64,000 bases of DNA, taken from the NCBI GenBank assembly GCA_963810275.1, contig CAWENF010000026.1, forward strand, positions 1 through 64,000, written 5' to 3'. Position 1 is the first letter of the stretch. Each line of letters starts with the position of its first letter. The notes under the pieces are model-generated. The model saw only the letters and a list, made by a program, of their open reading frames with translations, did no database searches and was not told the origin of the DNA. This DNA comes from an uncultured archaeon (lineage in GTDB: Archaea; Thermoproteota; Bathyarchaeia; Bathyarchaeales; Bathycorpusculaceae). Position numbers and translations under genes: made by a program. This document shows positions 1 through 64,000 of this stretch, piece by piece.

Positions 1-839
1 CATACGAAGCCGACGTTTACCGCGACGCCATCAAACTCCAAGTGCAGACGATACGCAAAAAACTAAGACGCACCCACGAGAAACGAGTACTACAACGTGT
101 CCGACGCACTGAACTTGGGTTTTTGACCGTCTCGCTTGCTGGTTACACCAGCGCAGGCAAAAGCACCCTATTCAACGCTTTGACCGCCGAGCAGGCTAAG
201 GTAGAAAAAGCCCTGTTCACGACGTTGTCCACGCAGACTCGCATTATCGCGTTCTCAAACCGCAGATTCCTATTAACCGACACAGTGGGCTTCATTGACC
301 GTCTCCCCATAAGCCTCATCGAAGCCTTCCACTCCACACTAGAAGAAACGATATTCTCCGACTTAATCGTGCTCGTCGTGGACTTCAAAGAGCCCCTCAA
401 CGTGATTGAGAAGAAAATCGGGGTTTGCACAGACACCATTGAGCGGTTGGGCGCTTCAGGCATCCCAATGGTGACAGCTCTTAACAAAATCGACCGCCTC
501 TGCCCTGAGGAGCGCGACCAAAAGATAGAGGCACTCAAAGACAAAATCCGAAACCCCATTCTACTGTCAGCGAAGTGCCAGACTAACCTTGACGAGCTAC
601 GCAAATTCATCCTCCATATACTGGAGAACTATCAGGCGGCACAGTTCAGTATCCCGATAACTGGTGATGTGATGCCGTTTATTTCGTGGATGCACCAGAA
701 AGCCGACATTCAGCACGAAGAGTTTACAAACACCAGCGTGGAGATAGATTTTGAAGCTAACCCCACTGTTATGGAGCAGGTTAAAAGGAAAGTGAAAGAC
801 CTCAATGGACAGTTCCAACTCAAGCCAACCCAAAAGTAG
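1..839 (+). CDS. hflX: GTPase HflX (5' truncated by window edge)
   Basis: GYTSAGKSTLFN (G1), LFTTL (G2), DTVGFI (G3), NKID (G4), SAK (G5); FHSTLEE motif typical of HflX. Confidence 0.93.
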   Translation, partial: YEADVYRDAIKLQVQTIRKKLRRTHEKRVLQRVRRTELGFLTVSLAGYTSAGKSTLFNALTAEQAKVEKALFTTLSTQTRIIAFSNRRFLLTDTVGFIDRLPISLIEAFHSTLEETIFSDLIVLVVDFKEPLNVIEKKIGVCTDTIERLGASGIPMVTALNKIDRLCPEERDQKIEALKDKIRNPILLSAKCQTNLDELRKFILHILENYQAAQFSIPITGDVMPFISWMHQKADIQHEEFTNTSVEIDFEANPTVMEQVKRKVKDLNGQFQLKPTQK

Positions 840-1389
840 CCCCAAAATCATCATTTTAAGATGGGGACACCGCGTCCAGCGAGACGTGCGGTTAACTACC
901 CATGTGGCGTTGACTGCACGAGCATTGTGTGCTTCAGGATTCATTTTAGCGGACACAACCGATAGCCACATCGAAGAAACCGTAAACAAAATCACGCAAA
1001 CATGGGGTGGGAACTTCCACTTTGAAATGGGCACCTCTTGGAAAAAAGCCGTCCTGGAATGGAAACAGAACGGCGGAGTAGTGGTGCATCTAACTGCTTA
1101 TGGAGAAAACATCCAAACGAGCAACGTAGTAAACCGCATACGAGCCACGGCCAAAGACGTGATGCTCCTTGTTGGAAGCCAGAAGGTGCCTGGCGAGTTC
1201 TATTCCGATGAGGTTTCAGATTTCAACGTGGCAGTAGGCAACCAACCGCACTCTGAATGCGCTGCTTTGGCGATTTTTCTTGACCGCTTCTTTGAAGGCA
1301 AAGAATTAGGGGCATCTTTTGAGAAAGCAAAAATCGCCATTGTACCCAAAGAGCGAGGCAAAGAAGTCAAAAGAAATGCCAAATCGTAG
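805..1389 (+). CDS. trm56: tRNA (cytidine(56)-2'-O)-methyltransferase (aTrm56, SPOUT)
   Basis: RWGHRVQRDVRLTTHVALTARA, VVVHLTAYG, GNQPHSECAALAIFLDR motifs; usual neighbour of tfe. Confidence 0.92.
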   Translation: MDSSNSSQPKSSPKIIILRWGHRVQRDVRLTTHVALTARALCASGFILADTTDSHIEETVNKITQTWGGNFHFEMGTSWKKAVLEWKQNGGVVVHLTAYGENIQTSNVVNRIRATAKDVMLLVGSQKVPGEFYSDEVSDFNVAVGNQPHSECAALAIFLDRFFEGKELGASFEKAKIAIVPKERGKEVKRNAKS

Positions 1390-1465
1390 TATTTATGTAA
1401 GAAGAGTTTTATTTCAGCATGAAGTATTATTAAGGGTGTCACAGTCCAAAAAGGAACCTCAGAGT

Positions 1466-1978
1466 ATGTTATCTACAATTGATGATTCAACCCTAACTAA
1501 AGTTGCTATGGCGATAGGCAACGAGGACGCGGTAAATCTTATTGAGCACCTCAAAGGCGTGGAGGAAATCACCGACGATGAAATCGCCAACAAAACAGGC
1601 ATACGCCTAAACTCCGTGCGTAAAATCCTCTATAAACTCTATGACCATTCCTTGGTCAGTTTAAGGCGCACCCGCGACCCCAAAACCGGCTGGTTTATTT
1701 TCCACTGGAAACTCCAACCCGACCAACTAGAAGGCTTCATACTCAGCCAGAAACGCCGCGTTCTGGAGAAACTCAACGTCCGCTTAGAATACGAAAAAAA
1801 CCATGATTTTTACTACTGCGGCAGCAACGAGTGCAAACGCATTCCCTTTGAAGAAGCTGTTGAACTTGTCTTCCATTGTAGCGGATGTGGCAAACCCCTT
1901 GTGCACTTCCAGAACGAAGAGATGATTATTCGGCTCTCCGAAAAAGTGGAAATCCTGCGCAAGGAACTGGGCGAGTAG
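1466..1978 (+). CDS. tfe: Transcription factor E alpha (TFE)
   Basis: wHTH (ITDDEIA..VRKILYKLYD..RDPKTGWF) plus Zn ribbon (FYYC..C..FEEAVE..FHCSGCG); ATG at 1466 preferred over ORF-track start 1319. Confidence 0.93.
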   Translation: MLSTIDDSTLTKVAMAIGNEDAVNLIEHLKGVEEITDDEIANKTGIRLNSVRKILYKLYDHSLVSLRRTRDPKTGWFIFHWKLQPDQLEGFILSQKRRVLEKLNVRLEYEKNHDFYYCGSNECKRIPFEEAVELVFHCSGCGKPLVHFQNEEMIIRLSEKVEILRKELGE

Positions 1979-1981
1979 ACG

Positions 1982-2509
1982 TTGCAGGGGCTTCTGAGCA
2001 GGGAGCAAGCCACCGCAATTTTAAGGAAAAACCACTGCCCAGCTAAAGTTATTAAGCACTGTTTAGATGTAGCTGACTTCGCCCTTCAAATCGCAGCTAA
2101 ACTCCAAAAACGCGGGTACAGTGTGGATTTGGAGTTGGTTGAAATGGGCGCAGTACTCCATGACCTGGGAAGAGCCAAAAGCCATGGCACAGACCACTCA
2201 CTTATAGGAGCGCAAATGGCACAGGAACTCGGCTTACCCCAAAACGTTGTCAACATAATAAAGCGACACGTCGGCGCAGGTATCACCAAAGAAGAAGCAA
2301 ATGATATGGGTTGGCCTGAAGGTGTGTATGAACCGCAGACTTTGGAGGAGAAAATCGTGTGCTACGCCGACAAACGCGTCGGCCAAGGCGAAGTAATGCC
2401 CATCGAAAACGAAATTGAGAACTTGCAAAGAAAAGGTTTAGTTGAGGCGGCAGAAAGAGTTAGAAGCCTCCATGACGAAATTAGGGGATTACTTGGTGAA
2501 CAGGTTTGA
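1982..2509 (+). CDS. HD/HDIG-domain phosphohydrolase (TIGR00295-like)
   Basis: H..(LHDLGR)..H..HVGAG..EEKIVCYADK; usual position after tfe. Confidence 0.85.
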   Translation: MQGLLSREQATAILRKNHCPAKVIKHCLDVADFALQIAAKLQKRGYSVDLELVEMGAVLHDLGRAKSHGTDHSLIGAQMAQELGLPQNVVNIIKRHVGAGITKEEANDMGWPEGVYEPQTLEEKIVCYADKRVGQGEVMPIENEIENLQRKGLVEAAERVRSLHDEIRGLLGEQV

Positions 2510-3252
2510 ATTTGACTTTGCTTACTAAAGCTCATAGCGGCGCCCAACTACGTCAAATTGGCGAGTTGCTTGGGGAACAGTTTGAAGAGCTAGATGTTGA
2601 TTTCAAGGTTTTAGGAAACCAGCAGAGCCGCTGGGTGCAGGTTTCGGTAGAGGGCGAAGACGAAGTAGTTGCCACCGCCTATATCAGAAAAGAAATCGGC
2701 TTGTGCCCAGGCACCTTGGACGCAGTGGAGGAAGGCACAGAGTTTCGGGGTTACATCTCCAAAGTCGATGACCAACGGGTTTTGGTGGATGTGGGTGTAT
2801 TTGAACCCAAATTCATACAAGCCTCCGTTCCAGTGGCGTCTTTGCAGGCGCAGTTAGCAGGGGGGAAAAAGTTGCCGCTTAAGCAAATCGCGGAGGTGTT
2901 TAGCCTTGGTGAAGGTTTGCCTGTGACCGTTAAAGTAACGTCTAAATCGGATGGTTTGCAGGCCGAGTTCTCTGAGGGACAGCTTGAAAGGCTACAGGGT
3001 TGGAAGCAGTCGCTTCTGGACAGGCTTATTGTTCTGCGTTGCTCAAAAGATTTAGTTACCGCTACTTTGGAGAGGACAAGGCTATATAGGGACGTAATTG
3101 ATGTTGAGCAGTTGGGTTTTTTTGAGTTTGCGCTTACCTGTAAGTTGGGAACTGACGCTGCGGGGCTTGTTCCCCGGTTGGGCAGATACATGCGCTATAC
3201 TGTTTTTTTGGTGTTCAATGCTAAGAAGAACCTAAAATTCGTGGACGAATAA
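2506..3252 (+). CDS. DUF2110-family protein
   Basis: WVQVSVEGEDE, VDVG, LGTDAAGLVPRLG segments; overlaps upstream stop; usual in the tfe cluster. Confidence 0.7.
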   Translation: MNLTLLTKAHSGAQLRQIGELLGEQFEELDVDFKVLGNQQSRWVQVSVEGEDEVVATAYIRKEIGLCPGTLDAVEEGTEFRGYISKVDDQRVLVDVGVFEPKFIQASVPVASLQAQLAGGKKLPLKQIAEVFSLGEGLPVTVKVTSKSDGLQAEFSEGQLERLQGWKQSLLDRLIVLRCSKDLVTATLERTRLYRDVIDVEQLGFFEFALTCKLGTDAAGLVPRLGRYMRYTVFLVFNAKKNLKFVDE

Positions 3253-3328
3253 GGATTAAGCTTATATTGAACTTAGACAGTTGAACTTTTTATAATCCGA
3301 AAACGGATTACAGAAAGAGAGGGTTACT

Positions 3329-3490
3329 ATGTTACAGGAAGATAACTCTGATAGAAAAAAATACAAAATAGACATCGGCGCCTATGGCAGCATAGGCATC
3401 GAGGCACCGACCAAGGAAGAATGTATTGAACTCTTCAAAGAAGTCACCCAAACACGACGTACCTCCCGAATCGACGAAGCTATCAGATAA
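3329..3490 (+). CDS. Small hypothetical protein (53 aa)
   Basis: Manually translated MLQEDNSDRKKYKIDIGAYGSIGIEAPTKEECIELFKEVTQTRRTSRIDEAIR; TATA-like TTTTATAA about 40 nt upstream, purine-rich RBS. Confidence 0.55.
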   Translation: MLQEDNSDRKKYKIDIGAYGSIGIEAPTKEECIELFKEVTQTRRTSRIDEAIR

Positions 3491-3546
3491 ACAAAAAAGA
3501 AGTAGAGGCGGCGTCCGCTCCTTGAATTTTTAGTCTCTTTGCGTTT

Positions 3547-3705
3547 CTAGAGCACGTCGTGTTCTTCTTTGCAGTGCGCTTCAAAATCGGATTTATTATC
3601 GTAAACCTGCTGGTCAATTGGGCACTTGTATTTTTTGTCCGCCGTTACCTCAGGTTCCGGCACGGTCACGCGGGGAGCAGTACGTTTCAATTCATCGTTA
3701 GACAT
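3547..3705 (-). CDS. Small C2H2-like zinc-finger protein (52 aa)
   Basis: GGAGGTGA RBS; MSNDELKRTAPRVTVPEPEVTADKKYKCPIDQQVYDNKSDFEAHCKEEHDVL contains Y-x-C-x2-D-x12-H-x4-H. Confidence 0.7.
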   Translation of the reverse strand: MSNDELKRTAPRVTVPEPEVTADKKYKCPIDQQVYDNKSDFEAHCKEEHDVL

Positions 3706-3905
3706 TCAAGTCACCTCCAAATTGACGCCACATGAGCGTTTTAATTATTCATGCAACTTTGAAAACTATAAAACAATGTGACTGTATCACACCAACAACA
3801 ACCATACAATAAAAATGGAAAGAGATAATAAAGAAAAGAACTTGCTGCTCAGCTTTTAGGATCTATTCTACGATGGCAAGCGTAAAGAAAAAGGGAAGTA
3901 GGGGG

Positions 3906-4274
3906 CTATAAGCCCAGCGTGCCAAGGGTTAGGCCTATACCTATTCCAATAAGCGCCAGCACGAAAATGATGATAGCAAAGACAATCACTGAAACCAAAG
4001 CTATAGCAAACGCCTTGAGCCATCCACAGTCAAAGAAGTGCTTGATGAGTCCCAGCCAAACAAAGAACATAATTATGGGTGCGATTATGCCGCCGATGAG
4101 CCAGCCTACGACTGCGCCAATGACTACGCCTAAAACGACGATCCAAATGGCGTCGGTAAATTTCGCTTTGCCTCTGCCTGCCAATGCTCTGCCTACGAGC
4201 CAAAGAACTGGTGCAATAACGATTATGGAAACCACTATCTGTATTAGAAGTCCAATAAGATCCAAATAGATCAC
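3906..4274 (-). CDS. Small 4-TM membrane protein
   Basis: Four hydrophobic segments; LIKHFFDCGWLKA motif. Confidence 0.75.
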   Translation of the reverse strand: MIYLDLIGLLIQIVVSIIVIAPVLWLVGRALAGRGKAKFTDAIWIVVLGVVIGAVVGWLIGGIIAPIIMFFVWLGLIKHFFDCGWLKAFAIALVSVIVFAIIIFVLALIGIGIGLTLGTLGL

Positions 4275-4643
4275 AAATAAATGTGTTCGTTAGAGTTTTT
4301 AAGGTAATCGCTCGCATGGTTTTTGTGCCCTAAACCGGTATGTCAAAATTACAGTCGTGTTACAACTAACGACAAAGCTACACCTATCCTAAACCTTAAA
4401 GAATGGTTGTGTTAGTCGAGCTGCTCATTCTGGTCTGATATGAACCACCCGGAAAAGGTGTTGGAAAGGTTGGTGTCTATGCTGAATGGCATGGCTAATG
4501 GTTTGGGAAAATCAGCTATCGGAAAGATATTTGCTGAAATAGGTGAAGAAACGACAGTAGCTCATTCAATGTTAATAATTTACAAACTTACTTTGCTGCT
4601 AAAACAAAATGAACCCCCTAAAAGTGGGGAACAAGTTTGGCGG

Positions 4644-4919
4644 TTAAGCCATCACTGGCACCGCAGATGTCTTATCTGATGAATGCACTTTCTCCTGAGC
4701 CATCAACGTCAACGTCGCAGTTATACCGTCTAATTTGCGGATTCTCCAAGTTACGATCTGCTTGAGTTCCTCCATGGACTGCGAGCTGACTCTCGCCAAA
4801 ATGTCGTAGGTTCCGTAGAGGGCGTATGCTTCTTCGACGCCTTCAACCTTCCTAATTTCTCTTAGGACATCCGATTCAACACCGATGTCACTTTTTATTA
4901 AAACAAAAGCTGTGTGCAC
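4644..4919 (-). CDS. Lrp/AsnC ligand-binding (RAM) domain protein
   Basis: AFVLI..VEGVEEAYALYGTYDILARV..IRKLDGITATLTL. Confidence 0.88.
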   Translation of the reverse strand: MHTAFVLIKSDIGVESDVLREIRKVEGVEEAYALYGTYDILARVSSQSMEELKQIVTWRIRKLDGITATLTLMAQEKVHSSDKTSAVPVMA

Positions 4920-5097
4920 GGTTACGCCTTCATAGTATATTGGAGCGGCTTTGTTTATAAAATTTGCACAAGATACTTCACTACGTCAAGTATCGTTCGT
5001 TGCATCAATACCGAGGAATCTATGGATGGTTTCATTTTTGTTTAAGAAGAACCTATCAAGAAACCATCATTACAGTACAATATTGTTATATAATAAT

Positions 5098-5197
5098 AAC
5101 AGACACAAAAATTGTAATTGCAATAATCGCTATAGCGGCATTAGCACTAACTGTGGTTGGAGTCGCAGCAGCAGCACAAGTAGCCCAAAACCAATAA
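5098..5197 (+). pseudogene. Truncated signal-peptide-like gene fragment
   Basis: TDTKIVIAIIAIAALALTVVGVAAAAQVAQNQ* reads as an N-terminal signal peptide with no adjacent start codon and an immediate stop. Confidence 0.35.
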
Positions 5198-5352
5198 TAG
5201 TGTTGCGTCACCGCTTGAAGGTAAAAGGTGTTGCTGTAACTGGCAAAGGTGCGGCGGGTTCAAGCGCTGGAGCGAACTGTAACGGTGTTACAGATTTTTG
5301 TAACGGTCAGCAAAATAAAATAAGCCCAATTCGTGCTCCGAATGTAAATTGG

Positions 5353-5430
5353 TGGTGGGCCGAGAGTGACTCGAACACTCGACCTTTGGCTCGTAAAGCC
5401 AACGTCCTAACCAGGCTAGACGACCGGCCC
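5353..5430 (-). tRNA. tRNA-Val(TAC)
   Basis: GGGCCGG..TCGGCCC acceptor stem, anticodon arm TTGGC-TTTACGA-GCCAA, T arm GAGTG-TTCGAGT-CACTC, encoded CCA. Confidence 0.96.
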
Positions 5431-5726
5431 ACACATCACTGACAGGCTATTTCGAACTCTGTATCAAATACTTCTTTATTCGGTGCTTGACCTAATTGAC
5501 CACTCAATGCCTTTTCAGTAGTCAGATTGATGCTGTGTGTTTTTAATAAATCTTTCAGAAAACGATTGTCAACTTTCGAAGGTAGACTTAGACTCAGAAG
5601 TAAATTGCATCTTTTCTGGATGCAATTCCAGAAAAGCATTTGACTCAGGTCTCGGTATATCTTTTATAATAGCGCTCTTTAAAGTCTTCATTCGTTAAAT
5701 GCTTCCTTCAGTCACGCTGGTTATAG

Positions 5727-7161
5727 CTAAATCGTTTTGAAGCCTTCTTTTATCTCGCTTAGCCGATTAATATTGCTTGATACAACGGATCTGCGATAGG
5801 AACTGTTAACTGTTCTAATAAATTCTTGAATCAAAAACTTCGGGCGTTTAACAAAATCAAAAAAAGCTTGATTGATCATCTCCTTAACCTCCTCTTCAGG
5901 AACAGCGGTTGGACATATTTGCGAAACGGCAACTCCTTTCTCCCAGTAATTATCGCCATTTATGAATCCCTTTGCTTGCATTTCATTCCATATGTCGTTT
6001 CCAGGATGAGCTGCAAGGATACCTAGTTGGGGAATGTCAATAGGTAAGTGCTTAATGAAATTAATTGTGTTTTGAATCTCAGCCCTTGTCTCATCGGGTG
6101 CACCCACTATGAATGAGCCAACGATTACATCTACGCCCGCCTTCCTAGCTGTTCTGACAGCATTCTCCGATTGTTGTGGAGTTATAGTTTTATGATAATA
6201 ATCTAGTATCCGCTGATTTGCGCTCTCGATACCAAAATAAAGTACTCTTAAGCCGGCCTTTGACATTTCTTGGCACAACTCTCTTGAACAGAAATCTACT
6301 CTGCCCTCACATATCCATTCCAAATCTAACTTCTCCTTTCGTATACCCTTGCAAATCTCAAGTGTCCTTTTAGGATTAAACGTAAAGTTATCATCAACAA
6401 AAAGCACTTGCTTGTACCCTTCACTTGAAAGTTCACAAAGCTCTTTCACAGTGTTTTCTGCTGATCTGGGCCTCCAGTTGTTTCTGGCTATGCCGGCGCA
6501 GCTACAGAACCGACAATAATAAGCGCATCCACGGCTAGAAAGTATGCTTGTGAATTTCTTTGGTGCGGCATTTGCGCCTCCTATTATGCAGTGATACTCA
6601 ACGTCAAGTAATTTTCTATCTGGAAAAGGCAATTCCTCTAAGTCTTTGATTAAGGGTTGGTCTTCATTAGAGCAAACACTGTTGTTTTTTCTATATGTGA
6701 TACCTTTTACAGAAGATACATCATCATTCTTGCTTATGCTATTGATAAGTTGACTAAACGTTTGTTCGCCTTCGCCCCGAATAACCATATCAACTGAGGG
6801 ATAACGCTTCAGTATTCTTTCAGCGTTAAAAGTGGCGTAATGGTTACCCATGACCGTTTTGATGTTGGGGCTTTTCTGTTTAACTTTTTCGCTGGTCTGC
6901 GCAGCAGTGGTTCCTGAAGTTGTAAGTGTAGAGAAGCCTAAAACGTCTGGTTGTTCGTTTACAACCCACTCTACGGTTTGATCTATTGTCAAGCCTTGTC
7001 CAGCCTGATCTAAAACTGAGACTTCAACGCCTCTTTCTTTAAGCGCAGCACCCAAGTAGAGAAGACCCAACGGGGGAAAAGCAGCAATGGCTTTGACAGT
7101 GTGTCGAATCATGCTCAACATTTGAACCATTTGAACCAGAACTAACTAAACAGACTTTCAT
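5727..7161 (-). CDS. Cobalamin-binding radical SAM protein (frameshift near the N-terminus)
   Basis: PPLGLLYL, GEGE, SRGCAYYCRFC (CX3CX2C), DDNF, GIES; natural N-terminus MKVCLVS starts at 7161, out of frame with ORF 5727..7130; visibly AT-richer than flanks. Confidence 0.88.
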
Positions 7162-7288
7162 ATAGCTCGACCTAAAAATTTACGATAAATAAAACAATCC
7201 TAAATAGTAGAAGATGTAACCAACTTTTTTTCCTTATGGTGGAAGCATAAGCGAACTAAAAAATAAACCTGCCAACAGACGGTTTTTA

Positions 7289-7339
7289 TGGCGTGTGAGA
7301 GGATTTAAAACCTCGACCCCCCAACTCAGGAAGCAACTC
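7289..7339 (-). pseudogene. Degenerate 3' half of a tRNA (Arg-CCT-like), possible att-site relic
   Basis: Minus strand GAGTTGCTTCCTGAGTTGGGGGTC-GAGG-TTTTAAAT-CCTC-TCACACGCCA: anticodon-like loop, variable loop, T-arm hairpin and terminal CCA; no 5' half. Confidence 0.45.
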
Positions 7340-7364
7340 AATTACTTTTACTTCATAAGTCTAT

Positions 7365-7658
7365 CTACGTATAATAGCTAAGAATGGTTCGAGCTGCATT
7401 TCCACCGTTCCATAAACAGCTAAGGTTAGAGAAGCAACAGGTGAAACCAGTGCAGTAGAAGTTGTGTTGAATTGTTGTTGCAACTGAAAATGGCGCACTA
7501 GTTGCAACAATAGAATTCAAACCTGAATTGAAGACTTTGCCTTTAACAGAGAGAACAGATTTACCCATAACCTATGCAATCTCACTAACGCCTAAACCCT
7601 TGGTAACAACCTCACACAGTTGCCGCTCTTCCTCAATTGACCAGGACTTACCCCTCAA
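7365..7658 (-). pseudogene. HTH (Myb/GcrA-like) gene with in-frame TAG
   Basis: LRGKSWSIEEERQLCEVVTKGLGVSEIA*VMGKSVLSVKGK: W-S-x-E-E-E start and EIA-x-MGKS helix pattern interrupted by one amber codon. Confidence 0.55.
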
Positions 7659-7813
7659 ACAACATTTCCCCAGCCAATACACCAAACCCAATTTCTATTA
7701 ACACATGAATGTCTTTAAATATTATTACAATACATACGCCAATTTTAATAACAACTAGCTAAATGTTAATACGAAAATCGACAAACTCACTACACCATTA
7801 TCGCAAAACACAG

Positions 7814-8203
7814 CTATTTGGTTTTGCCGGCAATTAGAACTCTGAAGAGATAGATAACTATCGGCAGATTAACTACAACACGTATAGCGTTAAGCCAGAT
7901 TTGATAGTAAATCAATATACCTACACTCGTGCTCAAAGTATATACAAGCACAAATATAGTGAAAGCAAAACCCCACTTTTTCCCAGAAAGCACTGCGGGA
8001 ATGGCAGCTATGTAGAGGGCGATTTCTATCCAGTTATTCAGGTCCTCAAAATCCCCATTGACGATTATCAATGCCATTAGGGCTATATTTAGAATAATCC
8101 AAACTGCAACGCCATAGACTATAGGCGATTTGGATGTACTATTTTGAAACATCAAGGTCAATATAGTTCTTTTAAGGCGTGTTTTTATGCTTTTTGTCTC
8201 CAA
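7814..8203 (-). CDS. Hypothetical membrane protein
   Basis: Four hydrophobic segments. Confidence 0.65.
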   Translation of the reverse strand: METKSIKTRLKRTILTLMFQNSTSKSPIVYGVAVWIILNIALMALIIVNGDFEDLNNWIEIALYIAAIPAVLSGKKWGFAFTIFVLVYTLSTSVGILIYYQIWLNAIRVVVNLPIVIYLFRVLIAGKTK

Positions 8204-8282
8204 AAAAATCCAACCAGAGTTGCTTGTGGTTTGAGATAATTATAAAACCAAAAGCCAAGTAAGCCATAGCAGTGAAACCAAG

Positions 8283-9635
8283 TTGACCGCTCAAACCATT
8301 ATTGCTGCATTCAAGAAGCATTACCCGCTGCTTTTCGTGCTTGCTGCATGCTGGTTGCTGTCGGCTTCGATGGGCTCCTACACAAACTGGGACGCAGAAA
8401 CCGAGTATCAAGCCGCTGTATCAGTCTTAACCACTGGGTACCCTATTGCGCCCACGGGTTTAATGATTAACCAAGCGCCGCTGTGCTTCTACACAACCGC
8501 AGCCGTCATGCAGTTCACGGGCGAAGGCTATGTAAACGGAGTTGCAGTCATAGATGCCTTCGGACTTTGCTGCGTCGCCGCTGTTTACGCCCTCGGAGCG
8601 ATTTTATATGGGCGCAAGACGGGGTTGGTGGCTGCTGCTCTCTTCGGGTTTTCGCCGTGGCATGTTTTTCTGTCACGAATTTACCTCATCGACAACGAAT
8701 ACCTGTTCCTCTGCTTAGTTTTTCTGGGGGTTGGAGCGTTAGCTACGAAACGCAACTCCGAAAAGCTGGTGCTAGCGGCGGGGGTGATTTTCGCGTTGGC
8801 GATGTTAACCAAACTGTTTGCGGTTTTTGCGTTGGTGCCTATGGCGCTTATCGTTTACTTTAACAGACGAAACGGAGTCGAATTCAAGCTCACCAGACAC
8901 AACGTACTGGTCTTTGCGGCGCCGACGCTTATATCGCATGTAGTTTGGTACGGCGTGTTAGCCAGAGACAGCTTCATGTATGTTTTCTTTAACACAGACT
9001 TCACCCACCCCAACCAAGTTGCAAACCCCATCTTAGCGTTTGTACCAGTCACAATGGTCAATAGTGGGGGCTGCTTTGTTTTTGCCGCTGCGGGTTTAGC
9101 CCTGACGGTTGGGTTGGCGTATCGGCGGCGGCTGGCTACGTTGCTGCGTTGGGATTTGGTTATGCTCCTGTCGATTGCATTTGTGGTAGGTCTTAACACG
9201 TTCATAGCTGTGATGCTCCACTCAAACCCTGCCTACATCAGCGCCGTTAAATACAGTTACATGGCACTACCGTTCTTCTGCATAGTCGCCGCCTCCACCA
9301 TCGATAAAGGCATGCTGATTGTGCAGGAGAGGGGAAAATGGGACATGGCAAAACTGGTGAAAGTGCTCCTGACTGGAGTGGGCGCAGCGCTGATTTTTGC
9401 GTCACTGCTTGAAGGCACCATGTTCCTCAACAAGTGGCACCCCTTTGCTTCATTTGGCGTGGACACCGTAAGCTACTTTCCGTTCTTCCTAAATACCCAA
9501 GCTCCGCCACAGGATACGCTGACACTGATGCAATACGCCGCATTGGGGTTGGCAGTTTTTGGCATGTTTGTAGCGACCTTAGCAAGCCGCATGAAACGGT
9601 CTTTAAGCGTACTGATCTTGGCGCTAAAAAGCTAA
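8283..9635 (+). CDS. GT-C fold glycosyltransferase (family 39, PMT/ArnT-like)
   Basis: Polytopic; NWDAETEY loop, QAPL, GLVAAALFGFSPWHVFLSR, LAMLTK motifs. Confidence 0.8.
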   Translation: MTAQTIIAAFKKHYPLLFVLAACWLLSASMGSYTNWDAETEYQAAVSVLTTGYPIAPTGLMINQAPLCFYTTAAVMQFTGEGYVNGVAVIDAFGLCCVAAVYALGAILYGRKTGLVAAALFGFSPWHVFLSRIYLIDNEYLFLCLVFLGVGALATKRNSEKLVLAAGVIFALAMLTKLFAVFALVPMALIVYFNRRNGVEFKLTRHNVLVFAAPTLISHVVWYGVLARDSFMYVFFNTDFTHPNQVANPILAFVPVTMVNSGGCFVFAAAGLALTVGLAYRRRLATLLRWDLVMLLSIAFVVGLNTFIAVMLHSNPAYISAVKYSYMALPFFCIVAASTIDKGMLIVQERGKWDMAKLVKVLLTGVGAALIFASLLEGTMFLNKWHPFASFGVDTVSYFPFFLNTQAPPQDTLTLMQYAALGLAVFGMFVATLASRMKRSLSVLILALKS

Positions 9636-10825
9636 CGTTTTTTTGAGAATAGAAACACGGCGACTGAGACAACAAGCAGCAGGCTAAGTGAAAGGAACAA
9701 ACCCAAGTATCCCAGGCTCGTGGCGAAAATTAAGCCGCTTATGATTGGACCCAGCGTTTGTCCCACGTCCATCATGGTCGCCAAGAAACCTATTGAAGCA
9801 CCCACCAGTGAAGCAGGAACCAACTCGCTAATCAGTGGTGACGTGGAGGAAAGCACTGTTGCAAAGGATATTCCGAAGCCCATGGATAGGAGCAGTAGTA
9901 GGGGAAAGGTGGTGATGAAGGGGAACGCAGCCACCAGTAGACAGCTTGCGATGGCGCCTGCCACGATTGGTTTGGTTCTGCCGATGCGATCAGAAACGCG
10001 TCCAATAATGGGGCGAAAGACCATGAGCGCCACGATTTGGCTACCTGTTATGACGCCAACTGAGAAAATGTCTAACCCTACGATGTCGGTTAAGTAGCCG
10101 ACTAGGAAGAACTCAACAGCGCCAAACACGTAATATTGGATGGCCTGAACGAAACTTACACCCAGTACGCTTCGGTCACGGATTAGGGTGAGCCAGCCTT
10201 CGAACATGCGTCGGGTGCGCTGCTCCTTCGGGAGCTGGACTGGGGTTCGATTGTCAGCTAAGAACAAAAGTGCCGTGACGAAAGCGGTTACACCTGCTGC
10301 GCCGACTGCGAGGTAGAGGGTGAAGTAGTTTTGTCCTGACGCAAACAGTATAGAAGCACCTAGAAACGGCGCTAACGCCCTTCCTACGGCTGAGGCAGAG
10401 TTGAACAACGAAATCCGTTCACCCTTCTTCGTGGGGTAGAGTTCTGCTATTGAGGCTTCTGCAACTGGAACAAACATGGCGGTTGCGAAGCCGTGGTAGA
10501 ATCGAACCATCGCCAGCGTCCACCATGAATCCACAAAAAGATAGAGGAAAGGGGCGGAGGCGAACACGAAAGCGGAGAGAAGCAGGATTTTGCGTCTGCC
10601 AAAAACGTCGGAGAGCGACGCTGCGGGTAAGCTTATGAGTATCCCGGGAATTGTGGAGGCGGCGGCTACGACTCCGAGCAGGTCGGCAGGGGTGCCTAAG
10701 CTCGTTGCAAACGGCTTGAGCACGGGGTTTTTGGACATGGTGGAGCTGAGGATGGCAAAGAACGCTAAAGCGCAAAGGATTATGAAGAAGGCTTTCTGTG
10801 TTTTTGAAGAGTTAAACATGCCCAA
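9632..10825 (-). CDS. MFS transporter
   Basis: 12 TM; LSDVFGRRK and GRVSDRIGR motif A in both halves. Confidence 0.92.
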   Translation of the reverse strand: MGMFNSSKTQKAFFIILCALAFFAILSSTMSKNPVLKPFATSLGTPADLLGVVAAASTIPGILISLPAASLSDVFGRRKILLLSAFVFASAPFLYLFVDSWWTLAMVRFYHGFATAMFVPVAEASIAELYPTKKGERISLFNSASAVGRALAPFLGASILFASGQNYFTLYLAVGAAGVTAFVTALLFLADNRTPVQLPKEQRTRRMFEGWLTLIRDRSVLGVSFVQAIQYYVFGAVEFFLVGYLTDIVGLDIFSVGVITGSQIVALMVFRPIIGRVSDRIGRTKPIVAGAIASCLLVAAFPFITTFPLLLLLSMGFGISFATVLSSTSPLISELVPASLVGASIGFLATMMDVGQTLGPIISGLIFATSLGYLGLFLSLSLLLVVSVAVFLFSKKR

Positions 10826-10957
10826 ACGCCTAAGGTTATGTCTATAAGATTTCTTGGCGGGATATTTCTTGTTTGCCTTGGTAACTTGAGAATGTGATTT
10901 ATTAATATCAGATATGCTTCCTATAAGAGACGGTAAACAGCGGAAGGCAGAAATATA

Positions 10958-11644
10958 GTGAGTAACACGTCTAAAAAAATCACTCGTAAAGAGTACATTA
11001 AAACTGCAGCCACAATCGCAGTGGTTGTGATTGTGATCTTGGGGTTCTTCGTAGGCTTACGTGTTATACTTGATTCGGACACGCCTGTTCGGGTTGTGGA
11101 AAGCGGTAGCATGTGCGTGCCCTACGGAAGCTACTGCGACGGTTGGAGCCACACGTTTGAGCCCACACTTCATGTCGGCGACATCATAATAATACAACAC
11201 GTGGACCCCAATACGATAAATGCCAACTACCCTAATAGCGACATAATCGTTTATCAACGCCCCGACAACCCTACAGCCACTCCTGTAGTGCACCGAGTTG
11301 TAGATGTTTACGAGGAAGATGGTGTTTTGTATTTCCAGACTAAGGGCGACGGCAACGGTTACCCGTACCCAAACGCGCTTTCTCCCTCAGAATATGACTC
11401 TAACTCGCTTTGGCATACCGGCAAGGGTGTCCCCGAAGACATGGTGCTAGGCAAAGTCGTCATGCGTATTCCACTGTTTGGGCACATAACGTTGTTCCTC
11501 AAAGACAATCCATGGGGGCTCCCAGTGGTTATCGGTTTGATTTTCTTGCTGCTAATCGTCGAATTCATCATTCCCATAATCAAATCCAAAAGTCCTAAAC
11601 CAGAAGAAAACAAGAAGCTGAGATATCGCAAAATTTTACGCTAA
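10958..11644 (+). CDS. Signal peptidase I (S26B, Ser/His type)
   Basis: VVESGSM, GDIIII, VVHRV, TKGDGN; N- and C-terminal TM helices; Cys-x6-Cys insertion after the catalytic Ser. Confidence 0.88.
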   Translation: MSNTSKKITRKEYIKTAATIAVVVIVILGFFVGLRVILDSDTPVRVVESGSMCVPYGSYCDGWSHTFEPTLHVGDIIIIQHVDPNTINANYPNSDIIVYQRPDNPTATPVVHRVVDVYEEDGVLYFQTKGDGNGYPYPNALSPSEYDSNSLWHTGKGVPEDMVLGKVVMRIPLFGHITLFLKDNPWGLPVVIGLIFLLLIVEFIIPIIKSKSPKPEENKKLRYRKILR

Positions 11645-12152
11645 TAAACGGATAGCTATTGTGATGACTTAATAGAGCTATCGTCTTCTAGAGACCAAAA
11701 TGGGTTATAGGCAACTTCGATAAGAGTAGCCATCAGGCCTTTGAATAGCCGCTGTATCCAGTCAAAAATGCTTCTGCACTGGCTTTGCGATTTCAATGCA
11801 TAACTATGCACTTTAGCCATTACGTCAAAAACTTTTGCTATGCTATGGTTAAGAATGACACCATGACATCAGAGAAGCCACAACCAGAGAAATCGACAAA
11901 GGGCTTCTTCAGCCAACCTTTTGAACGGATATAAATACAGTGCCGTGTCGCCCATAAAGAACAACCCTAAATTGCCGGTGTATAGCAAGAGGCTCCCAAC
12001 CTAACGCAGTATAGGCAACAGATTTTTGGAAGTCACTAACGCTAAAAGTTTACAAACTGATTTTTTCTGCACAAGACCATCAACCAATACGAAGCTGTTC
12101 AATAAATGTCAATTGTTGCATGCTTTATCTAAAAAGGAAAAAACTGAACATG

Positions 12153-12710
12153 TTACGAAAGCAACCGGGTGACGAAGTCTTGACATTGATTTTTAATGTC
12201 GCCATTTGCATACACCTTCGCTGCTGCTGCCGAATCGATTACTGATCCATCAGGCAGAGAGGCAACGTCATGCCGCATTGCATCTGCGCCAGTTACTTGA
12301 ATGTCGCCGCATCCAAACACTCCTACAGTAGCATGCTCACTTGGAGTCAAAACACTAAGGTAATCTTGAATTGAAGCTGCAGGTTTACCCACATAGATTG
12401 GACCACCAACCACAACCACATCGTACCCTGAGACATCAGCTGCAGCCGAACTTTTCACCCCTGCTAAAGTAACAAAGTAGCCAGAGTCTTGGATGTCAAA
12501 GCCTATTTGGCTTGCAACATCTTTTGCGATACCCGTTAAGCCAGGGTCATATACAACAATGGCTTGACCAACTGCTGAGTCGTTGGGCAACTGGTGAGTG
12601 CCCGTGGCGAAGCCACCTGCCACGTCGAAAACTATTAAGCTGAAACCAGCAATCGCTATTATGAGTAGAATTGCGAAAACCGCTAACACAATTTTCAAAG
12701 CTTTATGCAT
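12153..12710 (-). CDS. Membrane-anchored flavodoxin-domain protein
   Basis: N-terminal TM, then IVVYDPGLTG..YDVVVVGGPIYVG. Confidence 0.75.
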   Translation of the reverse strand: MHKALKIVLAVFAILLIIAIAGFSLIVFDVAGGFATGTHQLPNDSAVGQAIVVYDPGLTGIAKDVASQIGFDIQDSGYFVTLAGVKSSAAADVSGYDVVVVGGPIYVGKPAASIQDYLSVLTPSEHATVGVFGCGDIQVTGADAMRHDVASLPDGSVIDSAAAAKVYANGDIKNQCQDFVTRLLS

Positions 12711-12776
12711 AGTAACCCCTTTCAAATGCATTGTTGTCTTTGTGAAATAAAAACTATCCAGTGATAGTTATCAAAT

Positions 12777-13338
12777 CTACGCTTTTTCTGCTAATTCTTT
12801 TGCCCAACCACGGATTTCTTCCCAATCCCGCAGCTCCCAGCAGCCAGACTCAACCTCTTGGAAACCATCCGCAGCCAATCGCTCTTTAAGGGGACCCAAA
12901 GTCCTTTTGAAGAAGAAGTTCATTTTGTTGTAATTCAGCACGCCGCCAAAGAACCCTACCAGGATGGGCTGGAAACTATATTTGGTCAACTTGTTTTCTA
13001 AGTCGTATTGGCGCGCTTTCTGTAGATCCTCGGTTTTGCCTTCTCGTTCACTGATAGTTTTCATGGTGGATACAAACAGCGCCACTTTTTTCTGCAAAAG
13101 TTCTTTTTCGTGTTTTTTTAAGAAATCCTCCGCTTCGCCGGTCCATTTGCCGATTTGCACGCCCGTGCCGACGACTACGAGGTCGTAGGGAGAGATGTCT
13201 TTGATTTTTTTCTTCTTTTAAATTGGTAACTTTAACTTTAAAGCCCGCTTCCATAAGTATTCTGGCTATTTCCTGAGAGGTTCCCATGGTTGCACCGTAG
13301 CGGGTTCCGTAAGCGATTAGTGCATTCATTTTTTCCAC
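12777..13338 (-). CDS. Flavodoxin-domain (HemG-like) protein, frameshifted
   Basis: ALIAYGTRYGAT in ORF 13048..13338 continues as YDLVVVGTGVQIGKW..RDWEEIRGWA in ORF 12777..13160; shift at the homopolymer near 13205-13212. Confidence 0.8.
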
Positions 13339-13689
13339 TGCAATTACTCAGATGAAACCATTAATAAAATTATTCTGAAGTTAATTCAACTTACAGGGCA
13401 ACTAAATACAATCAATATACAAACGAGATAAGCTGAACTGAAATTTTCAGTTATGCACAACCACCTCATTATCATTCAACGCATTAAAGACGTAAAAGCA
13501 AAAAAGGAAAATTAATCATTTAGTGCTGGAAAGTAGTAGAAAGAAAACCAAACACGACATTACTATTTGATTAGAAAATAAAAAAAGGCCACCAATTCAG
13601 GCGAACTCAACCAAGTTCCTTTTAGGAAAAAAGTTATAGAGTACAGAATCATTAAGCCTACACCCAACCAATCAAGGATAGATAATTGT

Positions 13690-14772
13690 ATGCCTGAAAT
13701 TCGCGTAGCAATCATAGGCGTTGGCAACAGCGCATCCGCATTAATTCAAGGAACCCAATACTATAAAGACGCAAAAGAAAACGAAACCGTACCTGGCTTA
13801 ATGCACGTCAACTACGGCGGCTACCACATCCGCGACCTCCGCTTCGTTGCCGCGTTCGAAGTAAACAAAGAAAAAATCGGCAAGGACCTCTCCGAAGCCA
13901 TCTGGATTAAACCTAACTGCTGCGTGAAGTTCGCTGACGTACCCAACCTAGGTGTCAAAGTATCCCCAGCACCCATCCTAGACGGCGTCGCACCCCACAT
14001 GCGGGAAGTCTTTAACGTTTACGACGACAGCGCAACCAAAGAATCCGTTGTACAAATCTTAAAAGATGCAAAGGCAGAAATCCTTGTAAACTACCTCCCA
14101 GTTGGTAGCCACGACGCAGTACGCTTCTACGCCCAATGTGCCATAGACGCCGGCTGCGCATTCGTCAACTGCATGCCGGAATTCATTGCCTCTGATGCTT
14201 CCGGTGAGTGGCCCAAAAAATTCCAAGAAGCAAGCTTACCTGTCCTTGGTGACGACATAAAAAGTCAAGTCGGCGCAACCATTCTCCATCGCAACCTTGT
14301 TCGCCTCTGCCTCGACCGTGGAGTAATAGTTGACGAAACTTATCAGCTCAACTTAGGCGGCGACACTGACTTCCAAAACATGACTGTGGAGAATCGTCTT
14401 AAATCTAAACGCATCAGCAAAACCGAAGCTGTCACAAGCCTTGTCCCCTACGCATTACCAACACGGATCGGCCCCAGCGACTTCGTCAGCTTCTTGGGCA
14501 ACAAAAAAATCTGCTACATCTCTCTAAAGGGACGTAAATTCGGCGACCGCCCCATAAATATAAGCGTCAAACTCGAAGTCGAAGACTCACCTAACAGCGG
14601 GGGAGTCGTCATCGACCTAATCCGCGCAGCCAAAATAGCGTTAGACCGCAAAATCACCGGCGCTCTCTTGAGCATGCCCGCATACGCTTTTAAGCATCCG
14701 CCTGTGCAGATCCCCGACAATCAAGCACGCCAAGACACAGAAGACTGGATCGCAGGCAAAAAAGAGCGCTAA
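13690..14772 (+). CDS. ino1: Inositol-3-phosphate synthase
   Basis: IIGVGNSAS, NYLPVGS, GDDIKSQVGATILHR, QLNLGGDTDF, VEDSPNSGG. Confidence 0.95.
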   Translation: MPEIRVAIIGVGNSASALIQGTQYYKDAKENETVPGLMHVNYGGYHIRDLRFVAAFEVNKEKIGKDLSEAIWIKPNCCVKFADVPNLGVKVSPAPILDGVAPHMREVFNVYDDSATKESVVQILKDAKAEILVNYLPVGSHDAVRFYAQCAIDAGCAFVNCMPEFIASDASGEWPKKFQEASLPVLGDDIKSQVGATILHRNLVRLCLDRGVIVDETYQLNLGGDTDFQNMTVENRLKSKRISKTEAVTSLVPYALPTRIGPSDFVSFLGNKKICYISLKGRKFGDRPINISVKLEVEDSPNSGGVVIDLIRAAKIALDRKITGALLSMPAYAFKHPPVQIPDNQARQDTEDWIAGKKER

Positions 14773-14854
14773 AACCCAGTTTCCTCCAAAAAATAACCTT
14801 TTATAGGTTATCTTTACTACTCCTTTTCAATAATACATAGAAGGTTCAATAATT

Positions 14855-15274
14855 ATGGTTAAGGTTGATCAATACGAAGTACCCGAAGGCATTTACTATA
14901 CCAAAGATTTCGCTTGGGCAAAAATAGAAGGCGACAAAGTCCGCGTTGGCATAACCGACTACGCTCAAAAGTCCCTTCGCGAAATCGTCTACGCAGACTT
15001 ACCCAACATAGGAACAGAAGTCAAACAAAACGAGCCATACGGCACACTCGAATCAGTCAAAGCCGTCTCCGACTTGGTTTCACCCGTTACAGGGACCATA
15101 GAGGAAGTCAACGAGGAAGTTCAATCCAAACCAGAAACTCTAAACGAGGACCCCTACGAAAAAGCGTGGCTACTAATAGTAAAACCCAGTAACTTGGAAG
15201 CAGACCTCAGTAACCTAATGGACTTTGACAAAGCAGTGGAGTGGCATAAAGAGCAAGCTGCAGGCACCAGCTAG
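14855..15274 (+). CDS. gcvH: Glycine cleavage H protein (lipoyl carrier)
   Basis: VGITDYAQ, ESVKAVSD lipoyl-Lys motif, NEDPYEKAW. Confidence 0.93.
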   Translation: MVKVDQYEVPEGIYYTKDFAWAKIEGDKVRVGITDYAQKSLREIVYADLPNIGTEVKQNEPYGTLESVKAVSDLVSPVTGTIEEVNEEVQSKPETLNEDPYEKAWLLIVKPSNLEADLSNLMDFDKAVEWHKEQAAGTS

Positions 15275-15285
15275 GCGAACCCTCG

Positions 15286-16632
15286 ATGGCACGACGCGTA
15301 CTCATAATAGGCGCAAACGCGGCAGGTGTGGAAGCCGCCGCATCAGCACGCAAAAAAGACCGAACCGCGGAAATCACGCTGGTCAGCCAAGAGAAAACCT
15401 CAGGTTACAGTCGCTGCGGATTACCTTTTGTGGTTGGCGGACATATTTCAGCTTTTAATAGCCTGGTGGTTTACCCGCCGGCTTTTTTCCAGATGATGAA
15501 GCTGCACCTACGCACTGAAACAATCGCAACCAGCATATTCACTAAAGATAAAACAGTCACCATACAAACCAAAGACGGAAAAACCGAAACCCTATCATAC
15601 GACAGCCTAATCCTTGCCACAGGTGCAGAGCCAGTTATGCCTCCGATTAAGGGGAAGGAAAAACAGGGAATCCTAACCCTAAGAACCATTGAAGACGGAG
15701 AAAAAATCGAAGCTGAAATCAAATCAGGCGCCAAATCCGCCGTGATTATGGGAGCAGGTTTAATCGGACTCGAGTTGGGCGTAGGATTGATTGAGCGTGG
15801 TCTTCAAGTCACAATTGTGGAGATGCAACCCCAGATTCTGCCGCAACTACTTGACGCAGACATGGCAAAGATAGTTCAGCAAAACCTTGAAGAACATGGC
15901 ATGAAGATAATGCTTTGTAAATGCGTTGAAGAGTTCTTAGGCGACCAAAAAGTAACTGCAATTAAGGCATGTGGCGAAGTCATAGAAGCTGACATCTTCA
16001 TAAGCGCATTTGGTGTGCGAGCAAATACTAAACTGGCAGAGAACGCCTGCATCCCTCTGGGTGAATCCCGAGCCATCAAAACCAACATGCGCATGGAAAC
16101 CAAAGTTAAAGACGTCTATGCCGTGGGGGACTGCGCCGAGACATTTAACCAAATAACCCATAAACCCACCTCCGCTCAACTTGGCACGGTAGCTGTTCGG
16201 ATGGGCAAAGTGGGCGGGGCAAACGCAGCAGGTGACTACAGCTTGTTTAGCGGCGTTTTAGGTTCGGCGACTACGAGACTCTTTGGCATCGAAGCAGGCA
16301 ACACAGGCTTAACGGAGAAAATAGCAAAATGCCACGGTATGGAAGTGGTAATCGGCGCCATAACCAGCAAAACTCGAGCTGACTACTACCCCGGCGCAAA
16401 ACAAATCAGAATCAAACTTGTAGTTGAAAAAGAGAGCCAACGCATCGTTGGCGCCCAAATTGTGGGTGGAGAAGAGGTTACACAACGCATAAACGCCTTG
16501 TCTTTTGCAATCAGCAAGGGCATGACGGTACGGGAACTCGCCAAAGCCGATACGGCGTATGCGCCGCCACTTAACGAAACCTGGGAGCCCATGGTGCAAG
16601 CGGCAGAAATGGTGCTAATGAGGCTGCGGTAA
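15286..16632 (+). CDS. FAD-dependent CoA-disulfide reductase / NADH oxidase family protein
   Basis: IIGANAAG, YSRCGLP single redox Cys, GAGLIGLE, AVGDC, AYAPP. Confidence 0.88.
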   Translation: MARRVLIIGANAAGVEAAASARKKDRTAEITLVSQEKTSGYSRCGLPFVVGGHISAFNSLVVYPPAFFQMMKLHLRTETIATSIFTKDKTVTIQTKDGKTETLSYDSLILATGAEPVMPPIKGKEKQGILTLRTIEDGEKIEAEIKSGAKSAVIMGAGLIGLELGVGLIERGLQVTIVEMQPQILPQLLDADMAKIVQQNLEEHGMKIMLCKCVEEFLGDQKVTAIKACGEVIEADIFISAFGVRANTKLAENACIPLGESRAIKTNMRMETKVKDVYAVGDCAETFNQITHKPTSAQLGTVAVRMGKVGGANAAGDYSLFSGVLGSATTRLFGIEAGNTGLTEKIAKCHGMEVVIGAITSKTRADYYPGAKQIRIKLVVEKESQRIVGAQIVGGEEVTQRINALSFAISKGMTVRELAKADTAYAPPLNETWEPMVQAAEMVLMRLR

Positions 16633-16814
16633 GCACCTTAAGCTTTCTTCCTTTTGTGGGCGTGACGCCATTTTGAGAATGCATTACTGAACAAGGCTCC
16701 CTGCCATCTATAGTTAAGCCAAAAAATCGTTTTTACCCCACATCCAAGGTACGGCAATATTAAAAAGTGCCAGTCTACACAATTAGAGTTAACTTGAGTG
16801 GACAGTGCAAATTC

Positions 16815-17189
16815 ATGACCACACCTGAAAGTTCTCTCTCAATTTCTTACGAGCCCTTCAAAGAAATAGTCATTATGGAGAAAAACCATTTTGGCAGCCC
16901 CGAAGAAATAGCCCGCTTCACTAGCGTCATAGCAGGTGGCAAACTTGCAGGGCTCTACTGGGTAGACGGTGTCGTCTTCCTCTACTTCCCCCTAACCGCA
17001 TCCAACACCACCGTCGCCAAAGAACTGCTTGAGAAACGCAAAGTTTATTGGACATACGTGGGCTACGCATTGATGCCCCGCTACATGCAAACCATAGAAA
17101 CAAAAGAAAGGATGATTGTGCCTGTAGTGGACATCTCCGCAGACCCGATTTTGAAGTCGGTTGCGCAGTGGCTTAAAACTCAGCCGTGA
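16815..17189 (+). CDS. Hypothetical protein coupled to ribK
   Basis: Coding-like 124-aa ORF; stop overlaps ribK start (GTGA). Confidence 0.7.
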   Translation: MTTPESSLSISYEPFKEIVIMEKNHFGSPEEIARFTSVIAGGKLAGLYWVDGVVFLYFPLTASNTTVAKELLEKRKVYWTYVGYALMPRYMQTIETKERMIVPVVDISADPILKSVAQWLKTQP

Positions 17190-17581
17190 ACAGTTTGCAA
17201 AAATTGACCGTCGAGGGCAAGGTTTTTTCAGGCGAAGGCAGGGGCAAATGCTTCATGATGCTGCCGTGGGCTAAGCGGCAGATAGTGGATAAGCTTGGTT
17301 TTGAAGCTTACCCGGGCACCCTAAACATACGCTTAACATCACAAAGCATTGACAAAAGAAGTTTATTGGACCCAGAAAAAGGCTTACTAGTCCAACCAGA
17401 ATCGGGATACTACTATGGTGCACTGTTTTTAGCTGAAATTAAAAAAATAAAAGCGGCAGTGGTTTTGCCGTTGGTCCCCAACTACCCCATAGATTTGCTA
17501 GAGCTAGTTGCCCCCGCATATTTGAGGGGAACACTTGGCTTGAAAGATGGTGATAGGGTAACAGTCAAGGTTAGTGTCTGA
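17186..17581 (+). CDS. ribK: CTP-dependent riboflavin kinase
   Basis: GKVFSGEGRG, YPGTLN, ELVAPAYLR..LKDGD. Confidence 0.9.
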   Translation: MNSLQKLTVEGKVFSGEGRGKCFMMLPWAKRQIVDKLGFEAYPGTLNIRLTSQSIDKRSLLDPEKGLLVQPESGYYYGALFLAEIKKIKAAVVLPLVPNYPIDLLELVAPAYLRGTLGLKDGDRVTVKVSV

Positions 17582-19079
17582 GAAGCTGGCAGCCAGTCTT
17601 TTTGAAGCTCTCAATATATGCGTCTAAGGCGCCGTTACGTTTGAGGTAGCCTCCGTACCATGACAATGCAGCCATGGCGCGTGCGGCGTCTTCGGGGCTT
17701 CCGAAGCTGGGCACACAGAGGCGGTCGAAACGGCTACGGGTGAACAGAGCCATTTCGGTTTCGCCAATGTCAACCATCACGATCGGTTTGCTATATTTCT
17801 TGGAAACCTGATAGGTCCCATCGATGTATGTTTCTCGAAGGCCAGGCATGTGATGCAAGCCTAAAAGGATGATGCCGTGGATGGTGGGGTCTTGGAACAT
17901 TATGTCTGCGGAAGTTACGAATTGTTCATCGGTCACTGAGCCAGTTAAGTCGACGGGGTTATGGGTCGATGCGATTGAAAGGATTTCACCTTGTTTTTTG
18001 AGTTTCTCAAATTTCTCTTCTGTTTCGGGTGAAAAGCGTTCGGCAGTTAACCCGACTGTTTCAAGCTCGTCAACGGTCATGACTCCGGGTCCTCCTGCGT
18101 CAGTTAAGATACCAATGTTAGTGCCGTCCGCTGGAGGCTGCATTGCAAGCGCTTTACCGATGTCAAAGAACTCCTCCATGCTACGGGCACGGATGACGCC
18201 GCATTGCTCAAATGCTGCATCATAAATCTTGTCGGAACCTGCAATGGCGCCTGTGTGGCTTGCCGCTGCACGTGCACCTGCGATACTGCGGCCAGATTTG
18301 ATAACGACGACTGGTTTTTTGAGGGTAACTTTTTTTGCGATTTTTAAGAATTCGCGACCATTCTTGACATCTTCGAGGTAAACCAAGATAACCTTGGTTT
18401 CTTCGTCATTTTTAAGGTAAGCTAAAATGTCTGATTCGGATACGTCGCTTTTGTTTCCGAAAGAAACAAATTTAGATACACCCATCTGGCGACCTGTAAG
18501 GTAATCTAGGGCTGCGGAGCCGAAAGCGCCGCTCTGGGTAACCATGGCGATGCTTCCCGGTAGAGGTCGGGGTGTGGCGACGACTTCTTCACCTGTACTT
18601 AGGGTCTTTGTTTCAGGCAAGAACAGAGTGTCGACGCCGCTTTTATGATAAAACACACCTAAGCAGTTAGGACCTAATAGGCGGATATCACCTTTTTTAG
18701 CTATAGCTATCACCTGATCTTCGAGGTCTTTATTACCGACTTCTTTGAAGCCAGCAGTGATTATAACCGCAGTCTTGACTTTTTTCTGAACGGCTTCCTC
18801 CATGACGGAAGCAACAAACTTGGCTGGAACGATTACAACAATTAAGTCGATTGCTGATTCGGGAACCTTGCCCAACTTCTCGAAGCATTTGAAACCTAAA
18901 ATTGAGTCTTCGCCGGGATTAACAGGGTAAAGTCTGCCTTTGAATACGCCGCGCTGCTTGTTTGTGGCTAAGTTTTTGAAGATGACGTAGCCTGCTTTGC
19001 CTACTTTTTTGGTGGCGCCGATGACAGCGACTGATTTTGGATTAAAGAATGCATCCAACTTTTGCAGTGAGTCTTCCAT
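17571..19079 (-). CDS. acdA: ADP-forming acyl-CoA synthetase, alpha subunit
   Basis: PKSVAVIGAT, GPNCLG, TQSGA, AASHTGAIAG phospho-His, NPVDLTG. Confidence 0.9.
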   Translation of the reverse strand: MEDSLQKLDAFFNPKSVAVIGATKKVGKAGYVIFKNLATNKQRGVFKGRLYPVNPGEDSILGFKCFEKLGKVPESAIDLIVVIVPAKFVASVMEEAVQKKVKTAVIITAGFKEVGNKDLEDQVIAIAKKGDIRLLGPNCLGVFYHKSGVDTLFLPETKTLSTGEEVVATPRPLPGSIAMVTQSGAFGSAALDYLTGRQMGVSKFVSFGNKSDVSESDILAYLKNDEETKVILVYLEDVKNGREFLKIAKKVTLKKPVVVIKSGRSIAGARAAASHTGAIAGSDKIYDAAFEQCGVIRARSMEEFFDIGKALAMQPPADGTNIGILTDAGGPGVMTVDELETVGLTAERFSPETEEKFEKLKKQGEILSIASTHNPVDLTGSVTDEQFVTSADIMFQDPTIHGIILLGLHHMPGLRETYIDGTYQVSKKYSKPIVMVDIGETEMALFTRSRFDRLCVPSFGSPEDAARAMAALSWYGGYLKRNGALDAYIESFKKTGCQLLRH

Positions 19080-19165
19080 AATTATCTTACTCGTTCTCGT
19101 TTTGCTAAAGGCTGACAAGTCAAGTTTTTATGTGTTACGTTCGAAAAAGCCTATTTTTCGTTAAA

Positions 19166-20059
19166 CTACCAATAGTTTTTGTTACCGAGCGCCTTTAGAG
19201 TAGCTTTTTTTCTGACCACAACAACGGGTTTGTGCGGCACTGAATCAAGCATCTCCCAAGTCACCCTATCGATGGCTACGTGAAATCGAGACGCCATATC
19301 CCAGACTGTAGCTCCAGAGCCAGGGCCGCGGGCACGGTCAGCTATATTGGTGATCGTGAGTGCCTCACCCGCCGAGAGATGACAGCCTGCAACCGCCAGC
19401 GGAGTAGAACTGCGTCTGAACCGAAGCAGCTTCCCAACAGTATACGATACAACACCTCCAAAAGAATGTATCCCGCGTATTGGTTGGGGACGGGGGGTGA
19501 AGTAAAAGTTGCGAAAACGGAAAGTTTTGTCCGTGTCGGCAATCACCACGCAGACGGCTTTGCCCAGTTTAAGCAGTATGTCACTTCTGATGTCTTCTGC
19601 GTGTGCAGAGGCATCGTTGAGGGGCAAGCTCACGTAGGAGTAGGCTAGATTGGAGCCGTCTATGCCGCCTTCTGAACCAAACATCAATGCATTCAAAAGT
19701 CCTGCATGCTCTAAAGCGACTTGTTTGTGCCGGCTTCCCGCATCCACAGGGTAACTACGCAGCCGACGGAGCAGACGTACTCCGAAACGGGAAGCGACAC
19801 CAAGGCTGTAGCCCCAAACTTTGGGCATCCAAAAATGCGCAATGAAGTATGCGTTTCCGCTTGGCGAAACTGTGGATTCGTCTATTATATTACTTGACGC
19901 TACTGAAAGCGCTTTTTCAGAGACCACCACAAAGTCGCCGTCGTGCAGCCGCCCCGCTAGGGATTCGACAATTTTTTGTTTGTAATTTTCACGTGGTTTC
20001 CAGTAGCTTGTCTCCACGACTAAGGCAGCGTAAAGCGTCATGTGGGGCATCTTTACCAA
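19166..20059 (-). CDS. CofE-like (F420:gamma-glutamyl ligase family) protein
   Basis: DGDFVVVSEKA, GGIDGSN, VVIADTD, PVVVVR. Confidence 0.75.
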   Translation of the reverse strand: MVKMPHMTLYAALVVETSYWKPRENYKQKIVESLAGRLHDGDFVVVSEKALSVASSNIIDESTVSPSGNAYFIAHFWMPKVWGYSLGVASRFGVRLLRRLRSYPVDAGSRHKQVALEHAGLLNALMFGSEGGIDGSNLAYSYVSLPLNDASAHAEDIRSDILLKLGKAVCVVIADTDKTFRFRNFYFTPRPQPIRGIHSFGGVVSYTVGKLLRFRRSSTPLAVAGCHLSAGEALTITNIADRARGPGSGATVWDMASRFHVAIDRVTWEMLDSVPHKPVVVVRKKATLKALGNKNYW

Positions 20060-20350
20060 ATACCCAATTAAGGCTGTCTAATAAAAATTGATCCAACTCC
20101 TGCATGAGGCAGGTCGTGGCAGTTTGGCAGTCGGCTTAGAAGGTTCGTATGGCTGCGTCTCGGATGAGGTTGAGTTCGCGCTCCCACCATATTAGATTGA
20201 GCAGATAGCGACCATAACTTGGACTGCAGCAATGGCAACTTTTGGTGTTTGCAGGGCGCATGGCATAAACCTGGGAGCAAATTTTACGGGTATACTCTAT
20301 AGAAGTACTGTAAAAGCGGGCGTTTTACCAACCCAAAGGGGGGGTAAGAA

Positions 20351-21415
20351 TTAGAAGAGGGAGTAGGGAAAGCGTTGATTGTTCTGGTGTAATTTGCCTA
20401 TAATGGGAATTTTGTTTCCGCAGACCGGGCAGTGCATGTCGTCGGTTAGGTTCCACTGTGTAATGTCAAAGCTGTAACGTTTGATTACCGGAGTGTCGCA
20501 CACTGGGCAGTAAGTGTTTTCGCCAGGATGACCGGGCACGTTACCCACGTACACGTATTTTAACCCTTCATTTCGCGCAGTCAGCATCGCTTGCTCCATG
20601 GTGTGCACGCTGGTCGCTTGGACGCCTGCCATTTTGTATTCGGGGTGAAAACGCAGCATATGAAGAGGGGTATTCGCACCCAAGTAGTCTTTCACCCACT
20701 TCGCTAGCAATCGGATGCATTCCAGCGAGTCCCCGGACCGTGGCACTACGAGGTTTGTGAGCTCGATGTGGATGTCTTTTAGTTTAAGTTCTTTTAAACA
20801 CTCGTAGATTGGCTCAACAGATGGCACGCCCATATTGGAGCGGTAGAAATTTGGGTCTCCGCCTCCCTTGAAATCCACCGTAGCAGCATCAAGGTAAGGC
20901 GCTATGGTCTGGACTGCTTCTGGGGTCATGTATCCATTGGTGACAAACGTATTGAAGAGTCCTTCTTGTTTGGCTATTTTAGCGGTGTCTAGAGCGTACT
21001 CCATGAAAATAGTTGGTTCAGTGTATGTGTAGCTTATGCCTTGGCAGCCTGCGTTTTTGGCTGCTCTTACCACTTCTTGGGGTGGAAGGGGATTGCCCGG
21101 GGCTTCGTGGTCTTGGCTTATCATCCAGTTATCGCAGAATTGGCATCGGAAGTTGCAGCCAGCCGCAGCGACCGACATCACGAGCGCTCCGGGGTTGAAG
21201 TGGGTGAGCGGTTTTTTGCCTATGGGGTCTACGCCTGCGGAGACTGCTTTACCGTAGTTTAGGCTATAGAGAGTACCGCCAATGTTTTTGCGTACTAGGC
21301 AGAAGCCAGGTGCGCCTTCGCTAATTGTACAGCGGCGTGCGCATAGGTTGCATTTGATTTTTAGCTCGGCTTGGCGGGTGTAGAGCAGGGCTTCATGAAG
21401 AGAAGACATAAACAT
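20351..21415 (-). CDS. amrS: AmmeMemoRadiSam system radical SAM enzyme
   Basis: N-terminal CxxCxxxC..GFC, DPIGKKPL, GCNFRCQFC, YTYTEP, C-terminal CPVC..CPVC. Confidence 0.88.
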   Translation of the reverse strand: MFMSSLHEALLYTRQAELKIKCNLCARRCTISEGAPGFCLVRKNIGGTLYSLNYGKAVSAGVDPIGKKPLTHFNPGALVMSVAAAGCNFRCQFCDNWMISQDHEAPGNPLPPQEVVRAAKNAGCQGISYTYTEPTIFMEYALDTAKIAKQEGLFNTFVTNGYMTPEAVQTIAPYLDAATVDFKGGGDPNFYRSNMGVPSVEPIYECLKELKLKDIHIELTNLVVPRSGDSLECIRLLAKWVKDYLGANTPLHMLRFHPEYKMAGVQATSVHTMEQAMLTARNEGLKYVYVGNVPGHPGENTYCPVCDTPVIKRYSFDITQWNLTDDMHCPVCGNKIPIIGKLHQNNQRFPYSLF

Positions 21416-21479
21416 TTCACCTAAGAGAAATAGAGGAAAAGTGTTTTAAAAGGTATCGAGAAAGAAAAAGAAGGTTAGT

Positions 21480-21812
21480 TTAGAGGAGCTTGTTATAGAA
21501 GCAGCTATATTCTCCAGTATGGCATGCCGGTCCAATCTGCTCGACCACGTAAAGCAGTGAGTCGCAGTCGCAGTCTGTGGCTACGGACACGATTTTCTGT
21601 GTGTTTCCGCTGGTTTCGCCTTTTACCCAGATTTCGTTTCGGCTACGGCTCCAATAAGTCGCTTTCTTGGTTTTCAAAGTTAGTTCGACTGCTTCTTTAT
21701 TGGCAAAAGCCTGCATCAGCACAACCTTGGTCTTGGCGTCCTGTGTGATGACGGGTATAAGTCCGCTGCCCTTTGTGAAATCTAGCTTCGCAAATAGTTC
21801 TTCAGGTGTCAT
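21480..21812 (-). CDS. hisI: Phosphoribosyl-AMP cyclohydrolase
   Basis: [28 protein letters not shown]. Confidence 0.95.
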
Positions 21813-22612
21813 TGTCTTATTGTCACCCCCATCTTACGCAAGTAATCCTTCACTACGGGGACAGGATACTGGTTGTAGTGGAAAATCGATGCTGCTAAGG
21901 CTGCGTCTGCTTTGCCATTCACAAACACCTCAAAGAGGTGTTTGGGTTCACCTGCGCCTCCGCTAGCTATGATGGGCACGTTCACACGTTCGCTGATGGC
22001 TCGGGTGAGTTCGATGTCGTAGCCATCTTTGGTTCCGTCGCAGTCCATAGAGGTGACGAGGAACTCTCCTGCACCGAGCCGCTGCGCTTCAAGCGCCCAA
22101 GCTATGGCGTCGATGCCTGTGGGTTTTCTGCCGCCATAGGTGATGACTTCAAACCATAGTTTGCCCTCGTCAGTGTCAACCAAGGTTTTGCCCTCGGTTG
22201 GTATGAGATTACGTTTAGTATCTATTGCGCAGACCACGCATTGTCTACCGAACACGTCTGCTAATTCAGTGATTAGCTTGGGTTTTTCAACAGCGGCGGT
22301 GTTAACAGAGACCTTGTCTGCACCACTGCAAAGCACGTTTCTGGCATCGCCTACACTTCGGACACCTCCGCCCACGGTGAAAGGGATACTTATAGCTTTA
22401 GCCACGCCCTCCACGTAGCGGCGCATGATATCCCGTTTTTCGCTAGAAGCGGTAATATCTAGGAATACGAGTTCGTCGGCTCCATCGTCGCTGTAACGTT
22501 TAGCCATCGCCACAGGGTCGCCAGCGTGCTTAAGCTCCAGAAAGTTTACGCCTTTGACGACTTTACCGTGGTCAACGTCAAGGCAGGGTACAATTCTTTT
22601 GGCTAGCGGCAT
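21809..22612 (-). CDS. hisF: Imidazole glycerol phosphate synthase, cyclase subunit
   Basis: [44 protein letters not shown]. Confidence 0.96.
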
Positions 22613-22614
22613 TT

Positions 22615-23343
22615 TTAGTCTCCTATGTCGTGTAATGCTTGCTTTAGAGTGAATTTGTTTTCGTAGAGGGCTTTGCCGATGACTGCTCCAGAACAGCCGA
22701 TTTCTTTTAGGGCGGCTAGGTCGCCGATGGTGCCGATCCCGCCTGCTGCTATGATTTTAGCTTTGGTGGATTGCACGGCATCAGAGAGGGTGATTAGATC
22801 GGGACCGCTTAGCATTCCGTCTTGTGCAATAGAGGTTATGAGGAAGGTTTCAGTTCCAAGCTCAGTGTATTTTTCTAGTGCAGTATTTAGGGTCATAGGG
22901 GTTTCGGTTTGCCAGCCTTCGACCATGATTTTGCCATTGCGGTTGTCGAGGGCAACTATGGCGGCGTCGTAGCCGAACCGTTTCTCGATTTGCCCAATAA
23001 CTGAAGGCTCACTGTACGCTAATGAGCCCAAAATTACCTGCGCAACACCAACCCTAAGGAGTTTTTCGGCGTCTTCAAAGCTTCGGATACCCCCACCCAC
23101 TTGGATGGGCAGAGACACGTTTTTTGCAATTTCCGCAATAACAACTCGGTTGTCTCCGATGCCGAAGGCCGCATCTAAGTCGATTACATGGAGTTTGCCT
23201 GCGCCTTCGTCTTTCCAACGCTGTGCTGCCTGTAAGGGAGCGCCGAATTCGGCTTCGTAGCATTTGGCGGTTTCAGCTTTGCCACGGGTCAGGCGGACGA
23301 TTTTACCTCCCATCAAATCAATAGCTGGAATAAGCTTCATCAA
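22615..23343 (-). CDS. hisA: ProFAR isomerase
   Basis: [40 protein letters not shown]. Confidence 0.95.
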
Positions 23344-23346
23344 GAA

Positions 23347-23953
23347 TCACCTTACAACTGCCTGTGCGAAGTTTTTAAGTATTTTCAAGCCGATGTCGCC
23401 GCTTTTTTCGGGATGAAACTGCGTCCCATAAATGTTGCCTTTGGCGACTGCGCTGGCAAAAGTGGTGCCGTACTCTGTTTTAGCTATGACTATATCTTGC
23501 CCTTCAGGGACGGGGTAAAGCGAGTGGACGAAGTAAACGTACGAGCCTTCCTCTATACCGTCGAACAATGGATCGGGCTTTGGGAAGTCAAGCGTGTTCC
23601 AGCCCATATGCGGAACCTTAACCGTGGATCGGAAGCTGCTGGATACAACCTTTAAAAAACGCCAAGCCTTCACCAGGGCCTTCCTCGCTGCTCTCAAAAA
23701 ATAACTGCATGCCAAGGCAGATGCCCAGAAGCGGTGTGCCCTCTGCGATTTTTGCGTGCAATATGTCTTTGACGGTGTTTAAACGCTCCAGAGAGGCTGT
23801 AAAGCTGCCTACTCCGGGCAAGGCTATGGCGTCTGCGTCTTTGAGCTCCGCCGCGGAGGTTCCTATCGATGCAATTAAACCCACCTTTTCAAGGGCAGTT
23901 TTGAGGCTAAGCAGGTTGCCTACGCCGTAGTCAAATATAACTGCGTTTGCCAT
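23347..23953 (-). CDS. hisH: Imidazole glycerol phosphate synthase, glutaminase subunit (one frameshift near 23629)
   Basis: DYGVGNL, LPGVG, GICLGMQ in 23618..23953; KVPHMGWN, YFVHS, QFHPEKS in 23347..23715; one extra base joins them. Confidence 0.93.
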
Positions 23954-23954
23954 G

Positions 23955-24539
23955 CTATATTACGCCCTTGCTGCTTGGTACGCCTTTGCGTCTTGGGTCC
24001 ACTGCAGCTGCCTGTCTCAACGAAAGCGCCAGCGCCTTGACGGCGGCTTCTGCTTTGTGGTGATCGTTGCTACCATACTCCACATACACGTGTACGTTAG
24101 CCATCAAGGTCTGGGTGAAGGACTCAAAGAAGTGCACGATGTCCTCGCAGGGCATATCTTCTACTTTTTTGCCGCGCAGTTTTAGATCGATTTTGAAGTA
24201 CGGACGCTTAACAAGGTCAACTGCTGCGAATGCGAGGGAGCAGTCCATGGGGGCAGCTGCGTTGCCGAACCTGGTGATGCCTTCGCGATTGCCCATTGCT
24301 TTATTTAGGGTTTCGCCGAGTGCCAGCGCTATGTCTTCAACCATATGGTGGACGAGGTCGCCTTCCATGGTGGCTTCAATGTCGATTAAGCTGTGGGTGG
24401 CCAGTGAGGTCAGCATGTGGCTTAGAAACGGCACTGGCGTCTGGATTTTGGCTTTGCCTTCGCCGTCCAAGTTCACTTTGACTTTAACTGTGGTTTCTTT
24501 GGTTTTTCGGGTAACCTCTTCATATCTCATAGGTGTCAC
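23955..24539 (-). CDS. hisB: Imidazoleglycerol-phosphate dehydratase
   Basis: RKTKET, HHMVED, NDHHKAEA, PSSKG. Confidence 0.95.
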   Translation of the reverse strand: MTPMRYEEVTRKTKETTVKVKVNLDGEGKAKIQTPVPFLSHMLTSLATHSLIDIEATMEGDLVHHMVEDIALALGETLNKAMGNREGITRFGNAAAPMDCSLAFAAVDLVKRPYFKIDLKLRGKKVEDMPCEDIVHFFESFTQTLMANVHVYVEYGSNDHHKAEAAVKALALSLRQAAAVDPRRKGVPSSKGVI

Positions 24540-25651
24540 TTTGAATTTCCTTTAACGCTTGAATTAATTTCTGGGTCATTTCAGGCGGCCCCACTGTTAC
24601 ACGGAAGCAATTCTCGTATTGGAGGAGTTTTCCCCATTTTTTTAGCATGATGCCTTTAGCGAGGAGCTTCTTGTAGACTTCGTCAGCTGGGGCGTCTGTG
24701 TTTATGAGCACGAAATCCGCCTGAGACTGAAACGCTTCTACGCCTTCTATCTCGTTTAGTCGGTTTATGAGTTTTCCCCGCTCAGCTATCAGAGCCGCCA
24801 CTGCACGGAGTTCGATTTCTGGGTTTTCGAGCATTTTTATGCCCATTCGCAAAGTGAAGCCGCTCACAGGAAACGGCAGAGGCGCTTTCTCGCGCAGAAC
24901 CGTGGCTAGCTCAGGGTTTGCAACTGCATAGCCCAACCTCAGCATCGCCAGTCCGAAGGCTTTGCTGAAGGTTCTAAGGATTATCATGTTTGGGAACTCT
25001 TGGATTTTGGGTACGAAGCTGTAATCTGCGAATTCGCCGTATGCTTCGTCGAGGATAACCACCCCCGGGAACGCTTCGGTGAGCCGCTTGATGTCATCTG
25101 GATTCATTTGGTTGCTTGTAGGGTTGTTGGGGCTGCAGAGATAAAGCAGTCGGGTTTTGTCCGAAAACAACGCCATCATGGCGTCTACGTCGAGTTGGAA
25201 ATCCCCCTTGAGCGGAACGGTTTTGTATTCGCCACCTTGTCGTTTAGTGCAGAGCCGCGGAATGGCAAACGTTGGCGTAAAAGAAACCGTTACGTCACCA
25301 GGCTCAAGAAATAGGCGAAATATACGGTCTAAGAGTTCATCGCCTGCGTTGCCCACCACCAGAAAATCAGGAGGGACATCCATGTAGTCGGCGAGTTTGG
25401 CACGGAACTTTGGTTCTTCATCTTCTGGGTACATGCGCAAATCAATTTCTTCCGCCAAATCTTTCATAAGGGCAGTCTGTTTTGTGCGGTCAACAAAGAG
25501 GTTCTCGTTAAAGTTTAGCTTCACAATCTTAGATGTGTCAACACCCAACTGCTCTGCTAAGCCTTCAGGCGTCACGCCAGCCGAGTAACAGTCAATGGCG
25601 TTTAGATGTTTGAAGTTTTTGCTTGAACCATTCTTGGTATGATTCGCTCAC
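24520..25651 (-). CDS. hisC: Histidinol-phosphate aminotransferase (frameshift near the N-terminus)
   Basis: KLNFNEN, SPNNPT, DEAY, RTFSKAFGLA..RLGY; GTG at 25651 overlapping the hisD stop gives MSESYQEWFKQKL, which joins after one extra base near 25613. Confidence 0.93.
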
Positions 25652-26949
25652 TACTCAAACCTCACTGCTATCGCTTTGTAGTGGTTGGGAAGGTCTTCGG
25701 TGTCTGTTAATACCTTAACTTGGGGCTTCACTTTTTCCAGTCCTTCTCGGCTACATTCGGCGACGCTAACCCGACGAGTGAAGTCAATGGCGGACAATCC
25801 TGAGAAGGCGTGTGCGAAGCCTCCTGTTGGCAATACATGATTGGTTCCGCTGGCGTAATCGCTTAAAGGCACAGGGCTGTAGGGACCAATGAGAATTAAC
25901 CCTGCGACCAGCTTATTCACCAACGTTTTGGAGTCTTTAGTTATGACTTCAAGATGCTCCGCTGCAAACTGGTTAGTTAATTTAACGGCTTCCTCCATGT
26001 CAGTGCAGACGACGATGAAGCCGAATCTGTTTAAAGACTCCAAGATTTTCTCCACCCGAGGCGCCGCTATAACGAACTTAGAGATACATTGCTGCACCTG
26101 CATTGCCAACTTAACTGAGGGCGTAACGAGTACGGCTACACTATCGGTTCCATGTTCCGCCTGAGAAATCATATCGTAAGCAATGAAACGGGGGTCAGCC
26201 GTATCATCGGCCAAAACCAGAACTTCACTTGGACCTGCGGGCATGTCGATGGCTACGTCCTGTGAAACCAACACTTTTGCTGTAGTAACGTATTTGCTGC
26301 CAGGTCCCACGATTTTGCGAACGGCCGCTATGGTTTGGGTGCCGTAGGCGAGGGCGGCGATTGCTTGGGCTCCTCCCACCTTATAAATTTCAGTTACGCC
26401 GCAGATGTCAGAGGCGACCAACACAAGCGGGTTTACTTTGCCCTCGCTGTTGCAAGGTGAACTGACGACTATTCGAGGTACACCTGCGATTTTAGCCACC
26501 AAAGCAGTCATAACAACGGTGCTTGGGTATGCCGCTTGGCCGCCTGGTACGTAGCAACCGACGCTTTCGATGGGGCGTAACACAGTCTCCACCATTATGC
26601 CCTCATTGAAGGCTCGAACAGCAGTGTTTGAGAGAAGCTGCTTTTGGAAGACGCTAACGCGTTTTTTCATGAACTCGATGGCGCCAACCTGCTCCACCGT
26701 AACTTTGTTGTATGCTTCCTGAATCTCCTCGGGTGTCACGCGGAGGGTTTCTTGTGTGAGTTGAGCTTTGTCGAAGCGCAAGGCAAAGTCAAGGAGAGCG
26801 CTGTCTCCCTGAGCTCTGACTTCGCTGATTATGGTTTTCACTGCTGATTCAAGTTCAGCGGTGGCTTGCTGGTCTCTCTGCTGGCGCTTAAACCAGTCTT
26901 TTGGTAGCTCACTTGTACTCCAAACTTTCAGGTTCAGTCCCGTTTGCAT
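25651..26949 (-). CDS. hisD: Histidinol dehydrogenase
   Basis: GCYVPGG, GGAQAIAALAYG, IDMPAGPSE, SQAEH, AAEHL, GTNHVLPT. Confidence 0.96.
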   Translation of the reverse strand: MQTGLNLKVWSTSELPKDWFKRQQRDQQATAELESAVKTIISEVRAQGDSALLDFALRFDKAQLTQETLRVTPEEIQEAYNKVTVEQVGAIEFMKKRVSVFQKQLLSNTAVRAFNEGIMVETVLRPIESVGCYVPGGQAAYPSTVVMTALVAKIAGVPRIVVSSPCNSEGKVNPLVLVASDICGVTEIYKVGGAQAIAALAYGTQTIAAVRKIVGPGSKYVTTAKVLVSQDVAIDMPAGPSEVLVLADDTADPRFIAYDMISQAEHGTDSVAVLVTPSVKLAMQVQQCISKFVIAAPRVEKILESLNRFGFIVVCTDMEEAVKLTNQFAAEHLEVITKDSKTLVNKLVAGLILIGPYSPVPLSDYASGTNHVLPTGGFAHAFSGLSAIDFTRRVSVAECSREGLEKVKPQVKVLTDTEDLPNHYKAIAVRFE

Positions 26950-27929
26950 TGACCTTCGTTTCTCCGTGCAATCTCATCTAATGCGAGCACCTGCCGAGGT
27001 TCAAACACGACGAGACCTTGGGCTAACTTACGAATTTTAGGCAGCAACCCGATGAGGCAGTCTTTCTCAATAACTGTGTTCACGCCTACCCAGTCTTTGT
27101 CTGCCAACGGCGAAATTGTTGGATTATGCAATGCAGGCAACTCTGTTAGCAGTTGTTGAAGGTTCTCTTTTTTGACGTTCACAAAGATGTGTATTCGTTT
27201 GGAACCATCTACAACTCCCTTGAGGAGTGCGACTATGTCGAAGATTTTCTCGCGTTTCTCGGGATCTTCGAGAGCTTTTTTGTTGGCAATTAGGATAGCT
27301 GAGGAACACATAACCGTATCGATGATTCTAAGTCCGTTGGCTTCAATGGTAGTGCCTGTTTCAGTTACGTCCATAATGCAGTCGCTATTTTCCGGTGGCT
27401 TCGCCTCAGTTGCACCAAAAGAGAGGAAGATTTTGGCTTGTGGATTGTCACCTTTTCTCCACCAAGGGGTCATGAGCATTGGCTCGGCGTCGCCAAAGTG
27501 GGCTTTGTATTCAGGGGTGTTTTTGAGGTATTCAGATGCAATGGTGAGATATTCAGTGCTGACTCGGAAGTTTTTGCCTTGTGCCCAGATAGATTCCATG
27601 TACTGCCCAAGAGTGGTGCCTTCCGGTACCGTTTGGGGGACGGCGATTACGAGGCGGATTTTGCCGTACTCAAGGTTCTGGAGCACTTCCACATCTGCGC
27701 GGTTTTCCCGTACCCAGTCTTCACCTGTAATGCCAATGTCCTGTAAGCCTTCGGAAACAAATACGGGGATTTCTTGTGGACGCAGAACTTTCATTTCGAT
27801 TTGGGGGTCGTTGATGGTTGGGCGGTAGGTTCGGTCTGACGAACCGATTATAAAACCTGATTTAGAGAAGAATTCTGTAGTCGCTTTTTGTAGGGAGCCT
27901 TTTGGTATTGCGAATTTTATTTTATCCAT
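26934..27929 (-). CDS. hisG: ATP phosphoribosyltransferase (long form)
   Basis: AIPKGSL, RPQEIP, DIGITG.D, GATEA, DVTETGTT, C-terminal PTISPL regulatory domain. Confidence 0.95.
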   Translation of the reverse strand: MDKIKFAIPKGSLQKATTEFFSKSGFIIGSSDRTYRPTINDPQIEMKVLRPQEIPVFVSEGLQDIGITGEDWVRENRADVEVLQNLEYGKIRLVIAVPQTVPEGTTLGQYMESIWAQGKNFRVSTEYLTIASEYLKNTPEYKAHFGDAEPMLMTPWWRKGDNPQAKIFLSFGATEAKPPENSDCIMDVTETGTTIEANGLRIIDTVMCSSAILIANKKALEDPEKREKIFDIVALLKGVVDGSKRIHIFVNVKKENLQQLLTELPALHNPTISPLADKDWVGVNTVIEKDCLIGLLPKIRKLAQGLVVFEPRQVLALDEIARRNEGQCKRD

Positions 27930-28159
27930 AATTTTTCACCTAAACATTTAGAGATTACTCTGAGGGTTGATTGTTTTCCAGAAACGTTTTGCTGGGGGGC
28001 TGCGCATATTTTACAATAATAAATCGTTGTTAAGCTTTCAATGAAGGCAATCGCCTTGTATGAACGCAATCCCACATGATATGTCACTAAACGACACCAC
28101 AACTGCTGTCTCCCATATAAACCTAACCGCCCATATTTAACCTTCGAAAAGAAACAACA

Positions 28160-28695
28160 CTAAAAAGAGTCTGCTTGAGGGTTTTTTATCTCGAAAACCA
28201 ACGGAGGCAGCGAGTTACGCGTTCGCAACTCCAGGCCAAGCAGCCCCTGCAATAGACCACGCCAGATTTCGCAGTCCTGAATAAAAGGAAGCTTCAGCAA
28301 CAGGAATTTGTCTTTGACTTGCAGGTCACCAAAGCCCTGCACTTTAAGCCGATAGAAAACATCTTCCCAGTTCTCCCTTTGCAATGTATCTATACCCAAA
28401 GTGGACTGGATTGAGACTCGAAGAGCTTCGCCCATGCGTTCCCCCACCTCAGGCCACCGTTCAGCGGGTATCTGCTGGGTTAATATGTTCAGTAGTTCGA
28501 CGTTTATGAAAGCGATTCTACTTATACCGCAGTAGTATTCGCCAGGGAAACCGCCAGTCGTCAATGTTCATATTGCGGTATATATCAAGCATTTTGCTGA
28601 CGAGGGGTTTTATTCCGGGTTCTTTGCCTTCGAAGCATGAGGGATTCTATGTAGTCTCGTTCGCTCCGCTCCAAAATGATGGTTGTTCGGTTCAC
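28160..28695 (-). CDS. Putative RHH-like regulator with a ligand-binding-type C-terminal domain (two frameshifts)
   Basis: Reconstructed MNRTTIILERSERDYIESLM/EGKEPGIKPLVSKMLDIYRNMNIDDWRF/PGEYYCGISRIAF...; shifts near 28634 and 28547. Confidence 0.55.
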
Positions 28696-28968
28696 TTTAT
28701 CTTTCCCGAGCAGTAAGTCGGGGGAACGGGGTTTGTCCTTCATGGCAAATTCTTAGTCGCCAGACATATCTAATATGACTTGTGAATCTAAGAAACATAT
28801 TGAAACTATGGAAAACTCAAACAAAATCTGCTAAAAAAAGCGCAGATATCAGGAATAGTTAATAAAACAGGCTTTGCCCTATTGGGGTGCCGATGAAGAA
28901 TCTAAAAAGCTGAACTAATGATGCACTCTAGGGTATCTGAGGCAAAAATTATCCCCAAAAGCGGAAGT

Positions 28969-29214
28969 TTAGGTTATGACTTTTTTGCGAATCAAGTAAA
29001 CCAGCAAAAGCAAACCCGCAAAAAATAGCGCCACACCGACGCCGACGGAGGCGAAATACTCCATTTTTGCAACGTCAGCCAGCAAGTACACACCATATGT
29101 TGGACCCGCAAAAATTAACACAACCGCAACTAAAGTTAAAGCAATCCTCATGAACTTGGATTCTATACCGCTAACTTCTAAATCTACATTTTTTTGTGTC
29201 ATTGCAGCGCCCAA
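28969..29214 (-). CDS. Small 2-TM membrane protein
   Basis: Two hydrophobic helices, FAGPTY motif; directly follows the PAC2 gene. Confidence 0.7.
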   Translation of the reverse strand: MGAAMTQKNVDLEVSGIESKFMRIALTLVAVVLIFAGPTYGVYLLADVAKMEYFASVGVGVALFFAGLLLLVYLIRKKVIT

Positions 29215-29215
29215 C

Positions 29216-29899
29216 TTATGTGTCTTCAGATTGATTGTTTTCAGCTAAACCTTCTTTTATCTCTTTTCCCAAAGCCTTCATTAGGAACTTGAAAACCAGA
29301 AATCCAGCGCCTTTATCCGCCTTGAAACCCATCGTGGTACCAAGTAAGCTGACGCCATCGAGTTTACGTTCCTTAGCCAAAGCCAAAGTCAATCCGGTGC
29401 CACCCACAATTCTGCCCTTGCTGTATATGACGGCGCCTTTCTCCATAAATTCCGTGGCTAAGCGATTTGAAGTGGCGGCTATGAATACCTCGGTTTTATC
29501 CTCGGTAATCGGAACTCCGCCCATGGTGACTATGAAGTGGCAGCCGAGTTCCTCCACAAAATCCAGTACCGAATCACACACCGTGTAGTGCGCTACGACA
29601 TCGTCGAAGCTAGGTTGAATTTCGCCTGTCATGATTATGAGGTTGTTTTTCTCCATAGGGGCGTAATAAAATTCATAGCGAGGTAGGTTAGCTATGCCTT
29701 TGGTTGTTATACCTACATAGTCGGGAAAGGTGGGCGAGTAGAGTTCAGCAAAGAGTTTGGCGTCGCAGAATTTTATGAGTAAGTGAGCTGCTATGCGTCC
29801 GACGTTGCCAAAGCCGGGCAAGCCCTGTACGAATATCGGGTTGTCCAGTGTGGGTGAGCTGATTTTGCGCAGGTAAGGCTTGTCCATGTTGATTGTCAC
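29216..29899 (-). CDS. PAC2 (proteasome assembly chaperone) family protein
   Basis: GLPGFGNVG, ELYSPTFP, TMGG, GRIVGGTG. Confidence 0.88.
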   Translation of the reverse strand: MTINMDKPYLRKISSPTLDNPIFVQGLPGFGNVGRIAAHLLIKFCDAKLFAELYSPTFPDYVGITTKGIANLPRYEFYYAPMEKNNLIIMTGEIQPSFDDVVAHYTVCDSVLDFVEELGCHFIVTMGGVPITEDKTEVFIAATSNRLATEFMEKGAVIYSKGRIVGGTGLTLALAKERKLDGVSLLGTTMGFKADKGAGFLVFKFLMKALGKEIKEGLAENNQSEDT

Positions 29900-30018
29900 G
29901 CCTTAGGGAAGATAAACTCGACACTAAAATGCTTTTGCTGAATAGTTAAAAAAGAAACTATTAATATGTGACTTGGTAGTTATACGTTGCACCCAGACCT
30001 GGTTTATATAGAATCTGT

Positions 30019-30097
30019 AGCGGGGTGGGGTAGCCAGGATTAACCCGCTGGGCTCATAACCCAGAGATCAGTAGTTCAAATCTACTCCCCGCTACCA
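30019..30097 (+). tRNA. Initiator tRNA-Met(CAT)
   Basis: AGCGGGG..CCCCGCT with A1:U72, anticodon arm CTGGG-CTCATAA-CCCAG (3 G-C pairs), T loop TTCAAAT, encoded CCA; TTTATATA box upstream. Confidence 0.96.
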
Positions 30098-30181
30098 AAA
30101 CAAAACTTTTTTAAAAAGACAACAACGTCACCGAGCTAGTGCTTATAAAACAGCTTCAGCATATTTCTGTTGGTAATTTTT

Positions 30182-30685
30182 ATGACTAAAACCGAAGAGA
30201 ACCTAAACGCAGCTTTCGCAGGCGAATCCCAAGCCAACCGAACCTACCTCGCTTTTGCAAAAGCAGCAGACAAAGAAGGCCTCCCACAAATAGCTAAACT
30301 GTTCCGCGCCGCAGCTGAAGCTGAAACCGTGCACGCCCACAACCACCTAAATGTGCTGAGAAAAGTCAAATCCACCGAAGAAAACCTTCAAGCAGCCGTC
30401 TCAGGCGAAACCCACGAGTTTCAAGAAATGTATCCCAAAATGATTGAGGACGCCAAAGCCGAAGGTAACAAAGACGCACTGAGGAGCTTTGACTACGCCA
30501 ACAAAGTTGAGAAAATTCACGCTGACCTCTACAAGAAAGCCATCGACGCCGCCAAAGCTAAAAAAGACCTTCCAGAAGCCGCCATTACCGTGTGCCCTGT
30601 CTGTGGAAACACCTTCGTAGGCAAAGAACCTGACATCTGCCCTATTTGTGGTACACCTAAAAAAGCGTTTACAAAAATAGCATAA
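30182..30685 (+). CDS. rbr: Rubrerythrin
   Basis: AFAGESQA, EAETVHA, GETHE, EKIHA, CPVCG..CPICG. Confidence 0.94.
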   Translation: MTKTEENLNAAFAGESQANRTYLAFAKAADKEGLPQIAKLFRAAAEAETVHAHNHLNVLRKVKSTEENLQAAVSGETHEFQEMYPKMIEDAKAEGNKDALRSFDYANKVEKIHADLYKKAIDAAKAKKDLPEAAITVCPVCGNTFVGKEPDICPICGTPKKAFTKIA

Positions 30686-30732
30686 GCTATTTTCTTTTTT
30701 CTTATTCTAAAAATCAAAAAGAAAAAATGGGT

Positions 30733-31923
30733 TTAGGCTTTGACTTTTTGGGCGATTTGCACGCCGTAGTCAAAGCATTTTTTGAGTTCTTCCTCGGTTG
30801 GCACCCACTTCAACTCTAAGCTGGGCTCTATGACGTCAAAGCCTGTTTCCTTCGCTATTCTAACCATGCCGCGCACAGCACCGCCTCCCCAGCCGTAGCT
30901 GCCAAAGAAGCCCCATTGCTTGCCTCTGGGTTTAAGCCCAGTTATGTAAGTTAAGAACATGGCTACTGGCGGGAATATGCCGTTGTTGAGAGTGGGAGAG
31001 CCGACTAAAACGGCTTTAGCGTTTGTGATTTCAGTGACGATGTCGGTTTCGCCGGTAGCCCGCAGCTTGAGCAGTTTGACTTCGACACCTTGGCTTGCCA
31101 CTCCTTCGCCGATTGCCCTTGCCATCTTGTTGGTGCTGTCCCACATGGTATCAAACACGACGACAACCTTGTTCTCGACGGTTTTGCCTGTGCTCCAGTC
31201 GAGGTAGGCGTTGACGATTTTCATAGGGTCTTTGCGCCAGATGATTCCGTGGCTTGGCGCTATCATGTCGATGGGGATGTTCATGGCAACGACCTCCTGA
31301 ATCTTCTTCACAATCAGTGGCGCGAATGGGGTTAAGATGTTGCTCCAATACGTGATGGCTTCTTCCATAAGGATTTTCTGGTCTACCTCATCGTCGAAGC
31401 GCCCACTGCTTGCAAGGTGCTGACCGAAGGCATCGTTTGGCATAAGCACTTTATCTTCAATTAGATACGTAAACATACTGTCGGGCCAGTGCAGCATCGG
31501 CGCCTCAAGAAAAGTCAATGTCTTTTTGCCTAAGCTAATTTTGTCACCGCTCTTCACCGTTTCCACACGTTCAAACTCGACGCCATAGTGCTTGATGAGT
31601 TCCTCCTTGCCCCGAACGGTAGCGAAGATGCGGGCGTTCTTGGCGAGTTTGGCAATGATGGGGAGGCTGCTTGAGTGATCCATCTCTACGTGGTTAACTA
31701 CAATGTAGTCGATTTTCTCAAATGTAGTATGTTCCGTTACGTGTGTTATAAGTTCGTTGCAGAAAGCAGCTTTCACTGTGTCCACCAACACAGTTTTTTC
31801 ATCTTGGACAAGGTATGCGTTGTAGCTTGTACCGCGGTAAGTTTCGTAGTCATGGAAGTCGCGGATGTTCCAGTCGACAACGCCGACCCAGTAGATTCCG
31901 TCTTTAAGAGTTACTTTAACCAT
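30733..31923 (-). CDS. fprA: Flavodiiron protein (FprA, O2/NO reductase)
   Basis: YNAYL, NHVEMDH, HWPD, DAFGQH, PSHG, flavodoxin domain FGSYGWGG. Confidence 0.94.
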   Translation of the reverse strand: MVKVTLKDGIYWVGVVDWNIRDFHDYETYRGTSYNAYLVQDEKTVLVDTVKAAFCNELITHVTEHTTFEKIDYIVVNHVEMDHSSSLPIIAKLAKNARIFATVRGKEELIKHYGVEFERVETVKSGDKISLGKKTLTFLEAPMLHWPDSMFTYLIEDKVLMPNDAFGQHLASSGRFDDEVDQKILMEEAITYWSNILTPFAPLIVKKIQEVVAMNIPIDMIAPSHGIIWRKDPMKIVNAYLDWSTGKTVENKVVVVFDTMWDSTNKMARAIGEGVASQGVEVKLLKLRATGETDIVTEITNAKAVLVGSPTLNNGIFPPVAMFLTYITGLKPRGKQWGFFGSYGWGGGAVRGMVRIAKETGFDVIEPSLELKWVPTEEELKKCFDYGVQIAQKVKA

Positions 31924-32069
31924 CTTTAATATGCTCCAAAATGTTAACTTAAGTCAGCTTTATACCACTTATAATCGTTTCGTTGCGGGACGTTTTGAGC
32001 CGCAAAGTATTACTGTATAGAAAACAGAGTAAAAGCAGAGTCTAAAGCTGATTTTGGAGGACCAATAAC

Positions 32070-32714
32070 GTGAGTTTAATTCCAGAAAACAAAAAAGAAC
32101 TTCTCCGTACTGACTTCAAAAACAAACTGGTAGACCCCGTTCGCATAGTTATGTTCACGCAGGAAGTGGAGTGTCAATATTGTAGCCAAACCCGCCGTCT
32201 CGCCGAGGAAATGGCCCAGCTAAGCGATAAAGTCACCGCTGAAGTTTATGATTTCGTAAAAGACCAAGATAAAGCCAAAGAGCTGGGTATAGACAAAATC
32301 CCTGCTTTGGCAGTCATCGGCAAAAAAGACTACGGCGTCCGCATTTACGGCATGCCATTTGGCTATGAGCTGCAGACATTTGTGGAAGCAATTATCAACG
32401 TGTCTAAGGGCTCAACGGATTTGTCCCGGAAAACGCGAGATGTGCTTAAAGATATTAAGTCGCCGGTGCAAATCAAAGTCTTCGTTACCTTAACCTGCCC
32501 GCACTGCCCCGGAGCAGCAGCCATCGCCCACAAGCTGGCAGTCGAATACGACAACATCAAAGCAGACGTCATAGAAGGCGGCGAATTCCCCGACTTAAAT
32601 ATGAAGTACAACGTTATGGGCGTCCCAAAAATCGTAATTAATGACAAGGTGGATTTCGTAGGCGAATTCAACGAGGATCTCTTCGCTGAACACGTCGTGT
32701 TAGGTTCACTATAG
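32070..32714 (+). CDS. Protein disulfide oxidoreductase (two thioredoxin folds)
   Basis: CQYC and CPHC motifs, GVPKIVIN. Confidence 0.9.
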   Translation: MSLIPENKKELLRTDFKNKLVDPVRIVMFTQEVECQYCSQTRRLAEEMAQLSDKVTAEVYDFVKDQDKAKELGIDKIPALAVIGKKDYGVRIYGMPFGYELQTFVEAIINVSKGSTDLSRKTRDVLKDIKSPVQIKVFVTLTCPHCPGAAAIAHKLAVEYDNIKADVIEGGEFPDLNMKYNVMGVPKIVINDKVDFVGEFNEDLFAEHVVLGSL

Positions 32715-32749
32715 AACAAAAAAATAAAAAATTATAAGGGGTGTGGGGT

Positions 32750-33001
32750 TTAGTGGTTGTGTTCACATCCACAGCCGCAACCGCAGCTGTCGCCTTCGCC
32801 AATCTCTCCGCCTTCGTGGTGGTGATGATGCTGGTGATGCTGGTCTTCTGATGCTTCAGCGTTCAAGTAAAGTTCAGGTTCGTCCTCGAACATTTTCTTA
32901 CAGCTTGGAGCACAGAAGTAGTAGGTTTTGCCTTTGTAGACAGTCTTCCACTTCGCTGTTTTCTCATCGACATCCATGTTGCATACTAAGTCTTTTGCCA
33001 T
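32750..33001 (-). CDS. YHS-domain protein with His/Cys-rich tail
   Basis: DLVCNM..YKGKTYYFCAPSC; tail HHQHHHHH..SCGCGCGCEHNH; GGAGGTGA RBS. Confidence 0.88.
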   Translation of the reverse strand: MAKDLVCNMDVDEKTAKWKTVYKGKTYYFCAPSCKKMFEDEPELYLNAEASEDQHHQHHHHHEGGEIGEGDSCGCGCGCEHNH

Positions 33002-33038
33002 ACATAATTCACCTCCCAAACCATTCGTGTTGTGTTAC

Positions 33039-35462
33039 TTAGAGTTTTGGTTTAAACCGCCTCAGAAGTGCCGCGTTGGATACGACGGTGACGCTACTAC
33101 TAGCCATCGCTATGGATGCATACACAGGGTCAAAGAGCACATGCAGTATCGGATAGAATGCTCCGGCGGCCAGGGGCACAAGTATTATGTTGTAGAAGAA
33201 CGCCCAAAACAGGTTTTGGCGAATTTTACGCATAGTGGCTCTGCTTAGTTGTATAGCTACCACGACGTCGCGTAGGTCGTTTTTGATTAAGACTATGTCA
33301 CCTGTTTCGACGGCTACATCGGTTCCTGTCCCAACGGCGATTCCGATGTTTGCCTGCGCCAAGGCGGGTGCGTCGTTTATGCCGTCTCCCACCATAGCCA
33401 CCACCTTGCCCTCGGACTGGAGCCGCTTGATTTCTGAGGCTTTGTCACCGGGTAGCACTTCTGAGAGCACACTGTCTACGCCCACCTGAGCGGCGATGGC
33501 TTGTGCGGTGCGTTTGTTGTCCCCCGTTAACATGACCACTTCGAGCCCCATCTGCTTGAGTGCGGACACGGCTTCTTTGGAGTACTCCTTTAAAGTATCA
33601 GCCACGGCAATTACACCAGCGGATTTGCCATCCACAGCCATAAGCATCGCTGTTTTACCTTGCTGCTCAAACTCAGCCATCACATCTTCAAACTCATCTA
33701 TGTTGATGCTATTTACATCCATGAGTTTACGGTTGCCAAAAAGCACCCTAACGCCTCGATATTGGACCTCGACACCCTGCCCCGGAATAGCGATGAAATC
33801 GTCTGGGTCCTCAATTGTGTGACTCTGCGAAGTTGCCATCTTAACTATGGCTGTGCCTAATGGATGCTCAGAGTTCTTTTCTGCAACGGCAGCGAAATTC
33901 AATATCTGTTCTTTGCTAAAGTTGGCACTGGCTAAGATGTCGGTTACTTCGGGTTCCCCCTTGGTCAAGGTGCCTGTCTTATCGAACACGACGGATCTAA
34001 GCTTATGCGCGGTCTCTAATGCTTCGCCGCTTTTGATTAGGATGCCGTTTTCTGCACCTTTTCCGACACCTACCATTATGGCTGTCGGAGTCGCCAAGCC
34101 CAGAGCGCATGGGCAAGCGACAATTAACACGGCAATGAACACGGTCAATGAAAAGATGTAGGTTTCGCCTATGATTAAGTACCATACGAACGCTGACAGT
34201 ATCGCCGTAGCGATGATTATTGGGACGAAGTAGCCTGCTGCGATGTCGGCGAGTCGCTGCACTGGTGCTTTAGATGTCAACGCATCTTCGACGAGGTTTA
34301 TGATTTGCGCCAAAGCCGTGTCTTTACCAACCTTCGTTGCTTCGAACTTGAACGTGCCAGTCTTGTTCATAGTAGCGCCAATAACCTGGTCACCCTTCCC
34401 CTTTTCAACAGGGATAGATTCGCCTGTGATAACCTTCTCATCTACACCCGAGTATCCCTCAACTACAACACCGTCAACTGGGATTTTCTCTCCAGGTCGT
34501 ACCACTACAATATCACCGACCGCTACTTCCTCAACAGGCAGTTCAAATTCTGCACCATCTCGAATGACTCGGGCGGTTTTGGCTTGGAGACCCATGATTT
34601 TTCGGATAGCCTCCGACGTGCGCCCTTTGGCGATGGCATCCAGCAGTTTTCCAGCCAAAATGAAGGTCATAATCATAACTGAAGTGTCAAAGAACACGGC
34701 TGAGTCAGGGAAAACGTTAGGCAAAAAAGTGACTACTGTGCTGTATATCCAAGCTGTGGAGGTGCCCATTGCGATTAGGGTGTCCATATTGGCGGTTTTA
34801 TTTTTCAGCCCCTTGTAGGCGCCCACGTAAAAGGTCCAGCCGACGATGAACTGCACGGGGGTAGCGAGGAGGAACATTATGATTTTTGTCTGTTCCATGG
34901 GCAGTACTGGGAACCACATAAGCATCAGAATTGGAACTGTTATGATTGCGCTAGTGGCAAGGAGGATTTTTAGGCGTCGGATGTGGCTTTTGCGGGCTTT
35001 GGCCTCGGCGTCTTCAACGGTTCCGCCGCCTTGTTGTTCGGCGACTTCGTAGCCTGTGTCTGTTATAGCTTTCTTTATGCTGGCTAGGCTGATTTGGTTA
35101 GAGTTGTACTCTACAATGACACGTTCTGCAGCGAAGTTTACGACTGCACTGTATATGCCTTCTTTGGGTTGGAGAACTTTTTCGATTGTTTTGGCGCAAT
35201 TGATGCATGTCATTCCGTTGACTTGGATGTCAGCTTTGTCGTGGATGACTTGGTAGCCTGCGTCGACTATAGCTGTTTCAATGGTTTTTTGGTCCACCAC
35301 GGTCGGGTTGTAGTCGATTAGGGCTTTTTCGGCGGCTAAGTTGACGGTGGCTTGGGTGATCCCGTTGAGTTTGTAGAGTGCTTTTTCGATGGCGTGAGCG
35401 CAGTTTATGCAGCTCATACCGCCGATATTTAGGACGAGTTTTTTGGTTGTGGTTTGGCTCAA
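33039..35462 (-). CDS. copA: Cu(I)-translocating P1B-ATPase
   Basis: Two GMxCxxC HMA domains, [24 protein letters not shown] and MASSS TM ligands. Confidence 0.95.
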
Positions 35463-35564
35463 CGGGTTGTCTCCATGCTGATAAATAATTTGGTGTCAGA
35501 ACGAATATAAATATTTCTTTTAAAGATATATCTTTTTCAATAACTTGTTTGTGAAAATATCCAA

Positions 35565-35840
35565 TTAATCAATCCGCTTAATAATATGATACCCAAACTG
35601 TGTCTTAACAGGTGCCGAAACCTGCCCTTTCTGCAGGTCAAACGCACACTTCTCAAACTCCTTAACCATCTTGCCCCGACTAAAAATGCCCAAGTCGCCA
35701 CCTTTTTTGCCAGATGAGCACAAAGAGACTTGTTTGGCGATGTCACCGAATTTTTCGCCTTTCTCTAGGCGGGCTTTTACGTTGTTGGCTTCGGTAAGGG
35801 TTTTTACGAGGATATGAGCGCAGTGGACTTTATTTGACAT
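35565..35840 (-). CDS. Parvulin-type peptidyl-prolyl isomerase
   Basis: HILVK, GGDLG.F.RG.MV.EFE, VKTQFGYHII. Confidence 0.92.
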   Translation of the reverse strand: MSNKVHCAHILVKTLTEANNVKARLEKGEKFGDIAKQVSLCSSGKKGGDLGIFSRGKMVKEFEKCAFDLQKGQVSAPVKTQFGYHIIKRID

Positions 35841-36072
35841 GATTATGGAATGGGTGGTTTTTGGGATATAACTTTTTCTCGACCGAACTTTTTTATGGCC
35901 GAATCAATGTTTTTTACAAGTTAGCGTAGATCTAACCATACACAACAATCTCTTAAGTCCAAGTTTTTTATATATAAATGTTAAATTGCACCACCCGTAG
36001 GGACTGTCACTTCGAACTTCGAAGTAGCAACGGCAGATAGCGTTATAGCAAAAACCACCTATACCAATAACC

Positions 36073-36186
36073 ATGAAACCTCAAAACACCCCAGCGAAAA
36101 TCGACGAAGAAGAATGCCTCGACCAAACCACAGCAGCACAGTTAGGCAAAATCGTCGAGTTCCTTCGAAACATAGAAGAAGACTAA
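36073..36186 (+). CDS. Putative 37-aa peptide
   Basis: MKPQNTPAKIDEEECLDQTTAAQLGKIVEFLRNIEED; TATA-like box near 35968 and T-rich tract downstream. Confidence 0.4.
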   Translation: MKPQNTPAKIDEEECLDQTTAAQLGKIVEFLRNIEED

Positions 36187-37336
36187 CCAACTCAGCTTTT
36201 TCTTCATCTTTCAGTTAGTTTTTAAAAAAAACACTACTTGCGCTAATCTTTTCGTACACACCATTTCTTGGGGCTTTTGTTTGATGCTGCTTCTTATCCA
36301 AGGCATCATATCAAAGTCCCTTTCAGAGCGACAATTTACTACCATGTCAGCTATGCATTCCATAGCGGGTACTCTTCTATAAATTACAACACTTTTCCCG
36401 CGCCTTGAATTTATTGAAAACAAAATCTTGTTCTCAAACGACCAGACCTCAAAACGCTGGACATAGTCCTCTTTGGAGTCATAGCTTTCTGAGCCACCTC
36501 CTGCAGGTCCACTATCGCTAAAAAATAAGAAAAGGTTTTCAAAGTTTATTCGCCTGCGCCGACGCTCCCATTTCTGTCAGGGCATCTTGAGGTTTATAGT
36601 GTAAAAATTCTATTTCTACATCTCCACCCAACACGCCCACGAGGAACCGTCAAGTGTTAGCCATAAGCACGCTTACGTTTGGATGTACTGAGATGTCTCT
36701 GAACATGAGGGTTTGATTGAGACAGTGCTGGAGGCTTTCGAGAAAGCGCAGGCAGTCTAAAGAGTAAAAATATAACCAACTTTGGGAGTAGCGTAGGGTA
36801 AGCCGCATTTGTGGTAAATGCTTCCAGCGAGGCAGTTGTAGCAAATTATCCTTGAGGTTCGGTTGTGCAACCTAGCATGTTCAAACTGCAAGGTAGCGGT
36901 CTTTTACGTACCATTTTAGATTGTTGTTTACAACTTCAGGGTTTAATGCCTGTCTAAAAGCAGGTGTATGCATGTTGCTTAACCTGCCAAAAAATAGACT
37001 ATTTGTCCCCACATCAAAAGAGACAGTGTATGTTATTAATTTTTTTTGTTCAATAACACAAAAAAAGCTAACGCTTTATTTGTATAAACAAGCAGCAAAG
37101 CCATCATACAATTATAAGCACCATCACAACGTTTCAACAAGCAAACCAAGTTGACTCATCTACAGTTATAGACGCAGAAAACGTGTGCACTTCCAAACCC
37201 CGAGATGATAGAAAAATAAAGGCTCACCCCCTTCCTGACACTATTAGAAATAAACACAACATGAAATTGGAACTTACAAAAATTTTAGGAATAATAAAAA
37301 AGGAAACTCTCTCACGAAGTGAGAGACAACTTTGGT

Positions 37337-37516
37337 TTACTCGATTACCTGAATTGCACCTTCAGGGCATTGTGCTTCGCATGCTCTACAAACCAGGCAT
37401 TCGCTTTCGTTGACTGGTGTTGCTTTGCCGTCTTTGATTTCGTAAACGCTGACGGGGCATGTGTTGACACAAGTTTCGCATCCAGTGCATTTGGCATCGA
37501 CAATAATTTTTACCAT
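37337..37516 (-). CDS. 2[4Fe-4S] ferredoxin (59 aa, below ORF-track cutoff)
   Basis: MVKIIVDAKCTGCETCVNTCPVSVYEIKDGKATPVNESECLVCRACEAQCPEGAIQVIE: two CxxCxxCxxxCP motifs. Confidence 0.93.
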   Translation of the reverse strand: MVKIIVDAKCTGCETCVNTCPVSVYEIKDGKATPVNESECLVCRACEAQCPEGAIQVIE

Positions 37517-37580
37517 TTTTGTCTTACCTCTGGGATAAATTCAAAAAAGCTTAGCTGTAAAATAAAAGGTTTTAGGTGTT

Positions 37581-39382
37581 TTAACGTGTTTTTTCACGTA
37601 ACCTCATCAAAATTCCATTAATAGCGGACTCTGCTTTGTGACGGATTTTTTGGTAGTCACCAACCGTTTTCTTGTAGGTTTCTATGTTGATTTCGCCTCG
37701 GCTTTGGCGCCACTTCAAACTGCTGATGCTTTCTTCTGCGCCTGCAAGGTCTTCTTCAGCTAAATCCAGTTGCTTAGCCAAATCAGGGTAGGAGCCAGAA
37801 GAGCCTCGGAAAACTGCTTTGTCACGTTCCAAGTGACGGTTAACGCTTTCAAGGCGGGTTTCGATGGCTTGCTTTTGCACTTTGTATTGGCGTCTTGGAA
37901 TCTTGCCCTTCTGTGCTTTAGCCTCCAACGCCACAAGCTCTGCCTTAAGCGCCTTTTTGTCCTCATAGGCATCTAGGAAGTCGTTTATGACATCCGAAGT
38001 TATGGGCTGCCCCGTTTTTATTTCGGTTAAGCGGTTGTCTTGTTCAGGGTTTACGGTGCGGCGGCACTCAGTGAGCTTCTGCACCCGAGCCTGGTAAGTC
38101 TCCTCACCCGGACGCACTTTGCGGTAAACCACTGCACCCACGCAGACTAACGCAGATACCAACGCAGCCCAGAACGTGGGTCGGAAGGAAACCCAGACAG
38201 GGTTGTAGCTGTAGGAGAGCTGGATGGTGTTCAGTTGAGGGGCAAGGTAGTCGACGTAGCTTATGCTTTTTTCAGCAACGGTTAAGGTGTCTTGAAAAGT
38301 GCCACGGGTTAATGTGGAAGTTTGGTCTAGGCTACCGACTTGGGGGACTGCTATAGATGCGCCTTCAGGCGGGTTAAAGGTGATCGTAGCGTTTTCCACT
38401 ACGTACTGGAATTTGGGGAACAACTGGAAACCCGCCAAAACGTATTGGTCACCTTGCAGGGTTGCGCCGGGCAAATCATACTCCACAGTTAAAGTTGCTG
38501 ATTGGTCTTTTTCCACAAAAGAAGACAGGGTTATGTTTACGAGCAACACGTTGTTGTAGTTCGCTAAGTAAATGTTTAGCGGAGTGCCATATTGGTCACT
38601 AACGGCCACGTTTGACGCTTCACTGGGCACATTTAGCACAAAGGAACTCAGGGAGGAGGCGTTGCTTGTTAAAAGGTAAGTGTCCGTTGAATCCACGGCG
38701 ACCAGTGGAGTAAATGGTCAACTCCCGTTTTAGACTGCTTACGGTGGTGGGCTGGATTGCGCCTGAAGAGAGCTCAACCGATGCCGTGGCTGCCGTGAAA
38801 GTGTAAGCAGGCAGATTCGCCACCTCGTAGGAAGCGTCATTTATGTTGCCGTCGCTTTTAATGATGGAATATAGAGGATACAACGTCTGGGAAAGTTAAG
38901 GTGACACTGCATGCGCTTGCTTCTTTTATTAGGCTTGGGTAAGCAGGGTAGTTGATGGTGTAGTTGCCGCCGCCGTTGTCAGCGACTAAATCGTTGTTTA
39001 ACACGAAAGCGACAGTGAAGACGCTTGGTGCGTACCCTTCAAAGTTGACTTGGGCTCCATAGAATCCACCGCGGTCACCCAATGGCACACCCAAGTTGAC
39101 TGCGTAAACGTGACTGTCATCATAGGCTAATGCTTTTAGCACGTTGTCGCTGTACTGCAGGGGTAAACCAATCAAGAAGCCGTCTTGCGCTGGAGCTGAG
39201 AGATGGATAGTGTCGAGCACGACGATGTTGCCTGAGTACATGACCTGGACCTGATGATCGACGCTGGTTATGCTGTAGGTGGTTGTCTGCGCATATACGG
39301 CGTTTTGGGGGGCAACGGATAAAATGGCGAGAAAAAGTACAGCCCCAAGTAAAAACGCCACGCGTTGCTTCAAATTCTTCAC
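37581..39382 (-). CDS. Single-pass membrane protein of about 600 aa with ribophorin-I-like architecture (two frameshifts)
   Basis: ORFs 38858..39382, 38620..38883 and 37581..38696 join into signal peptide + beta-rich ectodomain + TM (RPTFWAALVSALVCVGAVVY) + helical coiled tail. Confidence 0.65.
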
Positions 39383-39597
39383 CGAGTCATGATTTCTGTG
39401 GGTTAACCTTGTTTATTTACTTTTACCGTAATCTTAAAACCGCCCAGTCCAACCAATCCAGATGACGCTGTTTGCGCTCTCTTAGTAGACACCCCTTAAA
39501 AGGGTGTTATTTTGCAGACAATGTAGCGCTTAACTCGTTAAAGTAATGTATATATGCCATTTTGCATCACTGGAATTATCGGTTTTTGGTGAAATTT

Positions 39598-40212
39598 ATG
39601 AAAAAAGTAAAAACATTTAGTTTACCCAAACTTCCATACGATTACAACGCCCTTGCACCCCACATTTCTGAAGAACAACTTAGAATCCATCACGACAAAC
39701 ATCATCAAAGCTACGTCAACGGAGCCAACGCAATATTCGCAAAATTCGAAGAAGCTCGCGAAGGCAAAGTAACCCTTGACGTGAAAGCCATCTCCAAAGA
39801 GCTCTCCTTCAACATCGGCGGCCACATGCTGCACACAACCTTCTGGGAGAACATGGCACCCGCAGGGAAAGGCGGTGGAGGTGAACCCAGAGGAGCCATT
39901 GCAGATATTATCGACACTCAGTTTGGCGGCTTTGAGAAATTCAAAAGAGCATTTTCAACAGCGGCGATGAGCACAGAAGGCTCAGGATGGGCGGCGCTTG
40001 CCGTACACCAATGTGTAGACCGCGCCTTAATTATGCAAATCGAGAAGCATAACGTCAACGTTTTCCCCGACTTCACAATCATCATGGCGCTTGACGTTTG
40101 GGAACACGCATACTACCTTGACTACAAAAATGACCGCGCTAAATTCGTGGAGAACTTCTGGAACATCGTCAACTGGGACCAAGTCAACAAGAACTTGACC
40201 ATGGTAAAATAA
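39598..40212 (+). CDS. sod: Fe/Mn superoxide dismutase
   Basis: [35 protein letters not shown]. Confidence 0.96.
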
Positions 40213-40269
40213 ACCCTGACTTTTTTAGGGTATCCCCAAAGATTCCTTTTTTAGGGAACAAAAGCCCCA

Positions 40270-40587
40270 CTATTGGGGCGGAGTGATTTTTATGGCTCCA
40301 GCAGGGCACTGGAGTTGGCAGGCTAAGCATTGAATGCAGGTGTTTTCTCTGGCTGGGTCAGCTTTGCGCTGTGACAGGGGATGCCCAGGCGTGTCAACCA
40401 TGTCATAGAGCGACACAGGGCAAACATCGGCACAGACACCGTCGCCTACACAGGAATCCCAATCCACCGCAGATGTGGTTCCGTGAATACCCAGTTGTGT
40501 TGGAGGGTCAACGGGCCCCCAAACTTTGTGTCCGTTATGTTCAGAAACAACTTTGCGTTTATCCATAAAATCAGGGTCAATCGGCAA
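40270..40587 (-). CDS. Zinc-containing dicluster ferredoxin (Zfx type)
   Basis: N-terminal extension PIDPDF..EHNGHKVWGPVDPP..LGIHG; CVGDGVC..CP and CIQCLAC..CP. Confidence 0.85.
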   Translation of the reverse strand: MPIDPDFMDKRKVVSEHNGHKVWGPVDPPTQLGIHGTTSAVDWDSCVGDGVCADVCPVSLYDMVDTPGHPLSQRKADPARENTCIQCLACQLQCPAGAIKITPPQ

Positions 40588-40679
40588 AACAAGTCACCAA
40601 AGTAACGTGAGTTATGCTGGCATATAGGTGTTTCCACAAAGCATTTTGGCAAGTTGTAGCAACAATTCTAGCGGTGTTT

Positions 40680-41456
40680 ATGCCTAACTATTATCTGCCA
40701 GCTGGCATGAGGTTTTCTACATTAGGGGAACGCAGAGAATTCTACACAGAAGAGTTCAACCTCAAAACAGCGTCCGACTGGTTCAGCCAAGGTTTGGGTA
40801 ATACCCGCTTTGCCGTCATAATGGGTAGGCACACCAAAATCGTGCAAAAAAAGTACCGTGAAGACGCTGGGACCACCATCATAATTGACGATTACAAAGA
40901 CATGACAGACGTTAAGGCGGAGGTGCTGGAGTTTTTGCCTGAGGCCGTTTACTATGACCGCACACTCTACGGCGGCAGCGGCGAAGTGCTCGGGCAAGAA
41001 CTTGCGTTTGATTTAGACCCTGAAAACGTCACCTGTCCAGTCCACGGCACCCTCGCTGACAAGATGAAGCGACATCAGGGACTGAGCTTCTGCGAAATTG
41101 AGTTAAGTATTGTGCAGAAGGAGGCTGTAGGGCTCTATGAGTACCTCGCCAAACAGTACTCCAACCTGAAAGTAACCTATTCGGGCAGGGGCTTTCACAT
41201 CCACGTCTTTGACAAAGACGCTTACAACCTAACCATACAAGAACGCACCGCAGTGGCTAAGGAAGTTAAATCGGCAGGGTTCCAAATCGATGAGTGGGTC
41301 ACCACAGGCGAATACCGCCTCATCCGCTTACCCTACAGCCTCAATGGGCTGGTGTCTCGAATAGTGTTGCCGCTAAAAAAAGAAGAACTGGAAGGCTTTG
41401 ACGCCGTTCACGACCCACGGTGCATTCCCAAATTTTTGGGCACAGCTACTTTTTGA
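40680..41456 (+). CDS. Stand-alone archaeo-eukaryotic primase (PriS-like) protein
   Basis: ELAFDLD (DxD), YSGRGFH, ID.WVT, RLIRLPYSLN motifs; 258 aa. Confidence 0.82.
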   Translation: MPNYYLPAGMRFSTLGERREFYTEEFNLKTASDWFSQGLGNTRFAVIMGRHTKIVQKKYREDAGTTIIIDDYKDMTDVKAEVLEFLPEAVYYDRTLYGGSGEVLGQELAFDLDPENVTCPVHGTLADKMKRHQGLSFCEIELSIVQKEAVGLYEYLAKQYSNLKVTYSGRGFHIHVFDKDAYNLTIQERTAVAKEVKSAGFQIDEWVTTGEYRLIRLPYSLNGLVSRIVLPLKKEELEGFDAVHDPRCIPKFLGTATF

Positions 41457-41547
41457 CTTCTGTAGCTTTCTTTTCGCCTTTCCCATAATAGTAGGCTTGT
41501 TTCTTTTTCTGCTCTTCAGCCGAAGGTTTCTTAGCCAAAACAATCAT
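41446..41547 (-). CDS. Putative 33-aa lysine-rich peptide
   Basis: MIVLAKKPSAEEQKKKQAYYYGKGEKKATEVKK; TATA-like TTTAATTA upstream. Confidence 0.35.
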   Translation of the reverse strand: MIVLAKKPSAEEQKKKQAYYYGKGEKKATEVKK

Positions 41548-41665
41548 CCCCAGGAAACTATTGAAAAACTGCCCTTAAAGACTTTTTTAATTAAAGCGCT
41601 TGCAATTGAAAGGTTTATCTGCACTGAAATCTCCACCTTAATGTGTATACTTAAAGGTGACTTTT

Positions 41666-43060
41666 ATGGTTGAAGAATTCGACGTTATAGTTATCGGCTC
41701 AGGCTCAGGAATGCTTGTGGCTTCAGCAGCAGTCGAATCTGGGTACAGAGTGGCGCTTGTTGAAAATGGAAAAATGGGCGGTACCTGCATAAACGTAGGT
41801 TGCGTGCCCAGCAAGATGCTGATTTACCCCGCGGACGTAACCCAGACCATAGCTGAAGGACAAAAAATCGGAATCAGCGCCTCTGTTAACAGCGTGGATT
41901 TCCAGTCCATCATGCGTCGTATGCACAACCTCGTTGAGCATGATACAGGGATGCAAGCCAGAGGAGTCGAAGCCACCGAAGAGATGACGTGGTTTAAGGA
42001 AAACGGAGAGTTCATCTCGGATTACACCATGCAAATCGGCAGCCGAACCATAAAAGCCAAAACCATCTTTATCGCGTCAGGCGCGCGCCCCTCAGTTCCA
42101 CCTATTAAAGGCATAGAGAGCGTTAGGTATGTTACAAGCGACACTGTGCTGGAACTTCAAACCCAGCCAAAGAGCATTGTGATTGTGGGCGGCGGCTACA
42201 TCGGCATGGAGTACGGTCACTTCTTCAGCGGAATAGGCACCAAAACCATCGTAATCCAGCGTTCTGGGCGTCTACTGCCCGAGGAGGAACCGGAAGTCTC
42301 TGAGTTGCTCAAGTCGGAGGTGGAGAAGAGGATGGAGATTTACCTCAACACTGACGCCGTCGAGACAAGACAGGAAGGCAACAAAGTTGTGTTGGTCACC
42401 AAAAACCGCTTGGACGGCACCGAGAAAACCTTCACGGCGGACACTTTGATGATTGCAACGGGCAGAACCCCAAATGCAGCCAGTTTACACCCAGAGAAGA
42501 CAGGTGTCAAACTCGATCCCCGAGGCTTCGTTGTCGTGGATGACTATTTGGAAACTAGCAAAAAACACATTTACGCTTTCGGGGACGTCATCGGCAAGCA
42601 GATGTTTAAGCATGCAGCCAACTATGAGGCAGGGGTCGTCTGGCACAACTTCTCTAACGACAATCATAAGGTCAAAATGAATTTCTCCGCGACGCCGCAT
42701 GCAGTGTTTACGCATCCCCAAATCGCCGCTGTGGGACTTAAAGAGGAGGAGGCAAAACAGTACCACAACGTGCTTGTGGGCAGAGCGGAATACAAGGATA
42801 CAGCGATGGGTGCTGCCATGGGGGAACTCGAGGGCTTCGTGAAAGTCCTCGTCGAGAAAGAGACAGGCAAAATTTTGGGTGCACATATCATTGGACCCGA
42901 AGCTGCAGTGGTTATCCAAGAAGTCACAAACGCTATGGCGTCGGGCAACGGCGACTACGGCCCAATCGCACGTGGCATGCATATCCACCCGGCGCTAAAT
43001 GAGGTCGTGCAGAACGCCTTTGGCAACCTTCACGAGCACAGTCACGAACATGAGCATTAA
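41666..43060 (+). CDS. Dihydrolipoamide dehydrogenase / class I disulfide reductase
   Basis: IGSGSG, GGTCINVGCVPSK, GGGYIG, HPALNE dyad; His-rich C-terminus HEHSHEHEH. Confidence 0.88.
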   Translation: MVEEFDVIVIGSGSGMLVASAAVESGYRVALVENGKMGGTCINVGCVPSKMLIYPADVTQTIAEGQKIGISASVNSVDFQSIMRRMHNLVEHDTGMQARGVEATEEMTWFKENGEFISDYTMQIGSRTIKAKTIFIASGARPSVPPIKGIESVRYVTSDTVLELQTQPKSIVIVGGGYIGMEYGHFFSGIGTKTIVIQRSGRLLPEEEPEVSELLKSEVEKRMEIYLNTDAVETRQEGNKVVLVTKNRLDGTEKTFTADTLMIATGRTPNAASLHPEKTGVKLDPRGFVVVDDYLETSKKHIYAFGDVIGKQMFKHAANYEAGVVWHNFSNDNHKVKMNFSATPHAVFTHPQIAAVGLKEEEAKQYHNVLVGRAEYKDTAMGAAMGELEGFVKVLVEKETGKILGAHIIGPEAAVVIQEVTNAMASGNGDYGPIARGMHIHPALNEVVQNAFGNLHEHSHEHEH

Positions 43061-43299
43061 CTGTTTTGTGGGTTATTAGCCAAAACTTAACTTAGCGCCA
43101 ACACACAGTCGAGCTGTTCCATGCACCTTGTGGTAAGAATACCTCTGCCACACCTCGTCAAGCACGGGGACCGATCTGAAAACAAAAAGTAGTTGCAAAC
43201 AGCCGTAGTCTTGTGGCCGGAATTACCATACCTACATAAAGAGGTAACTAAACAGTTATATTCGCCCATTGCCCAAAATTCTAGCTGGAGAGTTTTTTA

Positions 43300-43584
43300 A
43301 TGCAGTTTTCAAAGGTTTCTGGAAAGAACAACAGCCACAAAGTAACCCTCTACGCCTTAAGCACCTGTGTCTGGTGCAAAATGACTAAACAGTTTCTAAA
43401 TGATAACGGCGTAGAATACGAGTATGTAGATGTCGACCTGCTGAACGCAGACGACAAAGGCAAAGCACACGAAGCCATCCTAAGCAAGGGCAGCAACTTA
43501 AGCTACCCCACAGTCATCGTGGACGACAAAAAAGTCATAGCGGGCTTTCGAAAAGACCAGCTTAAAGAGGCGCTGGGTGTTTGA
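43300..43584 (+). CDS. Glutaredoxin-like (NrdH-type) protein
   Basis: TCVWC, SYPTVIV, GF. Confidence 0.9.
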   Translation: MQFSKVSGKNNSHKVTLYALSTCVWCKMTKQFLNDNGVEYEYVDVDLLNADDKGKAHEAILSKGSNLSYPTVIVDDKKVIAGFRKDQLKEALGV

Positions 43585-44135
43585 GCCAGCAAGTAACAAT
43601 CGACAAAGTGCGCAGACGCGCCGAAGCAGACGCAAAAACCAACGGCATCTATCTAACCCCACAGCCAGAACTTTTACAGATGTTTCTGGAAGGGCTCAAA
43701 ACCAACGAGGACCGCTATGGCTACCCCGTTTGCCCTTGTCGACTAGGAACTGGTAACCTCGATTTAGACCGAGATATCATCTGTCCCTGTGACTACCGCG
43801 ACCCCGACGTAGCCCAGTACGGCGCGTGCTACTGCCGTCTCTACGTCAACAAAGCGGTGTATGAAAGTAAAAACCTCCCCGAAGTTCCCGAGCGTCGCCC
43901 TAAAGAGAAAATGGAGCGCGCCTACGGAATCCCCTCATCCAGCACAGAAAAAGAAGCTTCAGCGGAGCAGGCTACGCAACCCACCAAACCGGCTACGCCC
44001 AAAAAGAAGCTGTGGTACTGCAAACAATGCGGATACGTCGTTTTCCGTGAAGACCCGCCTTATGTTTGTCCTATTTGTAAAGCAAAACGAGAGATGTTTG
44101 CGGAAATCGACGCTAAAGTAGACTTTTACGGTTAG
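43581..44135 (+). CDS. Ferredoxin:thioredoxin reductase catalytic domain fused to rubredoxin-like domain
   Basis: CPCR, CPC, CYC motifs; C-terminal WYCKQCGY..CPICKA. Confidence 0.9.
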   Translation: MSQQVTIDKVRRRAEADAKTNGIYLTPQPELLQMFLEGLKTNEDRYGYPVCPCRLGTGNLDLDRDIICPCDYRDPDVAQYGACYCRLYVNKAVYESKNLPEVPERRPKEKMERAYGIPSSSTEKEASAEQATQPTKPATPKKKLWYCKQCGYVVFREDPPYVCPICKAKREMFAEIDAKVDFYG

Positions 44136-44283
44136 ACTTCTCTATTTGCACGTCTACTTTTTTCCAGTCCCCACCTATGCCGTGCCGCGTACTCACTGCT
44201 CCAGCATGGGTCGAGTCCAGGATGCTTTCAACAAAATTATCTATGGGAGTCGCTTTATCGTTAACTTTCACCTTTTTACCCAT
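44113..44283 (-). CDS. Small hypothetical protein (resembles the MobB C-terminal appendage domain)
   Basis: KVKVNDKATPIDNFVESIL..AVST..GI..DWKKVDVQI. Confidence 0.45.
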   Translation of the reverse strand: MGKKVKVNDKATPIDNFVESILDSTHAGAVSTRHGIGGDWKKVDVQIEKSNRKSLL

Positions 44284-44388
44284 CAAGTCCTCCGCCTTAG
44301 CCACCCTAATTGGCAGAAGCGACATAAAAGGTTGACCCAAAAAAAGGAAAAGTTTTTTCTAAACTAAAATTGGGGAGAATGCGCCTTT

Positions 44389-44523
44389 TTAGGCGTAAGT
44401 TAGGTTATTATTCCTCATGTGATCGTCAGCGTGCATTGCCCTTCTATCCAACGTGTACTTGGCAAATGCAACTGTGAGTGAAGCAATGCCGAAAACCTCA
44501 ATGGCCAAAGCGGCTATGTCCAT
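44389..44523 (-). CDS. Small single-TM peptide (44 aa)
   Basis: MDIAALAIEVFGIASLTVAFAKYTLDRRAMHADDHMRNNNLTYA; AGGTGA RBS overlaps the upstream ORF stop. Confidence 0.55.
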   Translation of the reverse strand: MDIAALAIEVFGIASLTVAFAKYTLDRRAMHADDHMRNNNLTYA

Positions 44524-44529
44524 GCTTCA

Positions 44530-44667
44530 TCACCTGCTCGCTACTCCGTGGTAGTTGTGATTTAGGCATGTGCATTCTACGTTTACTTTCTTCGGTAAAC
44601 AGGTCTCGGATGCGAATGGTCCTGCCAGGGCAGTGACGCCTAAACCTACTAACGTTGTGTTTGTCAT
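44530..44667 (-). CDS. Small Cys/His-containing peptide (45 aa)
   Basis: MTNTTLVGLGVTALAGPFASETCLPKKVNVECTCLNHNYHGVASR; AAAGGTGA RBS and TTTATAT box upstream. Confidence 0.5.
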   Translation of the reverse strand: MTNTTLVGLGVTALAGPFASETCLPKKVNVECTCLNHNYHGVASR

Positions 44668-44791
44668 TTGTTTTCACCTTTTCAGGTATATTCTATATTT
44701 GTTTAATAAAATATAAATGTAGTTAAGATTTGTTCATAACTTTTAATATAAACCAAACAAAAATATAGAGAAGAAAAGACCCATCTGACAG

Positions 44792-45349
44792 TTAGACTCT
44801 TGAACCGCTCGGCTTTAAAATAACCCGCAGCTTAGTGAGGTTCTCCTTAATCTCCACCTTAACACCCATCGCAGAGAAATACTCCTCCAAAAAGATGCGG
44901 ATAAAATCCTTAGAAACCTCCGAAACCAACACCAACGTATAATCGTTAGATCCGTTGCGAATAAGACGGTAAAAGTTGCAGGATTCAAGTCGCGTTAACA
45001 TATCCTCAGTAGTATGCACCTTGCCTTTAAGCTGCTCCCAATGTGCCCGCGCAAATTCTCGATGCTCCTTCCAGAACGCTTCTTTCATAGGCGAAGTTTC
45101 GATTAAACGTAGAAACATAAGCCAATGATCAACGTCCACAATAACGTGTTCACCGCTAAGCAACATATCCATGTAGGCACGAATTTTCTTTTTAATTTGA
45201 GGGTCTTCTTGAACCCTGTTTTCACTGTAGAACTTCAGGGCACGACGCATGATTTCACTCTGCGATGCGTCCGCTTCAGTGCTGATTTTTTCCAGCAAAT
45301 CCGCCGTATTTTTGTCGAATGCTACAGTGATTCTAGTCGGGTTTGGCAT
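44792..45349 (-). CDS. Ribbon-helix-helix (CopG-family) regulator with C-terminal sensory domain
   Basis: RITVAFD..LEKI..SQSEIMRRAL; GEHVIVDVDHW. Confidence 0.85.
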   Translation of the reverse strand: MPNPTRITVAFDKNTADLLEKISTEADASQSEIMRRALKFYSENRVQEDPQIKKKIRAYMDMLLSGEHVIVDVDHWLMFLRLIETSPMKEAFWKEHREFARAHWEQLKGKVHTTEDMLTRLESCNFYRLIRNGSNDYTLVLVSEVSKDFIRIFLEEYFSAMGVKVEIKENLTKLRVILKPSGSRV

Positions 45350-45542
45350 GGGGTTTCACTACGAAATGTTGACACACATGCATTTTAACCTAAATTATTT
45401 AAACATTACGCCGAAGAATAAGTATTTAGCTTTGCAATTTTCGAATAGATAACCCCATTAGCTAGACACATGTTTAACAAGTATACGGGTTAAGGGAAAA
45501 GCTTTTTTTACCAACACCAACCTAACATACTAGCGATTCGTT

Positions 45543-46220
45543 TTGCTGGAGAAACAGGCAGTGAAAACACCGATAGTTTATCTAGAACCAAAGCAGAGAG
45601 CCGCAAAAGTAGTAGAAATACTCGAAAAACAATACCCCCACGCCAAAACTGCATTGCACTTCAATACACCCCTAGAGCTGCTGATCGCTACCATGCTCTC
45701 CGCACAGACAACCGACGTACGCGTCAACATGGTTACCCAGGCACTATTTAAAAAATATAAGACCGCCGAAGACTACGTCAAAGTCAGCACCCAAGAACTC
45801 GAATCTGACATACGTAGCACAGGTTTCTACCACAACAAAGCCCGAAACCTCAAAAAATGCTGCCAGCTCCTCGTAGAAAAATTCCATGGTCAAGTCCCCA
45901 AAACCATGAGTGAACTTGTCGAGCTGCCCGGCGTGGCACGCAAAACAGCAAACATTGTGCTCTACAATGCCTATGGGATCACCGCAGGAATAGCCGTGGA
46001 TACGCATGTTCTTCGTTTGTCTAAAAGGCTGGGGCTTACGGCTAACAATGACCAAAACAAAGTCGAGCAGGACCTCATGGCTATCGTCCCCAAAGACAAA
46101 TGGATGCCCCTTACAGACCTGCTGATTTTTCATGGCAGAAAAATCTGCGACGCAAAGAAACCGCGCTGCGATATCTGTGTGCTTAACCAGATTTGTCCCA
46201 GCGCCTTCACGTTTGCCTAG
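45543..46220 (+). CDS. nth: Endonuclease III
   Basis: LSAQTTD, Hh[14 protein letters not shown], Cx6Cx2Cx5C. Confidence 0.96.
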
Positions 46221-46272
46221 TCAGCAACCGTTAAAAGTAGCATATAACTTCTTTTCTGTGAGGCTAAATTTT

Positions 46273-46749
46273 ATGGTAAACGTTAAAGTTGGAGATAAAG
46301 CACCTGATTTCACCTTGACAGATGTTGATATGAAAATCCGCAGTCTACATGAGTTTTTGGGTAAAAAAGTTGTTTTAGCATTTTTTGTTGGCGCATTCAC
46401 TAAAACCTGCACGATGGAGGTTTGTGCTTTCCGTGATTCAATGGCGTACCTGACTGACTTGGATGCACAGGTGATCGGAGTAAGCGTTAACGACCCGTTT
46501 AGTAACAAGGCGTTTGCAAAAGAAAACTATTTGCCGTATCCAATTCTTAGCGACTACAATCGAGAAGTAATAAGAATGTACGGTTTGGAGAAAACGGACT
46601 ATTCAGGGTTACACGGTTACAGCGTTGCTAAACGCTCAATCATTATTGTTGACCGCCAAGGCATAATCCGTTACATGTGGGTCTCCGACAATCTCGAAGT
46701 GGAACCTAACTATAACGAAATAAAAGATTCGCTAGAACAAATCCCCTAA
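46273..46749 (+). CDS. Peroxiredoxin (BCP/PrxQ type)
   Basis: [27 protein letters not shown]. Confidence 0.9.
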
Positions 46750-46769
46750 CTCTATACGAATTAACACGT

Positions 46770-47599
46770 TCCTTCTGCTGTGTAAATGCAGGTTTGCAGC
46801 TGGTTATCTTTAATACGACTACCAGAATGATTAAAACAGCAATTAAACCGCTTATTAACGGAAAAGTCAATTCTGCGACGAGAAGAAACATCGGGGATTG
46901 GATTCAGTTATCGACGGCGATATCCAAATGTGGCATTTGAACTTTTTTGTTGGGGATACTGTGCCGTCTTTTGCTAAAAGATAGAGTTCAAAGCCTTGCT
47001 GGTTTGGTGTGATTGGGTTGCTGATGTTTAGTCAGACATGCCAATAGGCGAGCGGAATGATAGCCAATGAAAGCGCTATCTAAGTAAACCACATGGACGC
47101 CTGATAAATTGAAGCCTGTTTCCCGAAGTAGCGACTATTCCATAAATTAGTGTTGTATGTAAAGTCTTGAACGTATTCAGAGGCGGTAATTGCTTGTTCC
47201 TCTGAGAGGTTATTGGTGGTGTCGCCGATTTGCTAATTAATACGGAAGTCACGGAATAAAATATGGCTGACTTCTTAGAGCATAAGTTAAGCTAACACCA
47301 GTATACTCGACACCATTGTGAAAGTTAATGATGTATTCGTTGCTGGAATTGCTATAAAAGTGCGGGTCATAGTTGAGTTGAAAATCATTTAGCCTCCAGA
47401 GGTGGTGCGCTTTGAGAGCGGGTTACAGTCCAGTGGCTCATATCGAGCCCAATACGTCGCCTAAGAAAGACACAAGTTTTTCGGTAAACATATCGGTAGG
47501 TGGTTGCGCTTGGCACCTCGAAAAAACAAAGGGAATAAGTATCAAAGTCGCAAGCATAATCATCAACGGTTTGGCTGCTTAAGTTGATATGAGCCTCAT
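46770..47599 (-). pseudogene. Decayed secreted/membrane-anchored protein gene
   Basis: Fragments: signal-like LMIMLATLILIPFVFSRCQAQ, EKLVSFLGDV/GLDM, C-terminal TM ISGLIAVLIILVVVLK; many stops and shifts. Confidence 0.45.
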
Positions 47600-47766
47600 G
47601 GGTGCTGTCCTAAGCACAACTGTCTTTATGGGTTTACATTCAAGTTTTAGCCGAATCTAAACTGAGCCTGACTAATGGTGGTTGCTGGAATCTCATTTTG
47701 GGGTAACAAAAGTTATTAGCTCCTATTGGTGATAAGTGAGTGTTATTTGCATGGTGACCTGCTGCA

Positions 47767-48636
47767 GTGTCTTTTGAAATCCAAGAGTTACCCGACGTCA
47801 TCAGAGTTATTGTTTTACTCACCCTGAAAAAAGGGAATAAAGTCAAAAAAACAACCCTCAAAAACCGCCTAGATAAAGTCTGCTCTAGCTATGCCTGCAT
47901 CGAAATCGGCGAGCTCGATAAGGCACTAAAAGAGATGGCGGCTGAGGGCATAATCACCCTTAAAGATGACGATTTGGTGCAGTTGACCGCTCAGGGTGTG
48001 CGGTTAGGTAAGGAATGGGAAAGCCTGTTGCTTAAAAAAGAACCTATAATGGAAGTCGTCGCGGGTCTCGTGGATGGATCCGTCACCAGTCTAGTCGTTA
48101 TTCTATCAGCGTTTATCGGCACCCTCACTGCTAACGCCATATTTTCAAACCCTGACCTCGTGATTTTCTCTGCTTTTTTAACATTAAGCGCTGTTGCCAT
48201 CACAAACTTTTCCAGTTTCCTCTTAGGCGGCATCACTGAAGACCTAAACGACATCATGACGCTTCAGAACTTGATGAACTACAGCCTAAGCGATATTCCC
48301 GACAAGAAAGAACGCGACAAGTCCCTTCTGCTTGTGCATAAGCTTTTTACGGTGCTGGGTAAAGAGATTCACCGCTCTAACCTCTACGCGGCGATTATCT
48401 GCGGAGTCACAACTTTCATAGCAGGCATCATTCCTATAGCAACTTATCTGGCACTGGCGCCTTTTGCTCCGCTAAACATTGTTGTTTCACTTGTAGAAGT
48501 GGTTGCCATTTCAGGGATTTTCCTTGTGCGTTACCGTTCGAAGAAGACCAGAGTGAGCTGGAAAATCACGTTGGCTGAAACTTTAACGATTGTGATTGTG
48601 GCTGCGATTGTTTCACTACTGCTGGGCGCCGCTTAA
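47767..48636 (+). CDS. Winged-HTH plus VIT1/CCC1-like membrane domain fusion
   Basis: N-terminal wHTH (ELDKALKEMAAEGII..VQLTAQG); then AGLVDGSVT, 5 TM, TTFIAGIIP. Confidence 0.65.
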   Translation: MSFEIQELPDVIRVIVLLTLKKGNKVKKTTLKNRLDKVCSSYACIEIGELDKALKEMAAEGIITLKDDDLVQLTAQGVRLGKEWESLLLKKEPIMEVVAGLVDGSVTSLVVILSAFIGTLTANAIFSNPDLVIFSAFLTLSAVAITNFSSFLLGGITEDLNDIMTLQNLMNYSLSDIPDKKERDKSLLLVHKLFTVLGKEIHRSNLYAAIICGVTTFIAGIIPIATYLALAPFAPLNIVVSLVEVVAISGIFLVRYRSKKTRVSWKITLAETLTIVIVAAIVSLLLGAA

Positions 48637-49076
48637 AGGTTAGCCTTGAAACAATTGGATGCCCTATGAGTGAGCATTAGACATTTATCCATAACCACAA
48701 TTAGCCCTGTCTGAATAGCTGCCTTTGCCGCTGCCTCGTTTACAATGCCCCGTTGCATCCAAACAGCACAAAGATGCCCATATCTGCGTTTTAATTCGAT
48801 AGCTTGTTCTACAACAGGCGGAACATCCGAGCTTTTTCGGAATATATCCACGATATCGATGGTTTGGGCAAGCTTGGGTGGTATAGCGCTGAGACTATTA
48901 TAGCTTTTTTCACCTAAAATGTTGCTGGCATTGGGGTTAACAGGTACGATGCGGTAGCCACATCGTTTTAGGTAGGACGCAACAAGAAAGCTCTCTTTAG
49001 TAGAGTCAGTAGATAAGCCGACAACAGCGATGACAGTACAATTTGTTAAGATGTTTTGCATGTCGAGTTCACTCAA
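48633..49076 (-). CDS. CoA-binding protein
   Basis: IAVVGLS, IVPVNP, DIVDIFR, WMQ.GI, VMDKC. Confidence 0.9.
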   Translation of the reverse strand: MSELDMQNILTNCTVIAVVGLSTDSTKESFLVASYLKRCGYRIVPVNPNASNILGEKSYNSLSAIPPKLAQTIDIVDIFRKSSDVPPVVEQAIELKRRYGHLCAVWMQRGIVNEAAAKAAIQTGLIVVMDKCLMLTHRASNCFKANL

Positions 49077-49128
49077 AAACGTCACCTCAATTCTCAAACG
49101 AATTAGGGTGGGTTAGCGGTAATAAAGG

Positions 49129-49518
49129 TTAAAGTTTTGTTTGTCGACAGAAGAAACAGTTTTCTGCCCAATCCTGTTGCATTTCAGCTTGGCATTTGGG
49201 GCATATTAAGCCTTTTTCGCGAATGAAGACGCAGGTTGTGCAGAAGAGTTCTAGGAGTTCTAGTTTGTTTTGGGGGGCTTTAATAATTGTGATGACCATT
49301 TGCTCGATGAGAGCGATTACTTCTTGAGTGCTTTCGATTGCTGATAGATTGGCACCTCTTTGCCTGCCGATATATCGGCTGACGGCGGATTGGGAAAGCC
49401 CTAAGAGGTTGGCTGTTTGTTTTTCTGTGTAGCCGTGTTTTTGGACTATGCTGCGTGCCATTATAGCTTTTACGGCTGGCAGGACTGTTTTTACACCGAC
49501 TTCGCATGGGAGTAGCAA
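49129..49518 (-). CDS. HTH regulator with Cys-rich C-terminus (COG2522-like)
   Basis: PCE..LPA, LGLSQSAVSRY..RG, CTTC..CPKC..CFFC. Confidence 0.8.
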   Translation of the reverse strand: MLLPCEVGVKTVLPAVKAIMARSIVQKHGYTEKQTANLLGLSQSAVSRYIGRQRGANLSAIESTQEVIALIEQMVITIIKAPQNKLELLELFCTTCVFIREKGLICPKCQAEMQQDWAENCFFCRQTKL

Positions 49519-49562
49519 GTTTGCACCTTGTTTGGGGTATTTTGTGGGTAAACCTATTTAAG

Positions 49563-49595
49563 TATGACGTCCGTCATAGAATATGACACGTGTCA
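49563..49595. promoter_or_regulatory. Tandem TGAC-N4-GTCA palindromic operator pair
   Basis: TATGACGTCCGTCATA (49563-49578) and TGACACGTGTCA (49584-49595), next to a TTAAATA box in a divergent intergenic region. Confidence 0.65.
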
Positions 49596-49683
49596 AGACA
49601 GAAAAGCAGCCAACCAAATTAAATCCACATCAACCACATTCCTTCCAAAGGTCTGCCTTGACACCAAAATAGGAGAAACAAAA

Positions 49684-50625
49684 ATGGCAAACCGCCTACA
49701 AACCCTTCAAACAGGCGAAAAACGAGACTTAACAACTATACTTAAAAAACTCGACGCGCAATGCCAAAACTGTGCCCCCACATCAGCACTCGAATGCATA
49801 AACCGCTGCAAAGTCTACAAACTAAAAAATGAACTTCGCAACCTACGCGAAGCCATGAATAACCCAAACTACACCAAAGAATTATTCAACGTACTCAAAA
49901 ACCAAACCCGCCTTCACATCCTAAAATCTATAGCTGATGGCAGATACTCTGTTAGTCAGCTTCAGCAAGAACTCAAGAAAAACGGGTATAATCATAGCCA
50001 AGATACCATACACGAAGAGTACCTCCAGCCATTGATGTCTGTGGGTTTAGCGATGGAGTCCTGCGAACATTATTACGCAACCCAATTCGGAGGACGCCTA
50101 ACGGAAACCCTCGAAATATTCCCAGAATTCGCAGAAGTCTTGCCTGCACACTCGGAATGCTATGAAGAAACCCTCCTCCAAACACTCATTTCAGGACCTA
50201 AAACCTTCGAGGACATAGAAAAAGTGGTGTCACCCAAAATCGCATCGCGAATACTCAAACGGCTCCGCCAAGTCGGCTTACTTGAAACCCCGGAAGAGAG
50301 AGACTACATCTTTTTCTTCAAATCAAAACGCGACCCCAACAAAGAAACATTGACATCAACCGAAGAGAAAGTCTACCGTTCAATCCCCGACGAAGGAATC
50401 TCAGCCGGCAAATTAGCCAAAGAAGCTGATTTATCTATCCGCAGAATCTACAAATACCTTCGCGGACTGAAAGGCAAAAAACTTGTGTTCGTAAGAAAAA
50501 CACCCAAAGCCTACGCTTTAACCGACAAGGGCACAGCGCTGGCTTCAGTGCTTGAAGAACTAAATCAAATAGTCGAGGAAACCTGGAGTTCCTCTCGACA
50601 GGTTTTCCATGCCGAAAACGCCTAA
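49684..50625 (+). CDS. Multi-wHTH protein with N-terminal Cys cluster
   Basis: CQNCAPTSALECINRC followed by three wHTH-like repeats (RLHIL..YSVSQLQ; KTFEDI..RILKRL; ISAGKLA..IYKYLRGL..YALTDKG). Confidence 0.75.
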   Translation: MANRLQTLQTGEKRDLTTILKKLDAQCQNCAPTSALECINRCKVYKLKNELRNLREAMNNPNYTKELFNVLKNQTRLHILKSIADGRYSVSQLQQELKKNGYNHSQDTIHEEYLQPLMSVGLAMESCEHYYATQFGGRLTETLEIFPEFAEVLPAHSECYEETLLQTLISGPKTFEDIEKVVSPKIASRILKRLRQVGLLETPEERDYIFFFKSKRDPNKETLTSTEEKVYRSIPDEGISAGKLAKEADLSIRRIYKYLRGLKGKKLVFVRKTPKAYALTDKGTALASVLEELNQIVEETWSSSRQVFHAENA

Positions 50626-50637
50626 ATTTTCCTTTTT

Positions 50638-51120
50638 TTAGCCCGGCGCCCCGTGGAATGGCACGTTTTCCCAGAGCATCTTCCACCAGTCGTCTTCAGT
50701 GATGGTTTCGCCGTGCACGATGATTTCCTGCACCATTTTTAGCATGATGTGATGGCGAACTTCGTCCTCAAGGATTGCTTTTAGCAGGAAGATCACTTTC
50801 TCATTTTCAATTTCAGGGATACGCTCTTTTAGGACTTTTATCAGTTTAGCTTCGACATCTATGTGGTGCTGAATAAGTGCTTTGTGCTTGTCAAGGTCTT
50901 CTTGTTTTAGGGCGGTTGAAGCGCTGGTTAGCAATGTGATAGCTGAAGTATAAAGTTCAGCGTGCTTAATCGAATCCAGAGACACACCTTTGAGGACGCC
51001 GCGTACCGCTGGGTTTACCATGTCCTTAAGTGCTTTTTCAAGAGAGTCCACAATTTCTTTTTCAACAACAACTTGGTTTTTTAGGAAATCAATCAAGTCT
51101 TCTTGTTTTTTCTGTTCCAT
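50638..51120 (-). CDS. Ferritin-like (rubrerythrin-fold) protein
   Basis: E..DSIKH and E..DEVRHH diiron-type pairs. Confidence 0.78.
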   Translation of the reverse strand: MEQKKQEDLIDFLKNQVVVEKEIVDSLEKALKDMVNPAVRGVLKGVSLDSIKHAELYTSAITLLTSASTALKQEDLDKHKALIQHHIDVEAKLIKVLKERIPEIENEKVIFLLKAILEDEVRHHIMLKMVQEIIVHGETITEDDWWKMLWENVPFHGAPG

Positions 51121-51147
51121 AACAAAAGTCTCCCATTGGGGTAATGG

Positions 51148-51591
51148 TTAAGCCTGATTTTTCAAGGTTTCGGCTATTTTTCTGCCGAAGTCTTTTGAGG
51201 CATCAAGGGCATCTTGGTCAGGGATGTACTTGGCAAGCAGCGGCTCCAATGGGGCTTGCATTCCAAGTTGACTCGTCATTATATCTTGGACCATTTTTGG
51301 AGCTTCTCCGCTCCAGCCATAGGATCCAAACGTGGCAGCGACTTTGCCCTTGAGTTTTATGCCTTTCTGGGCAGCTTCATCAAAGAGGTTTTTAAACTCC
51401 ACAGGTATATCTTTGCGGTATGTAGGCGCACCCACAGCAATGGCGTCATAGCTGTTTAAATCAGAGGCGTCCACGTGGAAGCTTAATTCAACGGCTAAAT
51501 CCGGCACTGATTTGGCTCCTTCCGCTAAGGCTTTAGCCATATTCTCGGTGTTTCCACTACGGCTATAGTACAAAACAAGTAATTTCTTCAT
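51148..51591 (-). CDS. Flavodoxin
   Basis: YYSRSGNTENMA, VGAPTY, FGSYGWSG. Confidence 0.9.
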   Translation of the reverse strand: MKKLLVLYYSRSGNTENMAKALAEGAKSVPDLAVELSFHVDASDLNSYDAIAVGAPTYRKDIPVEFKNLFDEAAQKGIKLKGKVAATFGSYGWSGEAPKMVQDIMTSQLGMQAPLEPLLAKYIPDQDALDASKDFGRKIAETLKNQA

Positions 51592-51674
51592 AACCAAAAA
51601 TTGGGGGTTTGAATATTTCAATTTTTTGCTTGCCACTAAAAAAGCCAGAATGTCAAAAAAATTCGTATACTACC

Positions 51675-51864
51675 TTAAACGTTTTTGCGGTTCTTGCCGC
51701 CTTTTCTACCTATTTCGCGATAAAGCGCTACCCCTCTCCCGCCACTTTTTCCTTACCTACTACTACCTATTGCTTTATAGAAGTAGAATCCATGTTCAAA
51801 TGTAACTTTTCTGGAACCCGTCTGCCCGCTTGTTGCTTACTCGTTTTTGATCTATACCTATCAT
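51675..51864 (-). pseudogene. Decayed fifth KGG/GsiB-type gene
   Basis: Fragments QAGR, EHGFYFYKAIG, EKVA, YREIGRKGGKNRKNV* in shifting frames. Confidence 0.6.
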
Positions 51865-51929
51865 TCTTACCGTCAAGCACGGGCCTCGAAAGAAAAAATG
51901 CTACAAAAAGACTAAAAAGCGGCTTGAAT

Positions 51930-52211
51930 TTATTCTATTCTTCCAATTTCTTTTGTTATGTCAATTGGGGACTTGTATATTTTTTCTGGCAACTTCTTGA
52001 TTAAGCTTATGACGTCACCCGGGGCATTATTGTTTTCTGCGTTGCTTTGCAGTTTGGACCTTTCAGCGGGGAACCGCGTACCTGCCAAATACTTCTCCAC
52101 TATGGCTGGGCTAACATGCCCAGACTTTCCTCTGCGGTGGGTATATTGACGCCTCGAACCTTTACCTTGACTTATACCGACACGACGCGTAGACGGTTGC
52201 AGTTGACCCGT
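51930..52211 (-). CDS. DUF2795-like protein with ACG in the start position
   Basis: GGAGGTGA RBS then ACG; 93 open codons with VSPAIVEKYLAGTRFPA..L...A..NNAP.DV..LI.KLP...Y.SP.DI.KEIG. Confidence 0.72.
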   Translation of the reverse strand, partial: TGQLQPSTRRVGISQGKGSRRQYTHRRGKSGHVSPAIVEKYLAGTRFPAERSKLQSNAENNNAPGDVISLIKKLPEKIYKSPIDITKEIGRIE

Positions 52212-52260
52212 ATTTATTCACCTCCAAAATTTAATTTAGCCAAACAACGAGGATTTTAAG

Positions 52261-52431
52261 TTACATTGATTTTTCTCGTTGTTTACCCTCTTCAATTAAC
52301 CTACGAACTTTTTGACCACCCTTATGGCCAATTTCACTGTAAAATTTTTCTCCATGTGTTTGAGCAGTGCGTTCGCCGCCTAACCGGCCTGCCTCCTCTA
52401 CGCTCATTTTACCTTTCTTTTTATTTTCCAA
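52261..52431 (-). CDS. KGG/GsiB/Em (LEA group 1-like) stress hydrophilin
   Basis: MSVEEAGRLGG..HGEKFYSEIGHKGG; TTG start after GGAGGTGA. Confidence 0.88.
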   Translation of the reverse strand: MENKKKGKMSVEEAGRLGGERTAQTHGEKFYSEIGHKGGQKVRRLIEEGKQREKSM

Positions 52432-52507
52432 CCGATTCACCTCCTTATTGATTTCAGTTTTTGGAGATAGCTTACAGGTTAGTTGTAAGAAGTCGCCTGC
52501 TCCCCGC

Positions 52508-52759
52508 TCATTCCTTTTCATGCGCTTTACCCTCTTTAATTAGGGTTTTTACTCTTTGACCTCCACGGTGCCCTGACTCTTCGAGACTAGTCTTTCCTTC
52601 CGCCTCCGCTGAACCCTCATGCTGCTTAGCACGCTCCGAACCACCCTTACTCCCAATCTCACAATAAAATTCAGGCCCATGAGTCGCTGAAGTTTTTTCG
52701 CCGCCCCTTCGCCCGGCTTCTTCAACAGTCATTTTGCCCTTCCTTGTAGCTTCACTCAT
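52508..52759 (-). CDS. KGG/GsiB/Em stress hydrophilin
   Basis: MTVEEAGRRGG..HGPEFYCEIGSKGG; GGAGGTGA RBS. Confidence 0.88.
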   Translation of the reverse strand: MSEATRKGKMTVEEAGRRGGEKTSATHGPEFYCEIGSKGGSERAKQHEGSAEAEGKTSLEESGHRGGQRVKTLIKEGKAHEKE

Positions 52760-53343
52760 TGTCTCACCTCCAAAAAAACCTTCGAAGCTTATGCAACAGG
52801 TTCTTAGCTTTCAACAAGCCTTAAACTTATGTGGCTGACCAACTGTAGTAACATGGTATAATTAGCTCGGGGTTTGGAGCGCCTAAAGTCAACTCTAAAT
52901 AAAAAACAAAAAGAATGACGTGAATTAAGTATTATTGATGTTCACTTGCTTTGCCTTCTTGGATGAGTTTTCGGACTCGTTGGCCGCCTCTAGGTCCGCC
53001 TATGCGTCCGCCTTTACGTCCTATTTCGCTGTAGAATTCTTCGCCATGCGTCTGTGAAGTCTTTAAACCACCTTTGCGGCCTGCCTCCGCTACTGTCATC
53101 TTACCTTTTTTTTCCTCCAAAACTTTTCACCTCCAAAAAAATTTCATATAAGAGCACGGAAGCAAACAAAAACAATAATCAAATAGTTTTATGCTCTCTC
53201 GCGCTCTTTTCCTGCTTGAATCAAACGTCTAACTCGTTGTCCTCCTCTGTGTCCCGCCTCTTCGAGACTAGTCTTTCCTTCCGCCTCCGCTGAACCCTCA
53301 TGCTGCTTAGCACGCTCCGAACCACCCTTACTCCCAATCTCAC
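52577..53343. repeat. 86-bp identical direct repeat (52577-52662 and 53258-53343)
   Basis: CTCTTCGAGACTAG...CCCAATCTCAC identical base by base in two hydrophilin genes. Confidence 0.9.
52932..53120 (-). CDS. KGG/GsiB/Em stress hydrophilin
   Basis: MTVAEAGRKGG..HGEEFYSEIGRKGG; GGAGGTGA RBS. Confidence 0.88.
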   Translation of the reverse strand: MEEKKGKMTVAEAGRKGGLKTSQTHGEEFYSEIGRKGGRIGGPRGGQRVRKLIQEGKASEHQ

Positions 53344-53509
53344 TATAAAACTCAGGTCCGCGTTCAGAACTGACTTTTTCTCCGCCTTTTCTACCTATTT
53401 CTTCGTAGAATTCACGTCCGTGAGTAGCAGCGGTTTTTTGTCCTCCTTTACGTCCTGCTTCTGCAACTGTCATTTTGCCCTTTTTAGCCTCTTCAGATCG
53501 TGTACTCAA
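53189..53509 (-). CDS. KGG/GsiB/Em stress hydrophilin (longest copy)
   Basis: EAGRKGG, EFYEEIGRKGG, EFYSEIGSKGG, EAGHRGG; TTG start after GGAGGTGA. Confidence 0.88.
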   Translation of the reverse strand: MSTRSEEAKKGKMTVAEAGRKGGQKTAATHGREFYEEIGRKGGEKVSSERGPEFYSEIGSKGGSERAKQHEGSAEAEGKTSLEEAGHRGGQRVRRLIQAGKERERA

Positions 53510-53750
53510 AAACTTCACCTCCTAAAATACTACGGAAAAGTAAACATTAATAATGCCGAATAAGGGCTCATAAACATATGTTGTTGGCGCATGTTAGCAA
53601 CACGCCCCTTTTGCCAATTCCTCACCAAACTAAACATGAAAATATGCGCCCGAAATCAGCTAGCAAATGTAGGGTAGTCCCATAAGGTGGGTAGAAGTTA
53701 ACTTAAATACAGTGAATTATCCACTAAATAGATCATTGAGTACCCACAAG

Positions 53751-55232
53751 ATGAAAATTCTCCTAATTAACCCTCCACAGACGTTTTACGCTGGGTCAGA
53801 GCCACCCGCTGGGAACCTGCCGTTAGGCTTAATGTACATAGCTGCTGTGCTCAAAAAAGCGGGGTATACTGTGGAGATTTTGGACGCCTTCTTTTTAGGC
53901 GCAGACTACTCAGAAGATGATGACGTTATAACCGTTGGACTAAGCAGTGAACAGATAAAACAAGAAATCCAAAAACGCAAACCCGACATAGTGGGCGTGG
54001 CAGGTCCATTCACGTGCCAAGTCGGACATGCAATCGAAGTCTGCAAAGCCACCAAAGAAACCGACCCCAGCATCTTAGTTGTTGTCGGTGGACCACATGT
54101 AACTTTAATGCCCAAAGAATTCCTTTCAGAAAACCTCTGTGTGGATGTGGTAGTGACTGGCGAAGGCGAATATACCATGCTTGAAATCGTCCAACGCTAT
54201 GAAAAGAAAAAGGATTTCAACGGCGTTTTAGGCGTCGCTTATCGAGATGGCGACGAAGTAGTTGTTAACCCACTGCGCCCTTTCATATGCGATCTTGACG
54301 AACTGCCCTATCCCGCCTACGATTTGGTGGACATGGAGCAGTATTTGGGTCCAAGCAAAATCGGCTACCGTAGCTTTCAAGACCGCTCCGTCTCAATGGT
54401 AACGAGCCGTGGCTGCCCGTTTAACTGCTGCTTCTGCGCCGTCCACTTACACATGGGACATAAATTCCGTGCCCACTCTGCGGAGTACGTGCTTGATCAC
54501 ATCCAATACGTGGTGGATAAATACAATGTACGCAACATCTTTTTTGAAGACGACAACTTGACGCTGGATTTGAAGCGGTTTGAAGCCATCTGTGACGGCT
54601 TAATCCAACGTAGACTGCACGTGGGCTGGGAAACCCCCAACGGTGTCCGAGCAGACTGCCTAACAATGGAGCTGCTTAAGAAAATGAAGCGGTCAGGTGT
54701 CAAAAGCATCTTTGTAGGCGTGGAGTCAGGCGACCAGCAAATCCTTGATAACGTCATCTGCAAAAGCCTAAACCTTGACCGTGTTGTCGAGTTTGCCAAA
54801 AACAGCCACGAATTGGGATTGAAGACTGGTGCTTTCTACATTATTGGGTTCCCTGGGGAAACTAAGGAGAATATGCAGCACACCGTTGATTTCGCTTTAA
54901 TGCTTAAACGCAAATATGATGTGGGTATGCATTTGTTTGCCGCGACGCCTAGCTATGGCACAAGGCTTTATGATGAATGTAAAGCTAAAGGATATTTGCC
55001 GGCGGATTTATCTTGGAACAGTTTTGCACAGGCAAGACAAGCCAAGGGGTTGCCATTGATCACTACACCTGATTTTGCGCCGGAGGAGGTCAAGGAGATA
55101 GCTGCGAGGGCTCTGGCGGAATATAAGAAACTATCTTTGTTGGGACACTTTAAGCATCCGCGAAAAACCTTGCGAACGGTATTTGACCAGCCACAGTTGA
55201 TTATAAAGTACATAAAAAACCTTATTTCCTAA
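53751..55232 (+). CDS. Cobalamin-binding radical SAM protein
   Basis: MKILLINPP, PLGLMYIAA, GGPH, GEGE, SRGCPFNCCFC, DDN, GVESG, GFPGET. Confidence 0.9.
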   Translation: MKILLINPPQTFYAGSEPPAGNLPLGLMYIAAVLKKAGYTVEILDAFFLGADYSEDDDVITVGLSSEQIKQEIQKRKPDIVGVAGPFTCQVGHAIEVCKATKETDPSILVVVGGPHVTLMPKEFLSENLCVDVVVTGEGEYTMLEIVQRYEKKKDFNGVLGVAYRDGDEVVVNPLRPFICDLDELPYPAYDLVDMEQYLGPSKIGYRSFQDRSVSMVTSRGCPFNCCFCAVHLHMGHKFRAHSAEYVLDHIQYVVDKYNVRNIFFEDDNLTLDLKRFEAICDGLIQRRLHVGWETPNGVRADCLTMELLKKMKRSGVKSIFVGVESGDQQILDNVICKSLNLDRVVEFAKNSHELGLKTGAFYIIGFPGETKENMQHTVDFALMLKRKYDVGMHLFAATPSYGTRLYDECKAKGYLPADLSWNSFAQARQAKGLPLITTPDFAPEEVKEIAARALAEYKKLSLLGHFKHPRKTLRTVFDQPQLIIKYIKNLIS

Positions 55233-55459
55233 GCTAACTTGCGGATTATAGCTGACAAAGATCCAGCCACTAACACTCCAAAATTCATAAGGAAATCCAA
55301 AACTAAATTATGCAATGCAACAAGCGCACAATCGATGAAAAGACGAAAGGCAATTGCTTGCCTTAAAAAATGTAGAAAACCTGCTTTAACATGTCTCCCA
55401 TCGGCCACCAACGCCATTATCTTCTAATTGAAAAACAAAAACAACGAGGGAAAGCCTTA

Positions 55460-56284
55460 TCAAACTTTGACTTTTTTAGCCAGTTTGTCAATGATGCTTT
55501 GGAAAATCAGTTTCCCATCCCCATACCGTAGGTTGCTCTGGACGCTGGTCCAGTTGGGTTGCTGCCACCAGTACATCGCCCGCTCGGGATGCGGCATCAA
55601 ACCGAAAATGTTACCTTCCTTGTTGCATATACCGGCTATGTCGTAGAAGCTGCCATTGGGGTTAGTTGGATAAGCGCCGTCTGCTGTTTTTCCGTTTTTG
55701 TTGCAGTAGCGGAACACAAGCATGTCTTCGTCGATTAGCCGCTTAAGCAGCGCTTCTTCTTTTTCTTTGGGGAATAGCCAGCGGCCTTCGCCGTGTGCTA
55801 TAGGGAGGCTTATGGTTTTGCCCTTGGGGATTGCTTGGGTGAACATGCATTTGCCGCGGTTTTCCTGTTTGAGGTAGATCCATTTACATTTGAACCCTGC
55901 GGGCTCGTTAGTTGTCAGTGTCGCTTCTGGATAGTCGCGTACACCGCTGAAGCCTGGGAGCAAACCATATTCGACCAAGATTTGGAAGCCGTTACAGATG
56001 CCAAGGACTGGGCGGCCTTCGTCGACGAACATTTCGATTTCCTTGCCTAAATTAGCTGCCAAATGCCTTGCGAAAATAACACCTGAACGCACGTAGTCAC
56101 CGTAGCTGAAACCGCCTGGAAAAACAAGCATATCGTAGTCGAGCAGTGTGTGACGTTTGATTAGTTCACTAACCTGCAGTGTTTCAGCTTGGGCACCGAG
56201 TTCAGTGAATGCTCGTTGGGTTTCAGCGTCACAGTTTGTACCGCCAACGCGTAATACGCAGACTTTGATGTCTTTTACTTTCAT
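55460..56284 (-). CDS. purQ: FGAM synthase glutaminase subunit
   Basis: GTNCD, PGGFSYGD, GICNGFQ, AHGEG, NPNGS, MPHPER. Confidence 0.96.
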   Translation of the reverse strand: MKVKDIKVCVLRVGGTNCDAETQRAFTELGAQAETLQVSELIKRHTLLDYDMLVFPGGFSYGDYVRSGVIFARHLAANLGKEIEMFVDEGRPVLGICNGFQILVEYGLLPGFSGVRDYPEATLTTNEPAGFKCKWIYLKQENRGKCMFTQAIPKGKTISLPIAHGEGRWLFPKEKEEALLKRLIDEDMLVFRYCNKNGKTADGAYPTNPNGSFYDIAGICNKEGNIFGLMPHPERAMYWWQQPNWTSVQSNLRYGDGKLIFQSIIDKLAKKVKV

Positions 56285-58668
56285 TGGGAATCCTCCTCGC
56301 TGTTCAATGTCTTTTTCCACGCATACCGCAGTTTATCCAGCGGTGCCTCAACGGCGACTTTGCCTTTTAACCCGACGATTTTGAGTTTGGGTTGCTTAGT
56401 GACTTTGCCTATTGCGGCGCAGTTTTTGCCCTTCATGAGTTTTTTAAAATCAGCTTTGGCTTCTGGGGCGACTTCAATCAGGAAGCGGCTGTTAGACTCC
56501 GAGAACAACAGGAAATCACTGCGTTTGACGCCTTTGGCTGGAACTTCTCGCAAGTCAAGCTCCAACCCTAAACCCGACGCAAACGCCATCTCAGCCGCAG
56601 CAACTGCCAACCCGCCCTCTGACAGGTCGTGACATGCTTTAACCAAGCCTTGGTCGATGGCTTTGGTGACAGCTTTAAAGGTACGTTTGGCTTTTCCGCC
56701 GCGGACTTTGGGCACGGATGCACCAAGGTAGCCTTTGAGTTTGTAGTACTCGCTGCCTCCGAGTTCAGGGTAGGTCTCGCCGATTATGTAGAGCAAATTG
56801 CCTTCTGATTTGAGATCCATGGATGTCGTGACTCCTATGTTGGGTAAGACGCCGACGGCAGTGACTAGCAGGGTTGGCGTGACAGGTCCGAGAGGTGACT
56901 CGTTGTAGAGGCTGTCTTTACCTGAAATAAATGGTGTTTTAAAGAGAATTGAGAAGTCGTAGCAGGCTTCGCAGGCACGAACCAGCGAACCAAGTCGCTC
57001 TGGCTTCTCAGGATTACCCCATACAAAGTTGTCAAGCAACGCGATTCTTCTGCCGCCTACAGCGACGTTGTTGCGGATGGCTTCATCTATGGCTGACGCC
57101 GCCATCCAGTAAGCGTCGATTTTGCCGTAGTTGCAGTTCATGCCGCAGCTAATGGCCAATCCTTTCGCCGAGTCTTCCACAGGCTTGAGAACGGCACCAT
57201 CGTTGGGCCCCGCCAAATCACCCTGAAGCGGCTTGAGAGTTGTGTTGCCTTTGACTTCGTGGTCGTAGGTGCGAACAATGGCTTCTTTGCTGGCAATGTT
57301 AGGCGCTGAGAGAAGCTGCAGAAGGGCTTCGGTAAGGTCTTTTGGCTCCTCAAACACTGGCTCAGCCAGCTTTGGGGTTTCAATGACTGCGACTTTGCTG
57401 CTCTCGCACAAGTTAAACATAAACTCCATGTCGATATCCGCTACAACCTCCTCGTCGAAGGTGAGTTGCAGGCGGCGTTCAGGGATAAGTCGACCTATGG
57501 CGGTTGCTGTTACATCTTCTTTCTCAAAAATTGCCATAACTCGCTCTAAATTCTCGGGCGGAACAGTCATCAACATGCGTTCTTGTGACTCGGAAATGTA
57601 GATTTCCCATGGCGCCAACCCCTGATATTTCAAAGGAACCTTAGCCAAATCCACTCGCACACCGCAGCCGAAGCGCTCTCCGGTTTCGCCAACAGCAGAA
57701 GATAAGCCTCCGCCGCCAATATCAGTAATCGCTGAACCAAGCCCGAGGTCGCGGATTTCCACCACAGTGCGTTTGACTTTTTCTTCCTCGATGGGATCTG
57801 CGATTTGCACGGCGGGGCGCGAGATTACCTCGGATTTCTCGGTGAGTTCCGCTGAGGCGAAGGTTACGCCATGAATGCCGTCTCGTCCAGTTTTGCCGCC
57901 TGACAGCACAATGTAGTCTCCGACTTTGGCATTTTTAGTGTACTTATTTAGGGGCAATAGTCCGATGCAGCCGCAGTAGACGACGACGTTGCCTGTGTAG
58001 GATTCGTCGAAGTATATGGCGCCATTGACTGTGGGGATGCCCATGTTGTTTCCGTACGCGCTGATGCCCGCTGTGACGCCCATGTAGACGTATTTGGGGT
58101 GCTTGACGCCAGGGGGCAACTTTGTGTAATCGTAATCGAGGGGTCCAAAGCCCAAGACATCGGTGCATGCGATGGGATCCCCCCACACTCCTAAGATGTC
58201 ACGGATGACGCCGCCGGTGCCTGTTGCTGCGCCTCCAAACGGCTCCACCGCAGAGGGGTGATTGTGGGTTTCCACTTTTGCGGCGATGCCGTAGCCCCTG
58301 TCAAATTTGATTATCCCCGCGTTATCCTCAAAGACGCTGAAGCACCAGGGGGCTTTGATTTGTTTGGTGGCTTTGGAGATGTAGGTTTTGAAGAGGCTCT
58401 GGATAGTTTTGCCGTTGAGGTAGATTTTGCCTTTGAAGGTTTTGTGACAGCAGTGTTCGCTCCAAGTTTGGCTAATGGTTTGCAGTTCTACGTCGGTTGG
58501 GCTGCGGCTTTCGGTTTTAAAGTAAGTTTGAATTGCTAAAAGCTCATCTAAACTAAAGCCCAAAGCGAGTTCGCTGTTGATTTCGCCAAGCTGCTCTTTC
58601 GTTGCGTTGGCTATGGCGAATTCTAAAACGGGGCTGGTTTTGCGTTGGGTGATAAGGTCAGAGTTCAT
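56281..58668 (-). CDS. purL: FGAM synthase large subunit
   Basis: WSEHC, ETHNHPS, GGAATG, GRDGIHG, SESQER, SGKDS, HDLSEGG. Confidence 0.96.
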   Translation of the reverse strand: MNSDLITQRKTSPVLEFAIANATKEQLGEINSELALGFSLDELLAIQTYFKTESRSPTDVELQTISQTWSEHCCHKTFKGKIYLNGKTIQSLFKTYISKATKQIKAPWCFSVFEDNAGIIKFDRGYGIAAKVETHNHPSAVEPFGGAATGTGGVIRDILGVWGDPIACTDVLGFGPLDYDYTKLPPGVKHPKYVYMGVTAGISAYGNNMGIPTVNGAIYFDESYTGNVVVYCGCIGLLPLNKYTKNAKVGDYIVLSGGKTGRDGIHGVTFASAELTEKSEVISRPAVQIADPIEEEKVKRTVVEIRDLGLGSAITDIGGGGLSSAVGETGERFGCGVRVDLAKVPLKYQGLAPWEIYISESQERMLMTVPPENLERVMAIFEKEDVTATAIGRLIPERRLQLTFDEEVVADIDMEFMFNLCESSKVAVIETPKLAEPVFEEPKDLTEALLQLLSAPNIASKEAIVRTYDHEVKGNTTLKPLQGDLAGPNDGAVLKPVEDSAKGLAISCGMNCNYGKIDAYWMAASAIDEAIRNNVAVGGRRIALLDNFVWGNPEKPERLGSLVRACEACYDFSILFKTPFISGKDSLYNESPLGPVTPTLLVTAVGVLPNIGVTTSMDLKSEGNLLYIIGETYPELGGSEYYKLKGYLGASVPKVRGGKAKRTFKAVTKAIDQGLVKACHDLSEGGLAVAAAEMAFASGLGLELDLREVPAKGVKRSDFLLFSESNSRFLIEVAPEAKADFKKLMKGKNCAAIGKVTKQPKLKIVGLKGKVAVEAPLDKLRYAWKKTLNSEEDSQ

Positions 58669-58916
58669 TTTACTTCAACAACACTTATAGTGTAGTTGTC
58701 TTTGGTTGGGTTAGCGAGGAGACGTTTGCTCATTTCCTCAGCTTTAGCTTTTGCCTCTATGGCTGAAGTTGCTTCTAGAAATACAGTGTAAATTTTGCTT
58801 ACGTCAACGGCTGAAGCGTTGTAGCCTAGTTCGACGAGCATTCGCTGGGTGGTTTCGCCTTCCGGGTTGCTGTGTCCGGGTTTGAGGCTTACTTCGATTT
58901 TAGCGGCGTATTTCAT
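58665..58916 (-). CDS. purS: FGAM synthase PurS subunit
   Basis: LKPG..NPEG, LLANP; overlaps purL start. Confidence 0.92.
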   Translation of the reverse strand: MKYAAKIEVSLKPGHSNPEGETTQRMLVELGYNASAVDVSKIYTVFLEATSAIEAKAKAEEMSKRLLANPTKDNYTISVVEVK

Positions 58917-59178
58917 GAGTCTTTAAATTAAGCTGTAGAGATTTAAACGCTTTCGTCACAAAAAATGCAAAATTCCACGGTTAAAACGGGTGTTCTGTTT
59001 TCCCTATTTGTGTGCGTGCAGAGTTCTACAGCACCACAAGACTAACTGCATCTGCAATTGCTTTTCGGATTCAGGTTGCATTTCAACGTCTGAACACGGT
59101 GGGGCAACAGAGATTTCATGCACTGCCAACATAGACTTTGTTGAAACCGCCGAGGTGCGGTTTGGAAGCATATTGAGT

Positions 59179-60261
59179 TTACGTTAAAACCATATGTTTA
59201 CCCGCGTGCTCTATCTCGACGACACGCTCTTTGTCAGTGACTTCCCCAATAACTTTCGGGTTGAAACTGTCATGCTCCAGTGCGTTCATGGCTTTATCCT
59301 CGTCAGTCTTGCTGACAATTATGCCAAACCCCCAGCCCATGTTAAAGGTTCTAAACATTTCCTCGTCAGTCACAGTTAAGCCCAGCTCAGCAGCGGTTTT
59401 CTGGAGTAACCCGAAAATCGGCTGAGGATTAAAATTGTCGAAGCGGAACCCTATGCCAGGCGAAAACTTAACAAGGTTATTGAATTTCATGTAACTGTCG
59501 CCAGTTATGTGCACGGCACCTTTAACCTTGACTTCCCCTGCCAGCTTGAGAAGCGGCTTGACGTAAATCTTGGTTGGCTCCAACGCCTCCAACCCAACCT
59601 CACTCTCTAAGCCTTCTGGGATGTCTGTGGCTTCATATTTACCGCCCCACCGCTTAAACAGGATTTTACGTGCCATCGTAATCCCGTTGCTATGCAAACC
59701 GTTACTAGCAATCCCAATGATTGGGTCACCGGGTTTGATACCTTCACCCTTTATGATGTTTTGCCGCTCCACTATGCCGATGCAGGAGGCAACCATGTCA
59801 AAACCCGAATTCGGCATTAAGCCCTTGATGATTTCCGCCACGTCGCCTGTTTCGCCATTAACTATTGGGCACCCAGATTGCTCTGCGCCCTCGATTACTC
59901 CTTTGAGCCAATCGTTGACAAGTTTGGGTTCGCTAGCCACTGCGTGAATGTTGTCTGCTAAAGCAAGTGGTTTTGCGCCGCTACGGATAACGTCGTTAAC
60001 CACCATGGCTACGGCGTCTATGCCTATGGTGTCATGTTTACCTGCAAGTTCAGCAAGTAAAACTTTGGTGCCTACACCTTCGATTTCAAGGTCCAAAAAC
60101 GTGTTTTCGCCGATAGGGAAAATGTTGCTGTATGGCAGGTGCATGATACCGCCAAAGCCTATGTGGCGGTAGGTTTGTTTGAGTGTTGAGAGGGCTTTTT
60201 TTGATTCTTGGCGTTGTTCTCGGTTGACGCCTGCGTCGGTGTAGGTAAAGTTTCTAGGCAA
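59179..60261 (-). CDS. purM: AIR synthetase
   Basis: YTDAGV, EGVGTK, GID.VAM.VND, GET, SNGLHSNG, HITG, TFNMG. Confidence 0.95.
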   Translation of the reverse strand: MPRNFTYTDAGVNREQRQESKKALSTLKQTYRHIGFGGIMHLPYSNIFPIGENTFLDLEIEGVGTKVLLAELAGKHDTIGIDAVAMVVNDVIRSGAKPLALADNIHAVASEPKLVNDWLKGVIEGAEQSGCPIVNGETGDVAEIIKGLMPNSGFDMVASCIGIVERQNIIKGEGIKPGDPIIGIASNGLHSNGITMARKILFKRWGGKYEATDIPEGLESEVGLEALEPTKIYVKPLLKLAGEVKVKGAVHITGDSYMKFNNLVKFSPGIGFRFDNFNPQPIFGLLQKTAAELGLTVTDEEMFRTFNMGWGFGIIVSKTDEDKAMNALEHDSFNPKVIGEVTDKERVVEIEHAGKHMVLT

Positions 60262-60541
60262 ACCTGTGTTCCTCGGGTAGTATTCGTTTTTTGTTAGAGA
60301 TAACGGTTATGCTTCTGGAGTTTGAAAGCTCCTTCTTGTTATGGGTGTCCTGATTGGTTTTCGTTTAGTTTTGTGAAAAATTTTTTTCAATTATTTATTG
60401 GCTGCGGCTTTGATCCCACAAACTTCTGTGCTTGCAAACAGTTTTGGTCTGGTTTTTTTATCTAAACATGTATGTTGGGTTGCTTGCGGAAACACAAGCA
60501 GCTTCAAAAAATAAAAAATGCTGTTGCGGAATGCAGGTTTG

Positions 60542-61453
60542 TTAAATCAACACTAAATCGGCTTCGGTTGGTAAACCGTCGCGTGCACCCATTTTCATGA
60601 CGCTTCTGGACGCCACAAAGTTACCGAGGCGGCCACATTCGAAAAGCGGCTTGTTATGGATTAAACCGTAGAGGAAACCCGCATCGAAAGCGTCGCCTGC
60701 ACCTGTGGTGTCCACTGCGGCAACTTTGTAGGGTTGGATTATGTCTTTTTGTTGTCCGTTTGTGAGGTAGCAGCCTTTAGCGCCTAATTTGACGGCAACG
60801 ATTTGTACGCCCATGTTGAGCAAAGCTTGTGCACCTTTGGGTATTTCAGATTCGCCCGTGATTAGCCTGAGTTCCAGCTGGTTGGGCATCATAACAAAAC
60901 TATTCTGGATTATGGGTTCAATGGCGGCTATCCCCTTCTGTGCGTAGAGGGAGCCAGGGTCAAAGCTGACTTTAACGTGCTCGGGCAGAAAGCTCATCAG
61001 TTTTTTCTGGGTACGGAACGATTTTTCGCCCACAAAGGATGAGAGGTGAAGGAATTGTGTATTGGTGACGTAGGGCGGGTTTATTTCCCGGAACTCGATA
61101 GTGTCATTGACGCCGGGGTTAATGTATAGCGCCCGTGCACCTTTCTTATCGACAAAGCCTATACAGACACCACTTTTGCCTTTCGGCGAGCGTACAATTC
61201 CGTCGGTGTCAACTCCTTCCTGTGCGAAGCAGTCAATTTGGAGTTTGCCCTCATGGTCGTCGGCGACTTTGCCGACAAAACCGACTTTGCAGGCCAACCG
61301 TGCCAAGCCAACCATGGTGTTAGCTGCTGAACCCCCGCATGCCTCCGCATAGTCATGGATGAAACTCTCCTCTTCAGGGCCAGCTATCTTGTCGACTTTA
61401 AGCAACGTATCAACGTTGAGTGCTCCAAATCCTACTACATCAAAGCGTGTCAT
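60542..61453 (-). CDS. PfkB/ribokinase-family kinase (EhaT-like)
   Basis: GALNVD, GGSAAN, DPG, KLGAKG, DTTGAGDAF; ATG overlaps the ftr-like stop (ATGA). Confidence 0.9.
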   Translation of the reverse strand: MTRFDVVGFGALNVDTLLKVDKIAGPEEESFIHDYAEACGGSAANTMVGLARLACKVGFVGKVADDHEGKLQIDCFAQEGVDTDGIVRSPKGKSGVCIGFVDKKGARALYINPGVNDTIEFREINPPYVTNTQFLHLSSFVGEKSFRTQKKLMSFLPEHVKVSFDPGSLYAQKGIAAIEPIIQNSFVMMPNQLELRLITGESEIPKGAQALLNMGVQIVAVKLGAKGCYLTNGQQKDIIQPYKVAAVDTTGAGDAFDAGFLYGLIHNKPLFECGRLGNFVASRSVMKMGARDGLPTEADLVLI

Positions 61454-62354
61454 TGGAAAATCTCACTTAGTGGAATCTTGTATTTGCCCAGTTTACCTTC
61501 ATAGTTGCCTGCCGATATACGCACGACACCGGGCACGGCTATTGAGGCTTCGATACCAGCTTTGGTAGCGGCTTTTAGTGCTTCGACAGAGACACCATCG
61601 TAAACGATCTCGGCAATGTAATTCACGCCCTCAGGCACCCAACTTTCCTTACCCAACTTGGCTTTGAGTGAGGGACAGAAGTGGTGATTGGTTGTGGGAC
61701 CGATTTCTGGAAACTTTGTTTCAGGTTTGCTGCCTGCCGAGCAAATGTCAAAAGTAGTTACGACACCCTCAACCTTGTGCATGGCATCCAATGCAGCTCT
61801 GCTAGCGGTTTTAAGCGATTCTTTGCTGGTACACATGAGCCAAAAGTTGCCGCCTGCCACACCCTTAGCATAACCGATGTAGTGCTCGATTACGAAGTCT
61901 GGAACCATCAAGGGAACAACGATAACTTCTCTTCCATTGCGCTGCTCTACCCATTCGTAGCCGTCGCCGCAGTGACCCACGCGGGGCATCATGTCCAGCT
62001 TGCCCTCTGCGTTGGTAGGGCATCGTAGATGGCGGTGAAGGGTTTGACGAGGATGTCTTGGCGGATGCGGTAGCTGAGTTCCTTCTCGAATTTTTCAAGG
62101 GATTGCTGGAAGGTTTTTTTTGGATCAATTTGCCCCCAGAACTGCAAAATCGCACCGACGCGGTGGTCTGGTGTGTCTTCTTCGCTGAGGTAGCGTTCGA
62201 CGCCGCCCTCAGTCCTACCAATGACGGTGGCAGGGGTGGCAGTTGAGTCCGACGCAGCTTTGCATAGTGTCTCCACATCGTCTGCTGTCACTATTATTCG
62301 GCAGTAAATGCCTTCGAAAGCTTCAATGTAAGTATCATCAATTTTTTTGTCCAT
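61450..62354 (-). CDS. Formylmethanofuran:H4MPT formyltransferase paralog (EhaS-like), frameshift near 62010
   Basis: [49 protein letters not shown]; ORFs 61989..62354 and 61450..61992 join with one missing base. Confidence 0.88.
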
Positions 62355-63435
62355 TTATCCCAGTCTCCCTATGCTTACTCCACGAACTCGTCTTTCGGTA
62401 GTCGCTTGAGTCTTTAGTAATCGAATCCATGTTTTTGGATGTTACTATTTGAACTTTCGACAACCCATCTGCTGTTACCTTTTGGAATTGTCGCAGTAAA
62501 TCTTCGTCCACACCACTCTGCTGCAAGGCTTCTGGGCTCCAGTTCGCGACCAAACTTAGGGCTTCGACTTTACCCTGCTTGCAGAAAACGTCAGCAAGGA
62601 CTGCAGTCACCAAGTTACTTTCAGATTGAACAGCGATTTCGGCGTTTTTGACGGCATAGCTGTTGCCGTTAAACGACACCGACAAACCCCCGCCCTCAAG
62701 AACCAAACGGAAGGCTTCGACATCGGTTATGCTGTCACCCACATACATGACATCTTTGAGGTCACAATTGTGGCGTTTAGCTGCGTCTCGGATGGATTCG
62801 GCTTTCTGCTCACCTCCAACGGTGACTATGTTTAAGAATTTGCCCACAGACATCTTTGGCAAGATTTCCCAAAAGATTTCGTCAAACCGCTGCAAAATCT
62901 CTTGGTCACGATCACAGAAATCCTCTGCCGAAGCTGCGCCCTGTGGGATGTCTATTAGGCGGGTTTGGGCAATTTCCTGTACGATTTCCCTGAGTTGTTC
63001 GCGCTCTTTGGGGGTGATTGGGATTTTGTCCAGCGACACTTTGGTGCAGTACGTGTTTTGGTAGGGAAAACCTACTGCTTTGCAAAGGGCGCTAATATAG
63101 TGCTCGTAGCTTGTGGAAACTATGTATGGGTCAGAGATGCCCAAGACGTGCTGGAGCATGGTTTGGCTACCGGCTATTAAGAGGATGTTCTGCGCCGAGA
63201 AATCCTCCATCATCTGGTCGGTGACTCCGTAGGCTTTGAAAAAGGGCAAAATCAGCTTAAGAGTGCTGCCAGCCGTGTATCCGGACTTATAAAATACGTC
63301 GGCTAAAACATCGTCGTACTTGCTGATATTAGCGAAAAAACTATCTCCCTTTGGGATGAAGTGTTCTGCCAGTTCGTAGGCGTTATCGTTTTTGCTTATG
63401 GGTCCTTCGCAGTCGGAGACGAAGAGGCGCTTCAC
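62355..63435 (-). CDS. HAD-superfamily protein (EhaR-like), frameshift near the C-terminus
   Basis: FVSDCEGPISKNDNAYEL, VSTSY, K, YVGDSITD, SFNGN; GTG overlaps the purD stop; removing one base near 62388 gives RKTVRGVSIGRLG* abutting the ftr ATG. Confidence 0.8.
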
Positions 63436-64000
63436 TTCTGCCGCCTCAACTGCTCCATGTGTCGTATGCTGTTTGCGATGTGGTTTTGGTCTGCGATGTC
63501 GGTGCGATTCCAAAGTGCACCGCCTGTGATAGCTTTGGCGCCTTCCTGGCTGATAATTTGGGCTTCCTCGATGCTGTCACCGATTCCTAGAATGCCAATG
63601 GCTCTGGATTTAAGGGCGTAGTTTTTGCCGTCGCGTACCTCCATGGAGCCGGGGTAGATGCGGATTTTGTCTCCGTATTTTGCGGTTAGGGCTTCGGCTT
63701 TAATAAGGTCAACTGCTCCGCCAACTGCTGCTTTGTCGAGTTTGTCTGGGAATGCTTCGGAGTAGCCTCCATAGCCGGGCGGAACCTTGTAGGTCAATAC
63801 CGTGGCGGATTTCTCAACTGCCACAGAAGTGAGTGTACCGTCTACCATGCGCAGGCAGAGATCAGCAAAGTCGTCTTTTAGCACGGGCAGCACATTCATG
63901 ATTTCGGGGTCACCAGGGCGGCTGTTAATTTCCAAAATCTTAATTCCTTTACCCGTATGCATAAACGCAAGGTACAATGGGACTCCTCTGAGCGCCGTGT
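63432..64000 (-). CDS. purD: Phosphoribosylamine-glycine ligase, C-terminal part (5' end beyond window)
   Basis: LEINSRPGDPE (compare E.N.RFGDPE), SRA, RTDIA motifs; pur context. Confidence 0.88.
   Translation of the reverse strand, partial: TALRGVPLYLAFMHTGKGIKILEINSRPGDPEIMNVLPVLKDDFADLCLRMVDGTLTSVAVEKSATVLTYKVPPGYGGYSEAFPDKLDKAAVGGAVDLIKAEALTAKYGDKIRIYPGSMEVRDGKNYALKSRAIGILGIGDSIEEAQIISQEGAKAITGGALWNRTDIADQNHIANSIRHMEQLRRQK

What the first reader, a model, noticed from the sequence alone, without database searches (positions are those of the whole stretch)
60542..64000. purD - HAD (EhaR-like) - Ftr paralog (EhaS-like) - PfkB kinase (EhaT-like) operon: candidate folate-independent GAR formylation system replacing PurN/PurT
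Seen: four genes are tightly coupled (purD TGA/GTG overlap at 63432-63435; HAD TAA directly followed by the ftr ATG at 62354; ftr/pfkB ATGA overlap at 61450-61453). They are followed by purM, purS, purL and purQ, so steps 2, 4 and 5 of purine synthesis are present, and no purN or purT (step 3, GAR formylation) appears in the visible cluster. Known: Ftr moves a formyl group between the primary amine of methanofuran and N5 of H4MPT, and GAR formylation is also N-formylation of a primary amine. From memory (to verify), the same three families end the Methanothermobacter eha operon as ehaR/S/T with no assigned hydrogenase role, and some H4MPT-using archaea lack recognisable PurN/PurT. No hydrogenase genes are nearby here. 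Inference: the trio is a purine module using formyl-H4MPT or formyl-methanofuran as donor. One route: HAD dephosphorylates GAR, the Ftr paralog formylates the riboside, and PfkB rephosphorylates it to FGAR. Alternatively Ftr acts directly on GAR, with HAD and kinase as carrier or repair enzymes.
Basis: partly seen in the sequence, partly recalled or inferred. Interest (0 to 1): 0.9.

Follow-up and report, generated by a model that had tools for sequence, protein, structure and literature searches.

The report
Candidate missing purine formylation module
Three genes (a phosphatase-like protein, a second copy of a methanogen-type formyl-transfer enzyme and a ribose-type kinase) sit in this archaeon's purine operon where the usual enzyme for one purine-building step is missing, and they most likely carry out that step.

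Summary
The genes are there: purF-purD-[HAD "EhaR"-Ftr paralog-PfkB]-purM-purS-purL-purQ on the minus strand of a Bathyarchaeia genome. That genome has no PurN, PurT or PurH. It has a separate canonical Ftr, FwdC and two PurP copies. In this assembly the Ftr paralog and the HAD tail are frameshifted. Near-identical public contigs and all relatives have them intact, so these are probably assembly errors.

In 151 genomes of the class, the Ftr paralog (59) always comes with EhaR (65). Only one of those 59 also has a PurN-type gene, and none has a PurT-like gene. Most of the other purine-making genomes carry PurN-type (59) or PurT-like (9) genes instead.

In two families Ftr2 is replaced, in the same operon slot, by a divergent PurN-like gene, while EhaR and PfkB stay (purF-purD-PurNlike-ehaR-pfkB-folD). 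Gene fusions exist: PurN-like+EhaR, PfkB+PurN-like, PHP+PurN-like, and a PurT-like ATP-grasp+EhaR.

Reading: this is a three-part GAR formylation module with an exchangeable formyltransferase. The role of the phosphatase/kinase pair is inferred, most likely a phosphate off/on cycle. Nothing here is biochemical. I found no paper making this link.

The parts
63432..64000 (-). purD, C-terminal 188 codons. The gene runs on to about 64817 of the contig, outside the window, and purF lies upstream at 64899-66437.
   Evidence: TIGR00877 scores 76 bits on this part. A frameshift near the purD N-terminus is shown.
62355..63435 (-). EhaR-like HAD-IB protein, 359 aa in the corrected frame. Motif I reads D-C-E-G-P, and the conserved C-terminal tail reads RVRGVSIGRLG. 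The assembly has one extra base near 62391-62392, so the assembled ORF ends at 62338.
   Evidence: Family scans are. The intact twin P0001 is, and the reads. The closest solved structure is 1Y8A (AF1437), with E 1.3e-28 and TM 0.79/0.90.
61989..62354 (-). Ftr paralog (Ftr2), N-terminal (distal) lobe, 121 codons up to the frameshift.
   Evidence: PF01913 gives E 9.9e-33. One base is missing near 62011 compared with public contigs.
61450..61992 (-). Ftr paralog (Ftr2), C-terminal (proximal) lobe, 180 codons. Together with the part above it makes one gene of about 301 codons.
   Evidence: PF02741 gives E 9.2e-55. Relatives have single open frames of 295-323 aa.
60542..61453 (-). PfkB-family, ribokinase-like kinase (EhaT-like), 303 aa.
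   Evidence: PF00294 scores 180 bits. TIGR02152 ribokinase scores 166 bits, below its cut-off of 299.65.
59179..60261 (-). purM
   Evidence: TIGR00878 scores 265 bits, over its cut-off.
58665..58916 (-). purS
   Evidence: TIGR00302 scores 65 bits, over its cut-off.
56281..58668 (-). purL
   Evidence: TIGR01736 scores 676 bits, over its cut-off.
55460..56320 (-). purQ
   Evidence: NF002252 scores 311 bits, over its cut-off.

Best explanation
The three genes between purD and purM form the module that converts GAR (glycinamide ribonucleotide) to FGAR (formyl-GAR) in this organism. It stands in for PurN and PurT. The confidence figure below is for this core claim.

The formyl-transferring part is the Ftr paralog (Ftr2). 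By homology it should take the formyl group from N5-formyl-H4MPT or formyl-methanofuran. Both are made here by the archaeal Wood-Ljungdahl branch: FwdC, canonical Ftr1 and CODH/ACS genes are present. GAR's primary amine would take the place of methanofuran's amine.

The HAD protein (EhaR) and the PfkB kinase are obligate partners of this kind of formyltransferase, whatever the donor. My preferred mechanism has an absolute probability of about 0.4.

1. EhaR takes the 5'-phosphate off GAR, either hydrolysing it or holding it on its Asp.
2. The transferase formylates the riboside.
3. PfkB, using ATP, puts the phosphate back.

This traps the product as FGAR and makes a near-equilibrium formyl transfer irreversible at the price of one ATP. 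That is the same price as PurT pays.

Shown: the gene content, the linkage, the complementarity with PurN/PurT, the swap of transferases and the fusions. Inferred: the donor, the acceptor's phosphorylation state and the order of steps.
For: 1. Position. The order is purF-purD-ehaR-ftr2-pfkB-purM-S-L-Q, with start/stop overlaps. This is the slot of the one missing step.

2. Own genome. PF00551 gave 0 hits. PurT gave only weak hits (42-46 bits) in a 1101-aa frame that I take to be CarB. PurH gave 0 hits. There are two PurP copies, FwdC at 241 bits and a second, canonical Ftr.

3. Linkage in genomes. In 80 genome loci found with an EhaR alignment, 71 show purD-ehaR-ftr2-pfkB in a row. Four more show ftr2 right after ehaR but are cut, split or lack upstream sequence. 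In G031 the pair ftr2-pfkB has moved, and it lies beside purM-L-Q.

4. Linkage in metagenomes. In 80 metagenome loci, 48 have ftr2 right after ehaR. Four of these come from a deeply separate Ftr2 clade with a canonical purD and purF alongside.

5. Class sample of 151 genomes in 30 families.
- EhaR is in 65, and Ftr2 in 59. All 59 are among the 65.
- PF00551 is in 64 and overlaps EhaR in 5.
- PurT-like is in 11 and overlaps EhaR in 1, and that one is really PurK.
- Of 137 genomes with PurL: 63 have EhaR, 59 have PF00551 only, 9 have PurT-like only, and 6 have none.
- Family f13 alone holds 2 with EhaR+Ftr2, 6 with PurT-like, 1 with PurN and 1 with none.
- Genomes of the PurT-like and PurN-like kind keep only Ftr1.

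6. In-place swap. G243 (f58) and G247 (f14) have purF-purD-PurNlike-ehaR-pfkB-folD on one strand. G098 has purF-purD-PurNlike, with folD-pfkB and ehaR within about 15 kb. The PurN-like protein's best solved relatives are GAR transformylases (E 2.6e-12), ahead of PurU (1.8e-5).

7. Fusions. These are PurN-like+EhaR (P0185, P0277, P0278), PfkB+PurN-like (P0272), PHP phosphoesterase+PurN-like (P0276) and ATP-grasp+EhaR (P0193, P0201). The ATP-grasp's best solved relatives are PurT (E 1.5e-6 and 2.9e-6).

8. Catalytic sets are kept. In 96 trios, D8, E10, S107, S109, K211, D234 and D238 of EhaR are invariant. So is E249 of Ftr2, which aligns with the Glu of the E-I-V-I-N-G stretch of solved Ftr. 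N13, D15, G40-G41 and the T250-G-A-G-D254 stretch of PfkB are also invariant.

9. Literature (passages only).
- Brown 2011 could not find a GAR formyltransferase in Archaeoglobi, Methanopyrus and four species that I know as Methanobacteriales.
- Chadwick 2022 finds the divergent Ftr2 in Archaeoglobales, M. kandleri, Methanothermobacter and ANME-1. It also says ANME-1 lacks both PurN and PurT. It draws no connection between the two facts.
Against: - There is no biochemical or genetic test of any member. The donor and the acceptor are inferred.
- Canonical PurN and PurT need no phosphatase or kinase, so the need for two partners is unexplained, and my mechanism is one of several possible.
- Co-occurrence exists. 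G312 has the Ftr2 trio plus a PurN-type gene with folD and AICARFT. Chadwick 2022 (passages) reports Ftr2 in ANME-2a/2b, which also have PurN.
- G028 is 98% complete and has purS-L-Q, but none of EhaR, Ftr2, PF00551 or PurT-like. No PurD was found with the query used.
- In metagenome contigs, none of the 6 PurN-like trios and none of the 4 ATP-grasp+EhaR pairs has a pur gene in the sequence fetched. One of them (L190) has bacterial-looking neighbours, by my reading.
- Of 56 diverse EhaR relatives, 11 lack the Asp nucleophile and the C-terminal tail, so the protein is not a phosphatase everywhere.
- The organism has PurP, so it can use formate for the other formylation step.
- In this assembly two of the three genes are broken.
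- All counts come from one class, whose members are related. The sound unit is the family or the switch between solutions, not the genome.
Confidence: 0.72

Rival explanations
1. Same module and same step, but Ftr2 (or the PurN-like enzyme) formylates GAR itself. EhaR and PfkB are then helpers. EhaR might bind or present the phosphoribosyl substrate through its HAD phosphate site. The kinase might recover glycinamide riboside or formylglycinamide riboside lost through phosphatase activity. This is a variant inside the core claim above, not an addition to it.
For: Known GAR transformylases act on the 5'-phosphate form (established knowledge of PurN and PurT). Of 56 EhaR relatives, 11 have lost the catalytic Asp, which fits a binding role. 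EhaR stays with purF-purD when ftr2-pfkB move away (L097, L099, L100).
Against: The full HAD catalytic set and the kinase motifs are invariant in all 96 pur-linked trios. An unrelated phosphoesterase (PHP) is also found fused to the PurN-like enzyme, which points to phosphatase chemistry as the required function. A pure salvage kinase would not be expected fused to the transferase (P0272).
Confidence: 0.3
2. The trio does not formylate GAR. Instead it releases formate from formyl-H4MPT or formyl-methanofuran, as a deformylase (in the way PurU or the Fhc complex do). The formate feeds formate-dependent ATP-grasp enzymes, and one of the two PurP paralogs is the real GAR formyltransferase.
For: Two adjacent PurP-like genes and no PurH are found in this genome. 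PurU is a PurN homologue, and FhcD is an Ftr homologue (6S6Y is among the hits). Brown 2011 (passages) leaves the second PurP cluster without a function.
Against: Lineages with a PurT-like gene would need more formate, yet they lack the trio. G098, G243 and G247 keep EhaR and PfkB together with folD, and G098 and G247 also carry a split purH. That route needs no free formate. The PurN-like protein matches PurN well ahead of PurU (76.6 against 36-42 bits). Brown 2011 (passages) describes PurP duplicates in Crenarchaeota and a purT-like gene in the Sulfolobales.
Confidence: 0.07
3. The trio belongs to another process: accessory subunits of the Eha hydrogenase as first annotated, a step of H4MPT or methanofuran biosynthesis, or ribose/PRPP supply. 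Its place in pur operons would then reflect co-regulation only.
For: Kaster 2011 (passages) reports that ehaS and ehaT are co-transcribed with ehaA-R and treats them as Eha subunits. The kinase scores best against ribokinase and ribose-1-phosphate kinase models. Some EhaR-PfkB pairs lie far from any pur gene or transferase (L166, L179).
Against: No hydrogenase gene was recognised near the trio in this contig. A cofactor-synthesis or ribose-supply role does not predict mutual exclusion with PurN/PurT. It also does not predict replacement of Ftr2 by a PurN-like gene in the same slot, or fusions to PurN-like and PurT-like domains.
Confidence: 0.1
4. In this particular genome the module is decaying. 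purD, ehaR and ftr2 are true pseudogenes, and the organism takes up purines.
For: There are three frameshifts within about 3.4 kb in the assembly.
Against: Near-identical contigs in three public runs carry the extra base at 62011, and one run carries the corrected 62392. The intact twin protein P0001 differs by one residue apart from the shifted tail. Apart from the single-base shifts the frames are clean, and the rest of the operon is intact.
Confidence: 0.1

Closest known systems
PurN (folate-dependent GAR transformylase, EC 2.1.2.2)
   Same: It carries out the same proposed reaction, GAR to FGAR. In two families a divergent PurN-like gene sits in the very slot that Ftr2 occupies here.
   Different: Ftr2 has an unrelated fold and, by homology, a different C1 carrier. 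PurN works alone, whereas this module always includes a HAD protein and a PfkB kinase.
PurT (formate- and ATP-dependent GAR transformylase)
   Same: It has the same place in the pathway and, under my mechanism, the same cost of one ATP. It is the alternative found in sister lineages that lack the trio.
   Different: PurT is an ATP-grasp enzyme that uses free formate through formyl phosphate. It has no partners. It was not found in this genome.
Canonical Ftr (formylmethanofuran:H4MPT formyltransferase; PDB 1FTR, 1M5H, 1M5S)
   Same: Ftr2 has the same two-lobe fold (PF01913 plus PF02741), and the Glu in the E-I-V motif is conserved.
   Different: Ftr2 is a separate clade (100/100 support). It scores 155-180 bits against solved Ftr, compared with 296-300 bits for the genome's own Ftr1. 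It lies in pur operons rather than with C1-pathway genes. Its proposed acceptor is GAR, not methanofuran or H4MPT.
EhaR/EhaS/EhaT at the end of the Methanothermobacter eha operon
   Same: They belong to the same three families in one transcription unit. Kaster 2011 (passages) describes S and T. JGI's name and an automatic cluster name from Methanobacteriota (a lead only) cover R.
   Different: There they follow hydrogenase genes and were read as hydrogenase subunits. Here they follow purD, and no hydrogenase gene was recognised nearby. I could not fetch the methanogen genes to compare them directly.
AF1437 of Archaeoglobus fulgidus (PDB 1Y8A, hypothetical protein)
   Same: It is the only solved member of the EhaR family, with E 1.3e-28 and TM 0.79/0.90. 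It comes from a genus that Brown 2011 lists as lacking PurN and PurT.
   Different: Its entry names no function or ligand, and I did not see its genomic context.
Kinase/phosphatase pairs that act around a central step, such as HldE kinase with GmhB HAD phosphatase in heptose synthesis (recalled, not from a call)
   Same: A PfkB-family kinase and a HAD phosphatase work on the same sugar phosphate within one short pathway.
   Different: There the pair moves a phosphate from C7 to C1 of a heptose. Here the pair would remove and restore the same 5'-phosphate around a formyl transfer. This is only an analogy.

Membership tests
Ftr family (PF01913 + PF02741; NCBIfam NF002554) | Both lobes of the Ftr fold are present. 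| tested here: met
   PF01913 gives E 9.9e-33 on the N-terminal ORF, and PF02741 gives E 9.2e-55 on the C-terminal ORF. NF002554 scores 98.9 and 220.2 bits on the two pieces.
Ftr family (PF01913 + PF02741; NCBIfam NF002554) | The catalytic Glu is present. It is Glu245 of M. kandleri Ftr; that number is recalled, not from a call. | tested here: met
   E249 is invariant in 96 Ftr2 sequences. It aligns with the Glu of the E-I-V-I-N-G stretch in 1M5S and 1M5H.
Canonical methyl-branch Ftr (orthologue of the characterised enzymes) | The protein groups with characterised Ftr and is the genome's only copy. | tested here: not met
   A second copy on C5 scores 296-300 bits against solved Ftr, compared with 155-180 bits for Ftr2. 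The tree splits the two clades with 100/100 support.
PurN (TIGR00639 / PF00551) | A Formyl_trans_N domain is present in the locus or the genome. | tested here: not met
   There were 0 hits in the genome, and 0 of 31 genomes of the order sample had a hit.
PurT (TIGR01142) | A full-length PurT-type ATP-grasp protein is present. | tested here: not met
   Only hits of 42-46 bits in a 1101-aa frame, which I take to be CarB, were found. None of the 31 relatives scored over the cut-off.
HAD superfamily phosphatase (subfamily IB, phosphoserine-phosphatase-like) | Motifs I-IV are present: the Asp nucleophile, Ser/Thr, Lys and the acidic pair. | tested here: met
   D8, S107/S109, K211, D234 and D238 are invariant in 96 sequences. 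By fold, the model is closest to 1Y8A and then to SerB and ThrH.
HAD superfamily phosphatase (subfamily IB, phosphoserine-phosphatase-like) | The general acid/base at the nucleophile+2 position is Asp (DxD). | tested here: not met
   Glu is at this position: the D-x-E-G-P motif is invariant in the 96 trio sequences and present in most representatives. That DxE occurs in active HAD phosphatases such as enolase-phosphatase is recalled, not tested.
Ribokinase (TIGR02152 equivalog) | The score exceeds the curated cut-off. | tested here: not met
   The score is 166 bits against a cut-off of 299.65. The protein is a PfkB family member (180 bits) but not an assigned ribokinase.
Eha hydrogenase subunits | The genes are encoded with Eha membrane and [NiFe] hydrogenase genes. 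| tested here: not met
   The neighbours are pur genes, a B12/radical-SAM gene and CODH/ACS-like genes (the last by my reading of translations).
GAR formyltransferase (by function) | The enzyme converts GAR to FGAR. | not testable with these tools
   Only the gene context and the distribution across genomes support this. An enzyme assay or a complementation test is needed.

The most novel reading that the evidence does not exclude
One step of de novo purine synthesis runs through a nucleoside-level intermediate. A HAD enzyme strips (or transiently holds) the 5'-phosphate of GAR, and a formyltransferase formylates glycinamide riboside. That transferase belongs to any of three unrelated folds: Ftr-type, a divergent PurN-type or a PurT-like ATP-grasp. 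A dedicated PfkB kinase then restores the phosphate. The result is an ATP-driven ratchet that lets low-energy formyl donors such as N5-formyl-H4MPT feed purine synthesis. It would also explain the orphan EhaR/S/T genes of methanogens and the missing GAR transformylase of Archaeoglobi, Methanobacteriales, Methanopyrus and ANME-1.
Probability: 0.35. Interest if true: 0.95.

Novelty: new variant of a known kind. Interest (0 to 1): 0.85.

Why it matters
Brown 2011 listed seven archaeal species, including the purine prototroph Methanothermobacter, with no recognisable enzyme for GAR formylation. Chadwick 2022 restated the gap for ANME-1.

This locus and its relatives offer a concrete, testable candidate with strong comparative support. 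The same candidate would give a function to the orphan EhaR/EhaS/EhaT genes and to the solved but unassigned structure 1Y8A. It would also tie purine synthesis directly to the H4MPT/methanofuran C1 pool of Wood-Ljungdahl archaea.

The constant pairing of a phosphatase-like protein and a kinase with three unrelated transferases is not explained by textbook purine biochemistry. If the phosphate off/on reading holds, it would be a new kind of reaction logic in a core pathway.

The PurN-like version uses folate, so it can be tested directly in E. coli purN purT mutants.

Tried and rejected
- Complex prediction. I submitted Ftr2, PfkB and EhaR of one relative, each with a 96-row alignment. The verdict was 'no answer' (score 0.00). 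This is not evidence either way.
- First alignment of 56 diverse EhaR relatives (A1). It was too divergent for the search for related loci, so I used a narrower 25-row alignment (A2). All of the best 80 genome loci were then Bathyarchaeia, so that scan says nothing about other phyla.
- Archaea outside the window's phylum. The genome search could only be centred on handles I held, so Methanobacteriota, Archaeoglobi and ANME-1 were never searched by me. What I say about them rests on passages from three papers and on automatic cluster names (leads only).
- PurM as a pathway marker at E <= 1e-45. The threshold was too strict: family f11 scored 0 of 6 although it has the operon. I used PurL instead.
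- G028. I first read it as lacking the pathway. Searches show purS-L-Q, so it remains an unexplained exception.
- Reads. All four runs are low-depth contigs, and none spans the whole stretch. The 62392 correction rests on a single contig. Parts without cover are not evidence.
- The weak 'PurT-like' hit in G227 turned out to be PurK. I did not check the other PurT-like hits one by one, except G034.
- N-terminal loop of the EhaR-linked PurN-like clade. It reads G-W-F-S-x-G-R-D-x-A-A-R in place of S-G-x-G-S-N. I considered it as a sign of lost phosphate binding and dropped the idea. The Arg could bind phosphate, and the role of the PurN loop is only recalled.
- Literature searches that found no paper linking Ftr2/EhaS or EhaR to GAR formylation. 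The library does not cover subscription journals. Brown 2011's Additional File 1 and Chadwick 2022's S2 Data may list these genes genome by genome, and I did not see them.
-, a search for ehaS/ehaT/ehaR, was swamped by unrelated words.

Full report
WHAT IS IN THE SEQUENCE

The window is the first 64 kb of a 102-kb contig. The genome is 2.26 Mb in 28 contigs and 92.6% complete. NCBI names of close homologues place it in Bathyarchaeia.

On the minus strand lie purD (63432 onward, running out of the window) and then an HAD-family gene starting at GTG 63435. Next come an Ftr-family gene starting at ATG 62354 and a PfkB kinase (61453-60542). After these come purM, purS, purL and purQ. Beyond the window the contig continues with the rest of purD and with purF. 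After a flavodoxin-like gene comes a set of genes that I read by eye as archaeal CODH/ACS.

BREAKS IN THE ASSEMBLY

As assembled, the Ftr gene is two ORFs in different frames: 121 aa carrying the distal lobe and 180 aa carrying the proximal lobe. The last 24 codons of the HAD ORF are out of frame. purD has a further shift near its N-terminus.

Contigs of four public runs were laid on 61300-63600.
- X1, X2 and X4 each show one extra base behind 62011.
- X2 shows one base fewer at 62392.
- Both changes restore the frames.

A protein in the public collection (P0001) is identical to the HAD except for one residue and for an intact tail ending RVRGVSIGRLG. In 27 of 30 relatives the gene is a single open frame of 295-323 aa. 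I take the breaks to be assembly errors (about 0.85) and treat the genes as functional in this lineage.

THE REST OF THE GENOME

- No Formyl_trans_N domain.
- No PurT; the only hits are weak (42-46 bits), in a 1101-aa frame that I take to be CarB.
- No PurH.
- Two adjacent PurP genes.
- FwdC at 241 bits.
- A second Ftr gene on contig C5.

The C5 copy scores 296-300 bits against the three solved archaeal Ftr enzymes. The operon-type paralog, taken from an intact same-genus relative, scores 155-180 bits.

I built a tree of 9 Ftr1 and 21 Ftr2 sequences. I had picked every sixth row of the 96-row alignment, plus five sequences from other loci; three Ftr1 loci and two Ftr2 loci (L129, L131) gave no ORF under my pattern and were left out. 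The tree separates the two groups with 100/100 support. The operon gene is therefore a divergent paralog (Ftr2), not the methyl-branch enzyme.

LINKAGE TO PUR GENES

A scan of one genome per species with an EhaR alignment found at least 550 genomes with a relative. The best 80 were kept, and all are Bathyarchaeia by title, apart from two titled Nitrososphaerota and one 3.6-kb contig titled Thorarchaeota. The gene order in those 80 is:
- 71 read purD-ehaR-ftr2-pfkB in a row.
- 2 are cut after ftr2.
- 1 has ftr2 in two pieces.
- 1 lacks upstream sequence.
- 1 is cut after ehaR.
- 1 has ftr2 about 1 kb further on.
- 3 (L097, L099, L100) keep purF-purD-ehaR but have unrelated genes downstream.

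In the genome that holds L097, the pair ftr2-pfkB lies beside purM-L-Q elsewhere.

A metagenome scan with a different EhaR subgroup gave 80 more loci.
- 48 have ftr2 right after ehaR. Four of these belong to a deeply separate Ftr2 clade and have a canonical purD (564 bits) and purF alongside.
- 6 read pfkB-PurNlike-ehaR.
- 4 read ATP-grasp-ehaR.
- 5 have ehaR and pfkB adjacent with no transferase between them.
- The rest are cut or different.

DISTRIBUTION ACROSS GENOMES

In 31 genomes of the order, none has PurN and none has PurT over the cut-off.

In a sample of 201 genomes of the phylum:
- EhaR is in 26, all within the window's class (26 of 29).
- PurN is in 70.
- PurT-like genes are in 46.

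In a sample of 151 genomes of the class (30 families, all at least 85% complete):
- EhaR is in 65, and Ftr2 is in 59, all of them among the 65.
- Of the six with EhaR but without Ftr2, four have a divergent PurN-like gene. It lies next to ehaR in G243 and G247, about 12 kb away in G098, and on another contig in G067. The other two (G344, G023) have ehaR at a contig end.
- Formyl_trans_N is in 64 and overlaps EhaR in five: those four plus G312.
- PurT-like is in 11 and overlaps EhaR in one, G227, where the gene is really PurK (466 bits).
- PurL is in 137. Of these, 63 have EhaR, 59 have Formyl_trans_N only, 9 have PurT-like only and 6 have none.

Relatives are not independent, so the family level matters more than the genome count.
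- EhaR occurs in 14 of the 30 families.
- Family f13 holds all three solutions in different genera: 2, 6 and 1 of 10 genomes.
- Family f58 holds both Ftr2 (3 of 4) and PurN-like (1 of 4).
- The PurT-like genomes G034 and G142 and the PurN-like genomes G098 and G067 have only the Ftr1 type, at 37-39% identity. G059, in the same family as G034, has Ftr2 (60%) next to ehaR.

THE SWAP AND THE FUSIONS

G243 and G247 carry purF-purD-PurNlike-ehaR-pfkB-folD on one strand. G247 has split purH genes beside it. The labels were checked on the G098 proteins by NCBIfam: FolD 335 bits, AICARFT 336, IMPCH 247, PurN 76.6 (below the cut-off of 150), PurD 248.5.

So the transferase and its C1 system were exchanged in place, while EhaR and PfkB stayed. 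The PurN-like protein is closest to solved GAR transformylases.

A search of 1.84 billion representative proteins with EhaR, followed up by further scans, turned up these fused genes:
- PurN-like+EhaR (P0185, P0277, P0278).
- PfkB+PurN-like (P0272).
- PHP phosphoesterase+PurN-like (P0276).
- A 530-590-residue ATP-grasp domain+EhaR (P0193, P0201).

The best solved relatives of that ATP-grasp domain are PurT from Pyrococcus and E. coli, ahead of PurK. The matches are weak and local.

EhaR is therefore tied to three unrelated kinds of enzyme, two of which resemble the two known GAR transformylases.

THE PARTNER PROTEINS

EhaR models confidently (pLDDT 94.6). It is closest to AF1437 (1Y8A) and then to phosphoserine phosphatases and ThrH.

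In 96 trios the HAD motifs are invariant, with Glu instead of Asp two residues after the nucleophile. The last nine or so residues, a conserved tail ending in Leu-Gly, are the only low-confidence part of the model.

Of 56 diverse relatives, 11 lack the nucleophile, have a degenerate motif IV, and lack the tail as well. One such group includes a protein that NCBI names as Methanomethylophilaceae.

The kinase keeps the N-x-D and G-G motifs and the T-G-A-G-D motif. Its best family scores are ribokinase and ribose-1-phosphate kinase, all below their cut-offs.

HOW IT MOST LIKELY WORKS

Shown: the position in the operon, the absence of the known enzymes, the mutual exclusion with them, the in-place swap and the fusions. 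Together these make the core claim, that the module converts GAR to FGAR, about 0.72 likely.

Inferred:
- The donor is N5-formyl-H4MPT or formyl-methanofuran for Ftr2, by homology.
- The acceptor's amine plays the part that methanofuran's amine plays in the reverse Ftr reaction. This is an established property of Ftr, recalled rather than taken from a call.
- The phosphatase and the kinase act on the 5'-phosphate around the transfer.

The transferase sits between the two partners in both gene orders and in both kinds of fusion. An unrelated phosphoesterase can also be fused to it. That is why I prefer the phosphate off/on route (about 0.4) over a helper role (about 0.3).

The energetic argument is my own inference from recalled values: formyl-H4MPT is a low-energy donor, so an ATP-driven trap would help.

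A link to Eha in methanogens would make sense if Eha feeds the formyl-methanofuran withdrawn for biosynthesis. This rests on recalled work on Eha's anaplerotic role, which I did not read here.

AGAINST THE READING

- There is no experiment on any member.
- G312 has both systems.
- ANME-2a/2b have PurN and Ftr2, according to Chadwick 2022 (passages).
- G028 has purS-L-Q but none of the candidates.
- PurN-like and ATP-grasp modules in metagenome contigs have no pur neighbours in the sequence fetched.
- Some EhaR relatives are catalytically dead.
- Canonical enzymes need no partners.

NOVELTY

Brown 2011 (passages) reports the missing GAR formyltransferase in two Archaeoglobi, M. kandleri and four species printed as Methanomicrobiales. 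It names Methanosphaera, Methanobrevibacter and Methanothermobacter among them, which I know as Methanobacteriales.

Chadwick 2022 (passages) describes Ftr2 in Archaeoglobales, M. kandleri, Methanothermobacter and ANME-1/2a/2b. Elsewhere in the same paper it notes the lack of PurN and PurT in ANME-1, Archaeoglobales and Methanobacteriales. It does not connect the two.

Kaster 2011 (passages) treats EhaS and EhaT as hydrogenase subunits.

Seven searches found no paper that links these genes to GAR formylation. Subscription journals and supplementary files were not covered.

I rate the finding a new variant of a known kind: a non-homologous, three-part replacement for a known enzyme. If the phosphate cycle proves true, it would be a new reaction logic.

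Noticed in passing
window 55460-60261 compared with loci L025-L104: In this genome purM-S-L-Q follow pfkB on the same strand. In nearly all relatives, including one of the same genus, the block is inverted and converges on pfkB. This is either a real inversion or an assembly artefact.
   Followed up: no
contig C26, about 64.3-64.9 kb (outside the window); window 62392 and 62011: There are three single-base frameshifts within about 3.4 kb, in purD, ehaR and ftr2. This suggests a raised indel error rate in this assembly. Other genes of the genome may be split in the same way.
   Followed up: partly
contig C26 67748-74832 (outside the window): Five large ORFs read by eye as the archaeal CODH/ACS genes, plus CooC-like ATPases. 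They lie just upstream of purF on the same strand. No family scan was run on them.
   Followed up: no
window 53712-55232 (+): A B12-binding radical SAM protein of 506 aa lies next to purQ. Its best family matches are HpnJ-like and P-methyltransferase-like, all far below their cut-offs.
   Followed up: no
EhaR C-terminus, window about 62355-62400; alignments A1 and A4: A conserved, flexible C-terminal tail, S-x3-R-K-x-V-R-G-x3-G-x-L-G, ends exactly at the stop codon. It is lost together with the catalytic Asp in 11 of 56 relatives. It may close the active site or dock into a partner.
   Followed up: partly
L006 compared with L007 (same genus): Two EhaR types occur within one genus. They are only about 60% identical, while the adjacent Ftr2 and PfkB are 85-88% identical. 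This could reflect exchange or fast evolution of ehaR alone.
   Followed up: no
L117:5637-7037, L097:8592-10001, contig C26 63432-64817: The PurD of EhaR-carrying Bathyarchaeia is divergent. Its N-terminal motif reads S-Y-G-A-R-E-V-A, and TIGR00877 scores 248.5 bits, below the cut-off of 288. The PurT-like lineage (G034) has a PurD only 36% identical to it. Another EhaR lineage (L131) has a canonical PurD at 564 bits.
   Followed up: partly
L190 (metagenome contig): A pfkB-PurNlike-ehaR trio has neighbours that look bacterial to me: a XerD-like recombinase and sugar ABC transporter genes. Automatic cluster names also place EhaR-like clusters in Thermodesulfobacteriota (a lead only).
   Followed up: no
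L166, L179 (metagenome contigs): EhaR and PfkB are adjacent, with no formyltransferase or pur gene within the flanks. The pair may be the stable core of the system.
   Followed up: no
G028 (L216): This genome is 98% complete and of the same order. It has purS-L-Q, but no EhaR, Ftr2, PurN-type or PurT-like gene was found. No PurD was found with the query used. Either the purF-purD-trio block is unassembled, or the organism has yet another solution.
   Followed up: partly
contig C21 27757-29401 of the genome: There are two adjacent PurP-like genes and no PurH. This is the arrangement that Brown 2011 describes for Crenarchaeota. The role of the second copy is unknown.
   Followed up: no
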